In this document: one piece after another, positions 1 to 64,000 of the stretch | Layout of the letters: every line of letters begins with the position of its first letter | Position numbering within the stretch: the stretch's first letter is position 1 | Source of the DNA: Escherichia phage bumzen | DNA: 64,000 bases | Strand: one strand, 5' to 3' | Sequence record: MN850635.1 | Position numbers and translations under genes: made by a program | Notes under the pieces: model-generated | Told to the model about the DNA's origin: nothing | Databases searched by the model: none | What the model saw: the letters and a program-made list of their open reading frames with translations, nothing else

Positions 1-3387
<3,387 letters not shown>

Positions 3388-3389
3388 TA

Positions 3390-4538
3390 ATGGCAGTAGG
3401 TGAAATTCAAATTAGTGCCTTGCCTCAAGCAGCCTTACCAATTGACCTTAGTGATATCTTCCATCTTAAACAGGGTATCGAGGATAAGAGATGTACTCTT
3501 GAGCAATTACTTGCTCCACACTCAAGCCTAAGAAATAACCCTCATGGTGTTACTAAGACACAAATTGGTTTAGATAACGTTATTAATGCTCTCCAGTTAG
3601 TCGCTGCAAATAACTTATCAGATATTGTTAATGTAGCTGAGGCAAGAGCAAATCTACAGATTATGTCTTCAGAAGAGGTTAATAGCCTTATTCAACAGCA
3701 TATTAATGACAAGAGCAACCCACACAATACAACTAAGGCGCAGGTTGGTTTAAGTAATGTCCAGAACTGGGTGACATCTAACCTTTATAATGAGGATGCA
3801 GATAAGTATGCTACAGCAAGAGCAGTAAATAACTTGTACAAGGCTGTTCAGGCTTCTTATCCAGTAGGTACTATCCATCTCTCTATGAATCCTGCAAACC
3901 CTTCTACATATTTAATTTGTGGAGGTACTTGGGAGTTAGTTTCAAAAGGAAGAGCACTTGTAGGTTATGATAGAGATTCTAGGCCAGTTGGTTCAACGTT
4001 TGGTTCACAGACTACTGCACTGACGGTTAATAACATCCCTGCACATACCCACTCAGTGTATGTCACTGGTGGTGGTCACACTCATGGTGCAACGGCCTCT
4101 GTCAGTGCTTTTGATTATGGCACTAAAGGGACTACAACGTTTGACTACGGAACCAAGACCGTATCTACTTACGACTATGGCAACAGAACAACAAGTGCCG
4201 CTGGCTTAACACAAACAACATTCATTAACCGTGGCTATGCTGATGGTGGCTGGAGAGGTTTATCGGTTGAGGGGGCAAGCTATGACCCAAGAGCTACGTT
4301 GACAACAGCTAACAACCACACTCACTCTGTAGCAATTGGTGCGCATAATCACACAGTGGGGATTGGTGCTCACAGCCATTCTGTTGCAATTGGTTCCCAC
4401 AACCACTCAGCAACAGTAACAGTAACCGGAGCAGGTGAGCATTCGCACTCTGGCACAACTGGCACAACTGGTTCTGGTCAAGCATTTAGCGTTGAGCAGC
4501 CATCCTTCGTATTGTATGTATGGCAGAGAACAGCTTAA
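3390..4538 (+). CDS. tail fiber protein (short paralog) with His-x-His repeat tip
   Basis: 382 aa; repeats HTHSV/GAHNHTVGIGAHSHSVAIGSHNHS and SFDYGTK; C-terminus (GSGQAFSVEQPSF..W.RTA) shared with next gene. Confidence 0.7.
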   Translation: MAVGEIQISALPQAALPIDLSDIFHLKQGIEDKRCTLEQLLAPHSSLRNNPHGVTKTQIGLDNVINALQLVAANNLSDIVNVAEARANLQIMSSEEVNSLIQQHINDKSNPHNTTKAQVGLSNVQNWVTSNLYNEDADKYATARAVNNLYKAVQASYPVGTIHLSMNPANPSTYLICGGTWELVSKGRALVGYDRDSRPVGSTFGSQTTALTVNNIPAHTHSVYVTGGGHTHGATASVSAFDYGTKGTTTFDYGTKTVSTYDYGNRTTSAAGLTQTTFINRGYADGGWRGLSVEGASYDPRATLTTANNHTHSVAIGAHNHTVGIGAHSHSVAIGSHNHSATVTVTGAGEHSHSGTTGTTGSGQAFSVEQPSFVLYVWQRTA

Positions 4539-4584
4539 TTTCTTTACAGGGGCTGTATAGCCCCTTTTAAGAGGAAAATTTATA

Positions 4585-6939
4585 ATGGCAGATTACAAGT
4601 TGAGTGAATTAAACTCAATTGATACAATTCGTTCAGACGACCTCCTTCATATCAGGGTTAAAAAGAGACCTGAAATGCTGGGTGATGAAGACCGTCGAAT
4701 GACCTATCAAGACTTCTTAGCGTCTTTTAAACTAGAAAGATTTGTCCAGATTGCTGGTAGCACTATGACGGGTGACTTAGGAATTGTCAAGTTACTTTAT
4801 GGTGGTAAGGCAGTATTTGACCCTACAGGTTCTTCTGAGATTACTATGGGGGATGTTTTAAAGGCTTTTAAAATCAATGCAAATGGTCTTAAACTAACTA
4901 TTGCAGATGCTTCAAGGTCTGCAACTGTTTATCATACTCTTAATAAGCCAAGTCCTAATGAACTTGGGATGAGAACTAATGAAGAGAATGATGCAAGATA
5001 CTCAAGATTGGCTGCAAATAACACCTTTAGAGGTACTCAAAATATTCTATCTGATAATGAAACTATTATTGTTAAGAATATTACACAAGGAATGCCGCTG
5101 TATATTCGCGGTCAAGATGCAGATGGTACTAACAGGTGGTATCTAGGTAATGATAACAAAGGTACAGACAATCTTGTTTTAAAAAATGTTAAATCTGGTG
5201 CATATGTAGCTATTTTGGGTAGCTTAATCACTGTGAACAAATCTATCCAGATTACTGGTCAAGTTCAACCTTCTGATTGGTCTAACTTAGATACTAGATA
5301 CTTTACTCAGACAGCAGCTAATCAGAGATTTGCACAGCTAGTTGGTAATAACACCTTCAGGGGTATTAACAATTTTGTAGGAGAGTTCAATATCACCAGA
5401 GATAACGCTGTGCTAGTCGTTAAGAATGCCACTGCTGCAACTGGACTGTACTTGCTGGGGCAGAAGGCTGATGGGACAAACAAGTTCTACTTAGGGACTG
5501 ATGACTCTGATTCTGTAGTTAATCTACATAACTACATCACAAGCACAACCATCTCTTTGTCAAATGTGATTACCACTACTAAGACTGTGAAAATCACTGG
5601 ACAAGTTCAACCTTCAGATTGGACTAACATTGACTCTAGATACATCTCAGCAGGAACTTTGAGTAATCTTGCTAAGTTAAGTGATGTAAACACTTTTAGG
5701 ATTGCACAGATTATTAATCAGAATGGTTCATTGTTACAGCTAAAGAATACTACACAAGACAAAGAGCTATACTTTGCTGGTCATAATGCTGATGGTGTTA
5801 GAAGGTGGTACATTGGGAATGGGGAACCATCCAACCCAGAAAGATTTATTATCCATAACGACAGAACTGCAACTACGATTTATATGCAAGATGATTTCTT
5901 GCTGAATAAAACTGTTAAAATTACTGGTCAAGTTCAACCATCTGATTGGTCTAACTTAGATGCTAGATACTTCACTCAGGCAGCAGCTAATCAGAGATTT
6001 ATGTATGCAGGTTCTACAGGAGAAGCTACAGAGCAGAATGCAGATGGTGTGGCATGGAACGCTAAAACAGGCTTATATAATGTAACCTCAACAAATGCTG
6101 ATTACACAGCACTTGTGTTTCAAATGTATCAGGGGGTGACCTCTTCTACTGCCTGTGCGCAATTAAAGTTCCAGTATAAAAACGGTGGAATGTGGTACAG
6201 AACATCTGTAGCTAGTAAAGGTTTTGAAGCTAAGTGGTCTAAGGTTTACACAGAGGCTCAGAAACCAACCCCTTCAGAGCTTGGTGCATACACTAAAGCA
6301 GAAACTGACCAGAAGATTGCACAGGCAGTAAGTGACTCTACAGACCTTAATAAAATCTACCCAGTAGGTATTGTAACGTGGTTTAACAGTAATGTTAACC
6401 CTAATACAGCACTGCCTGGTCTAACTTGGACGTACCTTAACAATGGTGTTGGTAGAACTATCAGAATTGCAGCAGCAAACGGTTCAGATGTTGCTACAAC
6501 AGGTGGTTCAGACTCTGTGACGTTAGCTGTTGGTAACTTACCATCACACACTCACAGTTTTTCTGCTACCACTTCATCTTTTGACTACGGAACAAAAAAC
6601 ACTAACACGACTGGTGCTCACGCTCACTCTGTAAGTGGCTCTACTTCATCTGCTGGTAACCACAACCATTCCATTTCGTGGATTGGTCAGAACTCTAAAC
6701 ACTACTCTGGTGGTGGTGGTGGTAGTATTGGTGTAGGACCGGGTTACACCGATGCTAACGGTGCTCACACCCACTCTGTAAGTGGTACTGCCGCTTCTGC
6801 TGGTAACCATGCTCACAGTGTAGGTATCGGTGCTCACACCCATACAGTTAGTGGTAACACTGGTGGTACAGGTTCTGGTTCAGCATTTAGTGTTACTAAC
6901 CAGTTCTACAAGTTAATGGCTTGGGTAAGAACTGCTTAA
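4585..6939 (+). CDS. tail fiber protein (long paralog) with internal tandem repeats and His-x-His tip
   Basis: 784 aa; three ~110 aa repeats each ending [15 protein letters not shown]; C-terminal GAH.HSV repeats and shared C-terminal motif. Confidence 0.75.
4987..5980 (+). repeat. three in-frame tandem ~330 bp repeats inside long tail fiber gene
   Basis: Near-identical DNA segments at ~5255, ~5593 and ~5923 (attactggtcaagttcaacc.tc.gattgg.ctaac). Confidence 0.7.
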
Positions 6940-7018
6940 TCCCTTGTTGACTGATTGTTAAGATGGTGTTAATATTCTTTATGGGTATTCTCACCATCTT
7001 GGCTGATGAGGTGATTAA

Positions 7019-7213
7019 ATGCCTACAATCCTAGCAATTCTTCTAAAAAATCTAGGTAGCTTCTTCTGGAAACTCATTTTATCCCTTCTAAGTGAATACA
7101 TGATTGAGAAAGTGTTCTTTAAGCTTGCAAGATACCTTGCGAGTAAAACAGACACACCTATTGATGATGAGTTCGTAGATAACTTAGAAAAAGCTTTTAA
7201 GGGGGAGAAATAA
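7019..7213 (+). CDS. small membrane protein (holin candidate)
   Basis: 64 aa, hydrophobic N-terminal segment, charged C-terminus; follows fiber genes. Confidence 0.3.
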   Translation: MPTILAILLKNLGSFFWKLILSLLSEYMIEKVFFKLARYLASKTDTPIDDEFVDNLEKAFKGEK

Positions 7214-7585
7214 ATGAAGTGGCTAGAGGAAGCTTTTAAAAATAATATTGGTGCAATTGTAGTTGGTATTTTTAGTGTTATTGGGATGTATACCACGATG
7301 CAAGTCTCAAGTGGTAAGCAAGAAGTATCTGTCACAACAAAGTTACAGCAGCTAGATAATTATTCCAAAAGTAACTATTCAGCTATTCGTGATTTACAGT
7401 CTGACATGAGACTGATTCAGCTAGGGATGGAGAACCAGAAAGTTCAGTTAGAGAATGTTAAGGGTGAAAACGCAAAACTTACCAAAACTCTTGATAAATT
7501 CTCTGACAGTGTGAACAATCTGGCTCAATCAGTATCAGCCTTGCAAGCTATTACTGAAAAGAACACAAAGAATACTGAAAAATAA
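7214..7585 (+). CDS. membrane-anchored coiled-coil protein
   Basis: 123 aa; N-terminal TM segment (IGAIVVGIFSVIGMY) then heptad-rich region. Confidence 0.35.
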   Translation: MKWLEEAFKNNIGAIVVGIFSVIGMYTTMQVSSGKQEVSVTTKLQQLDNYSKSNYSAIRDLQSDMRLIQLGMENQKVQLENVKGENAKLTKTLDKFSDSVNNLAQSVSALQAITEKNTKNTEK

Positions 7586-7590
7586 AATTT

Positions 7591-7620
7591 AAGGCTCCCG
7601 TAAAAAGGAGCCTTTTTTGT
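7591..7620. terminator. bidirectional rho-independent terminator between convergent blocks
   Basis: aaggctcc-cgtaaaa-ggagcctt followed by tttttt; A/T runs on both sides. Confidence 0.7.
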
Positions 7621-7622
7621 TT

Positions 7623-8522
7623 TTACTTACCTACTGACAGAGGTGCTTCAATCTTCCCTGCATGTTGGTAGTTGTTAATACCACCAATAAAATCACTTGC
7701 AGTAAGATGTTTCAGGTCACTCAGGGTGTTAAGCTGTACACCAATCTCAAAAGTAGGTGCATGGAACTCTTCATTGTTCATCAGTTTATAAACCTGCTTC
7801 ATATGGTTCTGATAAATCTGGGTATCCCCAAAGACACCTATCAAGTACCGTGGAGTGTATCCAGTCATCTTGCAAAGAACTTCTAAGATGAAGCCATAAG
7901 ACGCAATGTTAAATGGAAGCCCTAAAAAGGTGTCTACAGAACGTTGATACCATTGCAAGTCAACTTCACCTTCGTTAGTGATATAAATCTGAAACAGGAC
8001 ATGACAAGGTGCTAAAGCCATTGAGTTTGCTGCGATATCTGCTGCATTCCAAGCATTAACAAGCATGTATCGGTCTGTGATATCACCCTTCATCTTCGTT
8101 ACTAAGGTCTCTAGCTGGTCTACAACACAACCGTTATAACCTTCAAAGTTTCTCCACTGAACTCCATAGATTCTCCCACCTGCATCCTCTAACCAATCTT
8201 GTTCAGAAGAATAATTAGAGCTTAACCAACGTTTAAAATCATCTGACCAGATAGTCCAGCGTTCTCCGTCATTTTCATCCCAAGTACGGTAACGAAGTTC
8301 ACCCAGCTTATTCTCACCATTCAGGAACCATAAAGCCTCCCCAATAACTTGCCGTGTAAACACCTGTTTAGATGTTAAGAGCGGGAAACCAGTCCTCATA
8401 TCAAAACGAAACTGAGGTGGAGCAAAAGCAGAGATAACATCTCCAGTTCGTGTAGTACGCAGTTCACCAACGGATAAAACATGGTTCAGGATATTTTTGT
8501 AACTTGTATCTGCTTGTGACAT
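7623..8522 (-). CDS. thyA: thymidylate synthase
   Basis: 299 aa; motifs CHVLFQIY and QRSVDTFLGLPFNIASY. Confidence 0.9.
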   Translation of the reverse strand: MSQADTSYKNILNHVLSVGELRTTRTGDVISAFAPPQFRFDMRTGFPLLTSKQVFTRQVIGEALWFLNGENKLGELRYRTWDENDGERWTIWSDDFKRWLSSNYSSEQDWLEDAGGRIYGVQWRNFEGYNGCVVDQLETLVTKMKGDITDRYMLVNAWNAADIAANSMALAPCHVLFQIYITNEGEVDLQWYQRSVDTFLGLPFNIASYGFILEVLCKMTGYTPRYLIGVFGDTQIYQNHMKQVYKLMNNEEFHAPTFEIGVQLNTLSDLKHLTASDFIGGINNYQHAGKIEAPLSVGK

Positions 8523-8523
8523 A

Positions 8524-9069
8524 TCAAAAGTGTCCTTTTACTTGTGGAACATAAATTTCAAAAGTTGCTTTACCATCCTCTGATGGTTTTGACTGTACCT
8601 TTGTAAACACACGGTTATCATACAGCTTCTCAAAGAAGTTTTCAAAAGGTAAATGCACAGTGGCCTCTTCAGTAACTTTATGGAAAACAGTATGGAACAC
8701 CACACTAGCATACGGTAAAGCATTGACAAGGATACCTGCACCACCAATTACAAAGACATCTTCATCAATAGAGCTATCAAGATACTTCAAAAATGCTCCA
8801 AATGACTCTTTACTGGCTTTAGCATACATTACATCATCTTTGCCAAAGTCTATGCCTAAGTATGGTACAGAATTTGTTAAGATGAGGTTTGCACGTTCTG
8901 GTAAAGGTTTACTACCCAGAGTCTTAAAAGTCTCATTACCCATGACTACTAAGTTATTTTTAGTGAGCCTCTTAAACTCTTGCATGTCCTGTTTATGTCG
9001 AGGCCACGGCATACCAGTCGGTGTACCAAATTCACCGTTTTCACCACTTGCAAATATTAGCTTAATCAT
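8524..9069 (-). CDS. dihydrofolate reductase
   Basis: 181 aa; N-terminal MIKLIFA..G.PW pattern, VVMGNETF, PLPERANLILT; adjacent to thyA. Confidence 0.75.
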   Translation of the reverse strand: MIKLIFASGENGEFGTPTGMPWPRHKQDMQEFKRLTKNNLVVMGNETFKTLGSKPLPERANLILTNSVPYLGIDFGKDDVMYAKASKESFGAFLKYLDSSIDEDVFVIGGAGILVNALPYASVVFHTVFHKVTEEATVHLPFENFFEKLYDNRVFTKVQSKPSEDGKATFEIYVPQVKGHF

Positions 9070-9326
9070 TTTGTAAATCCTTTCTTAATGAACCAGTTAA
9101 TAACATTCTTCACAGCTTTATTGCTGTGATAGATTAAGTGTGGTGTAGGTTGGTATGAACCATAGGCCCAGAATGATAGATGCTCACCACAACCAACACA
9201 TGTCGTACTCTCTTCAGCTATATGACCATTAACAATCACATGAACTTCACCTTGCAAGTCTGTACATCCACAATGTGGGCATCGGATAGGTGTTCCATCA
9301 GACTCATAGCAGTGTTCAATTTTCAT
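9066..9326 (-). CDS. small zinc-ribbon protein
   Basis: 86 aa; CPHCGC ... CVGCGEH cysteine pairs. Confidence 0.4.
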   Translation of the reverse strand: MKIEHCYESDGTPIRCPHCGCTDLQGEVHVIVNGHIAEESTTCVGCGEHLSFWAYGSYQPTPHLIYHSNKAVKNVINWFIKKGFTK

Positions 9327-9842
9327 TTATTTAACCTCAAAAACTGGCTCAAGAACCAATATAAAATCTACACAGTCATCTTCTTCATCCAGAATACCAT
9401 CAAAGTTCTTAGGAACGAAGTCGAAGAGGCTCATCACAAAACAGTCAGAAGTAACCTTTATAGTTCCTCCCATGTTCTCTACAGTTAACACTGTACGACT
9501 TTCTTTTACCTCCCTCAGAAGATTACCTACAAAGTCATCTAAGAAGTACTTCATCAATGACTTAAAACCTTTAGGATAATCTGTACCAGAGTATGTTTCA
9601 ATCTGCGGTACAAGCTTAACATTTATACTAGTCTTTGTTAAGAATGCACTAGAGAACATACTATCAGGTAGCTTACAAACAGTCTTTCCAGTACCTTCAT
9701 GTTCAATCTCAACAAAACCAGCTTCGTCGCCACATGTAACTATTTTAAAAGATGCTTCATTCTCATACTGTGAAGCCATAAACTTTTTAAGCATCTCTTT
9801 AAGGAAATCTGCATGAGCATCTTGTAAGTAGACATCAATCAT
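9327..9842 (-). CDS. hypothetical protein
   Basis: 171 aa ORF, operon packing. Confidence 0.45.
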   Translation of the reverse strand: MIDVYLQDAHADFLKEMLKKFMASQYENEASFKIVTCGDEAGFVEIEHEGTGKTVCKLPDSMFSSAFLTKTSINVKLVPQIETYSGTDYPKGFKSLMKYFLDDFVGNLLREVKESRTVLTVENMGGTIKVTSDCFVMSLFDFVPKNFDGILDEEDDCVDFILVLEPVFEVK

Positions 9843-9855
9843 AGTTAATCACCTA

Positions 9856-10215
9856 TTATGGGAACAGACACTTAATGTCATCGTTTTTGAAAACAAAACT
9901 CGTGTAGTTATGACCGTCAACATCCAGCCAAACAGCCTGAACATCTACACCATCAAGATTCTGGTAAAGCTCTTTGATGAAGTGGTCTTTCACAATCTGA
10001 CTGCTAGTTGTTTCCAGCTTAATGTTCGAGATTGCTGAACCTACAGCCATATAGCCCATGACACGTTTCTTCTCAGTATGCTTAATCTTACCATCTTTGT
10101 AAGCCATAATGAGATTGGAAAGAATTTTTACACCATAATACTTTTCAAGGTGAGTAGGTACACCATAAAAACCTAATGCGAAGTTTTCAGAGTGGATAAT
10201 GTTTTCACGTTTCAT
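9856..10215 (-). CDS. hypothetical protein
   Basis: 119 aa ORF. Confidence 0.45.
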   Translation of the reverse strand: MKRENIIHSENFALGFYGVPTHLEKYYGVKILSNLIMAYKDGKIKHTEKKRVMGYMAVGSAISNIKLETTSSQIVKDHFIKELYQNLDGVDVQAVWLDVDGHNYTSFVFKNDDIKCLFP

Positions 10216-10216
10216 A

Positions 10217-10546
10217 TTAATCTGCCAACCTTAAATTAAAATTAACACCAAATTTTTCACATACTTCCAACATATACTCAAGGGAAACATTCCCAGTGAG
10301 GTGGATTATGTTGGATACACGAGCCTGAGAGATACCACAAATTTTAGCAACTTGCTCTTGAGAAAGACCTCTGGATTTAATCTCTCTCTTAAAACGATGT
10401 GCAACGAAGTCTCTCATTTCGTCTACATCCATTGGACAAATATAACTCTCCATTTCAGCCTCTCTATCAGCCTCCCAATCATCTTGTGGGGCATAAGGGT
10501 CAAAAACCTCATTCATCTTTCTTCTTCCGTTTACGTGAAGTATCAA
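10217..10546 (-). CDS. helix-turn-helix DNA-binding protein
   Basis: HTH-like segment LSQEQVAKICGISQARVSNIIHL; true start may be internal Met (MNEVFDPY). Confidence 0.45.
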   Translation of the reverse strand: MILHVNGRRKMNEVFDPYAPQDDWEADREAEMESYICPMDVDEMRDFVAHRFKREIKSRGLSQEQVAKICGISQARVSNIIHLTGNVSLEYMLEVCEKFGVNFNLRLAD

Positions 10547-10721
10547 TTAATGAGTCTATGTTTGTAGCTCTGACCTTTTCACGTTCATCATTAAGATAAT
10601 CATCAAGAGCCTTTTCAATCTGTGAATCATCTTGACAGATAACTGTAAAGACTGTAAAGCCGTCTGTATCGTCAATTATCTTACCATAACCGCTTCTGGG
10701 ATGTAACTTTTTAAGAGCCAT
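10509..10721 (-). CDS. hypothetical small protein
   Basis: 70 aa ORF overlapping neighbour; basic C-terminus. Confidence 0.3.
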   Translation of the reverse strand: MALKKLHPRSGYGKIIDDTDGFTVFTVICQDDSQIEKALDDYLNDEREKVRATNIDSLIDTSRKRKKKDE

Positions 10722-10722
10722 A

Positions 10723-11106
10723 TCAAATACCTGTGCAGCTTCTGTTTTCTAAGAAATACTCAACACCATACATAGCTTTTTGCATCAAATCTTCTTTAAA
10801 CTGGATACGATGATTGAGCATAGACTGTACATCAATATCATCAGGGTGTTTCTCTTTAATATTTGCAGATTGCAGGAAATACTCTGCAAGAACACGATAT
10901 TGGTAGTCAGTTACCTTATCAGTCATCTCTGTCAAAGACTCTTCAGAGATTGGTTTAAGTAGCTCACCATTAGCCAGAGCAACACCTTTTACAATCTGGC
11001 AAGTATCTTCTGGAACACCTGACAAGTCCACATTTGGAAGTTCTGTTGCATTGACTGGTAAATTCATTGTCATAACCATTGCAGCAGCTAATAAAATCTT
11101 TTTCAT
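10723..11106 (-). CDS. secreted/periplasmic protein
   Basis: 127 aa; N-terminal signal peptide MKKILLAAAMVMTMNLPVNA. Confidence 0.45.
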   Translation of the reverse strand: MKKILLAAAMVMTMNLPVNATELPNVDLSGVPEDTCQIVKGVALANGELLKPISEESLTEMTDKVTDYQYRVLAEYFLQSANIKEKHPDDIDVQSMLNHRIQFKEDLMQKAMYGVEYFLENRSCTGI

Positions 11107-11224
11107 AATGACCTCAAAGTTATATTAAATTTTGTATTACGTTGAGTATAAAAATAAGCTATAACACCTGACTTGTCAACAGACTTTATAGCTTATTTGG
11201 CAGATTTTTTATAAGGTTACTGCC

Positions 11225-11570
11225 ATCCTTCCATACCAAACCTCACCTGACCTCGCCTAACCCTACCTTACCCCACCATACAGCACCTTATTAAAACACC
11301 CTGTTTAAAGACCTTTTAAAAAGGTAAGTCTCATTTTAATGTAGCTGAGACTAACTACCCATACCTCACCCTACCAGACCCTACCAGACCAGACCTTACC
11401 CTACCAGACCCTACCGAACATCACTTAAAAACCCTATGAGATACTCTATCGAATATAATTTAAAGACTCTTAAGTGATGTAATCGAATTTTAATGTAGCT
11501 CCGATTAACTACCCATACCTCACCTCACCCAACCATACCATGCCTTGCCAGACCGCACCTTACCTCATTA
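11225..11570. repeat. repeat module with three C+A-rich tracts and conserved hairpin-containing units
   Basis: Tracts at ~11225-11290, 11370-11425, 11513-11570; conserved unit aagaccttttaaaaaggtaagtctcattttaatgtagctgagactaactaccc. Confidence 0.7.
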
Positions 11571-11590
11571 AAAGACCCTCTTAAAAGACC

Positions 11591-11618
11591 TTTTAAAAAG
11601 GAGCCTCCGAAGAGGCTA
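11591..11618 (-). terminator. rho-independent terminator (minus strand)
   Basis: agcctc-ttcg-gaggct hairpin followed by T-run on minus strand, just 3' of gene 11629-12069. Confidence 0.5.
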
Positions 11619-11628
11619 CCTAGTCAAC

Positions 11629-12069
11629 TTAGAAAGGTTTTCTACGTTGCTTGTTAATGTTAGCTTTCATAGCAGCTAAATGGTTTTGCTGTTCAATCAG
11701 TCGTGAACGTTCTTGATGACTAAGCGCCATAGTGTTCACATTCTCAATTGCTTGAGTGGCTTGCTTTAAAGCTCGACCAATCTTACCAGACATTTTGCGT
11801 TTTGCAATAGTTGCTTGATGCTTAGGTTCAACCACACGATAACCAACACCCATTGAAGCAACCAGATAAATCTTCTCTTCTTTAAGAAGCTTTTCAATAA
11901 ACTTCTCAAGTCGGTTTAGACGTGTAAGTGCATAAGCCTTCATTTCATCTTCGTACTTAACAATGTCACCTTGATAAGTTGGCTTCACAATACCTAAGAA
12001 GGTATCCATCTCGGAATGTGATACAGTGTCGCCGTAACTAAACTTTGCTGCTAATGCTTTTGTATTCAT
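11629..12069 (-). CDS. hypothetical protein
   Basis: 146 aa ORF. Confidence 0.45.
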   Translation of the reverse strand: MNTKALAAKFSYGDTVSHSEMDTFLGIVKPTYQGDIVKYEDEMKAYALTRLNRLEKFIEKLLKEEKIYLVASMGVGYRVVEPKHQATIAKRKMSGKIGRALKQATQAIENVNTMALSHQERSRLIEQQNHLAAMKANINKQRRKPF

Positions 12070-12071
12070 AA

Positions 12072-12677
<606 letters not shown>

Positions 12678-12754
12678 TTAGTTGATTGTTAAGTTGTTTG
12701 TAAAGAACCCTCAACAGAAGACTCTTTAGAAACTTGGTAGATTTTTAACGTGGA

Positions 12755-12965
12755 TACTACCATCCACCCATACCGTGCCACACCACACCGGACCGTACCA
12801 TGCCCAACCCTACTACACCAGACCTTATTAAAAGACCCTCTCCAAAGACCTTTTAAAAAGGTAAGTCTCATTTTAATGTAGCTGAGACTAACTACCCATA
12901 CATTACCGCACCATATTATACCCTACCCCACCATACTTCACTGCACCGAGCCACGCATTACATCA
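12755..12965. repeat. second copy of C+A-rich tract/hairpin repeat module
   Basis: 58 bp identical to 11310-11368 (aaagaccttttaaaaaggtaagtctcattttaatgtagctgagactaactacccatac) flanked by C+A-rich tracts. Confidence 0.7.
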
Positions 12966-13213
12966 CTTAAAAACCCTTTTCAAAGACTCTTAAGTGATGC
13001 TGGTGAGTACCCGTTGGTTTATGATGCTCAGTATACTCACCAAATTTCCTATGTCAACAACTTTTATAAAAAAGTTCTGATAGCTATATGCGTCACGAAA
13101 CAAAAGATTGTAAACAAGACACCCATTGCAAAAGATGTGTCCAAAAGCTTACTTGCAACGTATGACAATACAAAGACAACCAGTATAAATAGAATGACTG
13201 TACTGAACATAGT

Positions 13214-14350
13214 TTACTCATAATCCCTAATAACTAGCCCTACAGGAAACTGTAAAGAACCTTTACGAGTCATCTTCTGGAACTGAACAGTTAAAGGTTT
13301 CCCGATAAACTCTTCAGGATGTTCAGCAAGATACTGTTTCTTCTCGTGTGTAGTTTTCCATGAAACATCTACAAAGACGTTAGGAAGAGTCTCTACAACG
13401 AACTTACCATGACCACGCTTATCGGTCTTTACACCAGTCACTTTAAACTCTTCAGTGTGCATCTTCTTGTGCTTAATCAAGAAGTATGAACGGTGACAAC
13501 ACTCATAGAAGGAGTCTTCAGAGATTGAACGGTACATTGCACCTTCAAACTTAGCTTCAACCCACTTATCATGAGCTTCATCAAACTCTTCCCAAGAATT
13601 TACACGGATAGTCTGTACAGGAACAACTCTACAGGTATCCCCAAGCTCAACAATAGGTGAGTTATCAATAACTTCACGACGCTCAGGCCAAGATTTTGAA
13701 TTGTCACAGATATCATACCAGTAGAATTTAAGAAGGTGACGGTCTGGATTGTCAGCATTCTTAATCATAGATACAATATCTTCTAAGTCCCAACCATGAG
13801 CATAAATCTCGCCATCAAAGTCTTCAACTTGCGGGTGTAATTTAAGCAGCAAAAGCAAATCTGGGATTAGTTCTGCTGGAACGTTGTAAACAGTATTCTC
13901 ACGAGAATAAGCCGTGAAACTAACTGAATCAGCATCTCTTGAAATTCTGCAACGTACACCATCAAGTTTTGGTTGAGCATCAGCAGGGAACTTCAAATAC
14001 TTTGCGTGGCTAACCTTTGCAGCATCATGAGCAAGCTGTACACCTGCCTTTTCAGTATTCTGTGCAGACTCTTTTGTGTAAGCATAACCTTTGCGGTCAA
14101 CTTGCTTTTTGTACTTAGCAGCAACTTCAAAGAGAGCTTGCTGTTCAGCGTTACGCTCATTCTTTTTACCGATGTTTTTAGGTTCTGCTGTATACTCTTC
14201 AAACATCATCTTGCCATTTTCTTTACCGTAGGTTGTAATAACTTTGTTACCTACAGCAACGCATGACCAGACGTTAAAAGAGCCATCTTTATTTTGTTTG
14301 TATAGAATTGTCATTTTTAACCTCTGAGTGATACCAAGTATTGCAAGCAT
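13214..14350 (-). CDS. ATP-dependent DNA ligase
   Basis: Adenylation motif I PKLDGVRC; size as for phage ligases; start may be internal Met (MTILYK). Confidence 0.75.
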   Translation of the reverse strand: MLAILGITQRLKMTILYKQNKDGSFNVWSCVAVGNKVITTYGKENGKMMFEEYTAEPKNIGKKNERNAEQQALFEVAAKYKKQVDRKGYAYTKESAQNTEKAGVQLAHDAAKVSHAKYLKFPADAQPKLDGVRCRISRDADSVSFTAYSRENTVYNVPAELIPDLLLLLKLHPQVEDFDGEIYAHGWDLEDIVSMIKNADNPDRHLLKFYWYDICDNSKSWPERREVIDNSPIVELGDTCRVVPVQTIRVNSWEEFDEAHDKWVEAKFEGAMYRSISEDSFYECCHRSYFLIKHKKMHTEEFKVTGVKTDKRGHGKFVVETLPNVFVDVSWKTTHEKKQYLAEHPEEFIGKPLTVQFQKMTRKGSLQFPVGLVIRDYE

Positions 14351-14502
14351 TACATGCGTAAAGCTCTAAGTCATTTTTATCTGGTTTATGAAAACAGTTT
14401 GCTCCGCAGTGGCAACGAAATGGCTTTCCACCAACTGTCAGGACGAAGGACTGAATCTTTCCATCAGGAGTCCGTACAGCATTTTATGCTTATCTTCTTT
14501 GT

Positions 14503-14808
14503 TCATTTCCTCTTGCCACCAATTTCTACGTCAATAACTTGAACATCACCAGCAACATCAAACTTATGAATGATGCTTTCCACAGTGTAAGTCCAACCAT
14601 CAATGCGAACCAACTCACCTTCTCGTGGGACGATTGGGTTACGTTGAGCTACCGTTGTAGTAGAGTGAACAACATCATAACAATAGATATAGTTTACTAG
14701 GACTTCCATCGTGAAACCCTCACTCAATAACCGTAGTGTGTGATTGACCATTTTTGCCATAGCTATAAGATGTTGTTGTTTGGGAGTTTGGACATCTGAC
14801 AACAACAA
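14503..14808 (-). CDS. hypothetical protein (start uncertain)
   Basis: ORF overlaps upstream lipoprotein gene; real start probably an internal Met. Confidence 0.3.
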   Translation of the reverse strand: MLLSDVQTPKQQHLIAMAKMVNHTLRLLSEGFTMEVLVNYIYCYDVVHSTTTVAQRNPIVPREGELVRIDGWTYTVESIIHKFDVAGDVQVIDVEIGGKRK

Positions 14809-14956
14809 TATCTCTGCTTATAGCATCACCATGTAACTTGTATACTCTGCAATCTTGCATCTCTGGTGGGAGGCTGTAAGAAGCATTTTTATCTTCATAA
14901 GAAGGGTTGCAGCCAGATAGAAAAATAACACCAAGCGCAATTACTGATTTCCACAT
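14720..14956 (-). CDS. small lipoprotein
   Basis: Signal peptide with lipobox MWKSVIALGVIFLSGC; start set at internal Met. Confidence 0.4.
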   Translation of the reverse strand: MWKSVIALGVIFLSGCNPSYEDKNASYSLPPEMQDCRVYKLHGDAISRDIVVVRCPNSQTTTSYSYGKNGQSHTTVIE

Positions 14957-15143
14957 AATACACCCCTGTTTACTGTTCACGATGCTCTACTTCTCTGTAT
15001 GTACGTCGATAATGAATGATAAGTGGTGCTAATTCATTGCTTTTAACATTTGAGCGTAACAGTTGCCAGTCAAAACCTTTACCAACTCTTCCATATAAAT
15101 TAAAAAACTTAACTTTGCGTTTCATTTTCGGTATCTCCAATAT

Positions 15144-15371
15144 TCAGAGGTTAATATTAATACGTTCGCCCTTAAGGACTCCAGTACGGTCCCTTGCAAT
15201 CTTACCATCAACAATAAGGATATGCGCAGACCTTAAAGAGTCATTATTAAAACCTTTTACGAACTTACTAGGCATCACTACAATAAGCATCTCCTGAATC
15301 AACTCTGGAGTATAGCAGTTATCATGAAGTTGTTGGATAACGTCTGCAAGTGTCATTTTTGATGTCTCCAA
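15144..15371 (-). CDS. hypothetical small protein
   Basis: 75 aa ORF. Confidence 0.3.
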   Translation of the reverse strand: METSKMTLADVIQQLHDNCYTPELIQEMLIVVMPSKFVKGFNNDSLRSAHILIVDGKIARDRTGVLKGERININL

Positions 15372-15562
15372 TACTCAATGTCAATAAGTTCTTGTGCAAT
15401 GCTTTTCAGATTACCTTTCAAGAAAACCTTCTCAGAACCTGAAAGAGATGAATTGTCAATTAACCTGTTCATTCTCTCAAACAACTTCTGCTTACGGTTC
15501 TTGATAGTTTCCTTTGAAGCGCCTTTCATCATCGCTGCATGGGTTCTTCCACGATGGCTCAT
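15353..15562 (-). CDS. hypothetical small basic protein
   Basis: 69 aa ORF. Confidence 0.3.
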   Translation of the reverse strand: MSHRGRTHAAMMKGASKETIKNRKQKLFERMNRLIDNSSLSGSEKVFLKGNLKSIAQELIDIEYWRHQK

Positions 15563-15613
15563 AAGTCCTCCTATACAAGATATTGTATAAGGTACTCTTC
15601 CCTGAGCACCTTG

Positions 15614-16147
15614 TCAACTTAGTTTTGCAAACTCTCCGTGGAGTTTAATAGCAGCTTCACAGTAAGCTTTATGGGCTTCTTCAGGGGTGTCATGGTGACC
15701 TAAAAACATCTTCTTACCTTTATAACTTATCTGTGCGACCCACTTACCAGACTTCTTCTTAAGACTTACACCCTTGTACCCAGATTTATTGGTGACTGGT
15801 TTACCTTTATTCCAAGCACTTTGAAAATCATCTGCTTCCCTTAAGTTTACAATCCTGTTGTCAAGTGAGTCTCCGTTGATATGGTCAATGATACCTTTTG
15901 GCATCTTGCCATACACGTAAAGCCATGCGAGTCTGTGTGCTTTATGTGCTTTCTTGTCAAAATAGATACTAATCTGTTTATGACCACTTGAATCAGTCTG
16001 GATATTACCTGCCACCTTTCCTGCATAATTACTGTTAAAAACACTAACAGCTCTTGATTTACCTTCTCTACGAAGCCAAGTAAAGACCCCTGTTTCGGGG
16101 TCATAGTGCAGCAGCTCCTTTAAACGTTTTTGTAAAATTAAATCCAT
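15614..16147 (-). CDS. HNH homing endonuclease
   Basis: 177 aa; paralog of 25743-26243 (shared LHYDPETGVFTW, HRLAW, IDHINGD..DNR..NLR, SGYKGVS); sits beside DNA polymerase gene. Confidence 0.7.
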   Translation of the reverse strand: MDLILQKRLKELLHYDPETGVFTWLRREGKSRAVSVFNSNYAGKVAGNIQTDSSGHKQISIYFDKKAHKAHRLAWLYVYGKMPKGIIDHINGDSLDNRIVNLREADDFQSAWNKGKPVTNKSGYKGVSLKKKSGKWVAQISYKGKKMFLGHHDTPEEAHKAYCEAAIKLHGEFAKLS

Positions 16148-16150
16148 TAA

Positions 16151-18880
16151 TCAATGTACCTCATACCAGCTCTTACCAACCTTTGCTGTACCAGTTACAA
16201 GTGTTTCTTTCCTCAAACCTAAGTTTTTTGAAGCTTGTCCATACATCCAGTCAGCAATTGCTTTCATATCATGTGTCATACCCTCTGGACATTCCCAACT
16301 ATTTTCATCGTGATATGCCAGAAGTAACCTTGCTCCGATAGCTGGTTTTCGAGCATTCAGTTTTGTCAGGCCATCTTCACAGGCTTTTCTTGCTGCTAGG
16401 TTGATGGCCTCATTCTGAATCTGTGCTTCCGAACTCATCAGGAGGTAGTTCAGTAGTTTATGTGGAGATTTGCACCATATCCATGCTCCAGCGACCCTGA
16501 TATAACCACCTTTAGCAATTGAAGAATTCTTCCCAAAAACCTCTTCCAGAGCCTTTTTAGACGCCTTAAAATCGGCTTCTAAACTATCAAGTAACTTCTT
16601 AATCTTTGGCAGACGCATATAGTAAGTTTGTTTAGTCAATGCACCTTCTTCCGTAGATGATGCCTTGATAGTTTTTGCAAACTTCTCGTCTCCGGCTCCA
16701 AATAACAGGGCGTAGATGCCATTTTTGCTCTTCTTACGGCCTTTTGTAATCTCGTGAAGAAGTTCCTCATCCTGTGTCTCCCTACAACGAACAATATCTT
16801 CTTCCTTGTTCAGACCAAAGTAAATACTGTTCAGTGTATGCGCATCAGTCCCTGTGTAGACTTCATAGAGGTCGTTCTCAGCATCATAACGAAGATACTT
16901 GTCAGTTTCTGGATTAAGATACTTATCGAGATGCTTGCAATAGTATCTGCCATCCTCTTGCTTAGTGAACTCTACTGACTCTTTACCCTCAGTTACCGCT
17001 TTAGTGAAGTCTTCATCACCCATAAAGTTACAAAGAAGAACTAGCTGTGCAGAGTTCTGGTCAACTGAAACGATATTAGTACCTTCCTCGCAAATCCAAA
17101 CCTCCCTCATAGGTGCTCCATAGACAGCAGCACCAGACGGTACGTTTACAATACCATATTGTGTCATACGTCCAGTTGAAGTACCAAACACCATTGCACC
17201 AGCACTAAGGCGACCATCAGGACGAATCTGGTTCAACCAACCTTTTTCATCATCCTTTGAGTTCTCAATAGTTCTGCGTCTGTGCATCAAAGTATAGTAC
17301 TTAGCAATCTTCTGTCCAAGCTCACCTTCAATCGTATCATAAGATGACTCAGTAAGTTTTGGTGAAGTACGGATTAAGCAAGGCTCAAGCAAATCTGTGT
17401 ATTTCTTCACAGACCAGTTATGCTCAATGTACTGGACACCTTCATGTTCAACATAACTTAAACCACATCGTTCCACCATCTCCTGCCACTTAGGATGTTT
17501 TGTAATCATCTTTTTATTGTCTTTGAAACGACAAACTTTGACAGGGCGACCGTCTGAGTCTTTCTTGTAGTTCCAGTCATCTGGAATCCAACCAACTGAT
17601 TTCAAGTAGTCTTTAACAACTGCTACCTGAGTCATACGAGAAACTTCAAACTCAATTGGTGTATATGGTGCATCAATCAAACCTGTGTAGCGACTTGACT
17701 CAAGTTCAAAGTGGTTAACAACGTGGCTGTTATAGTACTTCACAGTTTTGACTGTTTTTACTGGCTTCCAGTCTTTGCATTTCTTACCAATCTTTGCATT
17801 CAACTCATTGCAAATTGCACGAGCATCCTTCATTGCTACAAAACCTTCCTTGTACTCTTCACCAGTTACAGAGTTGGTTGGTGTATAGCAATTCCTTTTT
17901 TCAATGTTAAAAATCTTTGTAGTTGGCTTACCAAATGGCTTGATTTCATATGTCTGCATCTCACCGTTACGTACCTGCTGACGGTACTTCGTCTTAGGGT
18001 ACTTGGTAATTCTCTTCAGTCCATCTGCATGACCAAATGTTTCAACATACTCATTCCAAGCCCTTGCAAACTCTTCTCCAGTGACTTTACCTTTGGTCTT
18101 AATAGTTGGAGGAAGATGTGGTTCAACCTCTGAAGCAAGCTCATTAGTCAACTTGTCAAGTTCCTTTACATGGAACTCCATAAGCTCTTTGTCAGCTTTC
18201 CAACCATTGATAGCTTGCTGGCTCATCCAGAAAGATGTCTCTTTAGCTCGCATGTAGGTTTCATAAGTGTCTATGCCACACTTCTTAAGCTTGAGATACT
18301 CATTATCAAGTGCCCGTTTAGTTTTGGCGTTAATACGGATATCTTCTACAACACGAGTGAAGATTTCTGCATTCCACACACCCCAATGCTCAATCTCTGG
18401 CTTACGAACACCAACACGAGCACCCCATGCAGCCAAGCCATGAGCACCTTTATAACCCTTTGGGGTTGGTCTATCCATCCACTGAACACGAGACTGGATA
18501 AGAGAGTCCTGAAAGAAATTACTCCACGGTTTACACTTTGGATTATCAAAGTTCCATAAATCAGGTGCAATGTGATTGAAAACCCACCAGTCATAACCGA
18601 GACCATTATGGATGCAAAGACGTTTTGCCTTTAACGCAAATTCAACACCTTCACGTAAACCACCTTTGATGTACTTGGTATACTTGTGACCGAGGATAGG
18701 CTCATCTGTAAAGACCCATACAGGTGGCTCTTCATCGTCAGATTTATAGTCTGCGAAAGCCATTACGTGCACTTTAGTGAACTCAAGGAGTAAACCATCA
18801 GTTTCTGTATCACCAACCAAATGTAAGTTTTTAAAATCTACGTTTTCCATTTTTACTCCCTCTAAAATCATTAACCTCAT
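16151..18880 (-). CDS. DNA polymerase, family A, with 3'-5' exonuclease domain
   Basis: 909 aa; N-terminal exo motif VGDTETDGL; motif C-like LLLAYHDEN; motif A-like DQNSAQL. Confidence 0.85.
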   Translation of the reverse strand: MRLMILEGVKMENVDFKNLHLVGDTETDGLLLEFTKVHVMAFADYKSDDEEPPVWVFTDEPILGHKYTKYIKGGLREGVEFALKAKRLCIHNGLGYDWWVFNHIAPDLWNFDNPKCKPWSNFFQDSLIQSRVQWMDRPTPKGYKGAHGLAAWGARVGVRKPEIEHWGVWNAEIFTRVVEDIRINAKTKRALDNEYLKLKKCGIDTYETYMRAKETSFWMSQQAINGWKADKELMEFHVKELDKLTNELASEVEPHLPPTIKTKGKVTGEEFARAWNEYVETFGHADGLKRITKYPKTKYRQQVRNGEMQTYEIKPFGKPTTKIFNIEKRNCYTPTNSVTGEEYKEGFVAMKDARAICNELNAKIGKKCKDWKPVKTVKTVKYYNSHVVNHFELESSRYTGLIDAPYTPIEFEVSRMTQVAVVKDYLKSVGWIPDDWNYKKDSDGRPVKVCRFKDNKKMITKHPKWQEMVERCGLSYVEHEGVQYIEHNWSVKKYTDLLEPCLIRTSPKLTESSYDTIEGELGQKIAKYYTLMHRRRTIENSKDDEKGWLNQIRPDGRLSAGAMVFGTSTGRMTQYGIVNVPSGAAVYGAPMREVWICEEGTNIVSVDQNSAQLVLLCNFMGDEDFTKAVTEGKESVEFTKQEDGRYYCKHLDKYLNPETDKYLRYDAENDLYEVYTGTDAHTLNSIYFGLNKEEDIVRCRETQDEELLHEITKGRKKSKNGIYALLFGAGDEKFAKTIKASSTEEGALTKQTYYMRLPKIKKLLDSLEADFKASKKALEEVFGKNSSIAKGGYIRVAGAWIWCKSPHKLLNYLLMSSEAQIQNEAINLAARKACEDGLTKLNARKPAIGARLLLAYHDENSWECPEGMTHDMKAIADWMYGQASKNLGLRKETLVTGTAKVGKSWYEVH

Positions 18881-19107
18881 ACATTACTGCAAAAAATTAT
18901 AAAAAGCAAGTTGACAATGCACTTGACAAGGTGTTAATCTTTGCGAAGTGGGTTTTTACTTAAAAGGTTACTTAACAGTTTAACTATACAGATACTTTAA
19001 AACTCTTAAAAGATTATTTAATAGCTTTTAAAAAGCTTTAAAGTATAACGTATAGAATACGTTAAGATAAAAGATTAAAACTTAATAGTTACTTAAAAGA
19101 GGCTTAC

Positions 19108-19530
19108 ATGCAGAAAATGTTTGTTCACCCAGACATAGCTGACTTTGTTAGAGCTTTGCAGAAGTTGGAAGAACTTGACATTGCTGCTCAACGGGAATAT
19201 GCTCACCATCACAGGAGAATGGTTGATATACAACATGAAATAGAGTTATCTGAAAACTATGAAGATGACTTAAAATGCTCTGTGTTTGAGCATATGAAAG
19301 ATGTTGCTACAGCGAGACGTAAAGCTAAAGACACAGTTGCTTTACTAGACTCTCTTAAAAAGAGGTTGCAAAGTGGTACAGACCTGTGTAATCTAGCGTC
19401 ACTGATTAACGATGTTGAAACTTCTTGGGATAGGCACTATTATCCACGTTCTGAAAAGACACTTGACTTTTCTTCATCCGAAAACTTAAAATGTTCTAGA
19501 AAGAAACTTAACCAACTGAGAGAGAAATAA
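19108..19530 (+). CDS. hypothetical protein
   Basis: 140 aa ORF, first gene of plus-strand block. Confidence 0.5.
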   Translation: MQKMFVHPDIADFVRALQKLEELDIAAQREYAHHHRRMVDIQHEIELSENYEDDLKCSVFEHMKDVATARRKAKDTVALLDSLKKRLQSGTDLCNLASLINDVETSWDRHYYPRSEKTLDFSSSENLKCSRKKLNQLREK

Positions 19531-19531
19531 T

Positions 19532-20332
19532 ATGAATATCGATGTAGAAAAGATGCTTGAAGAAAAAGGTATTGACGAAGCATTTTTAATCAATGCCGTA
19601 GAAAGCATGGCTATGATTCTTCGTGGGAACAACTACACAGAACAGTTTATGCCTTCAAGCTATAACTTGCCTGAAGACAAGTCTGATAATGGTGCTTTTG
19701 CAGAACAGGTTAACATGATGTTGACAGACACTACACTTGCTTTAGCATCTATAGTCGTAGGTGTTGATGCTCTTGCAGAGTTCATTTTTAAGGAGATGCA
19801 GAAAAATGACTATATCTCCCTTAACTCTGAAGAAAAGGACTTATTACTGTCATTAGGTAATAATGAGTTAATTTCCATGATAATTTCATCAACAAGTGCT
19901 GTTATGGCTGCTCTTGAGAAGCGAATGGGAGAGAAGCTGTCACGATATGAAAAACTTGATTGGGGGGTAGAAGAACTAAACCCACGAATCCAAGAAATTA
20001 TCCAGCAAACCAAAGATTCTTTGGAAGAAGCTGTTGAAAATGACTCTGTAGCTGATATAGAACCACTTCAGGTGAAAGTTGCACTGATGATTCCAGCTAT
20101 CTCTACGATGATGAATATCGTTGCACTAATCCAACTTTCACAGATGATGGGTGTAAGTATTGAGTTCATTGAGGAGATGACTGGTGGCGTTAGTATGCAA
20201 GCCATCAATGATGTTTTGGTGAACATTGGTGCTTCAATCATTGAAGAAAAACTACGCATTAACTTCGGTGATGATTTTGTGAAGCAAATCTCAGCTATGG
20301 CTGAAAAAGAGTATGCTGACCAACTGCACTAA
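19532..20332 (+). CDS. hypothetical acidic protein
   Basis: 266 aa ORF. Confidence 0.5.
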   Translation: MNIDVEKMLEEKGIDEAFLINAVESMAMILRGNNYTEQFMPSSYNLPEDKSDNGAFAEQVNMMLTDTTLALASIVVGVDALAEFIFKEMQKNDYISLNSEEKDLLLSLGNNELISMIISSTSAVMAALEKRMGEKLSRYEKLDWGVEELNPRIQEIIQQTKDSLEEAVENDSVADIEPLQVKVALMIPAISTMMNIVALIQLSQMMGVSIEFIEEMTGGVSMQAINDVLVNIGASIIEEKLRINFGDDFVKQISAMAEKEYADQLH

Positions 20333-20350
20333 GTCTTTATAAATCTTACA

Positions 20351-20375
20351 AGCCTCCTTAGTTGGGGGCTTTTTA
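20351..20375 (+). terminator. rho-independent terminator
   Basis: agcctcc-ttagttg-ggggct then ttttt. Confidence 0.5.
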
Positions 20376-20393
20376 GTAATTAAGGGAGATAAA

Positions 20394-21137
20394 ATGAGTA
20401 ATATTATCGCATTTACTGGAAAGGCACGTTCTGGAAAAGACACCTCGTGTTCTATTGTGAAGAACATCTTAGAGGATGAGTACGGCTACAATGTTGCAGT
20501 AATGGCCTATGCAGACAACCTTAAACTATCTGCATCAAAGATATTTGACCTGACTTGGAATGACCTGTATGGTGAAACTAAAGAGACTCCACAGGTTTTT
20601 GATTTATCATATCCTGAATTGATGTTCAAAGTTACAGAAGTTATGGAGTTTACCTTCAAAGATGAACGTTACCATATGGATTTTAAGCTTATGTCAGAAC
20701 TAACCGGACGATTAATCATGGAGCTTAAGAAGATTGCTAAACCGACTCTATTAACACGTCTAGGATTTAGCAACAAGTATAAATTCTCATCAAGACAAAT
20801 TCAACAGATTTGGGGTACTGAAGTCATCCGTAAAGTTATGGGTGACAAATTCTGGGCTAAAGACCTTGAAAAACGAATGGCTCGCTTCTTTGAATCTTGT
20901 TCACTTATGAATCAAGAGGGTGTTGTTTTAATCAGTGACTTAAGGTTTGACTCTGAAGCTGAGTGGCTGAGTAGATTTGCACACCAGACTATTGAAGTAA
21001 AAAGAGACAATGTGGACAAGGTTTCATCACATGTTTCAGAAAATGGAATTTCTACCAAATATGCGCGTGACATTATCCATAATAATGGTACTCTTGCAGA
21101 CCTTGAAAGTAAGCTAAGAGCTATCCTGAAGATTTAA
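20394..21137 (+). CDS. deoxynucleoside monophosphate kinase
   Basis: P-loop GKARSGKDT near N-terminus as in phage dNMP kinases; 247 aa; good RBS. Confidence 0.6.
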   Translation: MSNIIAFTGKARSGKDTSCSIVKNILEDEYGYNVAVMAYADNLKLSASKIFDLTWNDLYGETKETPQVFDLSYPELMFKVTEVMEFTFKDERYHMDFKLMSELTGRLIMELKKIAKPTLLTRLGFSNKYKFSSRQIQQIWGTEVIRKVMGDKFWAKDLEKRMARFFESCSLMNQEGVVLISDLRFDSEAEWLSRFAHQTIEVKRDNVDKVSSHVSENGISTKYARDIIHNNGTLADLESKLRAILKI

Positions 21138-21145
21138 AAGAGAGA

Positions 21146-21346
21146 ATGAAGATGAGAGTAAAAGACAATTTTAAAGTTATTGACCACCGTTTAGTGGAAC
21201 TCTCATCTCTTTCCAATGAGGTAATGATTGAACGTCTTAAGAGAGTTGAATCACGAAGGAAAGAGATTGCAGATGAAATTCATGAACTGGACAAGATTGA
21301 AAATGGATTGAAGGCAGAACTACAACGAAGAGGTGCTAATGTCTAA
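21146..21346 (+). CDS. small coiled-coil protein
   Basis: 66 aa ORF. Confidence 0.35.
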   Translation: MKMRVKDNFKVIDHRLVELSSLSNEVMIERLKRVESRRKEIADEIHELDKIENGLKAELQRRGANV

Positions 21347-23324
21347 AGGTCGTAAATTGAAAGAGGCTGGTCAGTTTATTGGTCATTGTGCATGTCCACG
21401 TTGTGGTTCATCAGATGCTGGTTCAATCTATCATCATGACGATGATTCTTATTCGATGACTTGCTTTAGCTGTAACAAAGGTTTCCCAGAGTGGGATTTT
21501 GATAAAGGACAAATCGTGAGCACTTATTCTACTGGTTCAGATAACAAAAACCGTACTTTCCGTGGAATGGATTTAGACGATGTAAAAGAAAACCTAGAAG
21601 CAATGGACTTGAAAGACAGGAAGATTCCTGCAAAAGTCCTTGAACGCTTAGGTATCAAGGTTGACATTGACAGTGACGGTGAAATTGATGCGCATTTCTA
21701 TCCAACTTACAAACGTAATGAAGATGGTAAGCTAGAGCATGTTGGTTACCGTGTTCGTCACCGTTACCCAGAAGACCATCCAAAAGAGCACCTACGTGGT
21801 AAGCTAAAAGACTTTTCTGGTGGTGTTGGAGACATTAAAGGTGAACTGGCAATGTTCGGTTCATGGATTGCTCCAGAAGGTGGTAACCGTCTATTCATCT
21901 GGGAAGGTGAGATGGAATGTGCGACAGCAATCTATATGACTTCTCTTGCGATTAAAGATAAGTCTCGTCGTAAGAATTACTGTCACGTATCTGTACCATC
22001 AGGTGCAAACATTAAGTCTATCAAAGACAACTATCAGTACATCACATCATTTGATGAGATTTACTTGTGCTTTGATAACGATGAAGCAGGTGCTAAAGCC
22101 ACTAAAGAGGCTGCTGGCATTCTCCCTATCGAGAAGGTTCGTTTATTCCAGTATCCAGAGGGTGTAAAAGACCTTAACGAATGGTGGACAAAGTTCTATA
22201 AAGAGAAAGATACAGTTCTTGAAGGGTTTAAGCAGCGTATATACAATGCACCCCGTTACTGCCCTGCTGGTATCAAGAACTTCGCAGATGGTTTTGAGGC
22301 AATGAAGAATCGTGGTCAGATTCCATTGATTCCTTTCCCAGAATCATTCGGAGATTTGAACAGACTGACTTATGGCGGTTATGGTTTAGGTGAGATTACA
22401 ACTCTGGCAGCACCCTCTTCAGTGGGTAAATCTGCATACACTCGTGAAATGATTTACACAGCTTGGAAAGAAACCGATTACAATATTGGTGTAATTCCTG
22501 TAGAAGATACCTATGAAGAGTTGATGGAGATGCTTTGTGCAATCCACCTTAGCAAGCAGATTTCTGAGATTCCTTATGACGAACGCGATTGGGATGAATT
22601 GAAGGAAGCACACGCAGAACTGTCTAAAGGTCGTCGTATCCACATCGTAGACCATCAAGGGGCAATTGACCAAGATAACTTGCTGGAGTTTGTTGACTAT
22701 CTTGTTAATAGCTTAGACTGTAAGATTATTATTCTTGACCCTATTACGTTGGCTCTGTCACGTTCAGATACGGATGAAGAGGAAGTTTTGTCTGAGCTAT
22801 TGCGTCGTTGCAAACGCTACCAGTATGCACAAGTGAACGTCTGTCACGTTCGTAAGAGTGCAGGTGGTCAGAAGGCTAACTCTGAAGGTGGGGATATCTC
22901 TGAAGAGGATATTAAAGGCTCTGGTGCGTATTTCCAGATTTCTATGAACAACATTCTGTTAATGCGTAACAAGGTTGACCCAGACCCTGTTAAGAAAAAC
23001 TTGACAAAAATCAAGCTAACTAAATGTCGTCGTCACGGTAAGTCAACGGGTATTGCTGGTCATACTTGGTACAATCCAGATACAGGACGCCTCATCAAAG
23101 CATCTGGTTGCGGAGTTGACATTGATGGTGCAGCAGAAAATATTCGCCAACAGTTTGGTATTGGTGAAGCTGAAGACCATTACGATGACTCTTTGCCACA
23201 TTATGAGGATGAAGTGTTTGACCGTGAGACTGGTGAAGTCTATACTGAAGAGCAGCGCCAAAGCTCAACGATTCCACCTGTATTAAGTGAGGATGCAGAT
23301 GACTGCCCATTCGAAACTGAGTGA
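21333..23324 (+). CDS. bifunctional DNA primase-helicase (T7 gp4-like)
   Basis: N-terminal Zn-ribbon CACPRCG...CFSCNKG; central primase region; C-terminal helicase with Walker A APSSVGKSA. Confidence 0.85.
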   Translation: MLMSKGRKLKEAGQFIGHCACPRCGSSDAGSIYHHDDDSYSMTCFSCNKGFPEWDFDKGQIVSTYSTGSDNKNRTFRGMDLDDVKENLEAMDLKDRKIPAKVLERLGIKVDIDSDGEIDAHFYPTYKRNEDGKLEHVGYRVRHRYPEDHPKEHLRGKLKDFSGGVGDIKGELAMFGSWIAPEGGNRLFIWEGEMECATAIYMTSLAIKDKSRRKNYCHVSVPSGANIKSIKDNYQYITSFDEIYLCFDNDEAGAKATKEAAGILPIEKVRLFQYPEGVKDLNEWWTKFYKEKDTVLEGFKQRIYNAPRYCPAGIKNFADGFEAMKNRGQIPLIPFPESFGDLNRLTYGGYGLGEITTLAAPSSVGKSAYTREMIYTAWKETDYNIGVIPVEDTYEELMEMLCAIHLSKQISEIPYDERDWDELKEAHAELSKGRRIHIVDHQGAIDQDNLLEFVDYLVNSLDCKIIILDPITLALSRSDTDEEEVLSELLRRCKRYQYAQVNVCHVRKSAGGQKANSEGGDISEEDIKGSGAYFQISMNNILLMRNKVDPDPVKKNLTKIKLTKCRRHGKSTGIAGHTWYNPDTGRLIKASGCGVDIDGAAENIRQQFGIGEAEDHYDDSLPHYEDEVFDRETGEVYTEEQRQSSTIPPVLSEDADDCPFETE

Positions 23325-23580
23325 TAGTTATAAAAGAGAGGGGTTCACACCCTTCTTTGAAGAAAAAAGTTTAAATAAATTTCAGGAAGAGTGTTTGACA
23401 AAGATTGATAGATTCTATAGAATGCTCCTCATGAAATGCGATGGAGAGGTTGAGATAAAAGAAGATTTTCACCAGAGCATGATTACAGTCATCATTGCGC
23501 TGCCTCAGCATAATATTAGTTGGCTGTTTATAATTAAAGAAAATGTGTTTGAATATCAAGTATATCGGAGAATATCATGA
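23287..23580 (+). CDS. hypothetical protein (start uncertain)
   Basis: 97 aa ORF overlapping end of primase-helicase. Confidence 0.3.
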   Translation: MRMQMTAHSKLSDSYKREGFTPFFEEKSLNKFQEECLTKIDRFYRMLLMKCDGEVEIKEDFHQSMITVIIALPQHNISWLFIIKENVFEYQVYRRIS

Positions 23581-23724
23581 AACACTCTAAAGCATTTGAA
23601 AAAGTTTTTGGGGATTCCTTAAAAGCCACTGCTGGAAAACCAGCAAAATACTATGAAGAAAAACGTGTAAGAACTGGAAAAACTGCACGCAAAGCAGCTT
23701 CTAAAGATAAGCACAATTTCCAGT
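23578..23724 (+). CDS. small basic protein (below ORF-track cutoff)
   Basis: 48 codons from ATG at 23578 (MKHSKAFEKVFGD...), ATGA overlap with upstream stop. Confidence 0.3.
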
Positions 23725-23733
23725 AATTAGTAT

Positions 23734-23762
23734 TTGACAATAGGGTATCAACAAACTAGAAT
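23734..23762 (+). promoter_or_regulatory. sigma70-like promoter upstream of SSB gene
   Basis: TTGACA - 17 bp - TAGAAT. Confidence 0.6.
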
Positions 23763-23798
23763 TGGTACTCTTCATAAATTGAGATAGAGGTTTAAATA

Positions 23799-24656
23799 AT
23801 GTCTAAAGTTGTTAAAATGAAAGCTCCGGTAGAGAAGTACAACGGTACTGAACGTCAAACTCTGCGTTACCTGCTGAAAGATGTCTGGTTTTATTACCTG
23901 AACACTTCACCACGTCCGGGGAAAGGTAAGTCTATTGATAAGAAATTCCCAGGCAAAGACTGTAACTACAGCGTATCAATTCTGGCAGAAGACGGTAACA
24001 AACTCTTTAAAGAGTTTACTAAGTCTAAGAAGAACCCAGAAGGTTGGGATAAAGTTACTACTGAAGCAGTTGATGCAGATGACTTCGAAGAGAAGTTTGG
24101 TTGTAAACCACCTTTTGAAGCAGACACTTACTACATCTTGAAAGTAAGTCGTGCAGCAGCTTATAAAGATGGTGCTGTATGGACAGCTAAACAGTCATTC
24201 CCTGTAATGCTGATTGAAGAAGTAAATGGTAAGCGTGTAGCTGTTAAGCAGCCGATGAAGAAAATCAAAGCTCAAGCATCTGATAAACATGAAGATGACA
24301 AGAACTATGATGTAATTCATCCAGATATCGCAGTTGGTAATGGTTCTTTTGGTAGTGTGATTCTTTCTACTCACTTCTACACTTTTGAGAACAATGTTCT
24401 GACAAAACCTATTCAGGAACAGTTTATCATTGATACTCTTGTACCTTACACTGGTGGTAACGGTGCTAATGGTGAACCTGAACTTGATGAAGATGAACTG
24501 GCTATGCTTGGTCTTGATGGTGTTGAAGATAACGGTGAAATCACTGAAGAAGACGCAACAGACCATAAACCTTCGAATGCTTCTGATGATGGTGATGATG
24601 AAGATTTGCCAGACCCAGATGACGAAGAAGATGAAGACTTCGATACAGAAGACTAA
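23799..24656 (+). CDS. single-stranded DNA-binding protein
   Basis: 285 aa with strongly acidic C-terminal tail (DDGDDEDLPDPDDEEDEDFDTED); located between primase-helicase and exonuclease. Confidence 0.5.
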   Translation: MSKVVKMKAPVEKYNGTERQTLRYLLKDVWFYYLNTSPRPGKGKSIDKKFPGKDCNYSVSILAEDGNKLFKEFTKSKKNPEGWDKVTTEAVDADDFEEKFGCKPPFEADTYYILKVSRAAAYKDGAVWTAKQSFPVMLIEEVNGKRVAVKQPMKKIKAQASDKHEDDKNYDVIHPDIAVGNGSFGSVILSTHFYTFENNVLTKPIQEQFIIDTLVPYTGGNGANGEPELDEDELAMLGLDGVEDNGEITEEDATDHKPSNASDDGDDEDLPDPDDEEDEDFDTED

Positions 24657-24718
24657 TCTCTAAAAGTTACTTTAAAGCCCTGTACTTAGTATGGGGCTTT
24701 TTCATATGGAGAGCCATA

Positions 24719-25765
24719 ATGGAGAAGTACACATTAACAAAACTTCCCGATTCAGTTACACATGTTTTTATTGACTCTGATAGTATTGCCTATAAAGGTG
24801 CTTGTGTAGTTGAGAAAGCAAAATATAAATATGTCAATAAACTCACAGCAGAAGAATCTGAGCCATTTGATAATGCTAAAGATGCTGCAAGATGGTTAGC
24901 AGACCAGAGAATCCTTGTGGAAGAACTTGGCCTAGCATTTGATGAAGATGAATGGGAAAGACAGACTTGGAAAGAAGCTAAGAGTGAAAAAGAAGCTATC
25001 ATGGCTACTCAACAGGTTCTTCAGGAATGGCTTAAGGTTGTTGGTAAAGAGAGAACTTGGGTAGGTTACTTAACAGAGAAAGGTGTGCATAAACATAAAG
25101 ACATTAAAGGTCTTGAGCACCAATATCAAGGTAACCGTAAAGATGCTGTCACACCAACACACTTAGTTGCTTGTCGTGAATATCTTCTGTCAAGACCAGA
25201 GTTCAAACTCTTAAGGGGAGGCTTCGAAGCCGATTCAATCGTAATTGCTAAAGCTGAAAAGATGGGTAAGAAAGCTGCTCTTATGAGTATTGACAAAGAC
25301 CTTCGACAAGCTGAAGGGACTTATTGTATTGATATGACTTATGAAAAATCACCACTAATTTTTATCGCTGATAATAATGTTGGTAATATCTGGGATTGCC
25401 CTATCAAATCAAAACCAAAAGCTGCAAAAACAGTTGGTGTAGGTTTTAAATTCTTGTGTTATCAGGCTGTTGCTGGAGATAATGCAGACAACTACTTCGG
25501 CCTAAAAGGTGCTGGTAAAGTAGCTGTGATGAATGCTTTAGAGGGTAAAGAGACCTACAAAGAGTGTCTTGACGCTATCTATGAACTTTATGCTAAAAAA
25601 GACTCTTATACCTATGTGTCATGGGATGGACAGACCGTTACAAAGACGCCGTTAGAGTTAATGGAACAGCATTTCTTCCTAGCTTATCAAGAGCGAAATA
25701 AATCAGATATTTTTTCATTTGAAAAGTATGGTTGGACTCCAAATGTTGACTCAGCAGATACTTAA
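24719..25765 (+). CDS. 5'-3' exonuclease (T7 gp6-like)
   Basis: N-terminal acidic cluster HVFIDSDSIAY; replication-module context. Confidence 0.55.
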   Translation: MEKYTLTKLPDSVTHVFIDSDSIAYKGACVVEKAKYKYVNKLTAEESEPFDNAKDAARWLADQRILVEELGLAFDEDEWERQTWKEAKSEKEAIMATQQVLQEWLKVVGKERTWVGYLTEKGVHKHKDIKGLEHQYQGNRKDAVTPTHLVACREYLLSRPEFKLLRGGFEADSIVIAKAEKMGKKAALMSIDKDLRQAEGTYCIDMTYEKSPLIFIADNNVGNIWDCPIKSKPKAAKTVGVGFKFLCYQAVAGDNADNYFGLKGAGKVAVMNALEGKETYKECLDAIYELYAKKDSYTYVSWDGQTVTKTPLELMEQHFFLAYQERNKSDIFSFEKYGWTPNVDSADT

Positions 25766-26243
25766 AGAATATCTACACTATGACCCCGAAACAGGGGTCT
25801 TTACGTGGATAAAGAAATCAGCTAAAAGAACAGTTATAGGTTCCATTGCAGGTACACCACATAAGCGAGGTTATATTAGGATAAAAATTAAAAGAAAACC
25901 CTATATGGCTCATGATTTAGCAATCCTGTACACAGACGGTTTCCTACCTAACAGAGTAGACCATCGAAACGGTATTACTAATGATAATCGGAGATTAAAT
26001 CTAAGGGTTTGCACACAAGCTGAAAACTCTTGGAATAGAAGAACACACTCCAACAACACATCTGGAGTTAAGGGTGTATCTTTCTATAAGGCTAACCAAA
26101 AATGGAAGGCCAGAGTTATGACACACGGAGTATCTCACTTTCTGGGGTATTTTGACAGTATTGAAGATGCCAAAGATGCAGTCACAAAGAAAAGAGAAGA
26201 ACTACATAAAGAGTTTTCAAATCACGGAGAAGCTTATGAATGA
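25743..26243 (+). CDS. HNH homing endonuclease
   Basis: Paralog of 15614-16147; start moved to internal Met aligning with paralog; overlaps end of exonuclease gene. Confidence 0.7.
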   Translation: MLTQQILKEYLHYDPETGVFTWIKKSAKRTVIGSIAGTPHKRGYIRIKIKRKPYMAHDLAILYTDGFLPNRVDHRNGITNDNRRLNLRVCTQAENSWNRRTHSNNTSGVKGVSFYKANQKWKARVMTHGVSHFLGYFDSIEDAKDAVTKKREELHKEFSNHGEAYE

Positions 26244-26737
26244 AGATTAAAGGATTTGGCAATTGCCCTACCTACGGTCATTGGGTATCTTTATGTGGGG
26301 AAGTTGACCCCACTAAACATTTTGGCTTTGTCTATTTAGTACACTGTAAGAAGACTGGACAGTATTATATCGGAAAGAAACAGTTTAACAGTGTGACCAA
26401 AAGAAAAGTTGCTGGGAAGACTCGGAAGAAGATAGTCACTAAGGAAAGTGATTGGATGACTTATGAGACTTCTTCTGAGTATATTAAAAAAGATATTGAG
26501 AGTTTTGGAAAAGAATTTTTTGACTTTTACATTATTCAGACCTACTACACAAAAGGTGGCCTAGTCTATGGTGAAGCAAACCTTCAACATAAATTCGATG
26601 TAATGACAAAAAGGATTGACTCTAAGCTCAGACTCTTCTACAATGCCAATATTGCAGCAATTAAGTTTATCACTAAAGAAACTTATGAAGATGCTGAAAA
26701 AAGAATCCATAAGGTAATGAAAGCAAATTGTGCTTGA
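26240..26737 (+). CDS. putative GIY-YIG endonuclease
   Basis: FVYLVHCKKTGQYYIGKK resembles GIY-(9-11 aa)-YIG spacing; tandem with HNH gene. Confidence 0.45.
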   Translation: MKIKGFGNCPTYGHWVSLCGEVDPTKHFGFVYLVHCKKTGQYYIGKKQFNSVTKRKVAGKTRKKIVTKESDWMTYETSSEYIKKDIESFGKEFFDFYIIQTYYTKGGLVYGEANLQHKFDVMTKRIDSKLRLFYNANIAAIKFITKETYEDAEKRIHKVMKANCA

Positions 26738-26743
26738 TAACTA

Positions 26744-27007
26744 TTGAGAGAGAATAAAATGTTTAACAAAAGTAAAGCTGTGAGTCATGTAGCAAAAGTT
26801 GACAGCAAGATTGAAGAACTTGAGCGCATCCTTGCAAATGCTAGAGAGTCAATAATTAAAGAAGTTGAAGCTGTTGAGTCTCAAATGCAGCACCTAATGC
26901 TTAAACGTCAAGAGCTACGTGAACATCTAGAATATATTGAAACACGAGAGCTAAAGGTTAACAAATATTTTAAGGAGTCCGAATGTTTAACTCAAGAGAA
27001 TCAGTAA
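26744..27007 (+). CDS. hypothetical coiled-coil protein
   Basis: 87 aa ORF. Confidence 0.4.
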   Translation: MRENKMFNKSKAVSHVAKVDSKIEELERILANARESIIKEVEAVESQMQHLMLKRQELREHLEYIETRELKVNKYFKESECLTQENQ

Positions 27008-27738
27008 AAAACTGGAACCTTCGTTGTGGAAACACTCAAAAGCAACCTTACAGTGATGAGTATTGGGAATCTTTAAAATCTCAATCTCTGTGTATGCTTG
27101 AAGAAGCAAAAGAGCTTGTAAAAGCAATTGAAGAGAAAGACCCCATTGAGACACTGGATGCTCAGGCAGATTTGCAATATGTTCTTGACGGCTTGATTTA
27201 TCTGTCACAACATGACCATAACGGTGCTATGAAAGCTGTTTGCCGTAATAATGACCTGAAGTACACAGATGACTATGAAGAAGCTTTAAAACGTCTTGCA
27301 GACATTGAAAAGCGTACTGGTCAAGAGTGTATTATCAGAATGTCAGTAGTTGATGGTAAAGAGTGGTATGCTATTGTTCGTGCAGCCGATGGGAAGATTA
27401 TGAAGCAATCAAATCTCCCTAAAGTACAGCTTGGTGAATACATTGTAGAACTTGAAAGCCAAGAACTTTTTGTGGTAGTATCTGAGACATGCGTTATCTG
27501 CAAAGGTATTGTAGGTAGCTTAAAGGATTTGGGTGTAGATGGTTTTGTAGAAGTTAATCCAATTACCTCTAAAGCAGATAAAGACTTCTGTAAAGAGAAC
27601 GGACTATGGATTGCAGATATTGTCTACTATGATGGTGAGCAGTTCCATGTAACCTCATACCCGAAACTGAATTATGATGCTAATAACCTGAAGTGCTGGT
27701 TAAAAGGGGTTGGTTATAATGGATTCACAGAACATTAA
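26983..27738 (+). CDS. hypothetical protein, possible MazG-like NTP pyrophosphohydrolase domain
   Basis: EEAKELVKAIEE...ETLDAQADLQYVL resembles all-alpha NTP-PPase acidic motifs; weak. Confidence 0.3.
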   Translation: MFNSRESVKNWNLRCGNTQKQPYSDEYWESLKSQSLCMLEEAKELVKAIEEKDPIETLDAQADLQYVLDGLIYLSQHDHNGAMKAVCRNNDLKYTDDYEEALKRLADIEKRTGQECIIRMSVVDGKEWYAIVRAADGKIMKQSNLPKVQLGEYIVELESQELFVVVSETCVICKGIVGSLKDLGVDGFVEVNPITSKADKDFCKENGLWIADIVYYDGEQFHVTSYPKLNYDANNLKCWLKGVGYNGFTEH

Positions 27739-28042
27739 TAAAGAGGGTGTGGCTCAGAAGAGCCACTTCTCAAACTACAATATTTCTATGACGGTGTTTA
27801 TGAATGACCCGTTACTAGAAAAATATGGTGAGACTCCAGATACACTTCTGGACAATGAACAAGTTTTAAAAGCAGTCCTGTACAAATACGGTATTGATAT
27901 TGAGAAAGAGTATTCTTTTGAAATCTGCCAACACAGAAACACTTTTGGTAAAGTTGTGATGGCTCCACTCTTTATGGGCGTAGAAAGGACTGACTATGGC
28001 TGGTTGTATCTGAAAAGAAACTTGGAGAAATACCGTGTCTAA
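27710..28042 (+). CDS. hypothetical protein
   Basis: 110 aa ORF. Confidence 0.4.
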   Translation: MVIMDSQNINKEGVAQKSHFSNYNISMTVFMNDPLLEKYGETPDTLLDNEQVLKAVLYKYGIDIEKEYSFEICQHRNTFGKVVMAPLFMGVERTDYGWLYLKRNLEKYRV

Positions 28043-28370
28043 AGCAAAAAAGCTATCTTATGATGACATTATCTCAGGTGCTAAGTTAGGTGTTGATAGT
28101 ATCGGACAAGATGTTAAGCACGGAGACACAGTCATGTACTGTGATGACCGAAGAGGTAGAAGTGCAATCTTGTTTGGAAGAATTGTTTGCAAGATGAGAG
28201 GTAATTACGTTGTTGCAGACATGGATGTGAACGTTACACAAAAACTTGAAACAATTATGGATGCTAGCGCACCATCATGGTTCCTAAATTGTATGCACAC
28301 CTCGTCAGTCACAAAAGTAAGTGATAAGTTTTACGATATGTGGCAGAATGAGCAAATTTTCAAGATTTAA
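28035..28370 (+). CDS. hypothetical protein
   Basis: 111 aa ORF. Confidence 0.4.
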   Translation: MSKAKKLSYDDIISGAKLGVDSIGQDVKHGDTVMYCDDRRGRSAILFGRIVCKMRGNYVVADMDVNVTQKLETIMDASAPSWFLNCMHTSSVTKVSDKFYDMWQNEQIFKI

Positions 28371-28375
28371 ACTAT

Positions 28376-28400
28376 GGAGCCTCTTCGGAGGCTCTTTTCA
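28376..28400 (+). terminator. rho-independent terminator with UUCG loop
   Basis: ggagcctc-ttcg-gaggctc then ttttc. Confidence 0.7.
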
Positions 28401-28416
28401 TCTGTAGGATTCAAAA

Positions 28417-30651
28417 ATGATTAAGACAATTAAAAAATCAAATGGTACAGTAGTAAGCTTTGACCCAGAAAGACTGAATAAGTGGGCATCATGGGCAGAT
28501 AAACGTGGAATTATCTGGTCAGAAGTCACTATGGAAGCTATGAAACGTGTTTATGAAGGATGCACCACAAAAGAGATGCACCAAGCCATGATTGATGTTT
28601 GTGTTGATAAACAAACTCAAGAGTACTCAGATATGGCTGGACGGCTACTTCTGGGGATTATCTACAAAGAAGCCTTTGGAGGCTTTACTAAAGTTCCTAC
28701 ACTGGTTACCTTCGTTAAAAATATGGAGAGAGCAGGACTTTGGGAGAAGATGGACTATTCACAGGAAGAGCTTGAATATCTGCAAGGTTACATCGTACAC
28801 TCAAAAGATATCTCTTACGGTTATGCAGTCTTGAAACAGTTCAGAGACAAGTATGGTATCCGTGATATTAAAACGGGAAGACTTTTTGAGTCACCACAAT
28901 TTATGTTTATGGGTATGGCTATGAAAGCCTTTGAGAAGCAACCAAAGCACCGTAGACTGCAAGATGTTATCAAGCTGTACACTTACCTATCTGACCTGAA
29001 GATTAACGCCCCTACGCCTTATTTAAATGGCTTAAGAGCAACTAAATCAGGTTATGCGTCATGCTGTTTGATTAAGGCAAATGATACCGCTGAGTCTCTC
29101 GGTATTGCTGCAAAGGTTGCTTATGATATGACCACAAAGCAAGCTGGTATTGGTATGCTGATGGAGACACGTACTATTGGTGATGGTATCCGTCAAAATA
29201 CGATTGAGCACATGGGTAAACTACCTTATTACAAGCTTGTACGTTCATCTGTAGAGGCAAACAAACAGAAGAGTCGTGGCGGTTCAGCTAATAACTTCTA
29301 CACTGCTCTAGACCCGCAGATTGAAGATTTACTGCGTTTGAAGCACCCTACAACGGTTCCTTCTAAACGTATTAATGAGATGGACTACTCATTCGGCACA
29401 AACGATTATTTCTGGCAGTGTGTTCAGTATGATACAGATTGGTTGCTATTCTCTTACAAAGATGCACCAAAACTCTATGACATGTTCTACACAGCATCTG
29501 CTGATGAGTTTGCTATGGCAGTTGGTCACGCAGTACATTCAGGAGTTAAGCACAGACGAGTAAAGGCTCGTGAAATTGCTAAGCTGTTTATTCAACAGCG
29601 TTATGCTACAGGTCGTGTGTATCCATTCTTCACTAACAATGCAAACACGCATACACCATTTAAAGAGTCATTGAAGATGTCAAATCTTTGTATGGAAATT
29701 GTGTTGCCAGTGTATGGTTTTGAGAAAGAGACAGACCTTTACAGAGATGATGCTGTGAAAGAGGATGGTGAGGTGGCTCTTTGCTTCCTAGCTAGTTTGG
29801 TTGCAGGGAGAATTTCAGAAGATGAATACGCTGACGTTGCTTATTATGCTCTTGCAATGGTTGACTCCGTTATTGACCTTATGGATTATCCGTATCCGTC
29901 GATGCGTAACCATGTTCAGAAGCGTCGTTCTGTTGGGATTGGCCTTACAAATGTGGCTCATTACCTTGCGAAGAACTACGTGAACTACTCTTCACGAGCA
30001 GGTAAAACGAAGCTTCATGAGCTTGCTGAAATGCACTCTTACTATCTGCATGAAGCCTCTCTGAGACTTGCTAAAGAGCGTGGTGTTCCAGAGTACATGA
30101 AGTTCACTAAGTATCCTGAAGGCTGGGTTCCTCCAAAGACAGCTAACAAGAAGATTGATGAAAAGCATGATGCAAAACTAAGATATGATTGGGATGACTT
30201 AGCACAACGTATCAAAGAGAATGGTGGAATCCGAAACTCTGTATTAGAAGCTTACATGCCTAATGAGAGTTCTTCACTAGCAACTAATACGACAAATGGC
30301 TTGTACCCAATTCGTGACTTTATTTTAACTAAAAAATCTGCAACTGGTAACGTACTGTTTATTGTTCCAGATTATGAAGAGTTGAAGTATGTCTATGAAA
30401 TTGCTTGGGATATTGACACCTTTGATATGATTGATTGTTATGCAATTGTTCAAAAGTTCACTGGTCAGGCTATCTCTTCAGACTTCTATGTTGACTATGC
30501 AAAGTCTAAGAAGGTATCATTGGCTCAAGCTTTGAAGTACATGATTTATGCCAACTCGGTAGGTATGAAAACCATGTACTACCTTAACAGTCGCATTGGT
30601 GTAGGTAAATCTGCACTGCAAGATGCTTATTGCGAGGGTTGTGGTGTTTAG
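28417..30651 (+). CDS. nrdA: ribonucleotide reductase class I large subunit
   Basis: 744 aa; N-terminal ATP-cone-like segment; active-site SNLCMEI; C-terminal CEGCG. Confidence 0.9.
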   Translation: MIKTIKKSNGTVVSFDPERLNKWASWADKRGIIWSEVTMEAMKRVYEGCTTKEMHQAMIDVCVDKQTQEYSDMAGRLLLGIIYKEAFGGFTKVPTLVTFVKNMERAGLWEKMDYSQEELEYLQGYIVHSKDISYGYAVLKQFRDKYGIRDIKTGRLFESPQFMFMGMAMKAFEKQPKHRRLQDVIKLYTYLSDLKINAPTPYLNGLRATKSGYASCCLIKANDTAESLGIAAKVAYDMTTKQAGIGMLMETRTIGDGIRQNTIEHMGKLPYYKLVRSSVEANKQKSRGGSANNFYTALDPQIEDLLRLKHPTTVPSKRINEMDYSFGTNDYFWQCVQYDTDWLLFSYKDAPKLYDMFYTASADEFAMAVGHAVHSGVKHRRVKAREIAKLFIQQRYATGRVYPFFTNNANTHTPFKESLKMSNLCMEIVLPVYGFEKETDLYRDDAVKEDGEVALCFLASLVAGRISEDEYADVAYYALAMVDSVIDLMDYPYPSMRNHVQKRRSVGIGLTNVAHYLAKNYVNYSSRAGKTKLHELAEMHSYYLHEASLRLAKERGVPEYMKFTKYPEGWVPPKTANKKIDEKHDAKLRYDWDDLAQRIKENGGIRNSVLEAYMPNESSSLATNTTNGLYPIRDFILTKKSATGNVLFIVPDYEELKYVYEIAWDIDTFDMIDCYAIVQKFTGQAISSDFYVDYAKSKKVSLAQALKYMIYANSVGMKTMYYLNSRIGVGKSALQDAYCEGCGV

Positions 30652-30706
30652 TTTTAATAACTATGAGGGTCGTAAAAGACCCTCTAAAAATAACTTTGGA
30701 GAGACC

Positions 30707-30964
30707 ATGAAAGATTTAATAGAAAAACATGAGCGGCCTATATACTTGCTCCACAAGCCTCGGAAAACGATGTACTATGTTAGTAGCACAGATATGATGA
30801 TAAAACAAAATGATGACTCATGGGTTGCTGGTATCTCTTACATCTCTACAGCAGATGGTAAAATATACGCAAGACCTTATGAGATGTTCAACAAAGAAAA
30901 TTGGGAAGTTTTAGACAGAAAACAAGCCTTAGAAATGATAAAGAAAGGAGAAATCACACTATGA
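30707..30964 (+). CDS. hypothetical protein
   Basis: ORF 30623-30964 trimmed to first Met after nrdA stop (MKDLIEK). Confidence 0.35.
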   Translation: MKDLIEKHERPIYLLHKPRKTMYYVSSTDMMIKQNDDSWVAGISYISTADGKIYARPYEMFNKENWEVLDRKQALEMIKKGEITL

Positions 30965-32034
30965 TTAACCAGCACCCAATCTTTTTAGGTGGTGAGAGAA
31001 AAACTTTTGACTCACTCAATAAGCACTACCCAAAAATCTTTGAACTTTATAAACAACAAAAAGCACAAGATTGGTCAGAAGATGAGTTCCCTTTTGAACA
31101 ATCACGTCTTGATTTTGAGAGTGTCCCAGCATCAATGTCAGGTGTAATGCTTGAGATTCTTAAGTGGCAATGGGAAGCAGACACTCAAGTTGCTAAGAGC
31201 TTGGCATTTGCCTTTGCACCTTTTATCTCTGATGACATATATGCAACTGCAATTATGAAGCAGTCTGAGATTGAAAACCTACATGCTCTTACTTACTCAG
31301 AGATTGTAAGGCAATGTATTAAAAACCCTGAAACAATCTTAGATGAGATTAACCAGAATGTTGCTGTGCAAGACCGATTAAAAACTGTGAATCGTGTTCT
31401 TGAAGAATTATTGGATGAAGGGATAAACTACCGACTGAGTTATGTACGTGATTCACTTCTGGACAAAGACCCTTTACACTTCCATAAAGTGATTCTAAAA
31501 GGTCTGTTTGCAGTGACTGCACTTGAAGGTATATCTTTTATGGCATCCTTTGCATGTACCTTTGCACTTGATGCTCAAGATAAATTTCAGGGTATTGCTC
31601 AAGCTGTCCAGAAGATTATGCTTGACGAAATCCTTCACACTAAAATTGATATTGAAGTTTTAAAAGAAACTTTAAGAGATGATGAGTGGCAGAAAGCTTT
31701 TCAACAGATTCTTCCAGAGATTAAAGTAATCTTAGATGAAGTAGTTGAAAGTGAAGAGAAATGGTCGTATTATATCTTCTCCGAAGGACGTGCTGTAGTT
31801 GGCTTAAATACAAAGCTTCTTCATGAGTGGGTTTACTATAATGCTGCCCCACTGTATGATATGTTTGGCATTCCAAGAGATTTTGTAGCTCCCAAAGAAC
31901 CACCTTTGAAGTACATGATTAAGAAGATGGAAATTGATAAAGAGCAGAATGCTAATCAGGAGCAACAGAACGGTGCGTACCTGTTGAATACTGTTGTAGA
32001 TGATTTGAATAGTGGATTTTTAGAGGTTCCTTAA
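30961..32034 (+). CDS. nrdB: ribonucleotide reductase class I small subunit
   Basis: Start at ATG 30961 after aaggag RBS (track ORF begins earlier at 30901); 357 aa ferritin-like protein immediately after nrdA. Confidence 0.8.
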   Translation: MINQHPIFLGGERKTFDSLNKHYPKIFELYKQQKAQDWSEDEFPFEQSRLDFESVPASMSGVMLEILKWQWEADTQVAKSLAFAFAPFISDDIYATAIMKQSEIENLHALTYSEIVRQCIKNPETILDEINQNVAVQDRLKTVNRVLEELLDEGINYRLSYVRDSLLDKDPLHFHKVILKGLFAVTALEGISFMASFACTFALDAQDKFQGIAQAVQKIMLDEILHTKIDIEVLKETLRDDEWQKAFQQILPEIKVILDEVVESEEKWSYYIFSEGRAVVGLNTKLLHEWVYYNAAPLYDMFGIPRDFVAPKEPPLKYMIKKMEIDKEQNANQEQQNGAYLLNTVVDDLNSGFLEVP

Positions 32035-32276
32035 TGACTTATATAATTTACTCCAAAACTGGATGCCCTCAGTGTGAGACTGCAAAGAATTTTGCAAAAG
32101 CTCGTGGTATTGACCATGTTGTGAGAATGTTAGGGCAGGATTATGAACTGTCAGACCTGATGGATATTGCACAGATGCCAGTTCGTCAGATGCCATTCAT
32201 CATGAAAACCGATGGACAAAACCTAAAACCTGTTGGGACGCTACAGAATTTTATGGCAGAGGTGAATAATGCTTAA
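32034..32276 (+). CDS. glutaredoxin/NrdH-like redoxin
   Basis: 80 aa; N-terminal CPQC active-site motif. Confidence 0.6.
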   Translation: MTYIIYSKTGCPQCETAKNFAKARGIDHVVRMLGQDYELSDLMDIAQMPVRQMPFIMKTDGQNLKPVGTLQNFMAEVNNA

Positions 32277-32475
32277 ACGCATTTGGGAAGGTTTGGTTGT
32301 TGATGCACCAGCTATTGTGATTGGTATGCTTATTGTTAACCTATTTACTGACTTTGAACAAGGTTCATTGTTTGGAGCCATGTTACTATGGGTTATCTTC
32401 GAAATATTAGAGATACAGCTAGGCATCACTGAAAAACTAAGAGAAATCTTTGCGAAGTTTTCTAAAAAGATTTAA
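32269..32475 (+). CDS. small membrane protein
   Basis: 68 aa, hydrophobic. Confidence 0.35.
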   Translation: MLKRIWEGLVVDAPAIVIGMLIVNLFTDFEQGSLFGAMLLWVIFEILEIQLGITEKLREIFAKFSKKI

Positions 32476-32481
32476 AATGAA

Positions 32482-32505
32482 AGGGTCTCTTCGGAGACCT
32501 TTTTA
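32482..32505 (+). terminator. rho-independent terminator with UUCG loop
   Basis: ggtctc-ttcg-gagacc then ttttt. Confidence 0.65.
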
Positions 32506-32523
32506 GCATGTAAAGGGGCAATA

Positions 32524-34668
32524 ATGAACAAAGTACAGATTATTAAAAAGAATGGCTCACTTGAAGAACCTGATATCAAAAAAGTTTTAGCAGCAGTCAC
32601 AAAGTCAGCTAACAGAGTTGGTTATAAAGAGCTTCCACCAGATGTTACTCAAGCTCTTGAGTCAGCATTTATGAGGATTCTGGTAAAGTCCACTAAGCAG
32701 AATAATTTGCTAATTTCGGTAAATGATATTCACAGTATTGTTGAGGGTGCTTTGGCAGAAGTCAATCACGAGATTTATGAGTCTTACTCAACATATAGAA
32801 ATTACCGTAAAGAGGTTGCTCAAAATTGGGATGAGCTTTACCAAAAGACTAGAGATACACTCTTCTTAGGTGACCGTGAAAATGCTAACTTTGACAGCAG
32901 TTTAATTTCTACAAAAGGCTCAATTATTCGTGGTTACTTGACTAAAGAAATCTTTAAACAGTACCATTTAACACCAGAGGAACTTGAAGCCATTGAAAAA
33001 GGGTTTATCTACATCCATGATTTAAGAGACCTAATTTTTGGTGGTATCAACTGTTGCCTGTTTGACATCGGTAAAGTACTGAAAGGTGGCTTTGAAATGT
33101 CTGGTATCGAATACTGTGAACCAAAGTCTGTGCTGTCAGCCTTACAGGTTATTGGCGATGTAGTTCTTTCAGCAACTGCACAGCAATTTGGTGGCTTTAC
33201 TTTAGCAGAGATTGATAAGGTACTTGTACCGTATGCTAAAAAATCTTTAGTGTACCACTCAGAGAAAGCTGAAGAGTACGGAATACCTAAAGAGCAACAC
33301 TATAATTACGTAATGGAGCAATTACAGAATGAGTTAACACAAGGTTTCCAATCTCTTGAAATGAAACTTAACACTGTTCCTTGCAGTCGCGGTGATTTTG
33401 CATTTACTACTCTGACATTTGGCCTGTTGGAACCAGATATGCACAATGAAGATAACCGTCTTCAGTTTATGATTGCCAATACAATCCTTAATGTAAGGAT
33501 GAACGGGCAAGGAAAAAGCAAAAAACCTGTTGTGTTTCCTAAACTTGTGTATATCTATGAAGAGACAAGACATAAACTTGATGTATGCCAAGCAAGGTTG
33601 TTTGAAAAAGCTATTGAGTGTTGCTCTAAAGCGATGTATCCAGATTTCTTAAGTGTATCTGGTCATGGTGCTGTAGCAGATGCTTTTAAGCGTTCTGGTA
33701 AGGTGATTTCACCGATGGGTTGCAGAGCTTTCTTATCTCCATATCTTAACGAGAATGGAGAAGAGTTCTATGTTGGTCGTGCTAACATTGGTGCTGTATC
33801 TTTGAACTTGCCAATGATTTACCAGTATTCTAAAGAGAATGGTTTAGATTTCTGGAAAGAGCTTGATAAGTACCTAGAGATGATTCGCAGCTTCCACAAG
33901 AAACGCTACGAAATGATTGCTAACATGCCAGCAAGCTCTAACCCTCTTGCATTCACACAGGGTGGTCTGTACAAAGGGAATAAGAAACCTACTGACAAGG
34001 TTGGCTGGGATATCGTGAAGTCCTTCACAGCTTCTTTTGGGGTTACTGCGCTTGATGAGCTATCTGTTCTTGCTGAAGGTAAACGACTCCATGAAGTTGG
34101 AAGCTGTAGTTTTGCATATGATGTTCTGGCATACATTAACATGAAAACTGAAGAGTTTAAGAACGAAGATGGCTTCTTGTATGCGGTATATGGCACTCCA
34201 GCAGAATCACTTTGTGGAACTCAGTTAAAACAGTTCAGAGATATGTTTGGCGTTATTAAAGGTGTCTCTGACAAGGAATACTTTACAAACAGTTTCCATA
34301 TGAATGTTGCAGCAGACATCTCACCATTTGAGAAGCAGGACTTAGAAGAGCCATTCTTCCATATCTGTAGAGGTGGTAGAATCCAGTATGTAAGGGTAGC
34401 TAACCCAGAAAACTTAACAGCACTTAAAAGTTGTATTACAAGAGGGATGTTGAAAGGTTTCTATCAGGGGCTTAACTTTGACTTAGCAATCTGTGAACAT
34501 TGTGGTAACAGACCAAAGGCTGATGTTGAAGAATGTGAGGTTTGCCATTCACATGATATCTCTGTGATTAACAGGGTGTGCGGGTACTTGTCATTCACAA
34601 AAATTAAAGGTCAGTCTCGAATGAATGACGCTAAGATGGCAGAAATTAAGGATAGGGTTTCTATGTAA
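32524..34668 (+). CDS. nrdD: anaerobic ribonucleoside-triphosphate reductase (class III)
   Basis: 714 aa; C-terminal Zn-ribbon CEHCG...CEVCH and glycyl-radical motif RVCGYL. Confidence 0.85.
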   Translation: MNKVQIIKKNGSLEEPDIKKVLAAVTKSANRVGYKELPPDVTQALESAFMRILVKSTKQNNLLISVNDIHSIVEGALAEVNHEIYESYSTYRNYRKEVAQNWDELYQKTRDTLFLGDRENANFDSSLISTKGSIIRGYLTKEIFKQYHLTPEELEAIEKGFIYIHDLRDLIFGGINCCLFDIGKVLKGGFEMSGIEYCEPKSVLSALQVIGDVVLSATAQQFGGFTLAEIDKVLVPYAKKSLVYHSEKAEEYGIPKEQHYNYVMEQLQNELTQGFQSLEMKLNTVPCSRGDFAFTTLTFGLLEPDMHNEDNRLQFMIANTILNVRMNGQGKSKKPVVFPKLVYIYEETRHKLDVCQARLFEKAIECCSKAMYPDFLSVSGHGAVADAFKRSGKVISPMGCRAFLSPYLNENGEEFYVGRANIGAVSLNLPMIYQYSKENGLDFWKELDKYLEMIRSFHKKRYEMIANMPASSNPLAFTQGGLYKGNKKPTDKVGWDIVKSFTASFGVTALDELSVLAEGKRLHEVGSCSFAYDVLAYINMKTEEFKNEDGFLYAVYGTPAESLCGTQLKQFRDMFGVIKGVSDKEYFTNSFHMNVAADISPFEKQDLEEPFFHICRGGRIQYVRVANPENLTALKSCITRGMLKGFYQGLNFDLAICEHCGNRPKADVEECEVCHSHDISVINRVCGYLSFTKIKGQSRMNDAKMAEIKDRVSM

Positions 34669-34679
34669 AACTTGACAAG

Positions 34680-35066
34680 GTGGTGTGGGTCTTGATAGGC
34701 TTACATCACCTTTTTATTTGGAGTTACATTATGGACTTGTGGCTTTATGTAGCAGTTTGTGGGATTGTATGTCTGATAATCTTATTTATTCTTGGAATAA
34801 TGCGATTTAGAGACATCATACAGTCAGATTTTTTGCCTGAGTTTACCATGATAGTTGGAGTTATTACACTTTGTGTCTTGGCTGTGTTCTATTCATACAA
34901 AACTGTGATATGGATGGAGGCAAACAATTGTGTAAAAACTCATCAGCATCGTGAGGTTACTCATTTTGTGAGTGTACTTAGTGGTAGCACCACTATACTT
35001 GTCCCACAAACTTCTGTAGAGTATCTTTACACATGTGATAATGGTAAAACTATATGGTGGAATTAA
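34680..35066 (+). CDS. membrane protein
   Basis: 128 aa with several hydrophobic segments. Confidence 0.35.
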   Translation: MVWVLIGLHHLFIWSYIMDLWLYVAVCGIVCLIILFILGIMRFRDIIQSDFLPEFTMIVGVITLCVLAVFYSYKTVIWMEANNCVKTHQHREVTHFVSVLSGSTTILVPQTSVEYLYTCDNGKTIWWN

Positions 35067-35269
35067 CAATGACAACACTCTTAAAAGTATTGATACCCAT
35101 ACTACATATAGCAGTCTTCTTTTTTGGTGTTAGTGTTATGGTATGGGGATTTTCAGACCCACAATGGAGTTTCTCATATCATGGTCAGATGGATTTATGG
35201 TCATGCTTCAAACCATTTTTAGGGTTAGCTATAGCATTCAGTGCATTACCAACTAAGGTGAAATTATGA
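35054..35269 (+). CDS. small membrane protein
   Basis: 71 aa, two hydrophobic segments. Confidence 0.3.
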   Translation: MVELTMTTLLKVLIPILHIAVFFFGVSVMVWGFSDPQWSFSYHGQMDLWSCFKPFLGLAIAFSALPTKVKL

Positions 35270-35661
35270 TTAAGTTGAACCAAAAACAGTTAGAGTGGAT
35301 TAAAGATTATGCCTCAGAGTGTGGCTCTTGTGAAAAGAATCACGTAAGGTACTCAACATTCCATACGAACTTCACATTGTATATTGGTGACAATGTTCTA
35401 AGTGATTCTGTAGAAGATGGTGTAGTATTGCCTAATGAATTACTTGATAAACTAGCTGTAGTCTCTGGAACTTGGTCTGAAGAAGATGGTCACGAGCTGT
35501 CTGATGATGTTGTCTTCTACACCCTTGAAAACATCATGAACCCAGAGTACATTATGCTAATGACTTGCGCACAAGATTGTGTACCATTACAAAACTTCAT
35601 TAAAGAGCACTGTGAAGAATTTATTACTAAACAGGTTCCTTGTCAGGTGGTATTTGAATGA
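35266..35661 (+). CDS. hypothetical protein
   Basis: 131 aa ORF. Confidence 0.4.
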   Translation: MIKLNQKQLEWIKDYASECGSCEKNHVRYSTFHTNFTLYIGDNVLSDSVEDGVVLPNELLDKLAVVSGTWSEEDGHELSDDVVFYTLENIMNPEYIMLMTCAQDCVPLQNFIKEHCEEFITKQVPCQVVFE

Positions 35662-35957
35662 GTAAAACAATTCGAAGAAAAGGTTTAAAGAACGTTCATG
35701 GACTTTATGAGTGGAGAAATGAGGTACGTAACAGAGAAAATGCTTCAGAGGTCTACTACCACTCTGATATGATGTCTAGAAAAGGTGGCTCTTACGACTT
35801 CACAAGCCAGCCTTGTAGAGAGATTAAGAAGGCTACTAAACGTCTTACAAGAACACAAATAAGGCAGCTTTCTAAGACATCCTACTTAGATGAAGACTTT
35901 GACATTGATAGCAAGTCTCCAAAGAAAGCTGCTCAGAGCACTTATATGTATTGGTGA
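35658..35957 (+). CDS. hypothetical basic protein
   Basis: 99 aa ORF. Confidence 0.4.
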   Translation: MSKTIRRKGLKNVHGLYEWRNEVRNRENASEVYYHSDMMSRKGGSYDFTSQPCREIKKATKRLTRTQIRQLSKTSYLDEDFDIDSKSPKKAAQSTYMYW

Positions 35958-35966
35958 GGTAACTAG

Positions 35967-36452
35967 ATGAATTACATGGAGATTCGACCATTTGATACAG
36001 CTAATGGTGAAGGGGTTCGTGTAAGCCTCTTCGTAGCTGGCTGTAAACATCACTGTGAAGGCTGCTTTAACAGGGAGTCTTGGAAGTTTAATGCTGGTAA
36101 AGTGTTCACTTATGCAAACCTCTACGGCATCATTAAGTTAATGGATGATGATGCTGTCAGTGGGCTGTCAATACTTGGTGGAGAACCTCTGGATGATAGA
36201 AATATTCAAGAGGTTACCAACATATGCAAACGTATTAAAACCGTTTACCCAGAAAAATCTATCTGGCTCTGGACAGGTTTTCAGTTACACGAAAAAATTC
36301 ACCTAGATGTGATGAAATATGTTGACGTGGTGATTGATGGTAAGTATGATTCATCTAAACCAACAGTTAAACCATATCGTGGTTCTGATAACCAAAACCT
36401 CTGGAGAAAAGAGTATGGATGGCAAGGCGATTGTCAATGGCGAGCAGAGTGA
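35967..36452 (+). CDS. nrdG: anaerobic ribonucleotide reductase activating protein (radical SAM)
   Basis: CKHHCEGC (Cx3Cx2C) cluster near N-terminus; ~160 aa; follows nrdD region. Confidence 0.8.
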   Translation: MNYMEIRPFDTANGEGVRVSLFVAGCKHHCEGCFNRESWKFNAGKVFTYANLYGIIKLMDDDAVSGLSILGGEPLDDRNIQEVTNICKRIKTVYPEKSIWLWTGFQLHEKIHLDVMKYVDVVIDGKYDSSKPTVKPYRGSDNQNLWRKEYGWQGDCQWRAE

Positions 36453-36690
36453 TTATTCTGGCAAATGGACTTACGACATCAACAAGTTAGATGCTTGGAT
36501 GATTTATACGAGAGAAAAATTTGGTGCAAGTTCATTATGTGCTCTTGCAACGATGGTGAAGAACGTTACCTTTGACATTCATGACTCAGATAAGTTTGGA
36601 GACTTCTACAGGATTCAAAACATCAGAGAAGGCATGACTCCAATTGGTATCACTGAAGAAGAACTTCATAAGTTCTGTATTAAACTTTAA
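36334..36690 (+). CDS. hypothetical protein (start probably internal, after nrdG stop)
   Basis: ORF overlaps nrdG 3' end. Confidence 0.3.
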   Translation: MMVSMIHLNQQLNHIVVLITKTSGEKSMDGKAIVNGEQSDYSGKWTYDINKLDAWMIYTREKFGASSLCALATMVKNVTFDIHDSDKFGDFYRIQNIREGMTPIGITEEELHKFCIKL

Positions 36691-36971
36691 TGAGGGAGAC
36701 TAAAATGGGAATTTTAGGTAATATGAAAGCTGGCTTCTTGAAGGCACTGGCAAAAGCAGCAGCAATCATTTCTATGACTGGAAAGCAGGTTGGTGTAGAT
36801 GCTTCAGCAGTTGCACAAGTTCTTACAAGCCAAATTGAACAGCAACCTTACATCTACGTAGGCCGTGGCAAAGGTGGTAAAAAACAAGCACATCGACCAA
36901 CTGGTGCAGCAGCAATTAAACGTGCAGCTAAAAAAGCTCGTAACCGTAAACGTAATAAGAAGGCTAAATAA
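36690..36971 (+). CDS. small protein with highly basic C-terminal tail
   Basis: C-terminus KRAAKKARNRKRNKKAK. Confidence 0.4.
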   Translation: MRETKMGILGNMKAGFLKALAKAAAIISMTGKQVGVDASAVAQVLTSQIEQQPYIYVGRGKGGKKQAHRPTGAAAIKRAAKKARNRKRNKKAK

Positions 36972-36973
36972 TC

Positions 36974-37294
36974 ATGAGCAAAGTTTATAACACTCGCAAA
37001 TTACAGATTTTCGTACTGTGCCAGTTTATGGCTAAAGAATACAACTTCTACTATTGCGGCACAGGTTTTATTAGCGACGATGATGGTTCATACCTACCAT
37101 TCAAAGAAGCTGTAAAACTCTTTAATGAAGAGAAAAGCTCTAAGAAAGATATTGAAAAGGTTAAGCTAACTTACAGTAAGAAAGATAAGAAGATTATCTG
37201 CCTAGATAACTTTGTAAAAGTTACTGGAGAAGCAAAAGAGTTTATGGATGAGAGTGAGATTTCATTCACAAGCATCTTGAAAGTAGCTCAGTAA
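36974..37294 (+). CDS. hypothetical protein
   Basis: 106 aa ORF. Confidence 0.4.
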   Translation: MSKVYNTRKLQIFVLCQFMAKEYNFYYCGTGFISDDDGSYLPFKEAVKLFNEEKSSKKDIEKVKLTYSKKDKKIICLDNFVKVTGEAKEFMDESEISFTSILKVAQ

Positions 37295-37306
37295 ACAGAT
37301 ACTATA

Positions 37307-37335
37307 AGGGAACTGTAAAGGTTCCCTTTTTATTT
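37307..37335 (+). terminator. rho-independent terminator
   Basis: agggaac-tgtaaag-gttccct then ttttatttt. Confidence 0.65.
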
Positions 37336-37345
37336 TGGAGATGAT

Positions 37346-37861
37346 ATGTATCTGTCAAACCTAAAACGTTCTGCTGCAATGTCAGTGCTAAGACTCAGCT
37401 TTGAGGAACGTCAAGAGTTCATTGACTCCCACCAATACGACCCTTCTAACTCCAATCACATGATTCTCTGGAATCGTGGCAGTACTCGTGAAAGAGCACT
37501 ATTCCGTTACTACCCGCATTACACCATAGATAACCTGTATGAATGTTTTGTTGTGAAGAACACCATTACAGTACTTAATAGACTTTGCAGATACACAGGT
37601 AGTCAATCCTTCACATTAGGCCACCACAAACCTGTTACAAAGGGTGGTGAGCATCACTGTGCAAACTGGTTTATCCAGACTAAACTTGATAATCAGAATC
37701 AAGGAGATAGCCTTCTAAGCACCCCTAAGATGACCTATGAAGAGCAAGAGAAATATATCAAAAATAATATGCCAGAGGTGCTTGACAACAACTATACAGA
37801 TTTGGCAATATCTCTCCTGTTGAAGTTCGAGACAGTTTATAGGGCAACTTACAATGGCTAA
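37346..37861 (+). CDS. HNH endonuclease
   Basis: GHHKPVTKGGEHHCANWFIQTKLDNQNQG matches the HH...N...N pattern of HNH nucleases. Confidence 0.5.
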   Translation: MYLSNLKRSAAMSVLRLSFEERQEFIDSHQYDPSNSNHMILWNRGSTRERALFRYYPHYTIDNLYECFVVKNTITVLNRLCRYTGSQSFTLGHHKPVTKGGEHHCANWFIQTKLDNQNQGDSLLSTPKMTYEEQEKYIKNNMPEVLDNNYTDLAISLLLKFETVYRATYNG

Positions 37862-38132
37862 AGAGAAGTGGGAAATTTTACCATTAGTGAGTGAAGGTGG
37901 TAATGGTTGTGAGATGTACATGATACGTGGTCATGTTCCAGAACCAATTGCACTTGAGATGGTAAACAATTTTACAGATGGCTCTTACAAAGATTTAGGA
38001 GAGCCAACTATAAAGCATCAATGGGTCAAACCTGTACCAGACAGCACAGGTAACTGTAGTGTACTTTATCACGTTGTAGACCCTGCAAAATGCAAATCTG
38101 CAATGGCAGTAACAAACATAACCTTTGATTGA
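37854..38132 (+). CDS. hypothetical protein
   Basis: 92 aa ORF. Confidence 0.35.
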   Translation: MAKEKWEILPLVSEGGNGCEMYMIRGHVPEPIALEMVNNFTDGSYKDLGEPTIKHQWVKPVPDSTGNCSVLYHVVDPAKCKSAMAVTNITFD

Positions 38133-38145
38133 GAGAGAGAAAACT

Positions 38146-39027
38146 ATGAAAACTGTTATTGAAGTCGTTGTCACCGCACAAGAGAAATTCTTCCACACAG
38201 AAAAATTTAATATCATCCAATTCCCATCTGGAGAAATTGGTGGAAACTTCTCTGAAGATTTTGTTAAGTTTACTGAGCGTAATGCTGGTAAGATTGACAA
38301 TGTTATACTTACTGTGCAGGGATATGATAAAGATACACTGTTTGCATTAGCTTTGGCTAAGGATGCCGTTGACAGTCTTGTTCCACATAAATCAGCGATG
38401 AAAACCGTTGTTTTCGGGTTCTTACCGAATGCTCGATATGACCGACATATGTTCAAAGGTGATTCAGCAGCACTGAAAGCTTTTGCCAACCTCGTTAATG
38501 CAATGGGCTTTGATGCAGTATGTGCTCTTGACCCTCACAGCAATGTTGCAGAAAACTTATTTAAGTGCTTTCAGGGCATGAAGCAAAAAGATGTAGCAGC
38601 ACACTTTGCAAGTGACCCACGCATTGATTTCTTGGTAGCCCCAGATGCAGGTGCAGCTAAGAAGACTGAAGAGACTGCTAAAGAGGTGGATAAACCATAT
38701 ATCACAATGTCTAAAATGCGTAACCTTAAGACTGGTGAAATTACTGGTATGCGAATCCTTGATGATGTTGATTTGACCGATAAAACTGTTATGATTCTCG
38801 ACGATATCTGTGATGGCGGTCGAACCTTCATAGAAGCAGCTAAACATCTTCGTGAAGCAGGTGCAAAACGTGTGGAACTCTATGTAACTCATGGCATTTT
38901 CTCTAAAGGTGTTGAAAGCTTACTTGACAATGGTATTGACCATATCTACACTACAAACACTTTAGGTGAAGCTAAAGACCGTGGCTTAACACATTATGGC
39001 CAAGTTACTGTAGCAACCATTGATTGA
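38146..39027 (+). CDS. ribose-phosphate pyrophosphokinase family protein (Prs-like; possible ADPR-pyrophosphate synthetase of NARP1)
   Basis: PRPP-binding signature VMILDDICDGGRT; start set at first ATG (track ORF begins 38125). Confidence 0.75.
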   Translation: MKTVIEVVVTAQEKFFHTEKFNIIQFPSGEIGGNFSEDFVKFTERNAGKIDNVILTVQGYDKDTLFALALAKDAVDSLVPHKSAMKTVVFGFLPNARYDRHMFKGDSAALKAFANLVNAMGFDAVCALDPHSNVAENLFKCFQGMKQKDVAAHFASDPRIDFLVAPDAGAAKKTEETAKEVDKPYITMSKMRNLKTGEITGMRILDDVDLTDKTVMILDDICDGGRTFIEAAKHLREAGAKRVELYVTHGIFSKGVESLLDNGIDHIYTTNTLGEAKDRGLTHYGQVTVATID

Positions 39028-39036
39028 AACTTTATA

Positions 39037-39058
39037 GGGGCTTGAAAGCCCCATTTTG
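39037..39058 (+). other. GC hairpin (ggggcttgaaagcccc) between Prs-like and NAMPT-like genes
   Basis: Perfect 6 bp stem followed by attttg; weak terminator or attenuator/processing site. Confidence 0.4.
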
Positions 39059-39072
39059 AGAGAGATTAAAAG

Positions 39073-40854
39073 ATGACTAAATCACTTTATGCAGTACCAG
39101 CAGGTTTAAACGCAGATGCTTACAAATCTGGTCATGTTTACCAGTATCCTAGTGCAACAGATTACTTGATGTTCAACCTGACACCACGTAGCGACAAATG
39201 GTTTAACAGCCCTTTAGCAATTGATGGTGTAGTGGCTTTTGGTATTCAACGTTTTGTTAAAGATTACTTGATAGACCACTGGAACGCCACTTTCTTTGAA
39301 CGTGATAAAAAAGAAGCAATTGACGAAATCTTAGAAGTTATGAATGGTGTTCTGGGGAAAGATGCTATCGGTCGAGAGCATTGGGAAGCACTTCACGACT
39401 TAGGTTATCTACCAGTTGAAGTGTACGCTGTAGAAGAAGGCACAGTTGTCCCGATGCGTGTCCCAATGATTGTCTTCCAGAACACTGTTTCAGGTTTCCA
39501 TTGGGTAGCAGGTTATCTAGAAGACGCTTTCTCTGCTGAGATTTGGAAGGCTTGCACCATTGCAACTATTGCATTGCACTACAAACGTATCTGTAAGAAG
39601 TGGGCTGACCTCACTTGCGACAACGACTTGCATTTACCTTATCAGTGCCATGACTTTGCTATGCGTGGTATGTCCGGCTTTACTGATGACGCATTCAACG
39701 CTGTAGGACACTTAACCAGCTTTAAAGGGACTGATAGCTTCCCTGCTGTATACACGGCTAAACGTATCTATGGGCAGACCTATCCAATCTCTGATATTGG
39801 AAGCTCTGTACCAGCCACTGAACACTCTGTAATGTGTGCAAACATTGCTTGGGAAGGTGGTAACGAGTTGGTTGAAGAAGAAAGACGATTTAAAGGTGAG
39901 TTACAAACCTTCCGTCGTTTCTTAACAGAAACTTACCCAACTGGTATTGCAAGTATTGTTTCAGACACTTATAACTTCTGGAGAACTGTGTCAGAAATCT
40001 TACCAGCACTTCGTAAAGAAATTATGGAACGTGATGGTAAGCTGGTAATTCGCCCTGACTCTGGAGACCCTGTACATATTGTCACAGGCTATAAAGCAAT
40101 CCACTTAGAGTGTGCTAAGAAGGCTTATTATGAGCACCTAAGCAAGCTGGAAGCTAGTGACACAATGTTGAATGCTGTTCTGAACATGAAGCTTGAAAAC
40201 ATCAACTATGGTATTGCTGGATGGCTACTGTCAGAAGGCTACGAAATGGTTGTTGACAAAGAAGACTTTGAAGTTGCTGATACAGTGATGTTGAAAAATG
40301 CTTATATGGTTGGCTCTGCAAACGTTGTAACACGTCCTGTAGCAGAGATTGATGGAGCTATTAAGACCCTGTACAACATCTTCGGAGGGACTATTAACTC
40401 TAAAGGGTTTAAGGTACTGGATGAGCACATCGGCCTTATCTATGGTGACTCTATCACGCTGGAACGTGCAAACGAAATCCTGAAGCGTCTGTATGAAATG
40501 GGTTTTGCAAGCTCTAACGTAGTGTTTGGTGTAGGCTCTTACACTTACCAGTACATGACTCGTGACACCTTTGCATTTGCTGTCAAAGCAACTCTTGCAA
40601 GCATTGGTGGTAAAGAGATTATGCTTGCAAAAGACCCTAAAACAGATAGTGGTGTTAAGAAATCTGCCTTTGGTGGTGTAGCACCTATGTGGGATGGTGA
40701 TAAGCTGAAAGCTGTAGATGGCTATGGATTCCAGAGTTTTGCAGATGTACTTGACCACCAAGCTTGTGCTTTACGTTTAGTCTTTAGCGACTCTGAGCAG
40801 TTCGGTTATACAACTCTTGGAGATATTCGAAATAATATTGACAAGCAGCTTTAA
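39073..40854 (+). CDS. nicotinamide phosphoribosyltransferase family protein (NAMPT-like; possible Namat of NARP1)
   Basis: 593 aa, recognised as NAMPT/NAPRTase-type by overall sequence character; adjacent to Prs-like gene. Confidence 0.7.
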   Translation: MTKSLYAVPAGLNADAYKSGHVYQYPSATDYLMFNLTPRSDKWFNSPLAIDGVVAFGIQRFVKDYLIDHWNATFFERDKKEAIDEILEVMNGVLGKDAIGREHWEALHDLGYLPVEVYAVEEGTVVPMRVPMIVFQNTVSGFHWVAGYLEDAFSAEIWKACTIATIALHYKRICKKWADLTCDNDLHLPYQCHDFAMRGMSGFTDDAFNAVGHLTSFKGTDSFPAVYTAKRIYGQTYPISDIGSSVPATEHSVMCANIAWEGGNELVEEERRFKGELQTFRRFLTETYPTGIASIVSDTYNFWRTVSEILPALRKEIMERDGKLVIRPDSGDPVHIVTGYKAIHLECAKKAYYEHLSKLEASDTMLNAVLNMKLENINYGIAGWLLSEGYEMVVDKEDFEVADTVMLKNAYMVGSANVVTRPVAEIDGAIKTLYNIFGGTINSKGFKVLDEHIGLIYGDSITLERANEILKRLYEMGFASSNVVFGVGSYTYQYMTRDTFAFAVKATLASIGGKEIMLAKDPKTDSGVKKSAFGGVAPMWDGDKLKAVDGYGFQSFADVLDHQACALRLVFSDSEQFGYTTLGDIRNNIDKQL

Positions 40855-40869
40855 AAGTATATGATAAGA

Positions 40870-40890
40870 GGCTCCTACGGGAGCCTTTTT
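40870..40890 (+). terminator. rho-independent terminator
   Basis: ggctcc-tacg-ggagcc then ttttt. Confidence 0.7.
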
Positions 40891-40907
40891 AATTTCTGGA
40901 GAAGATT

Positions 40908-41243
40908 ATGAAAATCAAAGAAATGAACATTAACGTTGTCCTAGAAGAACGTTGGGAGAACATTAAGAAACCTGAAGATGGTAAAAAGTTCCTTAACAAA
41001 ATTTTAGTAGCAGCTAAAGAAGAACTGACTGGCAAGATTGCAGCAGCAATCACAATAAAAATCTGTGTAAAAGGTCTTCCACAACATCACCAATTTGCAC
41101 TTGACGAGTTTAAAGAAAGCTTCTACAATCCAAACAAACAGATGCTTGAAAGTAACTTTGCAGTGTCTACAAGTATCGTCCATGACAGAAGCTTTATCCT
41201 TTACAAGAATATGAGAGGTGAGTCATGCAAGCATATTGGATAG
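40908..41243 (+). CDS. hypothetical protein
   Basis: 111 aa ORF. Confidence 0.4.
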   Translation: MKIKEMNINVVLEERWENIKKPEDGKKFLNKILVAAKEELTGKIAAAITIKICVKGLPQHHQFALDEFKESFYNPNKQMLESNFAVSTSIVHDRSFILYKNMRGESCKHIG

Positions 41244-41401
41244 AAATTTTACTGTCACTTGGTAGTGTAGCAGTATTTGTTTACCTTCTTTGCAAGTACT
41301 ATGCAGAACACAAGAAGTGTGATTACTGCAACGGGGAAGGGTACACAAGAGCAGGTTGTTGCCCTATTTGTGGTGGTTCTGGTAAAATGTTTAATAAGTA
41401 A
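41225..41401 (+). CDS. small membrane protein with zinc-ribbon (below ORF-track cutoff)
   Basis: 58 codons; N-terminal TM; CDYCNGEGY...CCPICGGSG. Confidence 0.3.
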   Translation: MQAYWIEILLSLGSVAVFVYLLCKYYAEHKKCDYCNGEGYTRAGCCPICGGSGKMFNK

Positions 41402-41429
41402 TTTAACAGTAAACTAAGAGGAAAGTATT

Positions 41430-43796
41430 ATGCGCATGGTAAACGACCACGCAGAAGTGATTAAGAGTTCAACTTCTTTGGAGACATCTCAAGCACAGAT
41501 TACAATGACACCTGAAATGTTCAGCCTTTTGAGTTCAGGTGTATACACATTCAAAGAAAGGGCAGTGATTCGTGAACTGTCATGTAACGCAGTAGATGCT
41601 CAAAAAGAAGCTGGAAAAGAGAACATCCCATTCCATGTGCATTTACCTACTCGATTTGAGCCTTACTTTGAAGTCCGTGACTTTGGAACTGGTTTAACCC
41701 ATGACAAAGTAATGAGTTTGTATCTGAACTATGGGGCTTCTACGAAGAATGACTCCAATGATTACATTGGTGCAATGGGTATCGGCTCAAAATCCCCATT
41801 TGCAATTGCTCAGTCATTCACAGTATCTAGCTATGTTGATGGTGTTGTTAATAAGTACTCTGTTTACCTTGAGAATGGTATCCCTCAAGTAACTAAGCTT
41901 ACTACCAACCCAACAAATGAACCCAATGGTTTAGCTGTACGTGTGGCAGTTGCTGACCATCGTATTTCAAAGTTCTTTGAAGAGGCTGGTCACGTATACT
42001 CATACTTTGCTGTGAAACCAGAAAGTAATATTGTATATGATGACGTGTTAGCAGATATGAACGTCATTGCCCGTGAAGAGGGTGTTTATGATGCCATGAT
42101 TCATAAGCAAAGCTGGCGTTCTAGTAGTAACAGGACAGAGTTTAATGTGGTGATGGGTAACATTGCCTACCCTGTTAACATGGAAGCATTACTTGGTGAT
42201 GATTTCTTCAAAATCTTGCCAGAATTTTTCCGTAGGAGCGTAGACCTTGTAAACATCTACATGCCTATTGGTTCAGTTGCTATTGCAGCTTCTCGTGAAG
42301 CATTGCAGATGAATGACACGACAAAAAATGTTATCATTGAGGCTACTAAAAAGATAACTGAAGCAATTACAAAGGATGTTATCAAGAAAGTTAATAGCCA
42401 ACCTACACTCATGGATGCTGCACAGGCTTATGCTGAGTTACGTTTGAACTCACGAGAGATGTTTAATGCTGTGTGTCCAAAGCTAGAGTGGGGAGGTGTT
42501 AAGCTTGATTCTCTGGAAGAAGAATTACTAAACATTCGTCGTGGAATTATCTACGCAGAAGACGGCTCAGTCATCTATGAACGTGACGGCAAAGGTAATA
42601 TTAAGGTTGACAGTAAAGGAAACAACATTCCTAAAGTGGACTACCTATACAATCCAGTTGCTTATGTTAAGTTCAACTCTTTAGAGAGTAAGATTCGTGC
42701 AACAGCACTTTCCTACACTCAAGAAGCAAGCATGTTCAATATCTTTGGTGCAATGCGTAAAAGTCAAATTGAACAGTTTTTGTTCGTGATTAATGACCGT
42801 CGCAATAAAAACGGTACTGAGAAGACTGTAGGACGCAATCAAATCTTGCGTGGTGCATGTCGAGATTATGCCAGTGAGTCGAATCTGTTTCACAGATACA
42901 ATGGTATTGTGTTTGTATTCTCGACTGAAAAAGAGTTAGATGATTTAATCAATCTACATAAACTTGATAAAAGCTTGTTAAAGATTGTGAAGATGTCTGA
43001 TAAGGAACACCATTATCAGCGTAAAGAAGCTGTGAGAGGTGTTGTAAAACTCTGGAAAGCTGTTCCAGCAGAAGGTGTAGCCTCATACACAGAGGTGTCA
43101 GAAGACTTAGACACGATTGAAGAGCCTCAGCTTTATATTAAGGCAGTAGGTGACACAGTTGATGGCGAATGTTTTTGCTCATCTCCAGATGATGTAGCTA
43201 AGTCAGTTGCCAATGTCATTGGAAAGACAGTCTATGTTTTCCGAAAAGCAAATTGGAAAAAGATACCAGAAGACTGGATTGAAGTAGATGAGAAGCTCTT
43301 GAACGACAGCTTAACTGATGTTCATTGGATTAATCATAACAGGTATATGACACGCGTCTGTATGCGTGGTGTCCTAGACCTTACAAGCTGTTGGATTATT
43401 ACCAGAAACTTTACGTTCAATAACAGGAAGATTTCTGATGGTTATTGCTATTCACGGGATACAAACAAAACTATCTTCCTAGAAGGTAATGAAGATGCTG
43501 TTGAGGCAATGTTCGGTAAAATCCAATACATTGCTGCACAATTTGCATACACTTACACTATTAGTGTGTTGCAAGATTTGAAAAGGTGTCTTGATAATGA
43601 TACAAAACTTTACAAGAAAATTAAGAAAGCTGGTGACCGTATGTTTATTAAGGTAACAAACTACTTCTCAAAAAGAAAACAAGAAAACTTCTTGCTTTCT
43701 CATCTAGATTGGAATAAAGTGTCACCCGTCGAAGTAAGTAAGTTCTTAGGCTTTGATGTGAAGTGTGTCCCAGAAGGTACTACAATTTACAATTAA
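41430..43796 (+). CDS. rIIA: rIIA-like protein with GHKL-type ATPase domain
   Basis: 788 aa; RAVIRELSCNAVDA, RDFGTGLT, SNDYIGAMGIGSKSPF match remembered T4 rIIA N-terminal motifs. Confidence 0.65.
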   Translation: MRMVNDHAEVIKSSTSLETSQAQITMTPEMFSLLSSGVYTFKERAVIRELSCNAVDAQKEAGKENIPFHVHLPTRFEPYFEVRDFGTGLTHDKVMSLYLNYGASTKNDSNDYIGAMGIGSKSPFAIAQSFTVSSYVDGVVNKYSVYLENGIPQVTKLTTNPTNEPNGLAVRVAVADHRISKFFEEAGHVYSYFAVKPESNIVYDDVLADMNVIAREEGVYDAMIHKQSWRSSSNRTEFNVVMGNIAYPVNMEALLGDDFFKILPEFFRRSVDLVNIYMPIGSVAIAASREALQMNDTTKNVIIEATKKITEAITKDVIKKVNSQPTLMDAAQAYAELRLNSREMFNAVCPKLEWGGVKLDSLEEELLNIRRGIIYAEDGSVIYERDGKGNIKVDSKGNNIPKVDYLYNPVAYVKFNSLESKIRATALSYTQEASMFNIFGAMRKSQIEQFLFVINDRRNKNGTEKTVGRNQILRGACRDYASESNLFHRYNGIVFVFSTEKELDDLINLHKLDKSLLKIVKMSDKEHHYQRKEAVRGVVKLWKAVPAEGVASYTEVSEDLDTIEEPQLYIKAVGDTVDGECFCSSPDDVAKSVANVIGKTVYVFRKANWKKIPEDWIEVDEKLLNDSLTDVHWINHNRYMTRVCMRGVLDLTSCWIITRNFTFNNRKISDGYCYSRDTNKTIFLEGNEDAVEAMFGKIQYIAAQFAYTYTISVLQDLKRCLDNDTKLYKKIKKAGDRMFIKVTNYFSKRKQENFLLSHLDWNKVSPVEVSKFLGFDVKCVPEGTTIYN

Positions 43797-43801
43797 AGTG
43801 T

Positions 43802-43831
43802 TTGACAAGGGGCTTTGAAGCCCCTTAGAAT
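43802..43831 (+). promoter_or_regulatory. sigma70-like promoter with embedded GC hairpin
   Basis: TTGACA - 18 bp (aggggctttgaagcccct) - TAGAAT upstream of 43876 gene. Confidence 0.45.
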
Positions 43832-43875
43832 AACCTCACAAAATGATTTATTAACTAACAAGAGAGAGTAATAAG

Positions 43876-44985
43876 ATGACTACTAAAACTAAAGCACAGA
43901 TTGACGCAGAAATTTACAAACTGGTTAAAGAAGGTAAGCTGACTAAAACAGCTATTGCACAGAAGTTCAATACTTCAACCCGTTCAGTTGGTCGTGCTGT
44001 AGAGCGTCATGAAGCAACCTTAAAGGGTAAGAAAAAGGTAGCTTCTAAGCCAGCTACGAAGACTTTGAAGCAAGTTGCTAAATCAGTTAAAAAGAAAGCT
44101 GGAAAACCAGTTGAAAAGGTTGTTAAAGAGGCTGTACAGAAAGCTCCGGTAAATAAACTACACGAAGCTATGCAGAAAGATGACAAGATTGAGTACATGA
44201 TTACTGGTGACTCTGTAATTATGACTTATGGTTCAGAATCTGAAATTGTTGAGTCTACTCATCCGAACTATCAAGAGATTGTAGTTCATGTTGTGAAAGG
44301 TGAGTTCAAGAAAGCTTTCGAACTGATGAACATTCGTAAATCTATCGAAAACTTCACTCAGGGTGCTATCACAATCAAAGGTGACAAGTTATTCTATGGT
44401 GCTGTTGAGATGCGTTCTACTCTGGTTGACCGTATCCTTCACATGATGAAGACTGGTGATAAAGGTTTTGAACGACTTGTAATGTTCTTCGAAAAACTGA
44501 TGGAAAACCCATCTAAAGACTCTGTAGAACAACTTTGGGGATTTGTATCTCACCTTGATGTTGAAATTGATGAAGAAGGTTACATCATTGGTTGGAAGAA
44601 AGTCTCTACTCGTGAAGGCAAGTTGGTTGACTCCCACACCTACAAAGTACCTAATGATTTGGGTAACATTGTAGAGATGCCACGTTGGATGGTTGATAAC
44701 AATCGTAACGTAACTTGCTCTCAAGGTCTTCATGTCGGTGCTTGGGATTATGTTCGTTACTTCTCAGGTGATACCATCCTGAAGGTTCGTGTCCATCCAC
44801 GAGATGTTGTATCTGTTCCAACTGATTACAACGATATGAAGATGCGTTCCTCTCGTTATGAAGTTGCAGCAATCGTTGATAATCAACGTAAAGTGCTGAA
44901 AGAATGGGATGGCAAGACTGAAGCTTTGCATGTCATCGTTGGCACTGCTGGTGAACTAATCTCCCAACGTAAACGTGAAATCTAA
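43876..44985 (+). CDS. rIIB: putative rIIB-like protein
   Basis: 369 aa directly downstream of rIIA-like gene; synteny only. Confidence 0.4.
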   Translation: MTTKTKAQIDAEIYKLVKEGKLTKTAIAQKFNTSTRSVGRAVERHEATLKGKKKVASKPATKTLKQVAKSVKKKAGKPVEKVVKEAVQKAPVNKLHEAMQKDDKIEYMITGDSVIMTYGSESEIVESTHPNYQEIVVHVVKGEFKKAFELMNIRKSIENFTQGAITIKGDKLFYGAVEMRSTLVDRILHMMKTGDKGFERLVMFFEKLMENPSKDSVEQLWGFVSHLDVEIDEEGYIIGWKKVSTREGKLVDSHTYKVPNDLGNIVEMPRWMVDNNRNVTCSQGLHVGAWDYVRYFSGDTILKVRVHPRDVVSVPTDYNDMKMRSSRYEVAAIVDNQRKVLKEWDGKTEALHVIVGTAGELISQRKREI

Positions 44986-45001
44986 TAAGTAATTTCTTAA
45001 A

Positions 45002-45030
45002 AGGCTGCTTCGGCGGCCTTTTTTATTTGT
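45002..45030 (+). terminator. rho-independent terminator with UUCG loop
   Basis: aaggctgc-ttcg-gcggcctt then ttttatttg. Confidence 0.7.
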
Positions 45031-45085
45031 ATTTTGTGCAGAGTGCTGTATAATTGTTGTCACGATAAACTAAACAGGAGAACCA

Positions 45086-45634
45086 ATGAAGAAATTGATT
45101 CTAGGTTTGTGCTTAATGTTTACAGCACACTTATCTTATGCAGTTGACTGCCCAGAGCTATCAATTAGCCAAAAAGTAAACATGTTAAAAGCTTACCAGT
45201 ATGGTGAGAATAACATGGGTAAAGGTTGGGGTATCACTCTAGCTGCTATAGCCTTACAAGAGTCAGAGTTAGGTCTGAAGGTAGAGAATAAAAAGACACA
45301 TGATTATGGTATCTTCCAGAATCACTTGAAGACTGTTGTAAAGCGTAACAAAATTAGTCCTAATGTGGCTAAAAAGAAACTCTTAAGAGACTTTGATTAT
45401 GCTGCGAAGGAAACTCACAAAGAGCTTGAGTTTTGGACAAAGGTGCATGGTCAGCCAAAGTCAAAGAAGACTTTACAAAAAGTTTTAGCATCATATAATG
45501 CTGGGTATTCGTACAAAATTCCTAAAGCTAAGAAATACTCTCAAGATGTCTATAACAATATGAAAGTCATCGCTCAATGTGAATTTGCAATAAACATTTC
45601 TAAGGTAAACCATGAAAAAATTAAAAAAGTCTGA
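45086..45634 (+). CDS. secreted lytic transglycosylase-like (SLT domain) protein
   Basis: Signal peptide MKKLILGLCLMFTAHLSYA; AIALQESELG...DYGIFQ resembles SLT catalytic-Glu motif. Confidence 0.4.
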   Translation: MKKLILGLCLMFTAHLSYAVDCPELSISQKVNMLKAYQYGENNMGKGWGITLAAIALQESELGLKVENKKTHDYGIFQNHLKTVVKRNKISPNVAKKKLLRDFDYAAKETHKELEFWTKVHGQPKSKKTLQKVLASYNAGYSYKIPKAKKYSQDVYNNMKVIAQCEFAINISKVNHEKIKKV

Positions 45635-46307
45635 TGAAGTACTGTGTCATGCTTACGACTTACATCCTCATGAGTTAGGTCTTGATTCCTGTGTATGGAC
45701 TCCAGAACAGTGTAGGGATTTTGAAGACACTGCAAGAGAAGTTGTATGTTCACTCGAAGAGTTCCACACATCAGAGCCAATTGTGAATGTTGTAGATAAA
45801 GAGACTGGACAAACTATAGGTGTAAGTCGTGATAGCTTAGTCATAGTCAATAAAGACCTTGTAGAAAAAGGTAACCTCATCTTAGCAGATATTGATGGTG
45901 TTCTTACAAATTTTAATCACGAAGATTGCTCAACGGAATTGACTGATGGGTCATTCTCACAGTACACTAATCTTCTTGACTCTGTAAGAGCAAAACCAAC
46001 GTATGTCTTTAGTATTATTGATGCAATTGCTAATCATGCTGCCATTGGACTCTTGACAGCGAGAGGTGAATCTCAGAGAATACCTACTGAGATGTTTTTA
46101 AGGCATAACACAGAGCATGACTACATGCTTTTTATGCGTGGTTTTGGGACTAACTCTATAAGTGCAGAAAGTTTGAAAGTGAGGATGATTCAGTCTTGCA
46201 TTCTGCCTTACTTTAATATAGTATGTTTTATAGAAGATACAGAGAAGAATGTGCAGAAGGTGAACAGAATCCTTCCACACATCAAAACCATGTTAGTTAA
46301 ACATTGA
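45612..46307 (+). CDS. HAD-superfamily hydrolase-like protein (possible nucleotidase/phosphatase)
   Basis: ILADIDGVLT (DxDxT/V motif I) and GLLTARGES (motif II-like). Confidence 0.4.
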   Translation: MKKLKKSDEVLCHAYDLHPHELGLDSCVWTPEQCRDFEDTAREVVCSLEEFHTSEPIVNVVDKETGQTIGVSRDSLVIVNKDLVEKGNLILADIDGVLTNFNHEDCSTELTDGSFSQYTNLLDSVRAKPTYVFSIIDAIANHAAIGLLTARGESQRIPTEMFLRHNTEHDYMLFMRGFGTNSISAESLKVRMIQSCILPYFNIVCFIEDTEKNVQKVNRILPHIKTMLVKH

Positions 46308-46317
46308 GAGAAAACTT

Positions 46318-46782
46318 ATGAACAATATCATTACGGTAGCACTGGACGTTACGGCAAACAAATCTGAAGTAGTTCGTAACATTATCAAGAGCAACTTTGA
46401 GGGTAAAATTTTCCGTGCTGTCAACGTAAAAGCAGACGGTAACATCCGAGAGTATCGTGCTCTTTTGAATGTTAAGAAACACGTAAAAGGTTCTGGCTCA
46501 ACCACAGCACACAAAGAAAACCTGATGACTATCTATGATATGGGGATGGCTTCAGAATTAGGTGCTGAAGGTATCGTTAAAGAAGGTGCTCCGTATCGCT
46601 CTTTCAATCTGGAAACTGCTCTTATGCTTTCCTTTACAAGTGGTTCTAAAACAACTACTTATCTCTTTACTGATGCTGCAACGGTATCTGCTATCAAGGA
46701 TAGCACTGTCAAAGCTGGGGTAGCTGCTGCTGCAAAAGCTTCTTCGATGGCTGCAAATGTCCTTGCTAAAGTCCTCGGTTAA
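46318..46782 (+). CDS. hypothetical protein
   Basis: 154 aa ORF with good RBS. Confidence 0.45.
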   Translation: MNNIITVALDVTANKSEVVRNIIKSNFEGKIFRAVNVKADGNIREYRALLNVKKHVKGSGSTTAHKENLMTIYDMGMASELGAEGIVKEGAPYRSFNLETALMLSFTSGSKTTTYLFTDAATVSAIKDSTVKAGVAAAAKASSMAANVLAKVLG

Positions 46783-46793
46783 GGTTAAGATAC

Positions 46794-46818
46794 AGGCTCC
46801 TTCGGGAGCCTTTTTCAT
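46794..46818 (+). terminator. rho-independent terminator with UUCG loop
   Basis: aggctcc-ttcg-ggagcct then ttttc. Confidence 0.7.
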
Positions 46819-46834
46819 TTCAGGAGATTGTTAA

Positions 46835-47182
46835 ATGACATTTAAAGAGTTCTGTCAAGCTACTTTCATAATTGTTTTCTTAGTTGGGGCAGGTGTCTGG
46901 GGAGGATACTCTTACAGAGACTACCAAGTTGCTGAAGCTGAGTTAAGCAATGAGAAACTAATAAGTGTTGCTAAAGACGCTTATCAGGAAGGTTTAGCCA
47001 CACTGAGCACCAATTACAAAAATGATTTGAAAGATGTGCTTGCTAAGAATAAGCATACAAAAGAGGTACTAACATATGAAAAAACTAAGCCAGAGTTTTA
47101 TAATGTTTGTGTTACTGATAACTATGTCAGGGTGTTCAACGAACAAAGTGAGCAGTACATTCAAAAACTCCCAAGTAAGTGA
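46835..47182 (+). CDS. type II membrane protein (i-spanin-like)
   Basis: 115 aa; N-terminal TM FIIVFLVGAGVWGGY then charged domain; overlapped by lipoprotein gene. Confidence 0.4.
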   Translation: MTFKEFCQATFIIVFLVGAGVWGGYSYRDYQVAEAELSNEKLISVAKDAYQEGLATLSTNYKNDLKDVLAKNKHTKEVLTYEKTKPEFYNVCVTDNYVRVFNEQSEQYIQKLPSK

Positions 47183-47345
47183 GGGTGATAAGTACACCCA
47201 AGAAGAATCACGGTATATCATCAAAGGCAACACAGGCAGCGATGTAGCAGCAGCCCTTGAGTTCTATCGTGACGGCTTTTACCAGTGCACAATCAAAGCT
47301 AACAACCTTATTGACATGATTTTATTAGGGAATAAGCAGCAATGA
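47076..47345 (+). CDS. lipoprotein (o-spanin-like)
   Basis: 89 aa; lipobox LITMSGCS; begins inside previous gene in another frame. Confidence 0.4.
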   Translation: MKKLSQSFIMFVLLITMSGCSTNKVSSTFKNSQVSEGDKYTQEESRYIIKGNTGSDVAAALEFYRDGFYQCTIKANNLIDMILLGNKQQ

Positions 47346-47611
47346 CAGAGAATCAAGATACTTTTTACGTAGAAGGGTACTTACTGTTACCACGACCAAA
47401 AGAGACTTATATGCGAATTGATTTCTCACCAACCATTATGGATAATGTGATGTGCCATATCTTTATGCAAGGTGTCACAGCACAGCTTAAACATGTTGGT
47501 AAAGAGTGCAAAATAAAGGTTGACACTCATCCAGAAATCAAAGAGAATCACTACACATGGTTCTTACCAGATTCTAAAGAAATCTTAGCAGTTCTTAAAA
47601 CGAGGAAGTAG
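47342..47611 (+). CDS. hypothetical protein
   Basis: 89 aa ORF. Confidence 0.4.
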   Translation: MTENQDTFYVEGYLLLPRPKETYMRIDFSPTIMDNVMCHIFMQGVTAQLKHVGKECKIKVDTHPEIKENHYTWFLPDSKEILAVLKTRK

Positions 47612-47613
47612 CT

Positions 47614-47940
47614 ATGCAGATTAATGGAAGAGACTTTGTAGCCGTTTACTATGATAACAATAAAGAAGTTGGTGTAGCACAGGTAACCTATGGCAATGGT
47701 AAGTGGCTATATGGAACAATCGCAGTAGTAGGAACAAGAAGTGATACAAAAACTTTTAAAGATTGTGTTGACCTTCTTGAAGAATCCATCCACAATCATT
47801 GGTGTCTGATATGGATGACTGACAATGAAGTGATGGAACGTTTCAAAAAGATTGATATCAACATTGATAGTATTGAGCATGTTGATTTATATGAGCTAAC
47901 TGAGAAGGTAAATTATGAGAGTAATTCTAGCCAGAGATAA
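47614..47940 (+). CDS. hypothetical protein
   Basis: 108 aa ORF. Confidence 0.4.
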   Translation: MQINGRDFVAVYYDNNKEVGVAQVTYGNGKWLYGTIAVVGTRSDTKTFKDCVDLLEESIHNHWCLIWMTDNEVMERFKKIDINIDSIEHVDLYELTEKVNYESNSSQR

Positions 47941-48142
47941 AAAGACACGGAAACTCATCCGGTCAGCAGTATTCATTGGAAGAAATGAAGTCATCCCGTT
48001 TACAACAAACCTTGTGATAGCTTACAGGAAAAACTTAGTATTTAGTGATTGCTTGCGCGGCTTCATCTCCCAACCGTTGGAAGACTTTAAAAGCCGTTGT
48101 GGTAAAGGTATCATCATTCAAGAGGCAATTATTCATGGCTGA
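47915..48142 (+). CDS. hypothetical protein
   Basis: 75 aa ORF. Confidence 0.3.
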   Translation: MRVILARDKKTRKLIRSAVFIGRNEVIPFTTNLVIAYRKNLVFSDCLRGFISQPLEDFKSRCGKGIIIQEAIIHG

Positions 48143-48335
48143 TTTCTGCAAAGACTGTGCTATCGAAATGTTCGGACGTGATACAGGTGACTTAAAAGGT
48201 CTTATCACTGAAGATGACTTTAAAGCTGGCTATGCAATGCCAGTAATCTGTGAAGGTTGTGGATGTATCTGGGTAGACCACGAAGGACAACGTGTAAAAC
48301 CTTCAGAAGATAAAGAATCTTGGGAGAGATGCTAA
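48135..48335 (+). CDS. small zinc-ribbon protein
   Basis: Start at internal ATG 48135 (MADFCKDCAIEM...CEGCGC). Confidence 0.35.
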   Translation: MADFCKDCAIEMFGRDTGDLKGLITEDDFKAGYAMPVICEGCGCIWVDHEGQRVKPSEDKESWERC

Positions 48336-49121
48336 ATGGGTATTGTAAAAATCATCAATGGGGATATCTTCTCCGCATTTGATAAAGGTAAGTTTGATAT
48401 TATTGGTCACGGTTGCAACTGTATGAATTTAATGGGTGCAGGTATCGCTGACAAGATTTCTAAACTTTACCCAAAAGCATATGAGACCGATACAGAAGTT
48501 TATCTGTATGCAGGTGGCATAGGCCACAAACCCTGTGAAAATTTACTAGGGAATTTCTCTGTAGCACGTTTAGAACAAGGCCGTATAGCTAACCTTTACA
48601 CACAACTTCATACTGGTAAAGATGCCCGATACAGTGCTTTAGAGTCATCTTTGAAGAAACTTAACATGTACTGTGAAGTCAATCAGTTGAAGAAAGTCGG
48701 GTTACCTATGATTGGCGCAGGTATCGGTGGACTAGACCCTCAAGCCGTCACAGTTATCATTAATCAGGTGATGAAGAGTGTAGATGTTTATCTGTATGTC
48801 TACGAAGGAGAGATGTACCACAAGTTACGCTCAGGTTGGAATAACTACTGTGAACCAGAATACTTTGCAGGTGTAGTAATGTTCACAGATGATACAGTTA
48901 CCCTCTTCAGACGAAGAAAAGGTAAGATACATCAAAGTAACCCTCCGGTTGAGAAGATGTCTCTAAGTAACGCTCTAGTTACCCACCTGTCAAAGAGCAA
49001 TCACAGAATTGCTGTAACATTTGGTAGTGATGCAGAAGCTTATATCTATGCAAGAACTGATGAGGATATCGAGGCAATCTTCTCTTCACCAGAAGTTACC
49101 TTCTTAGACGCAAAGAACTAA
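48336..49121 (+). CDS. macro-domain-like protein (ADP-ribose binding/hydrolase fold) with C-terminal extension
   Basis: NGDIFSAF...DIIGHGCNCMNLMGAGIA and LPMIGAGIGGLDPQAV resemble macro-domain motifs. Confidence 0.4.
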   Translation: MGIVKIINGDIFSAFDKGKFDIIGHGCNCMNLMGAGIADKISKLYPKAYETDTEVYLYAGGIGHKPCENLLGNFSVARLEQGRIANLYTQLHTGKDARYSALESSLKKLNMYCEVNQLKKVGLPMIGAGIGGLDPQAVTVIINQVMKSVDVYLYVYEGEMYHKLRSGWNNYCEPEYFAGVVMFTDDTVTLFRRRKGKIHQSNPPVEKMSLSNALVTHLSKSNHRIAVTFGSDAEAYIYARTDEDIEAIFSSPEVTFLDAKN

Positions 49122-49189
49122 GAAACTCTGTAGTATATTCACAATAGCCTAAGCCTTTCTTATCTGGTAAATTTTTCAGGTAAGGAGGG

Positions 49190-49375
49190 CTTTTTCATTT
49201 TAGAATTGTGCAGGTAGAGTTCTGTAGAGAAATCTGTAGAGAGAATTTTGAACTCCAAAGGGAAAATTCATTTTCAAACTGTGCAGGTAATCTCCAAAGA
49301 GCTTTTTCATTTTCAAAACGTGCAGACCCCGCTCAGGTCGGGCAAGAAAAATCATTTTAGATTTGTGCAGGTAGG
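49190..49375 (+). repeat. four direct repeats of a ~22 bp motif upstream of the early-gene array
   Basis: cattttagaattgtgcaggta / cattttcaaactgtgcaggta / cattttcaaaacgtgcagacc / cattttagatttgtgcaggta, then C-rich tract 49393-49428. Confidence 0.6.
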
Positions 49376-49571
49376 TTTTTATAGAGAGCCAGACCAACCC
49401 CTCTCCCCCTCTTACTCCCCCTCTCCCCAAAAGTCAAGAGAAAAATTTGTAGCGGATTGAAAAATAATTCTTGATTTGTGTTCTGTTTTGTGGTAGTCGT
49501 GTGCGCCCGTTTCATTACAGTTTTGCCAAAAATATTTTTAAAATTTTTTCTTGACTCTTTGAACGTGGTTA

Positions 49572-49600
49572 TCTAGTATTTGCATCAACGGGGAGGGAAT
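49572..49600 (+). promoter_or_regulatory. strong sigma70-like promoter at head of small-gene array
   Basis: TTGACT - 17 bp - TAGTAT with AT-rich UP-like region upstream; then hairpin leader and RBS. Confidence 0.65.
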
Positions 49601-49642
49601 GACCTTCCCCACTAAATAAAGTCCTAAACTGGAGATTCAAAA

Positions 49643-50023
49643 ATGGCATATCGCGCACCTAAATTCATCAATAAAGACAACTTTCGCAACGCACTGGAGA
49701 AGTCACTTGATGAAAATTTTAAAGGTAACATTATCGTTGTTCACGCATTCAATTTTAAGTATGATGTAAACGGGAATAGAATCAACCATTACACGGCAAC
49801 CATGTTAGATGGTACACTATCAAGTGAAAAAGCCGTACTGAATGCACTAGCAGGACGCGGAAAAGTATTAGTAAGATGCGATAAGCGACGTTATCAGGGT
49901 GGCGCATATGGTTATGATGATGCTGTTTATCATCTTGAAAATATGGGCTATAAAGTAGAAAAAGCTGGGGTATCGCAAATCATCGGGAGCGATGGTTATG
50001 TAACAATCTTCAAAATTAACTGA
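49643..50023 (+). CDS. hypothetical early protein
   Basis: 126 aa; own promoter cassette and conserved leader/RBS. Confidence 0.5.
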   Translation: MAYRAPKFINKDNFRNALEKSLDENFKGNIIVVHAFNFKYDVNGNRINHYTATMLDGTLSSEKAVLNALAGRGKVLVRCDKRRYQGGAYGYDDAVYHLENMGYKVEKAGVSQIIGSDGYVTIFKIN

Positions 50024-50032
50024 TAAAGTACT

Positions 50033-50061
50033 TTACAAGGGGCTTATAGTTCGATAGAGTA
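50033..50061 (+). promoter_or_regulatory. family-A promoter cassette
   Basis: TTTACA - 17 bp - TAGAGT; spacer and -10 lie within palindrome ggggctta...taagcccc; conserved ~60 nt leader. Confidence 0.55.
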
Positions 50062-50113
50062 AGCCCCAGATAAAGAGCTTTACCACTCAATCCTAAATTG
50101 GAGAATCTGAAAA

Positions 50114-50407
50114 ATGGCTATTATCAAAAACGTTGTAATTACTGCAAAAACTCGTGATGACGCTCGCGTTATGGCTAAAAAGTTATGCGGGAAAGTTGTT
50201 GACAATGGGAAAAAATCTGCTGTAAGGTGGGGCGTGAAGGTTGATAAACAGTTGAAGTTAAAAAATTCACCGATAAACCTTTTTACATGTGTAAACACTA
50301 TCGGGAAGACAAATGTATACACGAAAAAGGCATACATTAGACGCGTAGCATTAACATCCCCCATTCGTACAATGAGAAGTTATGCAAAGCTGAAAATTAA
50401 CAAATAA
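50114..50407 (+). CDS. hypothetical early protein
   Basis: 97 aa; conserved leader; N-terminus MAII. Confidence 0.5.
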   Translation: MAIIKNVVITAKTRDDARVMAKKLCGKVVDNGKKSAVRWGVKVDKQLKLKNSPINLFTCVNTIGKTNVYTKKAYIRRVALTSPIRTMRSYAKLKINK

Positions 50408-50412
50408 AGTAC

Positions 50413-50441
50413 TTTACAGGGGGCTTAAAAGTTGATATCTT
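50413..50441 (+). promoter_or_regulatory. family-A promoter cassette
   Basis: TTTACA - 17 bp - TATCTT with palindrome gggggcttaa...taagcccc. Confidence 0.5.
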
Positions 50442-50494
50442 AAGCCCCAGATAAAGAGCTTTACCACTTAATCCTTAAACTAGGAGATTCAAAA

Positions 50495-51007
50495 ATGAAA
50501 ACTGTAGACGCTACCTTTGAAGTTGTAAAAGAAAAATTCACCATTATTTACGAAGCTGTCAATTGTTATGAAGCAAGCCATAACCTTGATAATTGGAAGT
50601 TTACAGATGACCATCAAGGCGGCGTGACTATTAAAAACCCCAATTGTCAGCGTAATGATTTTAAATATGCAATCCCTTTAAATTATAGCCTTAAACAGCT
50701 TTCTAGTGACTATGCAAAACAAGGCCGGGAAAATCCATCAAAAGAGGCTTACGCAAGCTTACAGAAAGAACTAGAAAGAGATTTAGAGGCTTCAGAGTAC
50801 AACCTTGCCGCGAAAGTTGTGGATGCAAACGGTAACACGGTTTTAGAAAGTTTTTATCTTGGTTATGCTTTCGATTGGTGTTATCGTGACGGCGATGATT
50901 TAGAGGATAGACTAAAAGAAGAGGTGAACAACGCAGACGCAGAATCTGAAGTATTAGAACGTTTGGAATCATTGAAAGACTCAGTGATGAATATCTTTAA
51001 GAACTAA
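50495..51007 (+). CDS. hypothetical early protein
   Basis: 170 aa. Confidence 0.5.
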   Translation: MKTVDATFEVVKEKFTIIYEAVNCYEASHNLDNWKFTDDHQGGVTIKNPNCQRNDFKYAIPLNYSLKQLSSDYAKQGRENPSKEAYASLQKELERDLEASEYNLAAKVVDANGNTVLESFYLGYAFDWCYRDGDDLEDRLKEEVNNADAESEVLERLESLKDSVMNIFKN

Positions 51008-51016
51008 ATAGATTTC

Positions 51017-51045
51017 TTTACACGGGGTTATCAAGCTGGTAGGAT
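51017..51045 (+). promoter_or_regulatory. family-A promoter cassette
   Basis: TTTACA - 17 bp - TAGGAT with palindrome cggggtta...atagcccc. Confidence 0.5.
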
Positions 51046-51099
51046 AGCCCCAGATAAAGAGATTTATCAAATAAAGCCCTTAAACTAGGAGATTCTAAA

Positions 51100-51396
51100 A
51101 TGAAATTATCAAATCAAGTGCGTGAAAATTTGAGCAAATTACTCAACAAAATTGATTTCATTGAAACATCAAGGAATAGTCATGATGTTATGGAATGGTT
51201 ACACGGCAAAATAAAAGGTCGTCGTGTAGTGATTTGCTTATGGAATAGCTGCAGGGAGTATAAAAAACCTGTATTGCAAGTCAATATTTATGATGACACC
51301 TTTAAAAGTCCTGTAAAGTCTAAAAGCGATTTATTAGAATCCTATGAGATAACTGTAAATGGCAAAGTATCACGTAAAGAGGAATCGCCATGCTGA
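51100..51396 (+). CDS. hypothetical early protein
   Basis: 98 aa. Confidence 0.5.
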   Translation: MKLSNQVRENLSKLLNKIDFIETSRNSHDVMEWLHGKIKGRRVVICLWNSCREYKKPVLQVNIYDDTFKSPVKSKSDLLESYEITVNGKVSRKEESPC

Positions 51397-51722
51397 TGAT
51401 TGGTATCACTGCAACCATTGCCATTTTCGCGCTATATAAGGCATATAAAGCCTATAATCTAGCAAATAAGGCAATCACACAACAGGTTAGCAATAACCTT
51501 GTAGGGAGCTTTCTAGAGCGTTTAAATGATGAGCAAATAAAGCGGCTAGAGATGAGCTTCAGATACAAAGCGAAAACCTATCAGATAAGTGACATCTTCA
51601 AAGATGATTTTCAGTTAGTTGATGATTATAATTCTCTGATAAATGCTTTAAATGTCAGTGACTTAAAAGACTACTACGCTGTAATTGTTCAAGAATTGAG
51701 CAAACGAAAAAATTCCTCTTGA
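51390..51722 (+). CDS. hypothetical early membrane protein
   Basis: 110 aa; N-terminal hydrophobic segment; no own cassette (co-transcribed). Confidence 0.45.
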   Translation: MLMIGITATIAIFALYKAYKAYNLANKAITQQVSNNLVGSFLERLNDEQIKRLEMSFRYKAKTYQISDIFKDDFQLVDDYNSLINALNVSDLKDYYAVIVQELSKRKNSS

Positions 51723-51747
51723 TTTTGGTTTTTAAAACAAGTAAATT
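51719..51747 (+). promoter_or_regulatory. family-B promoter cassette
   Basis: TTGATT - 17 bp - TAAATT, then leader hairpin gggaggtaataacctcccc and conserved RBS. Confidence 0.5.
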
Positions 51748-51809
51748 ACTAATCAACGGGAGGTAATAACCTCCCCACTAAGTAAAGTCCTTAAACTAGG
51801 AGATTCAAA

Positions 51810-52082
51810 ATGTACACTACTAACAACGGTCGCACCTTAAACGTAACCATTCGTCACTATGTGAACGGTGTAATGCACTTCGAAGATTTACAAGCCGAAC
51901 AACATATCTTAGATTGGCAACTTGCAGGACTACAAAAAACTGCTACAGGATACGGGAAAAAGATTCCAACCAGTTGGAAAGTATACTACGAAGGCCGTTT
52001 GCGCAGAATTTATCAGGATGTGCAAAGCAATAGCGCATCGAGTTACATCATAGTAAAAGGTAAAAAGCTGCATTTAGTGTAA
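51810..52082 (+). CDS. hypothetical early protein
   Basis: 90 aa. Confidence 0.5.
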   Translation: MYTTNNGRTLNVTIRHYVNGVMHFEDLQAEQHILDWQLAGLQKTATGYGKKIPTSWKVYYEGRLRRIYQDVQSNSASSYIIVKGKKLHLV

Positions 52083-52087
52083 AGTAC

Positions 52088-52116
52088 TTTACAGGGGGCT
52101 TATAGTTCGATAAAGT
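52088..52116 (+). promoter_or_regulatory. family-A promoter cassette
   Basis: TTTACA - 17 bp - TAAAGT with palindrome. Confidence 0.55.
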
Positions 52117-52168
52117 AAGCCCCAGATAAAGAGCTTTACCACTAAATCCTAAATTGGAGAACTTAAAA

Positions 52169-52573
52169 ATGGCTATTAATAACCGTGAATTATCAATCTT
52201 AAAAGCACGTTTGACCGTTAACCGGATTAATGTTATCACGTCATCAGCGCCTGATGAGACATTGCACAACATTATCGGGAAGATTCAAAGCGTTATCTTA
52301 GACGTTGAAAACGTAAAAAAATCATTGGCTGACGTTGCATCAGGTATCACGCTAGACGGCGCACAATATGAAATGGCTGACATGTTAGGCAAATCAAAGA
52401 TAATGAATAAAGAGCTTGATTTAAAAATGTTTCGATTTGCTGTTAAAGTATGGCTATCCGTCGAGTATGACGCTAATTTTGCAATCGCTGATTTCTTTGC
52501 CACTTGGTTACAACGTAATTTGACAAATCACGATTTTCGTGATGTCTGTGATGCAATTTATGCAGAACTCTAA
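52169..52573 (+). CDS. hypothetical early protein
   Basis: Start placed at ATG 52169 matching the conserved leader-to-ATG spacing (track ORF starts at TTG 52154). Confidence 0.5.
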   Translation: MAINNRELSILKARLTVNRINVITSSAPDETLHNIIGKIQSVILDVENVKKSLADVASGITLDGAQYEMADMLGKSKIMNKELDLKMFRFAVKVWLSVEYDANFAIADFFATWLQRNLTNHDFRDVCDAIYAEL

Positions 52574-52581
52574 AAATTTTG

Positions 52582-52610
52582 TTGACACCGGTTTTTAGAT
52601 AGATTAAATT
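52582..52610 (+). promoter_or_regulatory. family-B promoter cassette
   Basis: TTGACA - 17 bp - TAAATT, then leader hairpin ggggagggaatgaccttcccc. Confidence 0.6.
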
Positions 52611-52673
52611 ACACATCAACGGGGAGGGAATGACCTTCCCCACTAAGTAAAGTCCTAAACTGGAGATTCTAAA

Positions 52674-52877
52674 ATGGCTATTATTAACGGTTTAAACATT
52701 GAAACTACACACATCAAAGATATCAAAGTTGGCGATATAGTCCTTTCCCACGGCGTAGAAAAAACTGTCACTACAAAGGATATCAAAGAGGATTCTTTCA
52801 TGGGTAGGACTCTCTTCGGTGATTCTTATTGCTTAGGGTATCTTGCAGTCTTAAAAGTTGTCAAAAATAACAAATAA
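52674..52877 (+). CDS. hypothetical early protein
   Basis: 67 aa; N-terminus MAII. Confidence 0.5.
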   Translation: MAIINGLNIETTHIKDIKVGDIVLSHGVEKTVTTKDIKEDSFMGRTLFGDSYCLGYLAVLKVVKNNK

Positions 52878-52882
52878 AGTAC

Positions 52883-52911
52883 TTTACAAGGGGCTTATAG
52901 TTCGATAAAGT
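52883..52911 (+). promoter_or_regulatory. family-A promoter cassette
   Basis: TTTACA - 17 bp - TAAAGT with palindrome; near-identical to cassette at 50033. Confidence 0.55.
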
Positions 52912-52964
52912 AAGCCCCAGATAAAGAGCTTTACCACTTAATCCTTAAACTAGGAGATTCAAAA

Positions 52965-53531
52965 ATGAAATGCTATCACGGCACTACTCTGAAAAACTTT
53001 GTAAACCTGCTTAAAGGTGGCGACAAGCCGGAAGGTATCTGGAACTGCTCTTACATGGATGATTGTTTTTACGTTTACCCGATGGATAAGATTATCAAGA
53101 CGGGATGCCTGGAAGATGAAGAAGTCTCTTACATCCGTGAACGCTGCATGCAAAACGCTTTAGAGTCGGGGCTTATTACGGCAGCTTTCCAAATGGAAAC
53201 GCAGGAAGTGATTGTAATTGAGATGGATATCCCAGAGGAAGAACTTGAGGACGATTATTCTTGTGACAACATGAGCGAAATCGCCAGCTTTACCGGTTAC
53301 TTTGATAAAGATTGGATTATCGGTATTCACTCAACGAAATTTAGTGCAATGTATGCGCCATTCTTTGTACCTGATACAACTAACCGCAATTTGGGCTATA
53401 TTGACGATGATTTGTTGAGTATTGCAAAAATTGTACAGAATAGCGGGGATACTTCTTCTGTGTTTTGTGACCTGCTGGATAAAATTACCGAGAATCTCAC
53501 AGAGCGCAATCTAAGCGACTTTTTAGACTAA
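52965..53531 (+). CDS. hypothetical early protein
   Basis: 188 aa, acidic. Confidence 0.5.
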   Translation: MKCYHGTTLKNFVNLLKGGDKPEGIWNCSYMDDCFYVYPMDKIIKTGCLEDEEVSYIRERCMQNALESGLITAAFQMETQEVIVIEMDIPEEELEDDYSCDNMSEIASFTGYFDKDWIIGIHSTKFSAMYAPFFVPDTTNRNLGYIDDDLLSIAKIVQNSGDTSSVFCDLLDKITENLTERNLSDFLD

Positions 53532-53594
53532 GTAGTACAAAGACACTAATTTCCAACTTAAGGCCTATACAGGGCCATTTAAGAGGCTTAAATC

Positions 53595-53828
53595 ATGCTT
53601 ACAACCGTTTATCTTATCCTTTCTATATGTAATGGTCATTCATGTGATTTTAAAGGGCTTGAGGAGTTTACAGGGAGTAAAGAAAATGCTATTCAAGTTT
53701 GCCAGATAGCAAGACAAGACTATCCCGCCAGTGATGATATTCAATGCTACTTTAAGACAGAAGATGAAGACGGCGTCTATTTTGACAGTGTCGATGGTCA
53801 ATATGAAATTATCATTGAAAAAGACTAG
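53595..53828 (+). CDS. hypothetical early protein
   Basis: 77 aa; N-terminal hydrophobic stretch. Confidence 0.45.
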   Translation: MLTTVYLILSICNGHSCDFKGLEEFTGSKENAIQVCQIARQDYPASDDIQCYFKTEDEDGVYFDSVDGQYEIIIEKD

Positions 53829-53854
53829 ACAAGCCTGATAAAAGTCTGTAAATT
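53826..53854 (+). promoter_or_regulatory. family-B promoter cassette
   Basis: TAGACA - 17 bp - TAAATT, then leader hairpin ggggagggaatgaccttcccc. Confidence 0.5.
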
Positions 53855-53919
53855 GTCAATCAACGGGGAGGGAATGACCTTCCCCACTAAATAAAGTCCT
53901 TAAACTAGGAGATTCTAAA

Positions 53920-54261
53920 ATGGCTTATGTAACTGTAATTACCGATAAAGAAGATTCATCTTGGTCAACTCAAGTAAGTGATAAGATGTCACCTATGCAG
54001 TGCCTAAAATACTTTGAGCAGTGGAACAAAGGCGAGGATGTCAGCCCCTTTCAAGTGATGCAGATTATTCATGTAGACAATGAAGGGAAGAAAACGACTC
54101 TGAACAGTGAGTACTATGCGAGCCGCTTCGAAACGAGAAGTAAAACAATGAAGCTTCTACGTGAATCCGGTTATTCTCATATTGCCGCGCTAATCTGGGA
54201 TGACCTGCTAAAAAACCAACGTATCAGCTACGTAAAACCTGAAAAAATATTCATCAGTTAA
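53920..54261 (+). CDS. hypothetical early protein
   Basis: 113 aa. Confidence 0.5.
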   Translation: MAYVTVITDKEDSSWSTQVSDKMSPMQCLKYFEQWNKGEDVSPFQVMQIIHVDNEGKKTTLNSEYYASRFETRSKTMKLLRESGYSHIAALIWDDLLKNQRISYVKPEKIFIS

Positions 54262-54390
54262 TCAATAACTTACAAAAAACTTTTTAAAAAGTATTGACAA
54301 TACCCCTTGACATTGGTAAATTTGTTCGAGGGGGTTTATCTAAAAGGGATTCACTTAAAAGATTCTTTATAGATAGACTTAAAAAATTGC

Positions 54391-54419
54391 TTGCAATCAG
54401 CTATCAAAACAAGTAAATT
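54391..54419 (+). promoter_or_regulatory. family-B promoter cassette
   Basis: TTGCAA - 17 bp - TAAATT, then leader hairpin ggggaggcaataacatcccc. Confidence 0.5.
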
Positions 54420-54481
54420 ACTAATCAACGGGGAGGCAATAACATCCCCACTAAATAAAATCCTAAACTGGAGATTCTAAA

Positions 54482-55012
54482 ATGAACAAATTTCAAGCTA
54501 TCAACCACATTCGTTCAAATAGTGTCATGTCTAAGCCTGTAAAAGACACATACGAATTTCGCTGCAATGGTGTACACTTTGCAACCATCACCAAATCAGA
54601 AAACGGAGCTTATTATGTACATCGTCGTAATGTTGCAACCGTTGTAGTCTCTCACTTTATGCAAGCTGTAGCGGAATTATTGCCGTTATTCTTAGAGATT
54701 TACTTAGATGAGTGTAAAAACGTTCGTAACCACGTTAAAAACCTTTTAAACGGCTATAAAATGGCTTATGAGCGTTCTATCCAGAATCTTAACAAGTTCT
54801 ATAAAGCCCCTGAAAACTCTGTTGCTTCAGCCTATGGCGTAGGCGGTTGGACTGTTAGTCTCTTCGAAGTGGAAGAAATCGAGCTTTACGACCATCGACC
54901 TAGCGGTTACTCTAAGACACTGGGAGAAGGTTTATCTTTCAATATCAAGAACTTAGAAAAAACTTTAAAAGATATTGAAAAAGATATTGACGAAACAATC
55001 AAAAGTCTGTAA
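54482..55012 (+). CDS. hypothetical early protein
   Basis: 176 aa. Confidence 0.5.
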   Translation: MNKFQAINHIRSNSVMSKPVKDTYEFRCNGVHFATITKSENGAYYVHRRNVATVVVSHFMQAVAELLPLFLEIYLDECKNVRNHVKNLLNGYKMAYERSIQNLNKFYKAPENSVASAYGVGGWTVSLFEVEEIELYDHRPSGYSKTLGEGLSFNIKNLEKTLKDIEKDIDETIKSL

Positions 55013-55015
55013 ATT
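54987..55015 (+). promoter_or_regulatory. family-B promoter cassette (overlaps 3' end of previous gene)
   Basis: TTGACG - 17 bp - TAAATT; -10 contains stop codon of 54482-55012. Confidence 0.55.
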
Positions 55016-55091
55016 GTCAATCAACGGGGAGGGAATGACCTTCCCCGCTAAACAAAACCCTTAATCAACTTCCTAAACTGGAGATTCTAAA

Positions 55092-55340
55092 ATGGCTACT
55101 ATCCGCGCAACTGTTAACGAATTTGGCTTCTACTCTCTGGACGTTAAATTTGACCTTGTAGGTACTGATAACGCCTTTGAAATGGTGAAAGGCCTTATCA
55201 GCCAGACCATCAGTGACTACAACCCCTCTGATGAATTCTGGAAAGAAACAAAAGAGGAAGTTCTTAAAGATGGTTACACTTTTCACTATTGGGGAGAAAA
55301 AATCGTCTCCCTGTACTACAACAAACAAGGTTGCAACTAA
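55092..55340 (+). CDS. hypothetical early protein
   Basis: 82 aa; last gene of array. Confidence 0.5.
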   Translation: MATIRATVNEFGFYSLDVKFDLVGTDNAFEMVKGLISQTISDYNPSDEFWKETKEEVLKDGYTFHYWGEKIVSLYYNKQGCN

Positions 55341-55392
55341 TCGACGCAGCGGGGCTAAATAGCCCAGATACCTTTATACAGCCCCTTAAATG

Positions 55393-55420
55393 GGGCTTTT
55401 TGCATCCTATCGAATCCTTA
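55393..55420 (+). terminator. rho-independent terminator ending the plus-strand array
   Basis: cagcccc-ttaaat-ggggct then ttttt. Confidence 0.6.
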
Positions 55421-56971
55421 TACAATCCCTTTCCCTTTCCTTTCTAGAATCTTATCAGACCTTAAAAAGCAATAACTTTACAGCCTTTTACTAAGTCAAT
55501 TAATTGGCCTTATTAATAAGCCCTTAAACATAAGCCAATAACCCCAGAAAGGGGGCAACCCATTTAAACGCCATATAAAGCCCTATAACGGCCTTTTTAA
55601 CCTAACTTAAGGGATTGCATTACCTCACCCTTAAAAGCCCTTTATAAAGCTTCACAGAGCCTTAAAAGAATCTTATAAGGGTGTAAGCTTTATTATCTCG
55701 TTAGCTATCTTGTGAACTACTAAACAACCCCCTTGATAGTAACTGAAAAGTATGTTATAGGGGCTTTAAAGTTACTTTGAAGTAGCTTAAGAGTTACGTA
55801 AATGCTAGCCCCCTTAACATTTTCTTAACAATTTCTTAACAATCCCTACATAGTTATGCTTGTTAGAGACTTGTTAGCCCCTTGTTAAATCTCTGTTAAG
55901 ACCACGTAAAAGCCTTGTAAGAACCTTTGGCATAGCCTTAAAAGCCCCTGAAAAGCCCTATAAAGAGCTATCCATACAGTTGAGGGGTAAATACTAGGAA
56001 GAGACTTAAAAGGGCTTATAAGGGGCTATAGAGAGCTTTTAAGAGGTATGTTTAGAGATTCACTAAGAGGGAAAGGGAACGATAAGAAAAGAGATAGTGA
56101 CCATGTTAATAGCTTGTTAAAAAGATTAAACACTTGTTAGAGACTTGTTAATTATCTTAACAAAATAACTCTTAACATTTAACTACTTAGCTCTTGTTAG
56201 TCATCTGTTAAGATTCTGTAAAGACTATTCAGCACTTGTTAGAAAACTGTTACATCCTTGTTAGTTCTGTTAAGAATCTGTTAAGACCTTTGAAGAGTTG
56301 TTAAGAAGATGTAAGGACTGTTAAGAGATTGTTAAGGATATTTTAAAATTTTGCAAAGTACTTGTAAGGGAGCTGTTAAGGGCTACCAAGCAGATATACA
56401 TCCTAGACAGATATTTTTCAGTTCCTTCAAAGACCCTAAAAAATGACTTGATAGTCCTATTTTATAAAAATTTTAAAATTCTGAATAATTACCTATACAG
56501 TCTTTTAAAAATACAGGTAGAAACAGGCTTACAAGATACCTTGTTAGTACCGTGTTAGACCTTGTGAGGTAAGGTCTGTAAAGATATTCCTGTTAAGTTT
56601 GTTAAAACAGTCTATATAGAGGCTTAGTATTACCTAGTGAACACCTATAGAGAGTGTCATAGCTAACCTAGAGATTAAGAGGTGTATAGGAGCTTCTAAG
56701 AGGGTGTAGAGGGATGGTTAAGGTGATTGTATAGGTGGTTAAGAGGGCTTGTTAGAAGAGTGTTTAGAAGGCTATTTAGAAGGGCTATACAGAGGGCTAT
56801 TAAGACCACTAGATAGTTACTAAGATACTATATAGTACTATATAACTATATAGAGAGTAAGATTAAGAAGGTTGTTAAGAAGGATAGATATTTTATTCAC
56901 ATATGATGGTGACCCAGAGGTTGGGACAACCGATAAAATTTTATAAAAATTATAAATTTCGTAAATTTTAC
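55421..56971. repeat. 1.55 kb ORF-free region with dense short direct repeats
   Basis: More than 30 same-orientation copies of YTGTTARR (cttgttag, ctgttaag, ttgttaaga) at 55.85-56.9 kb plus gccttaaaagc / gccctataaag motifs at 55.5-56.05 kb; no ORF of 60 aa or more on either strand. Confidence 0.8.
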
Positions 56972-57002
56972 TCAATAAAAAGCCCCCAATTAAGGAGGCT
57001 CT
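56972..57002 (-). terminator. rho-independent terminator (minus strand)
   Basis: Minus strand agcctcc-ttaattg-ggggct then ttttt, just 3' of gene 57013-57564. Confidence 0.5.
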
Positions 57003-57012
57003 TAAGATATTT

Positions 57013-57564
57013 TTAAACCAATGTTTCCAGAACTGTTCTTAATGATGGCTTGGTTGTCTGATAAAAATGAGTGAATCCATTGTTGTTATCAAATACCTGC
57101 ATCATGATATCATCTCCCTTGATTGGGTAAACTCGGATATCATAGTGAAAACCATTAAAGACACAAGAACCACTACAGAATGCTCTAAAGTCATCCACTG
57201 AGATGTACTCTTCATGACCTGTGATTTTTATACAAACACCTTTACTCGGCCTCTTAGGGTTGATATCTTCCATCACAGACATACTCTGTCCACCAAGAGA
57301 TACCATAGTGACCACTTTACGGTTCTTCTGTTTAAAGTGCATCTTAACTTTCTGTAAAGTGTCTTCATAGAACGGATAAGACTTCTCTACAAAGATTCCT
57401 TCAAGTGGCTTTTTACCATTTACAGTCTCTCTATTATGCCGTACTGCAAAGATAAGTTGTCTTAGTATGTCGAGACTTTCTTCGGAGAGTGCTTCTCGAA
57501 TATCACTCCAGTCAAGGACTAGGTAGTTACCTTCAACATCTTTTACATCTTTAAAAACTTGCAT
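57013..57564 (-). CDS. hypothetical protein
   Basis: 183 aa ORF. Confidence 0.5.
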   Translation of the reverse strand: MQVFKDVKDVEGNYLVLDWSDIREALSEESLDILRQLIFAVRHNRETVNGKKPLEGIFVEKSYPFYEDTLQKVKMHFKQKNRKVVTMVSLGGQSMSVMEDINPKRPSKGVCIKITGHEEYISVDDFRAFCSGSCVFNGFHYDIRVYPIKGDDIMMQVFDNNNGFTHFYQTTKPSLRTVLETLV

Positions 57565-57618
57565 ATTCGCTACCTTCTAAGCTTCTACAAAGGGGATATC
57601 AAGTAACCCCTCAAGTTA

Positions 57619-57843
57619 CTACTCAGACTTTTCAGTCTTCTTATCGGATTTCTTACTAGTCTTCTTCTCAGCTTTCTGTTCAGGTTCCTTCTCAGAAGTT
57701 GCCTTGATAACCATATCAAGAAGCTCTGATAAATCACTCTTCAGCAAAGTAACAGGCTGCTCGTTGTAGAAGTTTTTGTCAAGATAAACTTTAAACTCTT
57801 CTATAGAAGGAAATCCAAAAATTGGTACAGGTGTTTTAATCAT
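57619..57843 (-). CDS. hypothetical small protein with basic C-terminus
   Basis: 74 aa ORF. Confidence 0.4.
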   Translation of the reverse strand: MIKTPVPIFGFPSIEEFKVYLDKNFYNEQPVTLLKSDLSELLDMVIKATSEKEPEQKAEKKTSKKSDKKTEKSE

Positions 57844-57919
57844 TACTTAGTCTCTCCATAGGCATCTTTTAAGATTGCCTTGTTAATCATTTCAGCGATT
57901 GCAAAACGAACACATACAG

Positions 57920-58465
57920 CTATAATTGTAGGTTGCATTCTTTACTTACCTCTTCAAGTTTAACCTCAGAATCCTTAAGTCGTTTCTTATGAACTCTGAA
58001 CCTTATTAGTGAGATGATAATACCAGCTAAAGGAACAGCATACAAGTACCAGATATCATGTATCTTTGTAGTAATCTGTGTAGTAATCTGTGTAATGGTC
58101 AAATCTTGAGCTATGCAGCTAATTGCTGATACTGCCAGTAACGTTGCTAAGAAGAACGCCAGTACCATAACAATACTTAGGCAACCTCTGGCATGGTGTT
58201 CATGCTTAATACACTTATTCTTTTCGTCAACAACCCTGTTGTAGTCATTTGCAAAGTCTCTGTAGAAAGCTTTCAGGTATTCTTGAGTGTAGCCTTCAAA
58301 GCAACCTGTACCATACCAATAATCACCACCAAAATGTGCTATGATACCAACCTCTCCATTTGGTTTCGTCACTCTTAAAGAAGTATGATGGCAAGTATCC
58401 TGAAAATCTATCTTGTATCTTTCTTCGTAAATCATTTTCCAACCCCTCTCAATCGTTTGTTCCAC
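57920..58465 (-). CDS. membrane protein
   Basis: 181 aa; two C-terminal hydrophobic segments. Confidence 0.45.
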   Translation of the reverse strand: MEQTIERGWKMIYEERYKIDFQDTCHHTSLRVTKPNGEVGIIAHFGGDYWYGTGCFEGYTQEYLKAFYRDFANDYNRVVDEKNKCIKHEHHARGCLSIVMVLAFFLATLLAVSAISCIAQDLTITQITTQITTKIHDIWYLYAVPLAGIIISLIRFRVHKKRLKDSEVKLEEVSKECNLQL

Positions 58466-58650
58466 TCAAGGTCAACAAGTCTTTGCAGGACTTTCCCTCT
58501 AGGTGTTACGCCTTTTAAATCTGCATCATAGCAACGGTAAAAGTCACCTTCAGCGTGCTTACCATAGCATTTTCTGATATTCTGGCTTCTACGATACTGT
58601 TCTAACAGGGAAAGTTTGTAGTAATCTTCAACTGTAGTTAACTTTTTCAT
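58432..58650 (-). CDS. hypothetical small protein
   Basis: 72 aa ORF overlapping neighbour start. Confidence 0.35.
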   Translation of the reverse strand: MKKLTTVEDYYKLSLLEQYRRSQNIRKCYGKHAEGDFYRCYDADLKGVTPRGKVLQRLVDLEWNKRLRGVGK

Positions 58651-58733
58651 TCTTTTACCATGTCTCTTATCTAGAAACTAAAAAGGGAACTACCTCTCGA
58701 TAGCTCCCATCATAATCAGTTTTGTATACTCGG

Positions 58734-59315
58734 TCAAGAGTATTTTTTAGGCAGTAATGCACTGCGCTTGTTACTCTCTTCACTCAATAGTGCGATAAAA
58801 TCATCACTTTTACCTTTCCACGGGCTGAATGAAGGGATATGTTCACGGATAGCCTCGATAACCGTCTTAAGTGCTGTGTTCTTCATCCACCAATCAGGGT
58901 CTGCTGATGCTACCACGTAGTACCCACCGTCATCAGTTAAAATCGGCTCTGAAATACATGGTGAAATCAAAGTGGTGATGATTGAGCCATTGTTCATGTA
59001 ATATGTACGCTTAATAACCTTTTCAAGAAGCTTGTGGAGGTCACCAAACAGTGTTACAAGTTCTTTATGGTCAATATCTTTTTCAAGACTAGCTCGATAC
59101 TTCAAAAGTGCAGCATCAACTTCTCTGTCATTAAACTTGAAGTACTGGACTTCATCAACAAGGCAGGCACTAATGTTATTAACATTCATAGTCAACTTGC
59201 AAACTTTTGCAGGGGAATTGATACTTGGTTGAAAAAGTGCAACACACCCTTCAATGTTTCCAAAATGTTGAACTAGTGTTACTTGTGGAATGATATCCTG
59301 TTGCTCTTCGGACAT
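58734..59315 (-). CDS. hypothetical protein
   Basis: 193 aa ORF. Confidence 0.5.
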   Translation of the reverse strand: MSEEQQDIIPQVTLVQHFGNIEGCVALFQPSINSPAKVCKLTMNVNNISACLVDEVQYFKFNDREVDAALLKYRASLEKDIDHKELVTLFGDLHKLLEKVIKRTYYMNNGSIITTLISPCISEPILTDDGGYYVVASADPDWWMKNTALKTVIEAIREHIPSFSPWKGKSDDFIALLSEESNKRSALLPKKYS

Positions 59316-59659
59316 TACAGTTTCCTCATTAAATACTTTTTAAGTTGTGTGTTAGGTTTCTCAAAAACTTCTATAGAAGATATCTTGACAGCTTCACCAC
59401 GCATACCTGTATGTTTGAATATATAATACTCTAACATCCCTATGTACTTTGCTGGTAAGTCATATTTGACATACACCGTCACAGAATCTTCAAATTCAAC
59501 GACCTTTGTACCATCTTTGTAGTTAAACTCTTTAGGATGGTTGTAGTTGTCTATGTCGTACATTAAAAAGAGTCTTTTACGTTGTAAGTCAAGCTTATTT
59601 GTTAAAGACTCTTTGATATCTGAGAAGTTTTTGTACACTGTGACATGGAGCTTACTCAT
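59315..59659 (-). CDS. hypothetical protein
   Basis: 114 aa ORF, overlapping stop/start with neighbours. Confidence 0.45.
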   Translation of the reverse strand: MSKLHVTVYKNFSDIKESLTNKLDLQRKRLFLMYDIDNYNHPKEFNYKDGTKVVEFEDSVTVYVKYDLPAKYIGMLEYYIFKHTGMRGEAVKISSIEVFEKPNTQLKKYLMRKL

Positions 59660-59945
59660 CGTTAAACTCTCTGACGAAGAAATAGTTGACTTTGTTATTA
59701 CCTACCATAAGGTCAAAGCAGGTATTCTCAAAAGGTTTGTTGTAGGCATCATATGAAACATATGGGTCAGCTACTTGCTTAGTGCTTAACTTCTTACTTG
59801 ATGGGTTTAAGAGGCCACCATACAGTTTCTTGATAGCCTCTTCTACAACAGACCAGATGATTTCGTCAGTAATTTCTTCGTACAGGTCAAGTTCACGCTC
59901 TAGTGAGAAGTCACAAATAGGGAAAATAACCTGCACTTTACTCAT
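59652..59945 (-). CDS. hypothetical protein
   Basis: 97 aa ORF. Confidence 0.45.
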   Translation of the reverse strand: MSKVQVIFPICDFSLERELDLYEEITDEIIWSVVEEAIKKLYGGLLNPSSKKLSTKQVADPYVSYDAYNKPFENTCFDLMVGNNKVNYFFVREFNDE

Positions 59946-60343
59946 TAACGGATAACCTGTGTGACTTGAATTGCTTCAGTTACTGACAAGTCACCTACTT
60001 TCTCTTCTTTGATAAAAGTGAAGGTGAGTTCAACAGGCTCTTGCTCTTCTTGCTCAACTGGAACACCGTTAAGCTCATCAAAGATTGATTGAGTTGTCCA
60101 GTCTTCTCCACCATCTGGATAGTGGATTGCGTAAAGAGGGAACTCTAAATCAAACCAACCAAATACAGGACAACCGTCTTCATCATCTCGTACTCGATGA
60201 AGTGTGCTTCCAGACCCTGTAAACTGAAGGAATAAATCTCCGTTGCACTTGTATATTACTGCGTCGGCAAAACCAATGTCTTCTCGACCATCATGACCAA
60301 ATGTGTCCACCTTTACTTGGATATCTCTAACATCTTTATTCAT
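59945..60343 (-). CDS. hypothetical acidic protein
   Basis: 132 aa ORF. Confidence 0.45.
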   Translation of the reverse strand: MNKDVRDIQVKVDTFGHDGREDIGFADAVIYKCNGDLFLQFTGSGSTLHRVRDDEDGCPVFGWFDLEFPLYAIHYPDGGEDWTTQSIFDELNGVPVEQEEQEPVELTFTFIKEEKVGDLSVTEAIQVTQVIR

Positions 60344-60734
60344 AAAAACCTCTCTCTGCTTGTTCGATTTTTGCTTTTAGAACTTCACACCGTTCAATGT
60401 GATATCTGGCTTCATGCTCATGTGTCGCCAAAGTTCTTTCAAGAATGGTTTTATAGTAACCTGCAAGTTGCTCTCTTGTCAATGGGTTCTCTGAAATAAT
60501 ATCGAGACCACTTTCACCTAGAGTATTAAACTGTCCATGCTCATTTACATGGTAAGTTTCAAACTTGAATAAACCATTATTAGCAGACTCAATAGGCGAT
60601 AGTTCAACCAACTCAACAGTAAACCTTGTATGTACCCTATCTCCAACTGTAACAACGTTACTTCCAATGATACGTACAAGCGAGCCGTTACGAGTGTACT
60701 TAAAAGTTCCAAAGTCACTAGCCCAAAGCTTCAT
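60336..60734 (-). CDS. hypothetical protein
   Basis: 132 aa ORF; aaggag RBS on minus strand. Confidence 0.5.
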   Translation of the reverse strand: MKLWASDFGTFKYTRNGSLVRIIGSNVVTVGDRVHTRFTVELVELSPIESANNGLFKFETYHVNEHGQFNTLGESGLDIISENPLTREQLAGYYKTILERTLATHEHEARYHIERCEVLKAKIEQAERGFYE

Positions 60735-60750
60735 AGTTTTCTCCTTAGAA

Positions 60751-60776
60751 AATAAAAAAGGCTCCCGAAGGAGCCT
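60751..60776 (-). terminator. hairpin with UUCG loop followed by U-tract (minus strand)
   Basis: Minus strand aggctcc-ttcg-ggagcct then tttttt, between endolysin and next gene. Confidence 0.6.
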
Positions 60777-60785
60777 ATGAAGATA

Positions 60786-61250
60786 TTACTTTGGATATAC
60801 ACTGTCAAGATAAATGTCAGCTTCCATTCTACGTCTGTTTTTCAGGCCGTTTGAAGTGACCTTCTTACCTTTCACTGTAACCTTGTTCCACCACTGCATA
60901 GCTTCTGCACAACCTACCTTATTACCAGCATTGTGGCGCTTGATAAATGTAGAATCCTGCATAGCTGTGATGCCGATGTTGTATGTTTCACTTACAAGTG
61001 CATCAAACTCGTTCTGAGAAGTTGGAACCTTGATGGCTTTGTTCACTGCTGCAACGAACTTTTCAACATCTGCAAGAAGATACTGTTCAGCTTGTTCAGC
61101 GGTAATCTTCATACCCATCTTAACAGGCTTCCCACCAATACGAATTGTCCCATACCCGATTGTAGGGATTCCGGCAGAGTCTTCGTAAGCCTCTAACTTC
61201 AGACCTTCAAAGAACTTAATAGCTTCTAAACCTTTTCTTGAGAGTTGCAT
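60786..61250 (-). CDS. endolysin, GH24 lysozyme family
   Basis: N-terminal EGLKLEAYEDSAGIPTIGYG matches the Glu-Asp-Thr catalytic motif of T4/lambda-type lysozymes. Confidence 0.8.
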   Translation of the reverse strand: MQLSRKGLEAIKFFEGLKLEAYEDSAGIPTIGYGTIRIGGKPVKMGMKITAEQAEQYLLADVEKFVAAVNKAIKVPTSQNEFDALVSETYNIGITAMQDSTFIKRHNAGNKVGCAEAMQWWNKVTVKGKKVTSNGLKNRRRMEADIYLDSVYPK

Positions 61251-62134
61251 TATGCCTCCCCTGCTGGATTAACTGTAACTGTTGCTGCATTAGATGTTAC
61301 AGAGCCACCTGCGCCAGTAACTACACAGGTGTAGCTTCCTGAATCAGCAGCGGTTGCTCCTTCTTTGGTGTAGGTTGCAGTAGTTGCATCGAGGATGTCT
61401 TCCTCATCTTTCTTCCACTGATAACCTGTTGCACCTGTTGCCACAACATTCAACGTTAAGGTCTCACCTTCATTGATTTCTTGATTGGTTGGCTGTTGAG
61501 TGATGACAGGAAGTGCATTCACAGTCACTGTTGCTGCATCTGAGGTAACACTTGTTCCACCCTCTCCAGATACAACACAAGTGTATGAACCAGCATCAGA
61601 AGGTGCTACTGACTGTTTTGTGTAAGTTGCAGAATTGGCACTAGGGATGTCCTCACCATCCTTCTTCCACTGATATCCAGTGGCGTTAGTTGCTAGAATG
61701 CTTAGAGTAAGTGTGCCACCCTCATTGACTGTTTGACCTGTCGGTTGCTGAGTAATTGCTGGTGGCTTAATAGCATCCTTCAACTTAGCATTCAACATTG
61801 AGAACGGCTTAACTCTTGCCAACCATTCACAGTAAATTGTGTCAACATCTTTACCATTGATGATTGCATACTGCAAATCCATGAAGAAATCAGCAGTTCT
61901 CATCTGTGCACCAACACTGTAAAGCAATTCATCACTAAATGGAACTTTGTAGTCTGGTTTGTAGTCAAACTTCTCAACTTCTGCAATATCAGCTTCAGGC
62001 CAATATGAACTATAGGTAAGTGGTAAAATAGCCTCTTGATATGTTCTAAAATCATACCTCTTACCAGCCTTTACATTTGCAATGAAACCCTTCACAAACT
62101 CTTTGAAGTCTGGGTAAGTCTTTGCTTTAATCAT
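61250..62134 (-). CDS. protein with N-terminal conserved domain and two tandem Ig-like domains
   Basis: Two repeats TGYQWKKD(G/E)EDI...ATYTK...D(A/S)GSYTCVV...ATVTVN; stop overlaps endolysin start (TAATG). Confidence 0.65.
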   Translation of the reverse strand: MIKAKTYPDFKEFVKGFIANVKAGKRYDFRTYQEAILPLTYSSYWPEADIAEVEKFDYKPDYKVPFSDELLYSVGAQMRTADFFMDLQYAIINGKDVDTIYCEWLARVKPFSMLNAKLKDAIKPPAITQQPTGQTVNEGGTLTLSILATNATGYQWKKDGEDIPSANSATYTKQSVAPSDAGSYTCVVSGEGGTSVTSDAATVTVNALPVITQQPTNQEINEGETLTLNVVATGATGYQWKKDEEDILDATTATYTKEGATAADSGSYTCVVTGAGGSVTSNAATVTVNPAGEA

Positions 62135-62502
62135 TTCTTTTTAGCCTCTAAATGTGCGTTTAGTCTAAAATAACCTTTGTGATGCGGAGATACATCACCA
62201 ACAACAATACCTTTAACCTTATAGCCTTTACCAATTACATACTGGATATCCATAAGGAATCTTCCAAGTCCAACAATATGGAACATTGGATATAATAGGT
62301 TCTCAGAATCTGGAATATTGATTTCAGGTTTGTAGGTACGCTGTTCGATTGTTGGTGTAATATCTTCTTCAGGCCATTTGCTGAGTCTCCATGTCAAAGG
62401 TGTTGGGATAACATCATTAAGGTTGTACCTTTCACCATTTTGCACGGAATTGATATAGGATTGTAGGAAGCAATAAAAGTCTTTTGCACTCTTAGCTTTC
62501 AT
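62131..62502 (-). CDS. paralog of the N-terminal domain of the Ig-like protein
   Basis: 123 aa alignable with residues 1-120 of 61250-62134; ATGA overlap. Confidence 0.5.
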   Translation of the reverse strand: MKAKSAKDFYCFLQSYINSVQNGERYNLNDVIPTPLTWRLSKWPEEDITPTIEQRTYKPEINIPDSENLLYPMFHIVGLGRFLMDIQYVIGKGYKVKGIVVGDVSPHHKGYFRLNAHLEAKKK

Positions 62503-62549
62503 TAAATATCCTTATAAATAGTTAAAGGGGCATCAGCCCCTATTCACAC

Positions 62550-63140
62550 TTAAGCTTTGGTCTTAAGTAGGTTCTTAAGTTTTTTAAGATTCATACTCTC
62601 ATCAAACTTAAAACCAAATCCATTGACATAATCAATGAACTCGGATTTCTTACTAAGTGACAATGCGTAACTCATATCAAAGTTCTTACTTGTTTCTGCG
62701 TCTGGACTAGAGTTCACATCAAATGAAATTTCTGTAGGCTCTTGCTTACTTTTTCTCATATTATCAACCAACAAACATGTATAGTTTGCTGGATAGAAGT
62801 TTACACTACCATCAACGTAGCTGTACTTATTATTATGGATAAGGTTGGAAAATACCTTAAGGAATGTTTCTGAGTCGTGGCAAACAAGTTTGAATTGGCT
62901 GCTCTCTCCAAGCGCAACTAATGAGTACGGACTTTCACTATCAAAGTCATAATTTAGATTCGATGCCGTCACTGTTACACGCATCAAGTTATTAGCAATA
63001 GTCTTCTGTTTAAAAGAATTTTGAACATAGTGAAGACCTCTATCACACTGATTGACTAGCTCTTTAAGCAGGTCATTTGCATATGGTGAATTAATTGATA
63101 CAGAGCCATCACTATTGTAATTAAAACTTACTGTTAACAT
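62550..63140 (-). CDS. hypothetical protein
   Basis: 196 aa ORF. Confidence 0.5.
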   Translation of the reverse strand: MLTVSFNYNSDGSVSINSPYANDLLKELVNQCDRGLHYVQNSFKQKTIANNLMRVTVTASNLNYDFDSESPYSLVALGESSQFKLVCHDSETFLKVFSNLIHNNKYSYVDGSVNFYPANYTCLLVDNMRKSKQEPTEISFDVNSSPDAETSKNFDMSYALSLSKKSEFIDYVNGFGFKFDESMNLKKLKNLLKTKA

Positions 63141-63367
63141 TTTTCAGTTCTCCTGCGATTTATAATTTTGCTGCAATAGAGAAACGAAGTAAACTCACTG
63201 GAAGAAACTACTAAGTGTTGTTCACTAGATTGAGCCATTGCCCTGAAATACATTCCAGTCAAAGCATCATAGTGACTATTCTTTCCAATTGAGGTTATAT
63301 AGCCATGACTCTTTGCAGTTTGATATAAATCTATAATATCTGCGATTTCTAATTGGGAACTACACAT
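63134..63367 (-). CDS. hypothetical protein
   Basis: 77 aa ORF. Confidence 0.4.
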   Translation of the reverse strand: MCSSQLEIADIIDLYQTAKSHGYITSIGKNSHYDALTGMYFRAMAQSSEQHLVVSSSEFTSFLYCSKIINRRRTEKC

Positions 63368-63531
63368 AGATAATCCTCTTGTCTTCTGTAATTTTGAAAG
63401 AACAGGTACAGACCAATTTCAGAGGATGAATAGTAGAGTAACTCTACCCTTTTTGATTCCTTACAGTGATTGGTATTTTTACCTTTCTTCGGGTTGTTTG
63501 ATTTTCTCATTAAGTCTCCTTTGTAGAACAA
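63349..63531 (-). CDS. hypothetical small basic protein
   Basis: 60 aa ORF, first gene of minus-strand block. Confidence 0.3.
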   Translation of the reverse strand: MFYKGDLMRKSNNPKKGKNTNHCKESKRVELLYYSSSEIGLYLFFQNYRRQEDYLCVVPN

Positions 63532-63758
63532 GGCAGACCTACAGCTTTAAGTAAGATGGTACAGTAATCCATACAACAAGTCAAGAACTATTGCAAGTTA
63601 AAAAAGTTGTTGACAAAGTACTTGACAAGGTGTAGGCTTATAAATACTTAGAAGATAACTTAAAAGGTTCCTCTAAAAAGGCTATTTAAACAGATATCTT
63701 TCTGGATATCTATCTTTTATCTTAAAAGCCTTTTAAGAGGTCTTATAAGAGGCATACC

Positions 63759-64000
63759 AATGAAAAACAGAACAAACAAAGGCCAGTTTAAAAAAGGCCA
63801 GTCTGGAAACCCATCTGGAAGACCAAAAGGCTCTCGTAACAAAAGCTCACTCGTAAAAGCTCAACTGACCATTGATAATTCTGCTGAGTTTGCTGCAAAG
63901 TTGTTTGAGGCGATTGTTACAAGGGACGCTGCTAAGCTTGCAGAGTTCGGGTTAAACACAGATGATGTAACCATCAAGAGTATGATTGAGGTCGGTAAAA
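63759..64000 (+). CDS. 3'-truncated CDS, basic N-terminus with GNPSGRPKG motif (possible DNA-binding/packaging protein)
   Basis: ATG 63759, open to window end; MKNRTNKGQFKKGQSGNPSGRPKGSRNK. Confidence 0.4.

Follow-up and report, generated by a model that had tools for sequence, protein, structure and literature searches.

Probable PeSL-type promoter and stem-loop cassettes in an accessory-gene module of a Felix O1-like phage

Why should nearly every gene in a run of small genes of a Felix O1-type phage be preceded by a repeat of one of two kinds, and what might these repeats do? The window, which is the whole stretch of 64 kb of DNA that was analysed, is from a Felixounavirus genome (Felix O1-type phage). 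It contains 13 small genes and 11 cassettes bounded by two intrinsic terminators, which are 't13' (left) and 't23' (right) of Felix O1 (PMC3185647 Table 2); neither class of cassette was found in the rest of the 64 kb. The module keeps its synteny in four Ounavirinae genera, being flanked by a Macro-domain gene and a long ORF-free stretch. A first-pass annotation had described about 13 small genes and 11 cassettes in two families (six of class B and five of class A), and all of these elements lie where it had placed them (Table 1). The locus is probably a hyperplastic accessory-gene module of a Felix O1-like phage, made of promoter/stem-loop/RBS-leader cassettes of the PeSL (promoter-early stem-loop) type.

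Table 1. Features of the module and its boundaries, numbered from the first letter of the window.
Feature	Positions	Strand	Details
Left terminator	49151-49200	+	17-bp stem, then T run; ends upstream operon
B1	49540-49645	+	A/T-rich upstream; -35 TTGACT 49551-56; -10 TAGTAT 49574-79; CAAC 49586; hairpin 49590-49610, then shared SD leader; ATG 49643
g1	49643-50023	+	126 aa; phrog_4495; function unknown
A1	50024-50116	+	hairpin 50024-50082; -35 TTTACA 50032-37; -10 TAGAGT 50055-60; predicted +1 near 50068, then leader; ATG 50114
g2	50114-50407	+	97 aa; pI 10.7; phrog_5089
A2	50405-50497	+	hairpin 50405-50463; -35 50413-18; -10 TATCTT 50436-41; ATG 50495
g3	50495-51007	+	170 aa; acidic
A3	51009-51102	+	hairpin 51009-51066; -35 51017-22; -10 TAGGAT 51040-45; ATG 51100; variant arms GGGGTTAT/ATAGCCCC; outer and middle helices continuous (13 bp)
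g4	51100-51396	+	98 aa; bicistronic unit 51100-51722 with g5
g5	51390-51722	+	110 aa; hydrophobic segment at N terminus
B2	51709-51812	+	-35 TTGATT 51719-24; -10 TAAATT 51742-47; CAAC 51754; hairpin GGGAGGT/ACCTCCC 51758-51775; ATG 51810
g6	51810-52082	+	90 aa; phrog_3436
A4	52080-52171	+	hairpin 52080-52138; -35 52088-93; -10 TAAAGT 52111-16; ATG 52169
g7	52169-52573	+	134 aa; phrog_4327 matched end to end
B3	52571-52676	+	-35 TTGACA 52582-87; -10 TAAATT 52605-10; CAAC 52617; hairpin 52621-52641; ATG 52674
g8	52674-52877	+	67 aa; phrog_3623
A5	52875-52967	+	hairpin 52875-52933, its first three bases being the g8 stop codon; -35 52883-88; -10 TAAAGT 52906-11; ATG 52965
g9	52965-53531	+	188 aa; pI 4.2; predicted ADP-ribosyltransferase-like fold
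g10	53595-53828	+	77 aa; pI 4.1; no cassette
B4	53817-53922	+	-35 TAGACA 53826-31, inside g10 coding sequence; -10 TAAATT 53849-54; CAAC 53861; hairpin 53865-53885; ATG 53920
g11	53920-54261	+	113 aa; phrog_4318
Extra promoter-like site	54294-54322	+	TTGACA-17-TAAATT; TG before -10; no hairpin; in tandem, upstream of B5
B5	54380-54484	+	-35 TTGCAA 54391-96; -10 TAAATT 54414-19; CAAC 54426; weaker hairpin 54430-54449; ATG 54482
g12	54482-55012	+	176 aa; phrog_4725
B6	54983-55094	+	-35 TTGACG 54987-92, inside g12 coding sequence; -10 TAAATT 55010-15; CAAC 55022; hairpin 55026-55046; leader longer than others; ATG 55092
g13	55092-55340	+	82 aa; phrog_4559
Right terminator	55380-55403	+	

All 13 ORFs have Shine-Dalgarno sequences and 11 of them lie directly behind a cassette; the remaining two are g5, which overlaps g4, and g10, which follows g9 after a plain spacer of its own. 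An upstream start for g7 (TTG 52154) was considered and rejected in favour of the ATG. The initiation region that had been proposed as common to both families is marked at 11 of 11 cassette sites by CCT(T)AAAYT(A)GGAGA; in the form GGAGATTCWAAAATG, with one mismatch allowed, it occurs eight times, and every occurrence of either is within the module and on the + strand.

Class A has the layout TTTACA, 17-18 nt, TAnnnT. Its CTTTACA lies at 50031, 50412, 51016, 52087 and 52882, and the matches of a class-A covariance model to the 64 kb are these five copies only. In 17 genomes that together supply 56 distinct copies, TTTACA never changes, the spacer measures 17 nt in 48 copies and 18 nt in eight, and the -10 keeps its T, A and final T in 56 of 56, with positions 3-5 near random; the predicted +1 is the A of AGAUAAAG, 6-7 nt after the -10. 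Class B consists of TTGACN or TTGCAA, 17 nt, a TAAATT-like -10, 6 nt, CAAC and then a hairpin of variable stem sequence, and all 31 distinct copies have exactly 17 nt in the spacer and exactly 6 nt from the -10 to CAAC. Judged by these patterns, both classes carry host sigma-70-type promoter signatures, which hold across four Ounavirinae genera. Host sigma-70 RNA polymerase would be expected to start at each cassette, and initiation at every cassette would make each small gene or gene pair its own transcription unit. The earlier proposal of one promoter per cassette agrees with this conservation, and together the cassettes would give 11 transcription units for 13 genes. No mapped transcription start, 3' end or processing site was found for any Ounavirinae phage in the literature searched, so that promoter use and the predicted +1 are inferred. 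The extra site upstream of B5 is a twelfth promoter-like site, absent from the earlier description.

Timing is divided. In Felix O1, RT-PCR showed that module genes 16, 20, 21 and 22 were maximal 5 min after infection and that genes 14, 17, 19 and 23 peaked at 25 min (PMC3185647), so the label 'early', which had been given to the module as a whole, is true for only part of it, namely half of the module genes tested.

The exact 25-mer CAACGGGGAGGGAATGACCTTCCCC is present in four of the six class-B copies (0 expected from 100 shuffles), and the remaining two have variant stems. Across copies the stems differ (GGGGAGGG/CCUUCCCC, GGGGC/GCCCC, GGGC/GCCC and GGGA/UCCC) and the hairpin position is constant; 91% of copies fold at -7 kcal/mol or better, compared with 7.6% of random 32-mers. 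Given the predicted start, the class-B hairpin is located at about +4 of its transcript, as a 5'-terminal mRNA stem-loop. The mRNA from each class-B cassette would thereby carry, 3-4 nt from its predicted 5' end, a G/C-rich stem-loop whose most likely role is to guard the message from 5'-end-dependent decay. The suggestion that this hairpin is an RNA stability element fits a position that is kept while the stem sequence changes. Emory, Bouvet and Belasco reportedly found in 1992 that the ompA 5' UTR provides a stabilising 5'-terminal stem-loop in E. coli mRNA. Class B resembles it in having a stable hairpin a few nucleotides from the 5' end followed by an open ribosome-binding region, but the class-B 5' end is a predicted one.

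The class-A hairpin is of another kind: 59 nt long, it comprises three helices and encloses the whole promoter. The outer helix pairs TAAAG, which takes in the upstream stop codon, with CTTTA; the middle helix pairs the CTTTA of the -35 with TAAAG; and the upper helix pairs GGGGYTTA with TAAGCCCC, placing the TA of the -10 in the apical loop. The palindrome with 8-bp arms that had been noted earlier is thus part of a larger structure, since the dyad reaches far past those arms. RNAfold recovered the three-helix hairpin independently for all five window copies (dG -21.6 to -27.3 kcal/mol, z -3.7 to -5.1), whereas the leader from the predicted +1 has a dG of -3.6 and a z of 0. In the comparison set, 97.0-97.5% of helix cells are paired, compared with 29-62% when the partners are slid. 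Compensatory changes are found at upper pair 3 (G-C to U-A, nine copies), upper pairs 7 and 8 (UA/AU swap, 17 and 13 copies), outer pair 5 (G-C to U-A, 13 copies) and outer pair 1 (U-A to A-U, six copies), and the variants of the outer helix are combined with those of the upper helix in all four possible ways. The score for covariation is 0.12, compared with 0.05-0.06 in shuffles, and 0 of 500 shuffles reach it, with double changes at only 3-5 base pairs; because cassette copies are related by descent and duplication, the shuffle statistics overstate independence. The helices contain 46 G·U pairs versus three A·C pairs, most G·U cells coming from a single position. The same G·T tolerance is expected of a hairpin in single-stranded DNA of the + strand.

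The covariation shows that the class-A structure is under selection. In view of the compensatory changes and the strand-specific G·U pairs, the hairpin most likely forms in read-through RNA. Transcripts from the class-A promoter itself would begin on the 3' side of the hairpin and could not form it. Their leader is unstructured, and the hairpin would appear only in RNA entering from upstream. Its most likely role there would be to insulate adjacent cistrons, whether as an attenuator, as a 3'-end structure or as a processing site. Classical intrinsic termination is unlikely because the hairpin has no U-tract.

One alternative, on the whole unlikely, is that the class-A element is specifically an RNase III-type processing site laid over a promoter. 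The early mRNAs of T7 undergo cleavage at irregular hairpins that contain internal loops. Like the T7/T3 sites, the class-A hairpins are irregular, span about two helical turns, contain internal loops and stand exactly between consecutive early cistrons; they have 18 to about 22 bp, continuous as 13 + 9 bp in A3. Cleavage of read-through RNA within the 3x3 internal loop would leave a protective 3' hairpin on the upstream mRNA, as in T7/T3, and give the downstream mRNA almost the same 5' end as the primary transcript. No variation is seen in the 3' strands of the internal loops, and the predicted +1 coincides with the 3' side of the internal loop. Set against this, the helices are short and A/U-rich, the element has no match in Rfam, and every gene already has a promoter, which makes processing less needed. 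Transcription of the T7 early region relies on a few promoters at the genome end, and the T7 sites lack a promoter of their own, unlike the class-A element, where cleavage is putative.

Less probable still is the earlier interpretation of the dyad as a shutoff operator, on which a dimeric phage repressor would close the promoter. The dyad does overlap the spacer and -10, and no variation affects the middle helix or, in the internal loops, the 3' sides (AGA and AG), as sequence recognition could demand. The arms, however, vary by compensatory changes, and variants such as GGGGCTTA/TAAGCCCC and GGGGTTAT/ATAGCCCC coexist in the window. T·G occupies upper pair 5 in 33 of 56 copies, with A·C almost absent, and the complementarity reaches as far as helices 57 nt apart, which take in the stop codon and +15. 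In addition, the 13 module proteins contain no helix-turn-helix or other recognisable DNA-binding domain.

There is also little to recommend a function in DNA, in which a recombination or replication protein would target a + strand single-stranded hairpin or cruciform and the promoter-like boxes would be secondary. The PeSL authors raised this for GGGG...CCCC stems (PMC2839356), G·T is the least destabilising DNA mismatch, and the cassettes are where breakpoints concentrate. These breakpoints need no more than ordinary homologous recombination between repeats of roughly 100 nt, however, and the class-A -10, with its free middle and its fixed spacing of 17-18 nt from the unvarying TTTACA, follows the pattern that a promoter, not a hairpin, predicts. 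That the repeats, first reported simply as direct repeats (PMC3185647), are recent functionless duplications, similar through copying of whole intergenic regions, is scarcely credible and already contradicted by comparative data, as conservation is position-specific, the stems covary and both classes persist in genera with module proteins only 30-55% identical to their counterparts in the window (e.g. g4 and g9).

Among the encoded proteins, g9 is predicted to have an ADP-ribosyltransferase-like fold, with H5-G-T nearly invariant and Y36, Y38 and E86 invariant; like T4 Alt, ModA and ModB, it would be a phage protein of this fold in a module with early-type promoters. The g10 gene is behind g9 in every examined genome that has both. 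Homologues of g3 are present in all four genera, which is rare among module genes, and its confident structure model (pLDDT 90.6) gave no informative fold match. The SUSP1 homologues of module genes were all 'Not Fit' on knock-down and are individually dispensable. These homologues and the predicted g9 fold lend some support to the host-takeover or accessory role that had been suggested, but the anti-defence part of that suggestion is unsupported for every gene.

The module resembles the early promoter arrays of T4 and T5 in its many putative strong host-polymerase promoters, A/T-rich upstream and each placed before small non-essential early genes, but the T4 and T5 promoters do not sit within a common ~100-nt repeat that carries a conserved hairpin and leader. 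The nearest known counterpart is the PeSL cassette of T4-like phages, whose published definition (PMC2839356) is matched feature by feature. PeSL cassettes are described in phi1/RB49, PST/T4 and nt-1/KVP40, where they serve early gene switch-on and the shuffling of genes between phages (Arbiol et al. 2010, PMC2839356; Comeau et al. 2014, PMC4122927); no report of them in Ounavirinae was found in the literature searched. Common to both are an upstream stop codon in an A/T-rich stretch, a strong sigma-70-type -35/-10, a GGGG...CCCC stem-loop with G·T pairs between the -35 and -10, over the -10 or just past it, an SD and start codon at the 3' end, many copies packed among small ORFs of unknown function, and indel or replacement ends between relatives that fall in cassettes. 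The present cassettes differ in belonging to the Ounavirinae, with genomes of about 86 kb and direct terminal repeats, in forming just two sharply defined classes with one common leader, and in the covariation-supported three-helix stem-loop of class A. Sequence similarity to PeSLs is undetectable, BLAST matches being confined to Felix O1-like records, and promoter activity, terminator activity and mini-circles have been demonstrated for PeSLs, whereas the promoters of the present cassettes are predicted.

Shuffling is evident among the relatives of this phage. Against eight Felixounavirus genomes, 16 of 20 homology breakpoints (by our own inspection about 6 of 7 distinct events) fall within cassettes, whose share of the region is 17.5% (binomial p = 2e-9). 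The class of cassette in front of g1, g9 and g11 is A or B depending on the phage, g2 is duplicated in Michonne and g11 in Sf14, Michonne has one empty cassette, and gene order in the module differs in Kolesnikvirus. The cassettes, all of which have about 90-105 nt of conserved sequence in common, therefore also act as homologous-recombination joints, and the genome comparisons show that gene-plus-cassette units are gained, lost, duplicated and re-ordered among Ounavirinae via these joints.

A search with region 49400-55500 gave matches to 258 phage records (89-96% identity). Those closest among the matches listed (KEP2, Mushroom, dune and others) belong to Felixounavirus and the remainder are Felix O1-like records; all ORFs under the match in annotated relatives are labelled 'hypothetical protein'. 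From left to right, the locus comprises a Macro-domain 'phosphatase' gene, a terminator, a gene-free stretch of ∼0.4 kb, an array of 13 small + strand ORFs (g1-g13) with Shine-Dalgarno (SD) sequences, a second terminator and ∼1.6 kb without genes, followed by opposite-strand genes. Synteny of the module extends to four Ounavirinae genera (Felixounavirus, Mooglevirus, Suspvirus and Kolesnikvirus). The first-pass annotation had described two families of promoter cassettes ahead of nearly every small ORF, and the array was recovered in full at the same places: repeat finding gave six class B copies (B1-B6) and five class A copies (A1-A5), and all 11 were also found by promoter scan or pattern search. 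The proposed promoters are supported, in that each cassette has a promoter-like score and a sigma-70-type signature is kept in 56 class A and 31 class B distinct copies. The 25-mer CAACGGGGAGGGAATGACCTTCCCC occurs four times and the shared leader CCTAAACTGGAGATTCTAAAATG four times at ≤1 mismatch, with zero expected for each, and looser leader patterns hit all 11 cassette sites and no other place in 64 kb. Cassette density is 11 copies in 5.6 kb, compared with zero in the rest of the 64 kb window. Intergenic spacers measure 79-100 nt and are cassette throughout, except for two longer spacers before g1 and g12. The 13 genes make up 11 units because two of them have no cassette of their own: g5, which overlaps g4, and g10, which comes after g9.

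Features of the accessory-gene module and its flanks
Feature	Position	Strand	Basis or remark
Macro-domain 'phosphatase' gene	48336-49121		directly upstream of module
Intrinsic terminator t13 of Felix O1	about 49151-49192	+	terminator scan; left bracket of module
Four copies of TTTTTCATTTTnnAnnTGTGCAGGT	49185-49375		between t13 and first promoter
Thirteen small ORFs, g1-g13	49643-55340	+	SD sequences
g9	52965-53531	+	188 aa
Additional promoter-like site, TTGACA-17-TAAATT	54294-54322	+	promoter scan
Intrinsic terminator t23 of Felix O1	about 55380-55397	+	terminator scan; right bracket of module
Stretch without credible ORFs	55400-57010		densest in TGTTA(A/G) at 55800-56620

Class A is present in all four genera. 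A covariance model detected 86 + strand copies in 17 genomes (64-95 bits) and, in the window, the five known copies and no others. Among 56 distinct copies, CTTTACA shows no variation and is followed at a spacing of 17 nt (48 copies) or 18 nt (eight copies) by a TAnnnT hexamer, in which T1, A2 and T6 never vary and any of the four bases can stand at positions 3-5; [A/T]GATAAAG lies 6-7 nt further downstream. Judged by its sequence, this hexamer is the classic sigma-70 -10 pattern, and the fixed TA within an otherwise variable loop argues for genuine promoter function. The upstream stop codon in A1, A2, A4 and A5 is the TAA of TAAAG, 7 nt before CTTTACA.

The class A cassette has the layout TAAAG-nn-CTTTA-caN-GGGGYTTA-loop(12-14)-TAAGCCCC-aga-TAAAG-ag-CTTTA, which places the G-run/C-run stem-loop between the -35 and -10 elements and overlapping the latter. 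This upper helix is the 8-bp palindrome of the first-pass annotation, and the dyad extends beyond it: the -35 is paired to +4 to +8 in a middle helix, and the pentamer containing the stop codon to +11 to +15 in an outer helix. Unguided RNAfold predictions gave the three-helix fold for all five window copies (dG -21.6 to -27.3, z -3.7 to -5.1), as a hairpin of 18-22 bp interrupted by 3x3 and 2x2 loops; A3 has an uninterrupted run of 13 bp in its lower part. In a MAFFT alignment of 45 copies, 97.0% of cells are paired, compared with 30-59% with slid partners, and the covariation score is 0.124 versus 0.050 after shuffling (none of 500 shuffles as high); a covariance-model alignment of 76 distinct copies gave 97.5% paired and a covariation of 0.117 versus 0.057. 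Both alignments place the short-loop variant out of register at upper pairs 7 and 8, an error corrected by an anchor-based count, which gave 941 Watson-Crick, 46 G·U, three A·C and 18 other cells in 56 copies. T·G stands at upper pair 5 in 33 of these copies. Double changes, which are confined to few pairs in copies that are not independent, were found at upper pair 3 (G-C to U-A; nine Kolesnikvirus copies), upper pairs 7 and 8 (UA/AU exchanged; 17 and 13 copies), outer pair 5 (G-C to U-A; 13 copies) and outer pair 1 (U-A to A-U; six copies). All four combinations of outer and upper variants exist; thus, helix sides 57 nt apart stay matched while neighbouring helices re-assort. A further candidate pair outside the model, between position p-2 and the first base of AGA/TGA, was rejected, since its signal came from two orthologous Kolesnikvirus copies and reflects ancestry, which shows that such statistics can mislead. 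A search of 49000-57200 against Rfam gave no family matches.

These features fit a selected secondary structure of the + strand and not a protein half-site. With the predicted start (the A of AGAUAAAG) on the 3' side of the upper helix, the promoter's own transcript cannot form the hairpin; the RNA leader from this +1 is predicted to be unstructured (dG -3.6, z 0; RNAfold). The hairpin would therefore form solely in read-through RNA, with the leader made from the cassette's own promoter staying open. One hypothesis is that the read-through hairpin is an RNase III processing site of the T7 early type, and the geometry matches, with an irregular hairpin of ∼20 bp and an internal loop placed between cistrons. 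An extended version of this hypothesis, which we regard as improbable, would have one 59-nt class A sequence serve as a sigma-70 promoter in DNA and as an RNase III-type processing or attenuation site in read-through RNA, with the cut at the start nucleotide and with the cassettes exchanging gene units subfamily-wide, including a hitherto unrecognised early ADP-ribosyltransferase (g9) near the Macro-domain gene; if true, each downstream message would carry an identical leader by either route. Alternatively, the selected structure could be a hairpin of + strand DNA. The first-pass annotation had instead taken the upper palindrome for an operator, and a dimeric repressor at the class A dyad is not supported by the data: the half-sites vary and coexist as variants inside one genome, and they covary through compensatory changes with G·T wobble while A·C is almost absent. 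No DNA-binding domain was found in the module proteins either, although a regulator might be encoded elsewhere. A Rho-independent terminator is unlikely, as AGATAAAGAG and no U-tract follows the stem in all copies and the terminator scan returned two flanking terminators plus weak chance sites only.

Class B was traced with nhmmer profiles made from the window copies and is present in Felixounavirus, Mooglevirus and Suspvirus. The -35 of class B is preceded by AAAAATTTT-like runs. All 31 distinct copies contain a -35 of TTGACN or TTGCAA, then exactly 17 nt and a -10 (TAAATT, TAAAGT, TAGTAT or TAATAT), followed by exactly 6 nt, CAAC (or CAGAC) and a hairpin from the fifth nucleotide; CAAC begins 7 nt and the stem-loop 10 nt after the -10. 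In a larger genome set, the first paired base is nucleotide 5 counted from CAAC in 34 of 44 distinct copies, the mean dG is -11.7 kcal/mol, and 91% of copies reach -7 kcal/mol or better, compared with 7.6% of random 32-mers from the window. The stems themselves vary (GGGGAGGG/CCUUCCCC, GGGAGG/CCUCCC, GGGGC/GCCCC, GGGC/GCCC and GGGA/UCCC) and differ between genera even at the orthologous first cassette of the module. It is the position of the hairpin and not its sequence that is conserved, in keeping with the RNA element originally proposed for this class. Transcription usually starts 7-8 nt after the -10, which would put the predicted stem 3-4 nt from the 5' end, and hairpins that near the 5' end are known to shield E. 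coli mRNAs from 5'-end-dependent decay.

In the leaders, the SD usually has its own complement before it, ∼20 nt 5' of each cassette ATG (e.g. 52653-52667). Three genera have UCC(U) paired with (A)GGA across 6 nt, and the Kolesnikvirus forms are CCUU-aua-AAGG and CCUC-aaa-GAGG; this SD-masking hairpin is weak (-2 to -4 kcal/mol) and covaries with the SD type. A RegB-like shut-off, with cleavage by a nuclease of the T4 RegB type, was also considered, prompted by the shared GGAG leader and by an endoribonuclease label on a homologue of 45086-45634, which is called an endoribonuclease in one relative and a lysin in another. The idea was dropped because Pfam gave just a weak SLT (lysozyme-like, transglycosylase) match for 45086-45634, and the endoribonuclease label looks unfounded.

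Module gene content differs from phage to phage by presence and absence, and the boundaries of these differences mostly coincide with the cassettes. Comparison with eight further Felixounavirus genomes placed 16 of the 20 internal breakpoints in homology within cassettes, which make up 17.5% of the region (binomial p = 2e-9), and 19 inside or within 4 nt of one; by manual inspection of the breakpoint list, about six of seven distinct events are at cassettes. The cassette ahead of g1, g9 and g11 is of class A or class B depending on the phage, and gene order is altered in the Kolesnikvirus module. The Citrobacter phage Michonne has two copies of g2 and, at 5075-5255 of its locus, an 'empty' class A cassette with its ATG directly abutting the CTTTACA of the following one; Shigella phage Sf14 (locus 8278-9128) has a tandem duplication of g11 with a cassette before each copy. 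The empty cassette and the duplications in both phages are footprints of cassette-cassette recombination.

A comparable arrangement has been described in T4-like phages as the promoter-early stem-loop cassette (PeSL), which consists of a strong sigma-70 promoter preceded by an A/T-rich stretch that holds the upstream stop codon, a stem-loop (in many cases GGGG...CCCC with G-T pairing) situated between the -35 and -10, over the -10 or just past it, and a 3' end formed by the SD and start codon (PMC2839356, PMC4122927). PeSLs cluster in hyperplastic ORFan regions and mediate indels and mini-circles, and one PeSL stem-loop cut downstream lacZ expression as strongly as rrnB T1 (PMC2839356, PMC4122927). 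The window cassettes likewise have an A/T-rich stretch with an upstream stop codon before the -35, sigma-70 consensus-like -35/-10 elements at 17±1 nt and, filling the intergenic space, a 3' end formed by the SD and start codon of the next gene; many copies cluster among small genes without assigned function, and indel or replacement boundaries between related Felixounavirus phages fall in them. In contrast, the Felix O1-type cassettes have no sequence similarity to the T4-type elements, and BLAST with either cassette gave matches confined to Felix O1-like records of ∼81-90 kb. Since all sequence-level features of PeSLs are present without sequence relatedness, the likeness is one of architecture and not of descent. 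The best explanation of the sequence data is that these are PeSL-type promoter/stem-loop/leader cassettes through which accessory genes of the module would be expressed as well as shuffled, the class A promoter being enclosed in its hairpin. The design is already known from T4-like phages; its presence in Ounavirinae, the three-helix class A structure with its covariation support and the ADP-ribosyltransferase (ART)-like candidate g9 are new here.

Both elements were noted in Felix O1 as direct repeats only: class A as a 57-bp repeat separating gene pairs 15/16 and 19/20, class B as a 39-bp repeat separating pairs 18/19 and 20/21. That genome paper assigned promoters to other sequences and described temporal regulation as not known (PMC3185647). 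Its RT-PCR maxima are at 5 min for genes 16, 20, 21 and 22 and at 25 min for genes 14, 17, 19 and 23 (PMC3185647). The wV8 paper mentions neither promoters nor repeats, and our literature search found no transcription-start mapping or RNA-seq for Felix O1-like phages and no paper linking PeSLs with Felix O1.

All 13 module proteins belong to PHROGs of unknown function and none matches a Pfam family; no sequence relatives of g1, g3, g9 or g12 were found in the PDB. Eleven of the 13 genes (not g8 and g13) have homologues by the same PHROG in the Suspvirus SUSP1, within agp095-agp111, and all 17 genes of that interval were scored 'Not Fit' in a transcriptome-wide knock-down screen (PMC11879866 supplements). 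The SUSP1 homologues are individually dispensable in the laboratory host, as expected of accessory genes. The g3 model is confident (pLDDT 90.6) and has no informative structural neighbours. The g9 protein (pI 4.2) has homologues in Ounavirinae only, and H5-G-T, Y36/Y38 and E86 are invariant or almost so. With moderate confidence, g9 is predicted to have an ART-like fold with a conserved H-Y-E-like triad (model on a 15-sequence alignment; pLDDT 68, pTM 0.71). Such a fold would agree with a part in host takeover and with the presence of a Macro-domain gene directly upstream of the module, and the two predicted proteins could form a writer/eraser pair.

Two repeat-rich stretches flank the module. 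Directly after the right terminator, 1.6 kb without credible ORFs contains 22 + strand copies of TGTTA(A/G) in 820 nt, compared with an expectation of 0.8 based on the remaining window sequence; many copies are spaced at exactly 11 bp. Arrays of the same density (17-24 per 900 nt) lie past the module end in other Felixounavirus, Mooglevirus and Kolesnikvirus loci, and several GenBank records of Felixounavirus open in or near this stretch. Candidate roles for it are origin, packaging site and terminal-repeat region. As to a physical terminus at the module, the UAB_Phi87 record begins in the tRNA/terminase region and not there; a 608-bp repeat is reported for this phage, with its position not stated in the paper. 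On the left, TTTTTCATTTTnnAnnTGTGCAGGT, a motif of ∼30 nt, has four copies at the same place in all four genera; in the window, a looser fifth copy lies at 45024, after the rIIB terminator. Its reverse complement resembles the initiation region of the module, and the minus-strand ORF annotated across the copies in relatives is probably spurious.

Felix O1-like phages are widely used in Salmonella typing, biocontrol and therapy. Recognition of the cassettes as PeSL-type elements would provide a concrete, testable transcription map of their accessory module and mark where host-specific functions sit, including the candidate ADP-ribosyltransferase. For phage engineering, the cassettes would also offer compact natural parts (strong promoter, 5' hairpin and leader) as well as safe insertion points. 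More generally, gene shuffling by 'mobile regulatory cassettes', as known in T4-like phages, would then apply to an unrelated subfamily of myoviruses too.

Follow-up and report, generated by a model that had tools for sequence, protein, structure and literature searches.

A non-coding gap in the genome of Escherichia phage bumzen very probably represents the collapsed terminal repeat region of a Felix O1-like phage and carries helically phased TGTTA arrays

The largest gap of mysterious content in the genome of Escherichia phage bumzen is almost certainly the place of its genome ends. The gap lies at positions 55421-56971 of the 64,000-nucleotide stretch of record MN850635.1 that was analysed (the window). 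The source is a virulent Felix O1-like myovirus (Felixounavirus), and positions 55808-56387 would form an exact direct terminal repeat (DTR) that is present at both ends of the virion DNA, occurs once per concatemer junction and is represented in this record by a single, collapsed copy; the ends of phage bumzen itself are placed by homology. TGTTA repeats fill the DTR and most likely constitute a cooperative protein-binding array, predicted from the sequence, that marks the junction for the terminase. As such the element is not new, having been mapped in close relatives, but its internal phased TGTTA repeats appear to be undescribed: we found no description of them in the literature on Felix O1, wV8, VpaE1, UAB_Phi87 and Bas63 or in comparative work on Felixounavirus. 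Taken as a whole, identity and mechanism together, we regard this explanation as probable.

Results

The gap is non-coding and bounded by convergent terminators

In the preliminary description, the region was said to lack ORFs of at least 60 aa and to be bounded by convergent terminators, and both statements held. Between 55421 and 56971 there are 0 ORFs of ≥60 aa on the two strands, the longest being 45 aa, and the flanking stems (55380-55397 on the plus strand and 56997-56983 on the minus strand) are each followed by a T run. The plus-strand terminator closes the rightward gene block, which would be the last block before the right genome end in the virion, and the minus-strand terminator closes the leftward gene block, which would directly follow the left genome end. 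The gap is set between converging gene blocks and is non-coding, as are the DTR loci of relatives. Across 17 relatives, ORFs in the corresponding gap reach 54 aa at most, the majority of these gaps having none as long as 45 aa, and most relatives have stops and frameshifts in the counterpart of the 45-aa ORF. Hidden small genes were considered and rejected, because none is conserved across the 17 relatives. The ten flanking genes matched no Pfam family above threshold and solely PHROGs of unknown function.

A conserved region without ORFs could also give rise to non-coding RNA or act as a partition (parC-like) centromere, both of which had been proposed for it, and its clustered 11-bp direct repeats resemble the parC site of plasmid R1. 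However, no Rfam family matched at E ≤ 1 in 54500-58000 on either strand, sigma-70-like promoter sites in the gap are at chance level (13 vs 9.6 ± 3.0), and the terminators on both sides face inward. ParM/ParR-like genes were not found beside the region, and the phage is virulent. We consider these two readings very improbable.

The gap corresponds to the terminal repeats of Felix O1-like phages

The region matched 255 phage records, nearly all of them Felix O1-like (Ounavirinae), and 184 of these cover at least 80% of it. The locus is present in related phages and their DTRs align with it end to end, with about 80-90% identity and identical boundary sequences. Thus, the DTRs of Pr103Blw (581 bp), D4 (581 bp) and Mooglevirus HP1 (570 bp) align over their full length to 55808-56387. 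The two DTR copies of Pr103Blw have 0 mismatches between them, the initial 581 bp of the D4 record is repeated exactly at the end of that record, and MW481326 carries the annotation 'short direct terminal repeat region' both at 1-581 and at 87841-88421. Three relatives have identical boundaries, ...GCTA/GCCCCCTTAACA and ...GGGCTACC/AAGCAGATA (the slash marks the cut). Several other database records open or close at the equivalents of 55808 or 56387, and Kolesnikvirus records open or close at homologous boundaries. The window holds a single copy of the DTR; as placed by homology, its left physical end opens with GCCCCCTTAACA and its right physical end closes with TGTTAAGGGCTACC.

The ends of UAB_Phi87 were determined as a 608-bp DTR by Bal31 digestion and run-off sequencing, and the large terminase subunit (TerL) of the Felix O1 group was placed in a DTR cluster (PMC4837284). 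A PhageTerm-based terminal repeat result has also been published (PMC8303462), and PhageTerm or annotation gives a length of 613 bp for Ro111lw, besides the lengths of Pr103Blw and HP1 mentioned above. The terminal SpeI fragments predicted in silico from the present boundaries are 2747 and 4435 bp vs 2819 and 4322 bp published for UAB_Phi87; the sizes thus agree to about 100 bp, with differences of 72 and 113 bp. Judging from the D4 map, the terminase gene lies outside the window. Because the DTRs of relatives and the Bal31-mapped ends fall at one locus, the gap can be taken with little doubt as a collapsed genome-end or concatemer-junction region, not as a separate element. The convergent terminators very probably shield this junction from transcription. 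Among the five functions offered in the preliminary description, a packaging or pac site was essentially right in that the region is probably the concatemer junction, but a headful pac site was rejected because relatives show two fixed boundaries and an exact repeat.

Organization of the region

The features of the region are listed in Table 1.

Table 1. Features in and around the gap (positions in the window; placement of the DTR and of its ends by homology)
Feature	Position	Strand	Basis or remark
Intrinsic terminator	55380..55402	+	stem and T run; homologue annotated in AYO145A
Left flank, unique non-coding; in virion DNA it would adjoin the right-hand DTR copy on the inner side	55421..55807	.	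387 bp
Predicted short direct terminal repeat (DTR), 580 bp	55808..56387	.	relatives' DTRs align end to end
Left-terminal triple repeat, CTTAACA x3, 11-bp spacing	55813..55843	- (TGTTAAG)	repeat count and ArcA matrix
Array 1, TGTTA x4 at 55861, 55872, 55883, 55894	55861..55898	+	exact 11-bp spacing
Central DTR dyad	55929..56045	.	inverted repeat, 83% complementary
Arrays 2 and 3, 15 TGTTA cores and in-phase TGTAA variants	56104..56378	+	spacing mostly 11 or 20 bp
Boundary-proximal block outside the DTR, AAGCAGATATAC...GACAGATATTT, CAGATAT x2	56388..56420	.	near-invariant
Near-consensus IHF-like site TATCAAGTCATTT	56442-56455	-	motif scan; 55 bp outside the right boundary
90% A+T block	56459-56492	.	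invariant among relatives
Rest of right flank	56493..56971	.	TGTTA pairs, G-rich repeats, TACTATATAG x3, AT-rich block
Intrinsic terminator	56975..56997	-	stem and T run; also annotated in AYO145A

At both ends of the DTR, the TGTTA(A/G) repeats point outward. The left-terminal triple repeat faces the left end, from which it begins at a distance of 6 bp, and its position and orientation are kept in Pr103Blw, D4, HP1 and Erwinia phage FIfi106. Array 1 is oriented away from this triple repeat. In arrays 2 and 3, every plus-strand core is directed at the right end, and the last core (56374) stops 9 bp short of it; two reverse TGTTA copies lie inside these arrays, at 56158 and 56173. The two ends are slightly asymmetric, as TTAACA begins 6 nt from the left end vs 8 nt from the right end. 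The arms of the central dyad are AGCCCCTGAAAAGCCCTATAAAG (55943-55965), which opposes CTTAAAAGGGCTTATAAGGGGCT (56005-56027). At this dyad the strand switches from C-rich to G-rich, with a GC skew of -0.15 in 55-56 kb vs +0.27 in 56-57 kb.

The left flank has a mean conservation of 78%, one segment (about 55480-55530) being replaced. It carries CCTTAAA and AAGCCCT-type motifs that are phased at about 11-12 bp (periodicity peak, 11.5 bp) and are overrepresented: CCTTAAA occurs 4 times vs 0.07 expected and AAGCCCT 3 times vs 0.03 expected. AGTTAC occurs twice immediately left of the 55807/55808 boundary. The motifs gccttaaaagc, gccctataaag and cttataagggg named in the preliminary description were recovered in the region, and its tata(g/c) runs near 56.8 kb correspond to the TACTATATAG run at 56826-56854.

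To the right of the DTR there are 584 bp of unique non-coding sequence, which would lie just inside the left genome end. Its boundary-proximal block is about 100% conserved in 18 sequences, a set that was itself chosen on part of the block, and the Kolesnikvirus boundary carries the homologous AGTAGATATAC. A scan with the IHF consensus gave zero strict matches and the one near-match of Table 1. Further right are TGTTA pairs at 56542/56553 and 56591/56600, G-rich TAAGAGGG and TAGAGGG repeats with a period of about 12 bp at 56640-56810, and a second AT-rich block at 56933-56972. Since TGTTA repeats are also found outside the DTR, in this right flank, their role may extend beyond end formation.

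TGTTA repeats are dense, phased at 11 bp and conserved

The region had been described as containing more than 30 direct copies of YTGTTARR at irregular spacing of 8-15 bp. Exact copies number 17 on the plus strand and 3 on the minus strand, so the figure of more than 30 is true for degenerate copies only: with one mismatch allowed, there are 34 plus-strand copies in the gap vs about 8 per 1551 bp elsewhere in the 64 kb. The enrichment itself was confirmed, since dinucleotide-shuffled sequences gave 0.66 ± 0.81 exact plus-strand copies (maximum 4). The TGTTA core was found 26 times on the plus strand, vs 2.9 ± 1.7 in dinucleotide shuffles (maximum 9), and 5 times on the minus strand. In the DTR alone there are 19 TGTTA vs 1.0 expected (p = 4e-18). 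The density is unmatched in the window, as had been noted: other segments of 1551 bp hold at most 9 TGTTA on one strand vs 27 here. The spacing, in contrast to its description as irregular, is exactly 11 bp in 13 of the 25 successive TGTTA intervals, and the others are mostly 9, 20 and 31 bp. Consistent with this, periodicity at 10-11.5 bp is the strongest in the 64 kb (power 30-42 here vs 10.1 ± 4.0 elsewhere).

The repeat cores are 97% conserved vs 86% for the non-core columns of the DTR, and the TGTTA layout recurs in three genera, Erwinia phages that otherwise do not align among them; Erwinia phage FIfi106 has the same layout although the rest of its region is unalignable. DTR lengths in 28 relatives fall into classes near 570, 580, 591, 602, 613, 623 and 633 bp, with steps of about 11 bp (Rayleigh R 0.80 at a period of 11.0; p ~1e-4 on unique lengths). 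Whole-unit length variation of this kind is expected if the repeats are tandem units made by slippage, without sequence-specific function, in a dispensable spacer around short terminase cut signals; slippage alone could give quantised lengths, and the flanks are partly poorly conserved or replaced. Against repeats without function, however, speak the difference in conservation between cores and spacers, the Kolesnikvirus sequence, which keeps motif, spacing and orientation amid unalignable surroundings, and the number of TGTTA cores per DTR, which stays at 19-23 throughout although the DTR length ranges from 567 to 658 bp. We therefore think it quite improbable that the repeats are functionless. 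A protein-binding array, as proposed in the preliminary description, is well supported by indirect evidence, namely predicted helical phasing, core-specific conservation and conservation across genera.

Phased direct repeats are also iteron-like, and the region might be or include a replication origin in which TGTTA repeats serve as iterons and the 90% A+T block as the unwinding element. This block is invariant and adjoins the near-consensus IHF site, IHF mutants are resistant to Felix O1, and the cumulative GC-skew maximum falls at the region. However, the repeats fill the DTR and are symmetric about two cut sites, which an origin leaves unexplained, and convergent transcription by itself yields a skew maximum. 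There is one DnaA-box-like 9-mer, with one mismatch, which is chance level; no initiator gene was recognised among the ten flanking genes; and the promoter excess that a transcription-primed origin needs is absent. For the origin suggested in the preliminary description, the positive evidence thus consists of iteron-like repeats and an AT-rich block, and we judge an origin improbable.

A possible mechanism of end formation

The following mechanism can be put forward, in which the repeats are a protein-binding array that marks the concatemer junction and the terminase cuts there; we give it about an even chance. TGTTA(A/G) elements, which occur one per helical turn and point outward at both boundaries, would be head-to-tail sites for a sequence-specific binder, and the putative binder may coat one face of the DNA, so that the nucleoprotein complex marks the junction and positions the terminase. 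This enzyme would introduce a top-strand nick at 55807/55808 and a bottom-strand nick at 56387/56388. As proposed for T7, strand-displacement synthesis over the 580 bp would then leave both daughter genomes with a complete repeat. When read from each end inward, the boundary sequences are inverted (GCCCCCTTAACA and GGTAGCCCTTAACA), and one recognition geometry might thereby serve for both cuts.

The binder could be an unrecognised recognition subunit of the phage, or a host regulator of the OmpR/PhoB family that acts as an accessory factor. The former is conceivable because the records and papers examined neither annotate nor report a small terminase, or another factor for end recognition, in the Felix O1 group. 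Of the two neighbours of TerL in D4, one is a coiled-coil protein of the DUF7217 type and the other, of 66 aa, has no known function; both were considered as small terminase and rejected, as they have no DNA-binding signature, and neither gives a meaningful PDB sequence match.

Resemblance of the repeats to ArcA sites

In the second case, the arrays would be sites for phosphorylated ArcA (ArcA-P) of the host or another member of the OmpR/PhoB family, such as PmrA/BasR. Hosts of these phages (E. coli, Salmonella, Citrobacter and Erwinia) have a conserved ArcA in common. Among 331 ORFs of ≥50 aa in the 64 kb, no phage-encoded OmpR/PhoB homologue was found by an HMM built from PhoB, OmpR and ArcA sequences (best E-value 0.1), which is consistent with a host protein. 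ArcA-P sites are 10-bp direct repeats with a TGTTA core and a centre-to-centre distance of 11 bp, usually of 2-5 elements, and extra consensus elements raise the affinity for ArcA-P (PMC3798270, PMC4173790). The directly repeated TGTTA cores at 11 bp fit this architecture. With a matrix from 115 ChIP-seq ArcA boxes (Table S3), which themselves score 9.6 to 21.5 bits, and the published genome-scan threshold of 15 bits, 7 boxes were found in the 580-bp DTR vs 5 in the remaining 63 kb and 0.04 in shuffled sequence. With 22.7 and 22.5 bits, the two left-terminal boxes surpass every one of the 115 E. coli sites, and the left-terminal position scores 20-23 bits in four relatives of three genera. Array 1 has one ArcA-type box (55882, 17.9 bits), and arrays 2 and 3 have five of ≥14.6 bits. 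In Salmonella, disruption of arcB leads to Felix O1 resistance (PMC8744999).

There are several points against ArcA. In the same screen, arcA is absent from the curated list for Felix O1 resistance whereas arcB is present, and the arcB effect was also seen with an unrelated phage and attributed to RpoS (PMC8744999). ArcA elements are expected to have an A/T-rich 3' tail (ATGTTAAAAA), which the phage repeat does not show: in the TGTTAAG tail, G occurs at +5 in 27-29% and at +6 in 43-48%, vs 3% and 8% in ArcA boxes. ArcA is largely unphosphorylated in aerobic culture, yet Felix O1-like phages grow well there. We found no literature that links Felix O1 with ArcA. Moreover, CTTAACA, as read on the reverse strand, equally resembles the PmrA half-site, so the match is to the OmpR/PhoB family and not to ArcA specifically.

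It is rather unlikely that the Felix O1-like DTR is a conserved dense array of putative sites for a host OmpR/PhoB-family regulator, with ArcA-P as the best match, and that the strongest candidate sites lie 6-9 bp from each physical end. Such a regulator may, with the same low probability, be recruited as an architectural factor of the packaging complex at the junction, as IHF is at lambda cos, or as a cap that shields the incoming ends against RecBCD; for Bas63, a RecBCD inhibitor is reported to be absent. Just as tentatively, the replicated copies, which would number in the hundreds, may titrate the regulator, de-repress respiratory metabolism and so rewire the respiration of the host. The transcription-factor sink of the preliminary description is retained as this minority reading through the ArcA-type site match.

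Discussion

The predicted junction of phage bumzen resembles that of T7, which reportedly has a 160-bp terminal repeat, flanking repeat arrays called SRL and SRR, and pac signals. Both have a short exact DTR, non-permuted ends, a terminase that acts on the concatemer junction, duplication of the repeat and arrays of short repeats. The 7-bp repeats of T7 are irregularly spaced and lie beside the terminal repeat, whereas here the repeats sit inside the DTR, are phased at 11 bp and are inverted at the two boundaries. Maturation of T7 DNA is coupled to transcription through the junction by T7 RNA polymerase. In contrast, the junction here would be insulated by terminators, and the phage does not encode an RNA polymerase.

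Short repeats around a cleavage site that are read by a terminase recognition subunit, together with a host bending protein, are also known from lambda cosB, with its gpNu1 R-sites and IHF site, and from P1 pac, where hexamer clusters flank the cut and the host IHF/HU takes part; here the near-consensus IHF site would be the counterpart. However, lambda produces cohesive ends and P1 headful permuted ends, whereas the region of phage bumzen would have two cut sites 580 bp apart and is without a known recognition subunit. The likeness to ArcA-P sites (Park et al. 2013, Park and Kiley 2014) comprises core, spacing, direct orientation, multi-element layout and matrix scores. The chromosomal sites consist of 2-5 elements at promoters, but here about 24 cores are found in a promoterless terminal repeat, and the 3' tail of the phage element contains G where that of ArcA is A/T-rich.

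Records that open elsewhere, as the present one does, conceal the 580-bp repeat and understate the genome length. The phased, outward-pointing TGTTA arrays are a concrete DNA bait for the missing end-recognition factor. If a host response regulator binds them, maturation of phage DNA or protection of its ends would be tied to redox sensing by the host, and the constancy of the motif among phages that infect E. coli, Salmonella, Citrobacter and Erwinia would be explained.

A host regulator would also be consistent with unrelated viral contigs that bear similar arrays without a detectable protein in common with the Felix O1-like group; if it is the binder, TGTTAAG arrays in such contigs may indicate a broader phage strategy. 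A noisy search of IMG/VR with a triple consensus repeat returned more than 120 contigs, most of them unrelated, and the best array-bearing ones among them have neither known relatives nor shared proteins.

The gap is a genome-end region

The gap at 55421-56971 is non-coding and highly repetitive. As claimed in the preliminary description, neither strand carries an ORF that reaches 60 aa (the longest has 45 aa), and the convergent terminators that bound the gap proved to be intrinsic terminators facing each other. The preliminary description also counted more than 30 copies of YTGTTARR. The excess of repeats is real, but exact copies number only 17 on the + strand and 3 on the - strand, where dinucleotide shuffles predict 0.66 ± 0.81; with one mismatch allowed, the + strand count rises to 34, and the remaining window has about 8 such copies per 1551 bp. 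The TGTTA core occurs 26 times on the + strand (shuffles 2.9 ± 1.7, maximum 9) and 5 times on the - strand. The proposed unmatched density held, since any other 1551-bp window has at most 9 TGTTA per strand, versus 27 in the gap. Spacing is not irregular as had been stated: it is exactly 11 bp in 13 of 25 successive spacings and 9, 20 or 31 bp in most others, and periodicity of 10-11.5 bp across the 64 kb is strongest in the gap. Unbiased k-mer enrichment divides the gap into left, middle and right vocabularies.

Several database records start or stop at one common position within the gap. In phage Pr103Blw (MW481326), a 'short direct terminal repeat region' is annotated at 1-581 and 87841-88421, and this 581-bp direct terminal repeat (DTR) was determined by PhageTerm (PMC8303462). 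Citrobacter phage HP1 (OK539913, Mooglevirus) has an annotated 570-bp repeat_region at both ends, and the first 581 bp of D4 (PP886228) recur exactly at the end of the record. Each of these three repeats aligns over its full length to the segment listed as the DTR in the table, and both junctions are identical in the three phages (left ...GTAAATGCTA/GCCCCCTTAACA..., right ...TGTTAAGGGCTACC/AAGCAGATATAC..., the slash marking the boundary). The window has one DTR copy, indicating that the assembly collapsed the repeat and was opened elsewhere. Independently, the ends of UAB_Phi87 were mapped by Bal31 digestion and run-off sequencing, which gave a 608-bp DTR and showed the SpeI fragments of 4322 and 2819 bp to be Bal31-sensitive (PMC4837284). 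In the UAB_Phi87 record (JN225449.1), the conserved boundaries give a DTR of 614 bp at oriented positions 7236-7849 and predict SpeI end fragments of 4435 and 2747 bp, which are off by 113 and 72 bp from the published sizes; the genome length is 87,603 bp in GenBank versus 87,669 bp in the paper (PMC4837284). The mapped ends and the predicted boundaries are the same locus, with a disagreement of about 100 bp remaining. A 613-bp repeat was reported for Ro111lw. Records of the more distant Kolesnikvirus group (Erwinia and Hafnia phages) start at ~2166 and stop at ~2606 of locus L037, bracketing a repeat of about 440 bp with homologous boundary sequences, ...TTA/GCCACTTTTACA... and ...GCCACTA/AGTAGATATAC....

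Because the DTRs of relatives, the record ends and the UAB_Phi87 mapping fall at one locus, the gap is, judged by sequence comparison, the genome-end region of a Felix O1-like phage, made up of the DTR and its flanks. The genes of both arms are transcribed toward the genome ends and halt at the two terminators. The element belongs to a class that was already known and mapped, that of the short DTRs found in Felix O1-like phages, so that the finding is explained and is not new. That the repeat-dense gap is an origin of replication is clearly unlikely.

The gap region matches 255 phage records, 184 of which align to 80% or more of its length, with identities of ~78-93%. Almost all belong to Felixounavirus and related Ounavirinae, with Escherichia, Salmonella, Shigella and Citrobacter as hosts. 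Annotated relatives have no feature assigned to the homologous stretch, which lies between convergent blocks of small hypothetical genes, and the annotation of AYO145A includes both terminators. The region is non-coding group-wide: the longest ORF across 17 relatives is 54 aa, and the 45-aa ORF of the window is broken in most of them. The region had no Rfam match, and sigma-70-like sites in the gap are at chance level only; that this non-coding DNA is a source of RNA or a partition site is scarcely credible. An 89%-identical copy of the enterobacterial Felix O1-type region is present at 135316-137166 of GU169904.1 ('Staphylococcus phage SA1', 147 kb), which suggests that this database entry is chimeric or contaminated.

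Organization and conservation of the DTR

The DTR holds 24 of the 31 TGTTA cores of the gap, 19 on the + strand and 5 on the - strand. At the central dyad, strand composition switches from C-rich to G-rich. The final right-hand core ends 9 bp short of the right terminus. Reading inward from the physical ends, the sequence is GCCCCCTTAACA at one and GGTAGCCCTTAACA at the other; thus, the DTR has short inverted termini.

Features of the gap and related arrays (window coordinates unless a contig is named)
Feature	Position	Strand	Remarks
Intrinsic terminator	stem 55380-55397	+	
Intrinsic terminator	stem 56997-56983	-	
k-mers, left part of gap			CCTTAAA, AAGCCCT
k-mers, middle part of gap			CTTGTTA, TGTTAAG
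k-mers, right part of gap			CTATATAG, TAAGAGGGC
Unique DNA preceding right-hand DTR copy			387 bp
DTR	55808-56387		580 bp; from alignment with three relatives' repeats
Unique DNA after left-hand DTR copy			584 bp
Left-end triple, CTTAACA x3	55813-55843	-	11-bp spacing; 6 bp from terminus, reads toward terminus
Inverted arm I1	55814-55851 vs 56309-56346		84% complementary
Four TGTTA copies	55861-55898	+	exact 11-bp spacing
Central dyad	55943-55965 vs 56005-56027		after the 55861-55898 array
15 TGTTA cores with in-phase TGTAA variants	56104-56378	+	all read toward right terminus
Near-consensus IHF site TATCAAGTCATTT	56442-56455	-	55 bp outside right DTR boundary
Array-bearing IMG/VR contigs	L082 ~590-800; L105 ~4100-4500; L126 ~5900-6330; L089 ~7000-7420; L092 ~5970-6130		

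In an alignment of 18 sequences, the core columns of the DTR are 97% conserved versus 86% for its other columns, and the whole non-coding region is conserved as strongly as the neighbouring coding DNA; because the set was picked by exact match at the right boundary, conservation there is inflated. Only about 85 bp of Erwinia phage FIfi106, all of it TGTTAAG array, can be aligned to the window. Its convergent gap of 1.49 kb has 20 + strand TGTTA, mostly 11 bp apart, and within its repeat, reverse copies lie at the left end and forward arrays toward the right end. DTR equivalents of 28 relatives (loci L001-L036) fall into length classes near 570, 580, 591, 602, 613, 623 and 633 bp, and phase coherence of the lengths is maximal for an 11.0-bp period (R = 0.80; for the 17 unique lengths, Rayleigh p ~1e-4). 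Cores number 19-23 per DTR equivalent despite length steps of ~11 bp. The length classes are gains or losses of whole repeat units, which could be due to slippage alone or to selection for the rotational register of the two ends. That the conserved repeats are functionless products of slippage is very unlikely. We regard the phasing, orientation and conservation of the repeats as established.

In the literature on these phages, we found no description of the internal design of the DTR. Apparently undescribed are the outward orientation of ~24 TGTTA elements at one element per turn of the helix, the presence of inverted copies at both cut sites, and the quantisation of length in 11-bp units.

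Candidate binding proteins

Repeats in direct orientation that recur once per helical turn typically reflect head-to-tail binding by OmpR/PhoB-family winged-helix proteins. In the published ArcA-P site, a 10-bp element with the core TGTTA recurs every 11 bp (centre to centre); 3-5 elements are present at most sites, and added consensus elements increase affinity (PMC3798270, PMC4173790). The 115 ChIP-seq boxes in Table S3 of the ArcA paper served to construct a matrix, with the authors' scan threshold of 15 bits as the cutoff. Boxes of at least 15 bits number 7 in the 580-bp DTR, 5 in the remaining 63 kb and 0.04 in DTR shuffles. Those of the left-terminal triple score 22.7 and 22.5 bits versus 21.5 bits for the best training site, and scores of 20-23 bits are obtained at this position in Pr103Blw, D4, HP1 and FIfi106. 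This ArcA-type match above every box in the matrix, also apparently undescribed, favors the idea that a host response regulator acts at the phage termini, being recruited or titrated by the DTR as a sink. We hold this idea to be doubtful. The phage element prefers G at +5 and +6 (TGTTAAG), whereas ArcA sites are A/T-rich there. Its reverse strand, CTTAACA, also resembles the PmrA/BasR half-site, which counts against naming ArcA. In a Salmonella RB-TnSeq screen, Felix O1 resistance resulted from disruption of arcB, himA, himD and trxA; however, arcA is missing from the list, and the arcB effect was common to an unrelated phage and attributed to RpoS (PMC8744999).

No OmpR/PhoB homologue was found among the window ORFs, and no known function was assigned to the genes flanking the gap. 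In the Felix O1-like group no small terminase is annotated, and the two genes beside the large terminase gene of D4 have no detected DNA-binding signature. The repeat array is a directly testable lead to the end-recognition factor of the group. TGTTAAG/TGTTAAT arrays at 11-bp spacing are also present in non-coding DNA of unrelated IMG/VR viral contigs, one of them preceded by an 11-bp-phased CCTTTTTTAA array. No relatives of these contigs could be identified, and none of their proteins is detectably shared with the Ounavirinae loci. In the window, three direct repeats of TGTTA type, spaced 11 bp apart, lie at 6944-6972 (ArcA-matrix boxes of 16.7 and 15.1 bits), directly downstream of the ORF 4585-6939, and overlap a sigma-70-like promoter, TTGACT-17-TAATAT. 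This could be a regulated phage promoter using the same binder as the DTR.

Proposed role in end formation

We infer that the arrays would seed the cooperative assembly of a protein coat along one face of the concatemer junction DNA, and that the coat would position the terminase at both DTR boundaries. The DTR would be duplicated when opposite strands are nicked at 55807/55808 and 56387/56388 and strand-displacement synthesis follows. A duplication of this kind has been proposed for the terminal repeat of T7. The inverted boundary motifs are compatible with one recognition geometry used twice. The IHF-like site adjoins a 34-bp block of 90% A+T that is invariant in 18 relatives, the two together spanning 56442-56492. 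With the himA/himD resistance phenotype (PMC8744999), they suggest, as a lead only, an accessory bend by IHF like that of lambda cos.

Other sequence elements

In the right flank of the gap, the G-rich repeats TTAAGAGGTG, CTAAGAGGGTG and TTAAGAGGGC (56640-56810) resemble + strand Shine-Dalgarno sequences, with no ORF downstream; they would be relevant only if read-through transcripts pass the terminator at 55380-55402. In the intergenic regions 18900-19100 and 63590-63760, TTGACA boxes are present in duplicate, GTTGACAA...CTTGACAAGGTG, and precede CTTAAAAG motifs that resemble those of the left flank of the gap. These regions are probably strong early promoters, and the flanking ORFs diverge at ~18.9 kb. 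In the window, CTTAAAAG occurs 23 times on the + strand versus 7 on the - strand.

Follow-up and report, generated by a model that had tools for sequence, protein, structure and literature searches.

We analyzed a 64,000-nucleotide stretch of Escherichia phage bumzen (sequence record MN850635.1), hereafter the window. It shares 98% DNA identity over 2.9 kb with Felixounavirus genomes, those of the Escherichia coli phages humlepung and Barry included, and by this identity it belongs to a Felixounavirus. The locus of interest comprises three adjacent genes on the minus strand, which encode a 123-amino-acid (aa) protein, a 294-aa protein with Ig-like domains, and a 154-aa lysozyme (Table 1). Read on that strand, an ATGA (62134-62131) holds both the stop of the 123-aa open reading frame (ORF) and the start of the 294-aa one, and a TAATG (61252-61248) holds both the stop of the latter and the lysozyme start. 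A preliminary description, made from the sequence alone, had reported the three genes, their coordinates, and both overlaps, and the list of ORFs together with a reading of the minus strand reproduced all of these exactly.

Table 1. Genes, domains, and putative transcription signals at the locus, with positions in the window.
Feature	Position	Strand	Basis and homologs
CapBD-only paralog	62131..62502	-	123 aa, 14.3 kDa; PHROG 4463; homolog of Felix O1 gp37 and Sf14 FDI99_gp021
Hex-Dec, Hoc-like capsid hexamer decoration protein (very probable)	61250..62134	-	294 aa, 31.6 kDa; homolog of Felix O1 gp36, Sf14 gp20, and Bas63 Hex-Dec
CapBD of Hex-Dec, residues 1-120	61775..62134	-	Alignments with solved chains; Arg79 and Arg107 kept
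Ig-like domain 1 of Hex-Dec, residues ~124-206	61517..61765	-	Pfam Ig_3 spans 124-189; internal alignment
Ig-like domain 2 of Hex-Dec, residues ~207-289	61268..61516	-	Pfam Ig_2 and I-set span 209-288; internal alignment
GH24 (T4-lysozyme-type) endolysin	60786..61250	-	154 aa; homolog of Felix O1 gp35; PF00959, PHROG 7, catalytic triad
Intrinsic terminator (AGGCTCCTTCGGGAGCCT, then T-run)	60759..60776	-	Sequence identical to Felix O1 terminator t35; closes the transcription unit
GC hairpin and weak T-tract between 196-aa gene and paralog (putative terminator)	62514..62540	-	Sequence identical to Felix O1 predicted terminator t38
Conserved 196-aa gene upstream of paralog	62550..63140	-	Felix O1 gp38 homolog; PHROG 4034

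The three genes probably close a leftward transcription unit, separate from the structural module, whose terminator is the intrinsic one just past the lysozyme gene. The hairpin upstream of the 123-aa gene is an uncertain, putative terminator; as a strong structure it was rejected, its z-score of -1.4 being unremarkable despite its listing as t38 in Felix O1. The 196-aa gene beyond it is syntenic with the Hex-Dec and lysozyme genes across the Ounavirinae. Its product is 29% identical (E = 4e-21) to P104_00390 of phage phiEa104, which is encoded directly upstream of the Hex-Dec gene of that phage. A shared promoter-like motif upstream of the 123-aa gene, CTATTTATAAGG, was rejected as uninformative, having 15 matches against ~8 expected, nearly all of them with two mismatches and not at gene starts, and a sigma-70 scan returned fewer sites than shuffled controls.

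The last gene of the three encodes an ordinary Felix O1-type GH24 endolysin. Its product matched the Pfam family Phage_lysozyme (PF00959; E = 6.7e-41, 140 bits, with a gathering cutoff of 22.3) and the endolysin family PHROG 7 (E = 1e-57), and the catalytic triad can be read directly in the sequence as E15-x8-D24-x5-T30, so that the earlier GH24 call is sustained by both profile match and triad. The enzyme is soluble, and an N-terminal signal-anchor is absent. The preliminary description had also remarked that no holin is adjacent, and searches of the flanking ORFs against Pfam and PHROG returned no match to lysis families; the homolog of the holin annotated in the humlepung record maps to 7214-7585, some 53 kb from the endolysin. 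The endolysin would need a holin encoded far away, and a lysin without an adjacent holin was already noted by the authors who described Felix O1. Two positions downstream of the lysozyme, a gene labeled "D-alanyl-D-alanine carboxypeptidase" (59945-60343) was considered as a second lysis enzyme and rejected, as its product has no Pfam match and belongs to a PHROG family without known function.

The 294-aa protein is very probably Hex-Dec, the capsid decoration protein of Felix O1-like phages whose structure has already been solved, and this identification, against which essentially no evidence was found, is the core of our explanation of the locus. Using phmmer against the PDB, we obtained full-length matches to 9NCF_S from phage Bas63 (E = 5.8e-248) and to 9C2D_S, gp20 of phage Sf14 (E = 7.4e-165), and the protein falls in PHROG 3995 (E = 1e-171). 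The structures of these homologs were determined in their capsid-bound state (PDB 9NCF chain S for Bas63; 9C2D and 9C3A chain S for Sf14), and cryo-electron microscopy (cryo-EM) placed them at the centers of the pentamer-proximal hexamers of a T=9 capsid (PMC12609058, PMC11821841). Both papers point out that the gene has been mis-annotated as a tail protein (PMC12609058, PMC11821841). The N-terminal domain, for which an unrecognized fold had been suggested, is in fact the capsid-binding domain (CapBD) of these solved chains (9NCF_S, 9C2D_S). In the Sf14 structure, Arg79 and Arg107 of this domain form salt bridges with MCP Asp221 (PMC11821841). Both arginines are present in bumzen Hex-Dec and in the aligned Felix-like Hex-Dec sequences, and dN/dS across the CapBD is 0.03-0.05. 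Moreover, Felix O1 gp36 was detected in virions by mass spectrometry (31,610 Da, 44% coverage), and bumzen Hex-Dec has the same mass, 31.6 kDa. Virion decoration, one of two roles first offered for the Ig-like protein, therefore agrees with both the capsid-bound homologs and the virion proteome.

By analogy with homologs that are 96-98% identical, bumzen Hex-Dec is predicted to bind the capsid. The N-terminal 120 residues would plug as a monomer into the acidic center of each pentamer-proximal hexamer, of which the T=9 head has 60, and there Arg79 and Arg107 would pair with MCP Asp221. The Ig-like domains would project outward in the manner of T4 Hoc, probably serving weak surface adhesion or particle aggregation. 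That there are two such domains in tandem, as initially proposed, was confirmed by Pfam (Ig_3, E = 3.5e-23; Ig_2, E = 4e-18; I-set, E = 3.4e-16). Domain 2 is ~69% identical to domain 1 in amino acids and only 67% in nucleotides, and Ig-like copy number ranges from 1 to 4 among relatives. We rejected a recent DNA-level tandem repeat as the source of this variation, given the divergence of the units and a TRF search that found nothing relevant. Profile-profile comparison of the two halves of the CapBD gave E ~0.2, that is, no sequence support for an internal duplication behind its reported pseudo-two-fold lobes. When 1.84 billion representatives were searched exhaustively with a profile, only 13 wider CapBD relatives emerged and no link to a larger family.

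It is possible to read the locus differently. The second role offered for the Ig-like protein was that of a lysozyme partner that binds the cell wall. In a fuller form of this reading, the protein, and perhaps the paralog, would bind the wall or target the endolysin, and the three genes would be translationally coupled through a joint action in lysis. The adjacency of the genes and their overlapping stops and starts are what such coupling might look like, and the neighborhood of Hex-Dec and lysozyme is conserved across the Ounavirinae, including the Erwinia phage phiEa104. However, such overlaps are commonplace here. In the annotated genome of humlepung, which is 98% identical, 29 of 62 adjacent same-strand gene pairs (47%) overlap, and in 22 of these the overlap measures exactly 1 or 4 nt. 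The overlaps at the locus are therefore not above chance and represent the default spacing. Nor is the Hex-Dec/lysozyme junction conserved: in place of the 1-nt overlap of bumzen, Sf14 has a gap of 8 nt, Moogle one of 1 nt, mistaenkt one of 2 nt, and phiEa104 one of 49 nt. It is the overlap between the paralog and Hex-Dec that was kept in all lineages examined. The translational coupling put forward in the preliminary description is this ordinary spacing.

The enzyme itself is a complete single-domain GH24 lysozyme of a Gram-negative phage, a class in which a binding module is not normally needed. Expression in Felix O1 likewise separates the genes: by RT-PCR, ORFs 36 and 37 peaked late (60 min) along with morphogenesis genes, whereas ORFs 35 and 38 peaked at 25 min. 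With cryo-EM of two homologs showing the N-terminal domain bound to capsid hexamers, the Felix O1 homolog an abundant virion protein, and the holin remote, a lysis partnership is scarcely credible. We found no link between Hex-Dec and lysis, and a partnership with the endolysin very probably does not exist; a structural decoration protein unconnected to lysis, the very outcome that the preliminary description had set against its own proposal, is what the evidence yields. Hex-Dec and the lysozyme are probably neighbors through inherited synteny and compact gene packing and not through joint function, and the consequence for lysis biology is small.

The 123-aa protein poses the more difficult question. 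BLASTP aligned its residues 1-99 with residues 2-100 of the 294-aa protein at 38% identity (E = 9e-17), and the PHROG cross-matches of the two proteins were reciprocal. The paralogy proposed in the preliminary description is thus well founded, and the doubt entertained there, that alignment statistics might fail to support it, can be laid aside. The paralog is similar in sequence and fold to the solved CapBD, with which it has the invariant WPE-DI, LLY, and LNA motifs in common. It contains no Ig-like domains and has no significant Pfam match, and its PHROG matches were confined to its own family, of function not known, and the Hex-Dec family. Many deposited phage proteins are 99-100% identical to it. 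Its relation to the CapBD is visible only indirectly in databases, through UniRef "Tail protein" labels and the PHROG cross-matches, and we found no discussion of it in the searchable literature: the word "paralog" is absent from the Bas63 paper and "gp21" from the main text of the Sf14 paper.

Phylogenetic analysis grouped all paralogs in a single clade (bootstrap support 100%), to which a metagenomic lineage also belongs that is only 45% identical and has the same gene order and overlaps. This pattern indicates a single, old tandem duplication of the CapBD without the Ig-like domains. The duplicate could in principle be decaying and functionless, which we consider very unlikely. Paralog dN/dS is 0.08-0.18 at dS of 0.7-1.5, indicating purifying selection; the ORF is intact in ~233 of 252 genomes, as it is in the divergent metagenomic lineage, and its length is held at 122-124 aa. 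The paralog does evolve 3-4 times faster than the CapBD, and it is dispensable in a natural lineage, phage REP6 being a natural null. At the position of Arg79 every paralog has Gly; at that of Arg107 the bumzen paralog has His, the majority have Gln, and a few have Arg. Net charge was rejected as a clue to binding, since the pI varies from 5.6 to 9.1 between lineages and permits no inference.

Published virion data bear on where the paralog acts. Felix O1 gp37 is absent from the Felix O1 virion proteome, though proteins of 9.7-13 kDa were detected; the text on the VpaE1 proteome names no paralog counterpart among its extra proteins, those detected only there; and the table of Sf14 structural proteins (Table 1 of PMC11821841) includes gp20 and lacks gp21. 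From the papers on UAB_Phi87 and wV8, no virion proteomics could be used for these genes. Extra density at the facet-center hexamers was reported in neither cryo-EM study (PMC12609058, PMC11821841), and both phages, Bas63 and Sf14, encode the paralog. One could still argue that the paralog is a genuine second decoration protein, present in few copies on the mature virion at sites left free by Hex-Dec, the 20 facet-center hexamers or 11 pentons. Icosahedral averaging would blur a single asymmetric monomer there, and proteomics could miss a protein of 11-20 copies. The shared fold, late transcription with Hex-Dec in Felix O1, and purifying selection are consistent with this, and the altered anchor residues would fit a differently shaped site. 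Given that density on other hexamers and the protein itself are missing from all of these reports, such a low-copy decoration is unlikely.

Alternatively, the paralog may have a function unrelated to the capsid, for example as a decoy for a host defense that senses the CapBD or in some other intracellular role. The loss of the Arg79 anchor in every paralog, faster evolution, dispensability, and failure to appear in virions all point in this direction. Against it stand late cotranscription with Hex-Dec and the conserved overlap of their genes, the retention of the motifs common to the CapBD, and Pfam and PHROG searches whose only significant matches were the Hex-Dec family and the paralog's own. 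On balance we regard a function away from the capsid as doubtful. Our tentative preference is that the paralog makes transient contact with capsid-protein capsomers, or with Hex-Dec itself, while the head is being assembled or matures, perhaps as a placeholder or competitor that shapes the sites of Hex-Dec, and not as a stable decoration. The exchanged anchor residues speak against this preference as well, as do the missing density and the proteomic absences. A related possibility, on which we would place only limited weight, is that the paralog is a second capsid-binding factor for capsomers free of Hex-Dec (facet-center or procapsid hexamers, or pentons), or a Hex-Dec competitor that sets the pattern, seen by cryo-EM, of 60 occupied hexamers out of 80. 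The paralog is expressed late with Hex-Dec, going by Felix O1, and is kept by selection, yet it is dispensable and was not detected in mature virions. The identities, homology, fold, selection, losses, and synteny described for the locus come from the present analysis; capsid location, anchor residues, virion proteomes, and late timing come from published work on close homologs, and the role of the paralog is conjecture.

These assignments have practical value for annotation. On this identification, what most Felix O1-like genomes label a "tail protein" is Hex-Dec, a decoration protein of the capsid, and the "hypothetical protein" encoded upstream of it appears to be a stand-alone copy of the Hex-Dec capsid anchor. 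They also define a puzzle, namely, why a late-expressed anchor domain without Ig-like domains would be retained for so long if it is not part of the virion. For phage-display engineering of these phages, which are therapeutic candidates, the paralog might supply a minimal capsid-binding tag or a competitor.

Compared with known systems, the identity of Hex-Dec and the type of endolysin are not new. Residues 1-120 of bumzen Hex-Dec are 96.7% identical to the CapBD of Bas63 (Escherichia phage JohannRWettstein) and ~87% identical to that of Sf14 gp20. Both proteins are the same as that of bumzen in Arg79 and Arg107, in the type of Ig-like repeat, and in the place of the gene beside the lysozyme. 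The only difference lies in the number of Ig-like domains, which is two in bumzen, four in Bas63, and three in Sf14, a variation across the genus that has already been described (PMC12609058). The endolysin resembles Felix O1 gp35 and the T4 lysozyme family (GH24, PF00959) in being a single-domain muramidase with an E-x8-D-x5-T triad, and with nothing notable that differs; like gp35, it has no adjacent holin. Hex-Dec also resembles T4 Hoc in that a monomer sits at hexamer centers by a small capsid-binding domain and extends a string of Ig-like domains outward, and PHROG "Hoc-like" families match the Ig region of the 294-aa protein. In contrast to Hoc, whose capsid-binding domain is C-terminal, that of Hex-Dec is N-terminal. 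It also exceeds the Hoc domain in size, differs from it in topology, is pseudo-two-fold symmetric, and shows minimal similarity to it in sequence (PMC12609058). Lacking a C-terminal capsid-binding domain of the Hoc type, Hex-Dec is not a member of the T4 Hoc family.

The three genes follow one another on the minus strand, as six-frame open reading frames and the minus-strand sequence both confirm, and they meet at the overlapping stops and starts first reported for them (ATGA at 62134-62131 and TAATG at 61252-61248). Each start is preceded by a plausible Shine-Dalgarno sequence (e.g., GGGGAGG 5′ of the lysozyme ATG). Over the 2.9-kb region, identity to upward of 200 Felixounavirus genomes from Escherichia, Salmonella, and Shigella phages is 94 to 98%, with phages humlepung and Barry as the closest matches. 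In matching records, the 123-aa gene is labeled "hypothetical protein," the 294-aa gene "(putative) tail protein," and the lysozyme gene "lysin"; the Felix O1 counterparts are gp37, gp36, and gp35, respectively.

Features of the window considered here
Feature	Coordinates	Strand	Remarks
Putative holin homolog	7214-7585	+	123 aa; homolog of gene annotated "holin" in humlepung
Two-segment protein	57920-58465	-	181 aa
Second terminator	58708-58685
PHROG 4348 protein	59945-60343	-
Intrinsic terminator after lysozyme	60776-60759	-	sequence identical to Felix O1 terminator t35
Lysozyme	60786-61250	-	154 aa; six-frame ORFs
Hex-Dec	61250-62134	-	294 aa; six-frame ORFs
Paralog	62131-62502	-	123 aa; six-frame ORFs
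GC hairpin	62514-62540	-	GGGGCTGATGCCCC then TTTAACTATTTAT; between 196-aa gene and paralog

A PDB sequence search with the 294-aa protein returned chain S of 9NCF, which is phage Bas63's "Immunoglobulin-like domain protein" (E = 5.8e-248), and chain S of 9C2D/9C3A, gp20 of phage Sf14 (E = 7.4e-165). Sf14 gp20 sits as a monomer in the middle of pentamer-proximal hexamers in a T=9 capsid; its N-terminal 118 residues form the capsid-binding domain (CapBD), Arg79 and Arg107 salt-bridge Asp221 of three MCP subunits, and facet-center hexamers lack the protein (PMC11821841). The Bas63 paper, which coined the name Hex-Dec, describes a CapBD with pseudo-two-fold symmetry, one to four Ig-like domains per protein across the genus, a gene more than 10 kb from the structural module, and an erroneous tail-protein label in most Felixounavirus genomes (PMC12609058). 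The window protein has all the sequence-testable defining features of this family: Arg79 and Arg107 are retained, and Pfam matches both of the Ig-like domains originally described. Its calculated mass (31.6 kDa) matches that of Felix O1 gp36, which is present in purified virions (31,610 Da, 44% coverage). Judged from sequence, the 294-aa protein belongs to the Hex-Dec family of solved capsid decoration proteins. Its first 120 residues have no Pfam match and still no Pfam model, but the fold that the preliminary description called unrecognized was solved in 2025 (9NCF, 9C2D/9C3A); given the PDB matches and the Sf14 and Bas63 structures, it corresponds to the CapBD. The finding as originally stated was already known.

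That description had also cast the Ig-like protein as a possible cell-wall-binding or virion-decoration partner of the lysozyme. The decoration half stands, on the cryo-EM homologs and mass spectrometry of Felix O1 gp36, but nothing we found ties Hex-Dec to lysis, and a role as lysis partner of the endolysin is extremely improbable. The 154-aa protein was correctly read as a GH24 lysozyme (Phage_lysozyme, PF00959; E = 6.7e-41). Its E15-x8-D24-x5-T30 residues, read from the sequence, have T4-lysozyme spacing, its N terminus has no hydrophobic stretch, and it is a standard soluble endolysin, a plain GH24 member. Timing separates the two proteins: in an RT-PCR time course of Felix O1, transcripts of ORFs 36 and 37 reach their maximum late, at 60 min, together with morphogenesis genes, whereas the maximum for ORFs 35 and 38 comes at 25 min. 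Nor does translational coupling mark a special link, because overlap is the genome default: of the 62 neighboring pairs that share a strand within humlepung's first 50 kb, 29 overlap, and in 22 the overlap is exactly 1 or 4 nt. Among the compared phages, the junction between Hex-Dec and the lysozyme varies, being a 1-nt overlap in this window and BPS15Q2, a 4-nt overlap in L011 (a metagenomic relative, 87-kb contig ERZ28599557), and a gap of 1 nt in Moogle, 2 nt in mistaenkt, 8 nt in Sf14, and 49 nt in Erwinia phage phiEa104. Members of the subfamily Ounavirinae keep the 196-aa gene, Hex-Dec, and the lysozyme in this order (the 196-aa protein and its phiEa104 counterpart share 29% identity, E = 4e-21), and the adjacency fits what shared ancestry predicts. 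We regard this core picture, with the adjacency as historical, as secure.

It also holds that no holin adjoins the lysozyme, and the Felix O1 authors had already reported a lysin without an adjacent holin. The homolog of an annotated holin lies about 53 kb away, directly after the tail-fiber genes and beside thymidylate synthase (from humlepung gene order). Its product has one N-terminal hydrophobic segment followed by an apparent long helical or coiled-coil region, and PHROG 4038, its family, gives no function. Sf14 gp55, "Holin or lysozyme," is listed as detected in virions (PMC11821841). The lysis system of Felix O1-like phages still looks poorly defined. Among nearby minus-strand genes, the one at 59945 has homologs that several GenBank records call "D-alanyl-D-alanine carboxypeptidase"; Pfam gives no match for the protein, no function is assigned to its PHROG family, and the label looks like annotation drift. 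Another, past the second terminator and some 2.3 kb downstream from the lysozyme, encodes two hydrophobic segments and is called "membrane protein" in relatives (PHROG 4343, no assigned function). The hairpin upstream of the paralog is identical in sequence to the predicted Felix O1 terminator t38 and is kept even where the paralog has decayed; its fold energy is unremarkable (z = -1.4). It may set ORF 38, which peaks at 25 min, apart from the late-peaking ORFs 37 and 36.

What the 123-aa protein does is a minor side question, amenable to testing. Its paralogy with Hex-Dec is real, given BLASTP (38% identity over ~100 residues, E = 9e-17) and cross-hits between PHROG families. Pfam has no match for it, and the literature searched does not discuss it: "paralog" is absent from the Bas63 paper (PMC12609058) and "gp21" from the Sf14 main text (PMC11821841). 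Looking for later work turned up only these two structure papers and the one on T4 Hoc. An AlphaFold2 model from an alignment of 28 sequences (pLDDT 74, pTM 0.74) resembles the solved CapBD alone (Foldseek 9C2D_S and 9NCF_S, probability 1.0, TM 0.66 to 0.67), placing the paralog, as modeled, in the CapBD fold family. Both proteins occur in ~233 of 252 Felix-like phage records (Felixounavirus, Mooglevirus, Suspvirus); in Erwinia (Kolesnikvirus) and Hafnia phages, Hex-Dec adjoins the lysozyme without the paralog. When 1.84 billion representative proteins were searched exhaustively with a profile, only 13 CapBD-containing representatives came up. One is a 122-aa paralog (45% identity to ours) from L011, a distant Ounavirinae-like phage (45 to 57% amino acid identity), where genes for 195 aa, the paralog, a 298-aa Hex-Dec, and a 154-aa lysozyme follow in order at 3368-5726 with 1-nt and 4-nt overlaps. 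In a neighbor-joining tree, paralogs form one clade and Felix-like CapBDs another (100% bootstrap each), which points to one old duplication. A distant 153-aa CapBD homolog from the representative-protein search, P0103, carries a Lys/Ser-rich, apparently disordered tail in place of Ig-like domains, so the anchor domain seems to be reused with different appendages.

The paralog encodes a constrained protein evolving 3 to 4 times faster than CapBD (dN/dS of 0.08 to 0.18 at dS 0.7 to 1.5, versus 0.03 to 0.05 for CapBD, 0.01 to 0.10 for the lysozyme, and 0.06 to 0.14 for the upstream 196-aa gene); a decaying duplicate is very unlikely. Paralogs and CapBDs share the invariant motifs DF..F, G.RY, WPE.DI, LLY, F.MD.QY, and LNA.L, but the Arg79 anchor is an invariant Gly in paralogs and the site matching Arg107 holds His, Gln, or Arg. 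That the paralog decorates three-fold hexamers or pentons at low copy number is improbable. It falls short of a decoration protein in having no display domains, in having lost the Arg79 anchor, and in being undetected in virions in the literature. The 17 proteins identified in the Felix O1 virion do not include gp37, although proteins of 9.7 to 13 kDa were detected; the text on the VpaE1 proteome singles out gp54, gp58, and gp68 as detected in that phage but not in Felix O1 virions, and the paralog counterpart is not one of the three; Sf14 structural proteins include gp20 but not gp21 (PMC11821841); and unoccupied hexamers show no density in either the Bas63 or the Sf14 cryo-EM map (PMC12609058, PMC11821841). 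That the paralog has acquired a role unconnected with the capsid is a doubtful but real prospect. Shared fold, late co-expression, constant overlap with the Hex-Dec start, and selection lead us to propose, tentatively, that the paralog might contact capsomers or Hex-Dec late and transiently, as placeholder or competitor; on the other side stand its altered anchor, nondetection in virions, and dispensability.

In this same core picture, Hex-Dec would be made late and its CapBD would plug into pentamer-proximal hexamer centers, and the lysozyme would degrade peptidoglycan after the inner membrane has been permeabilized by a distantly encoded holin. Hex-Dec would display its Ig-like domains as T4 Hoc does. 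Despite this likeness in mode of action, its reversed domain order and distinct capsid-binding fold set it outside the Hoc family.
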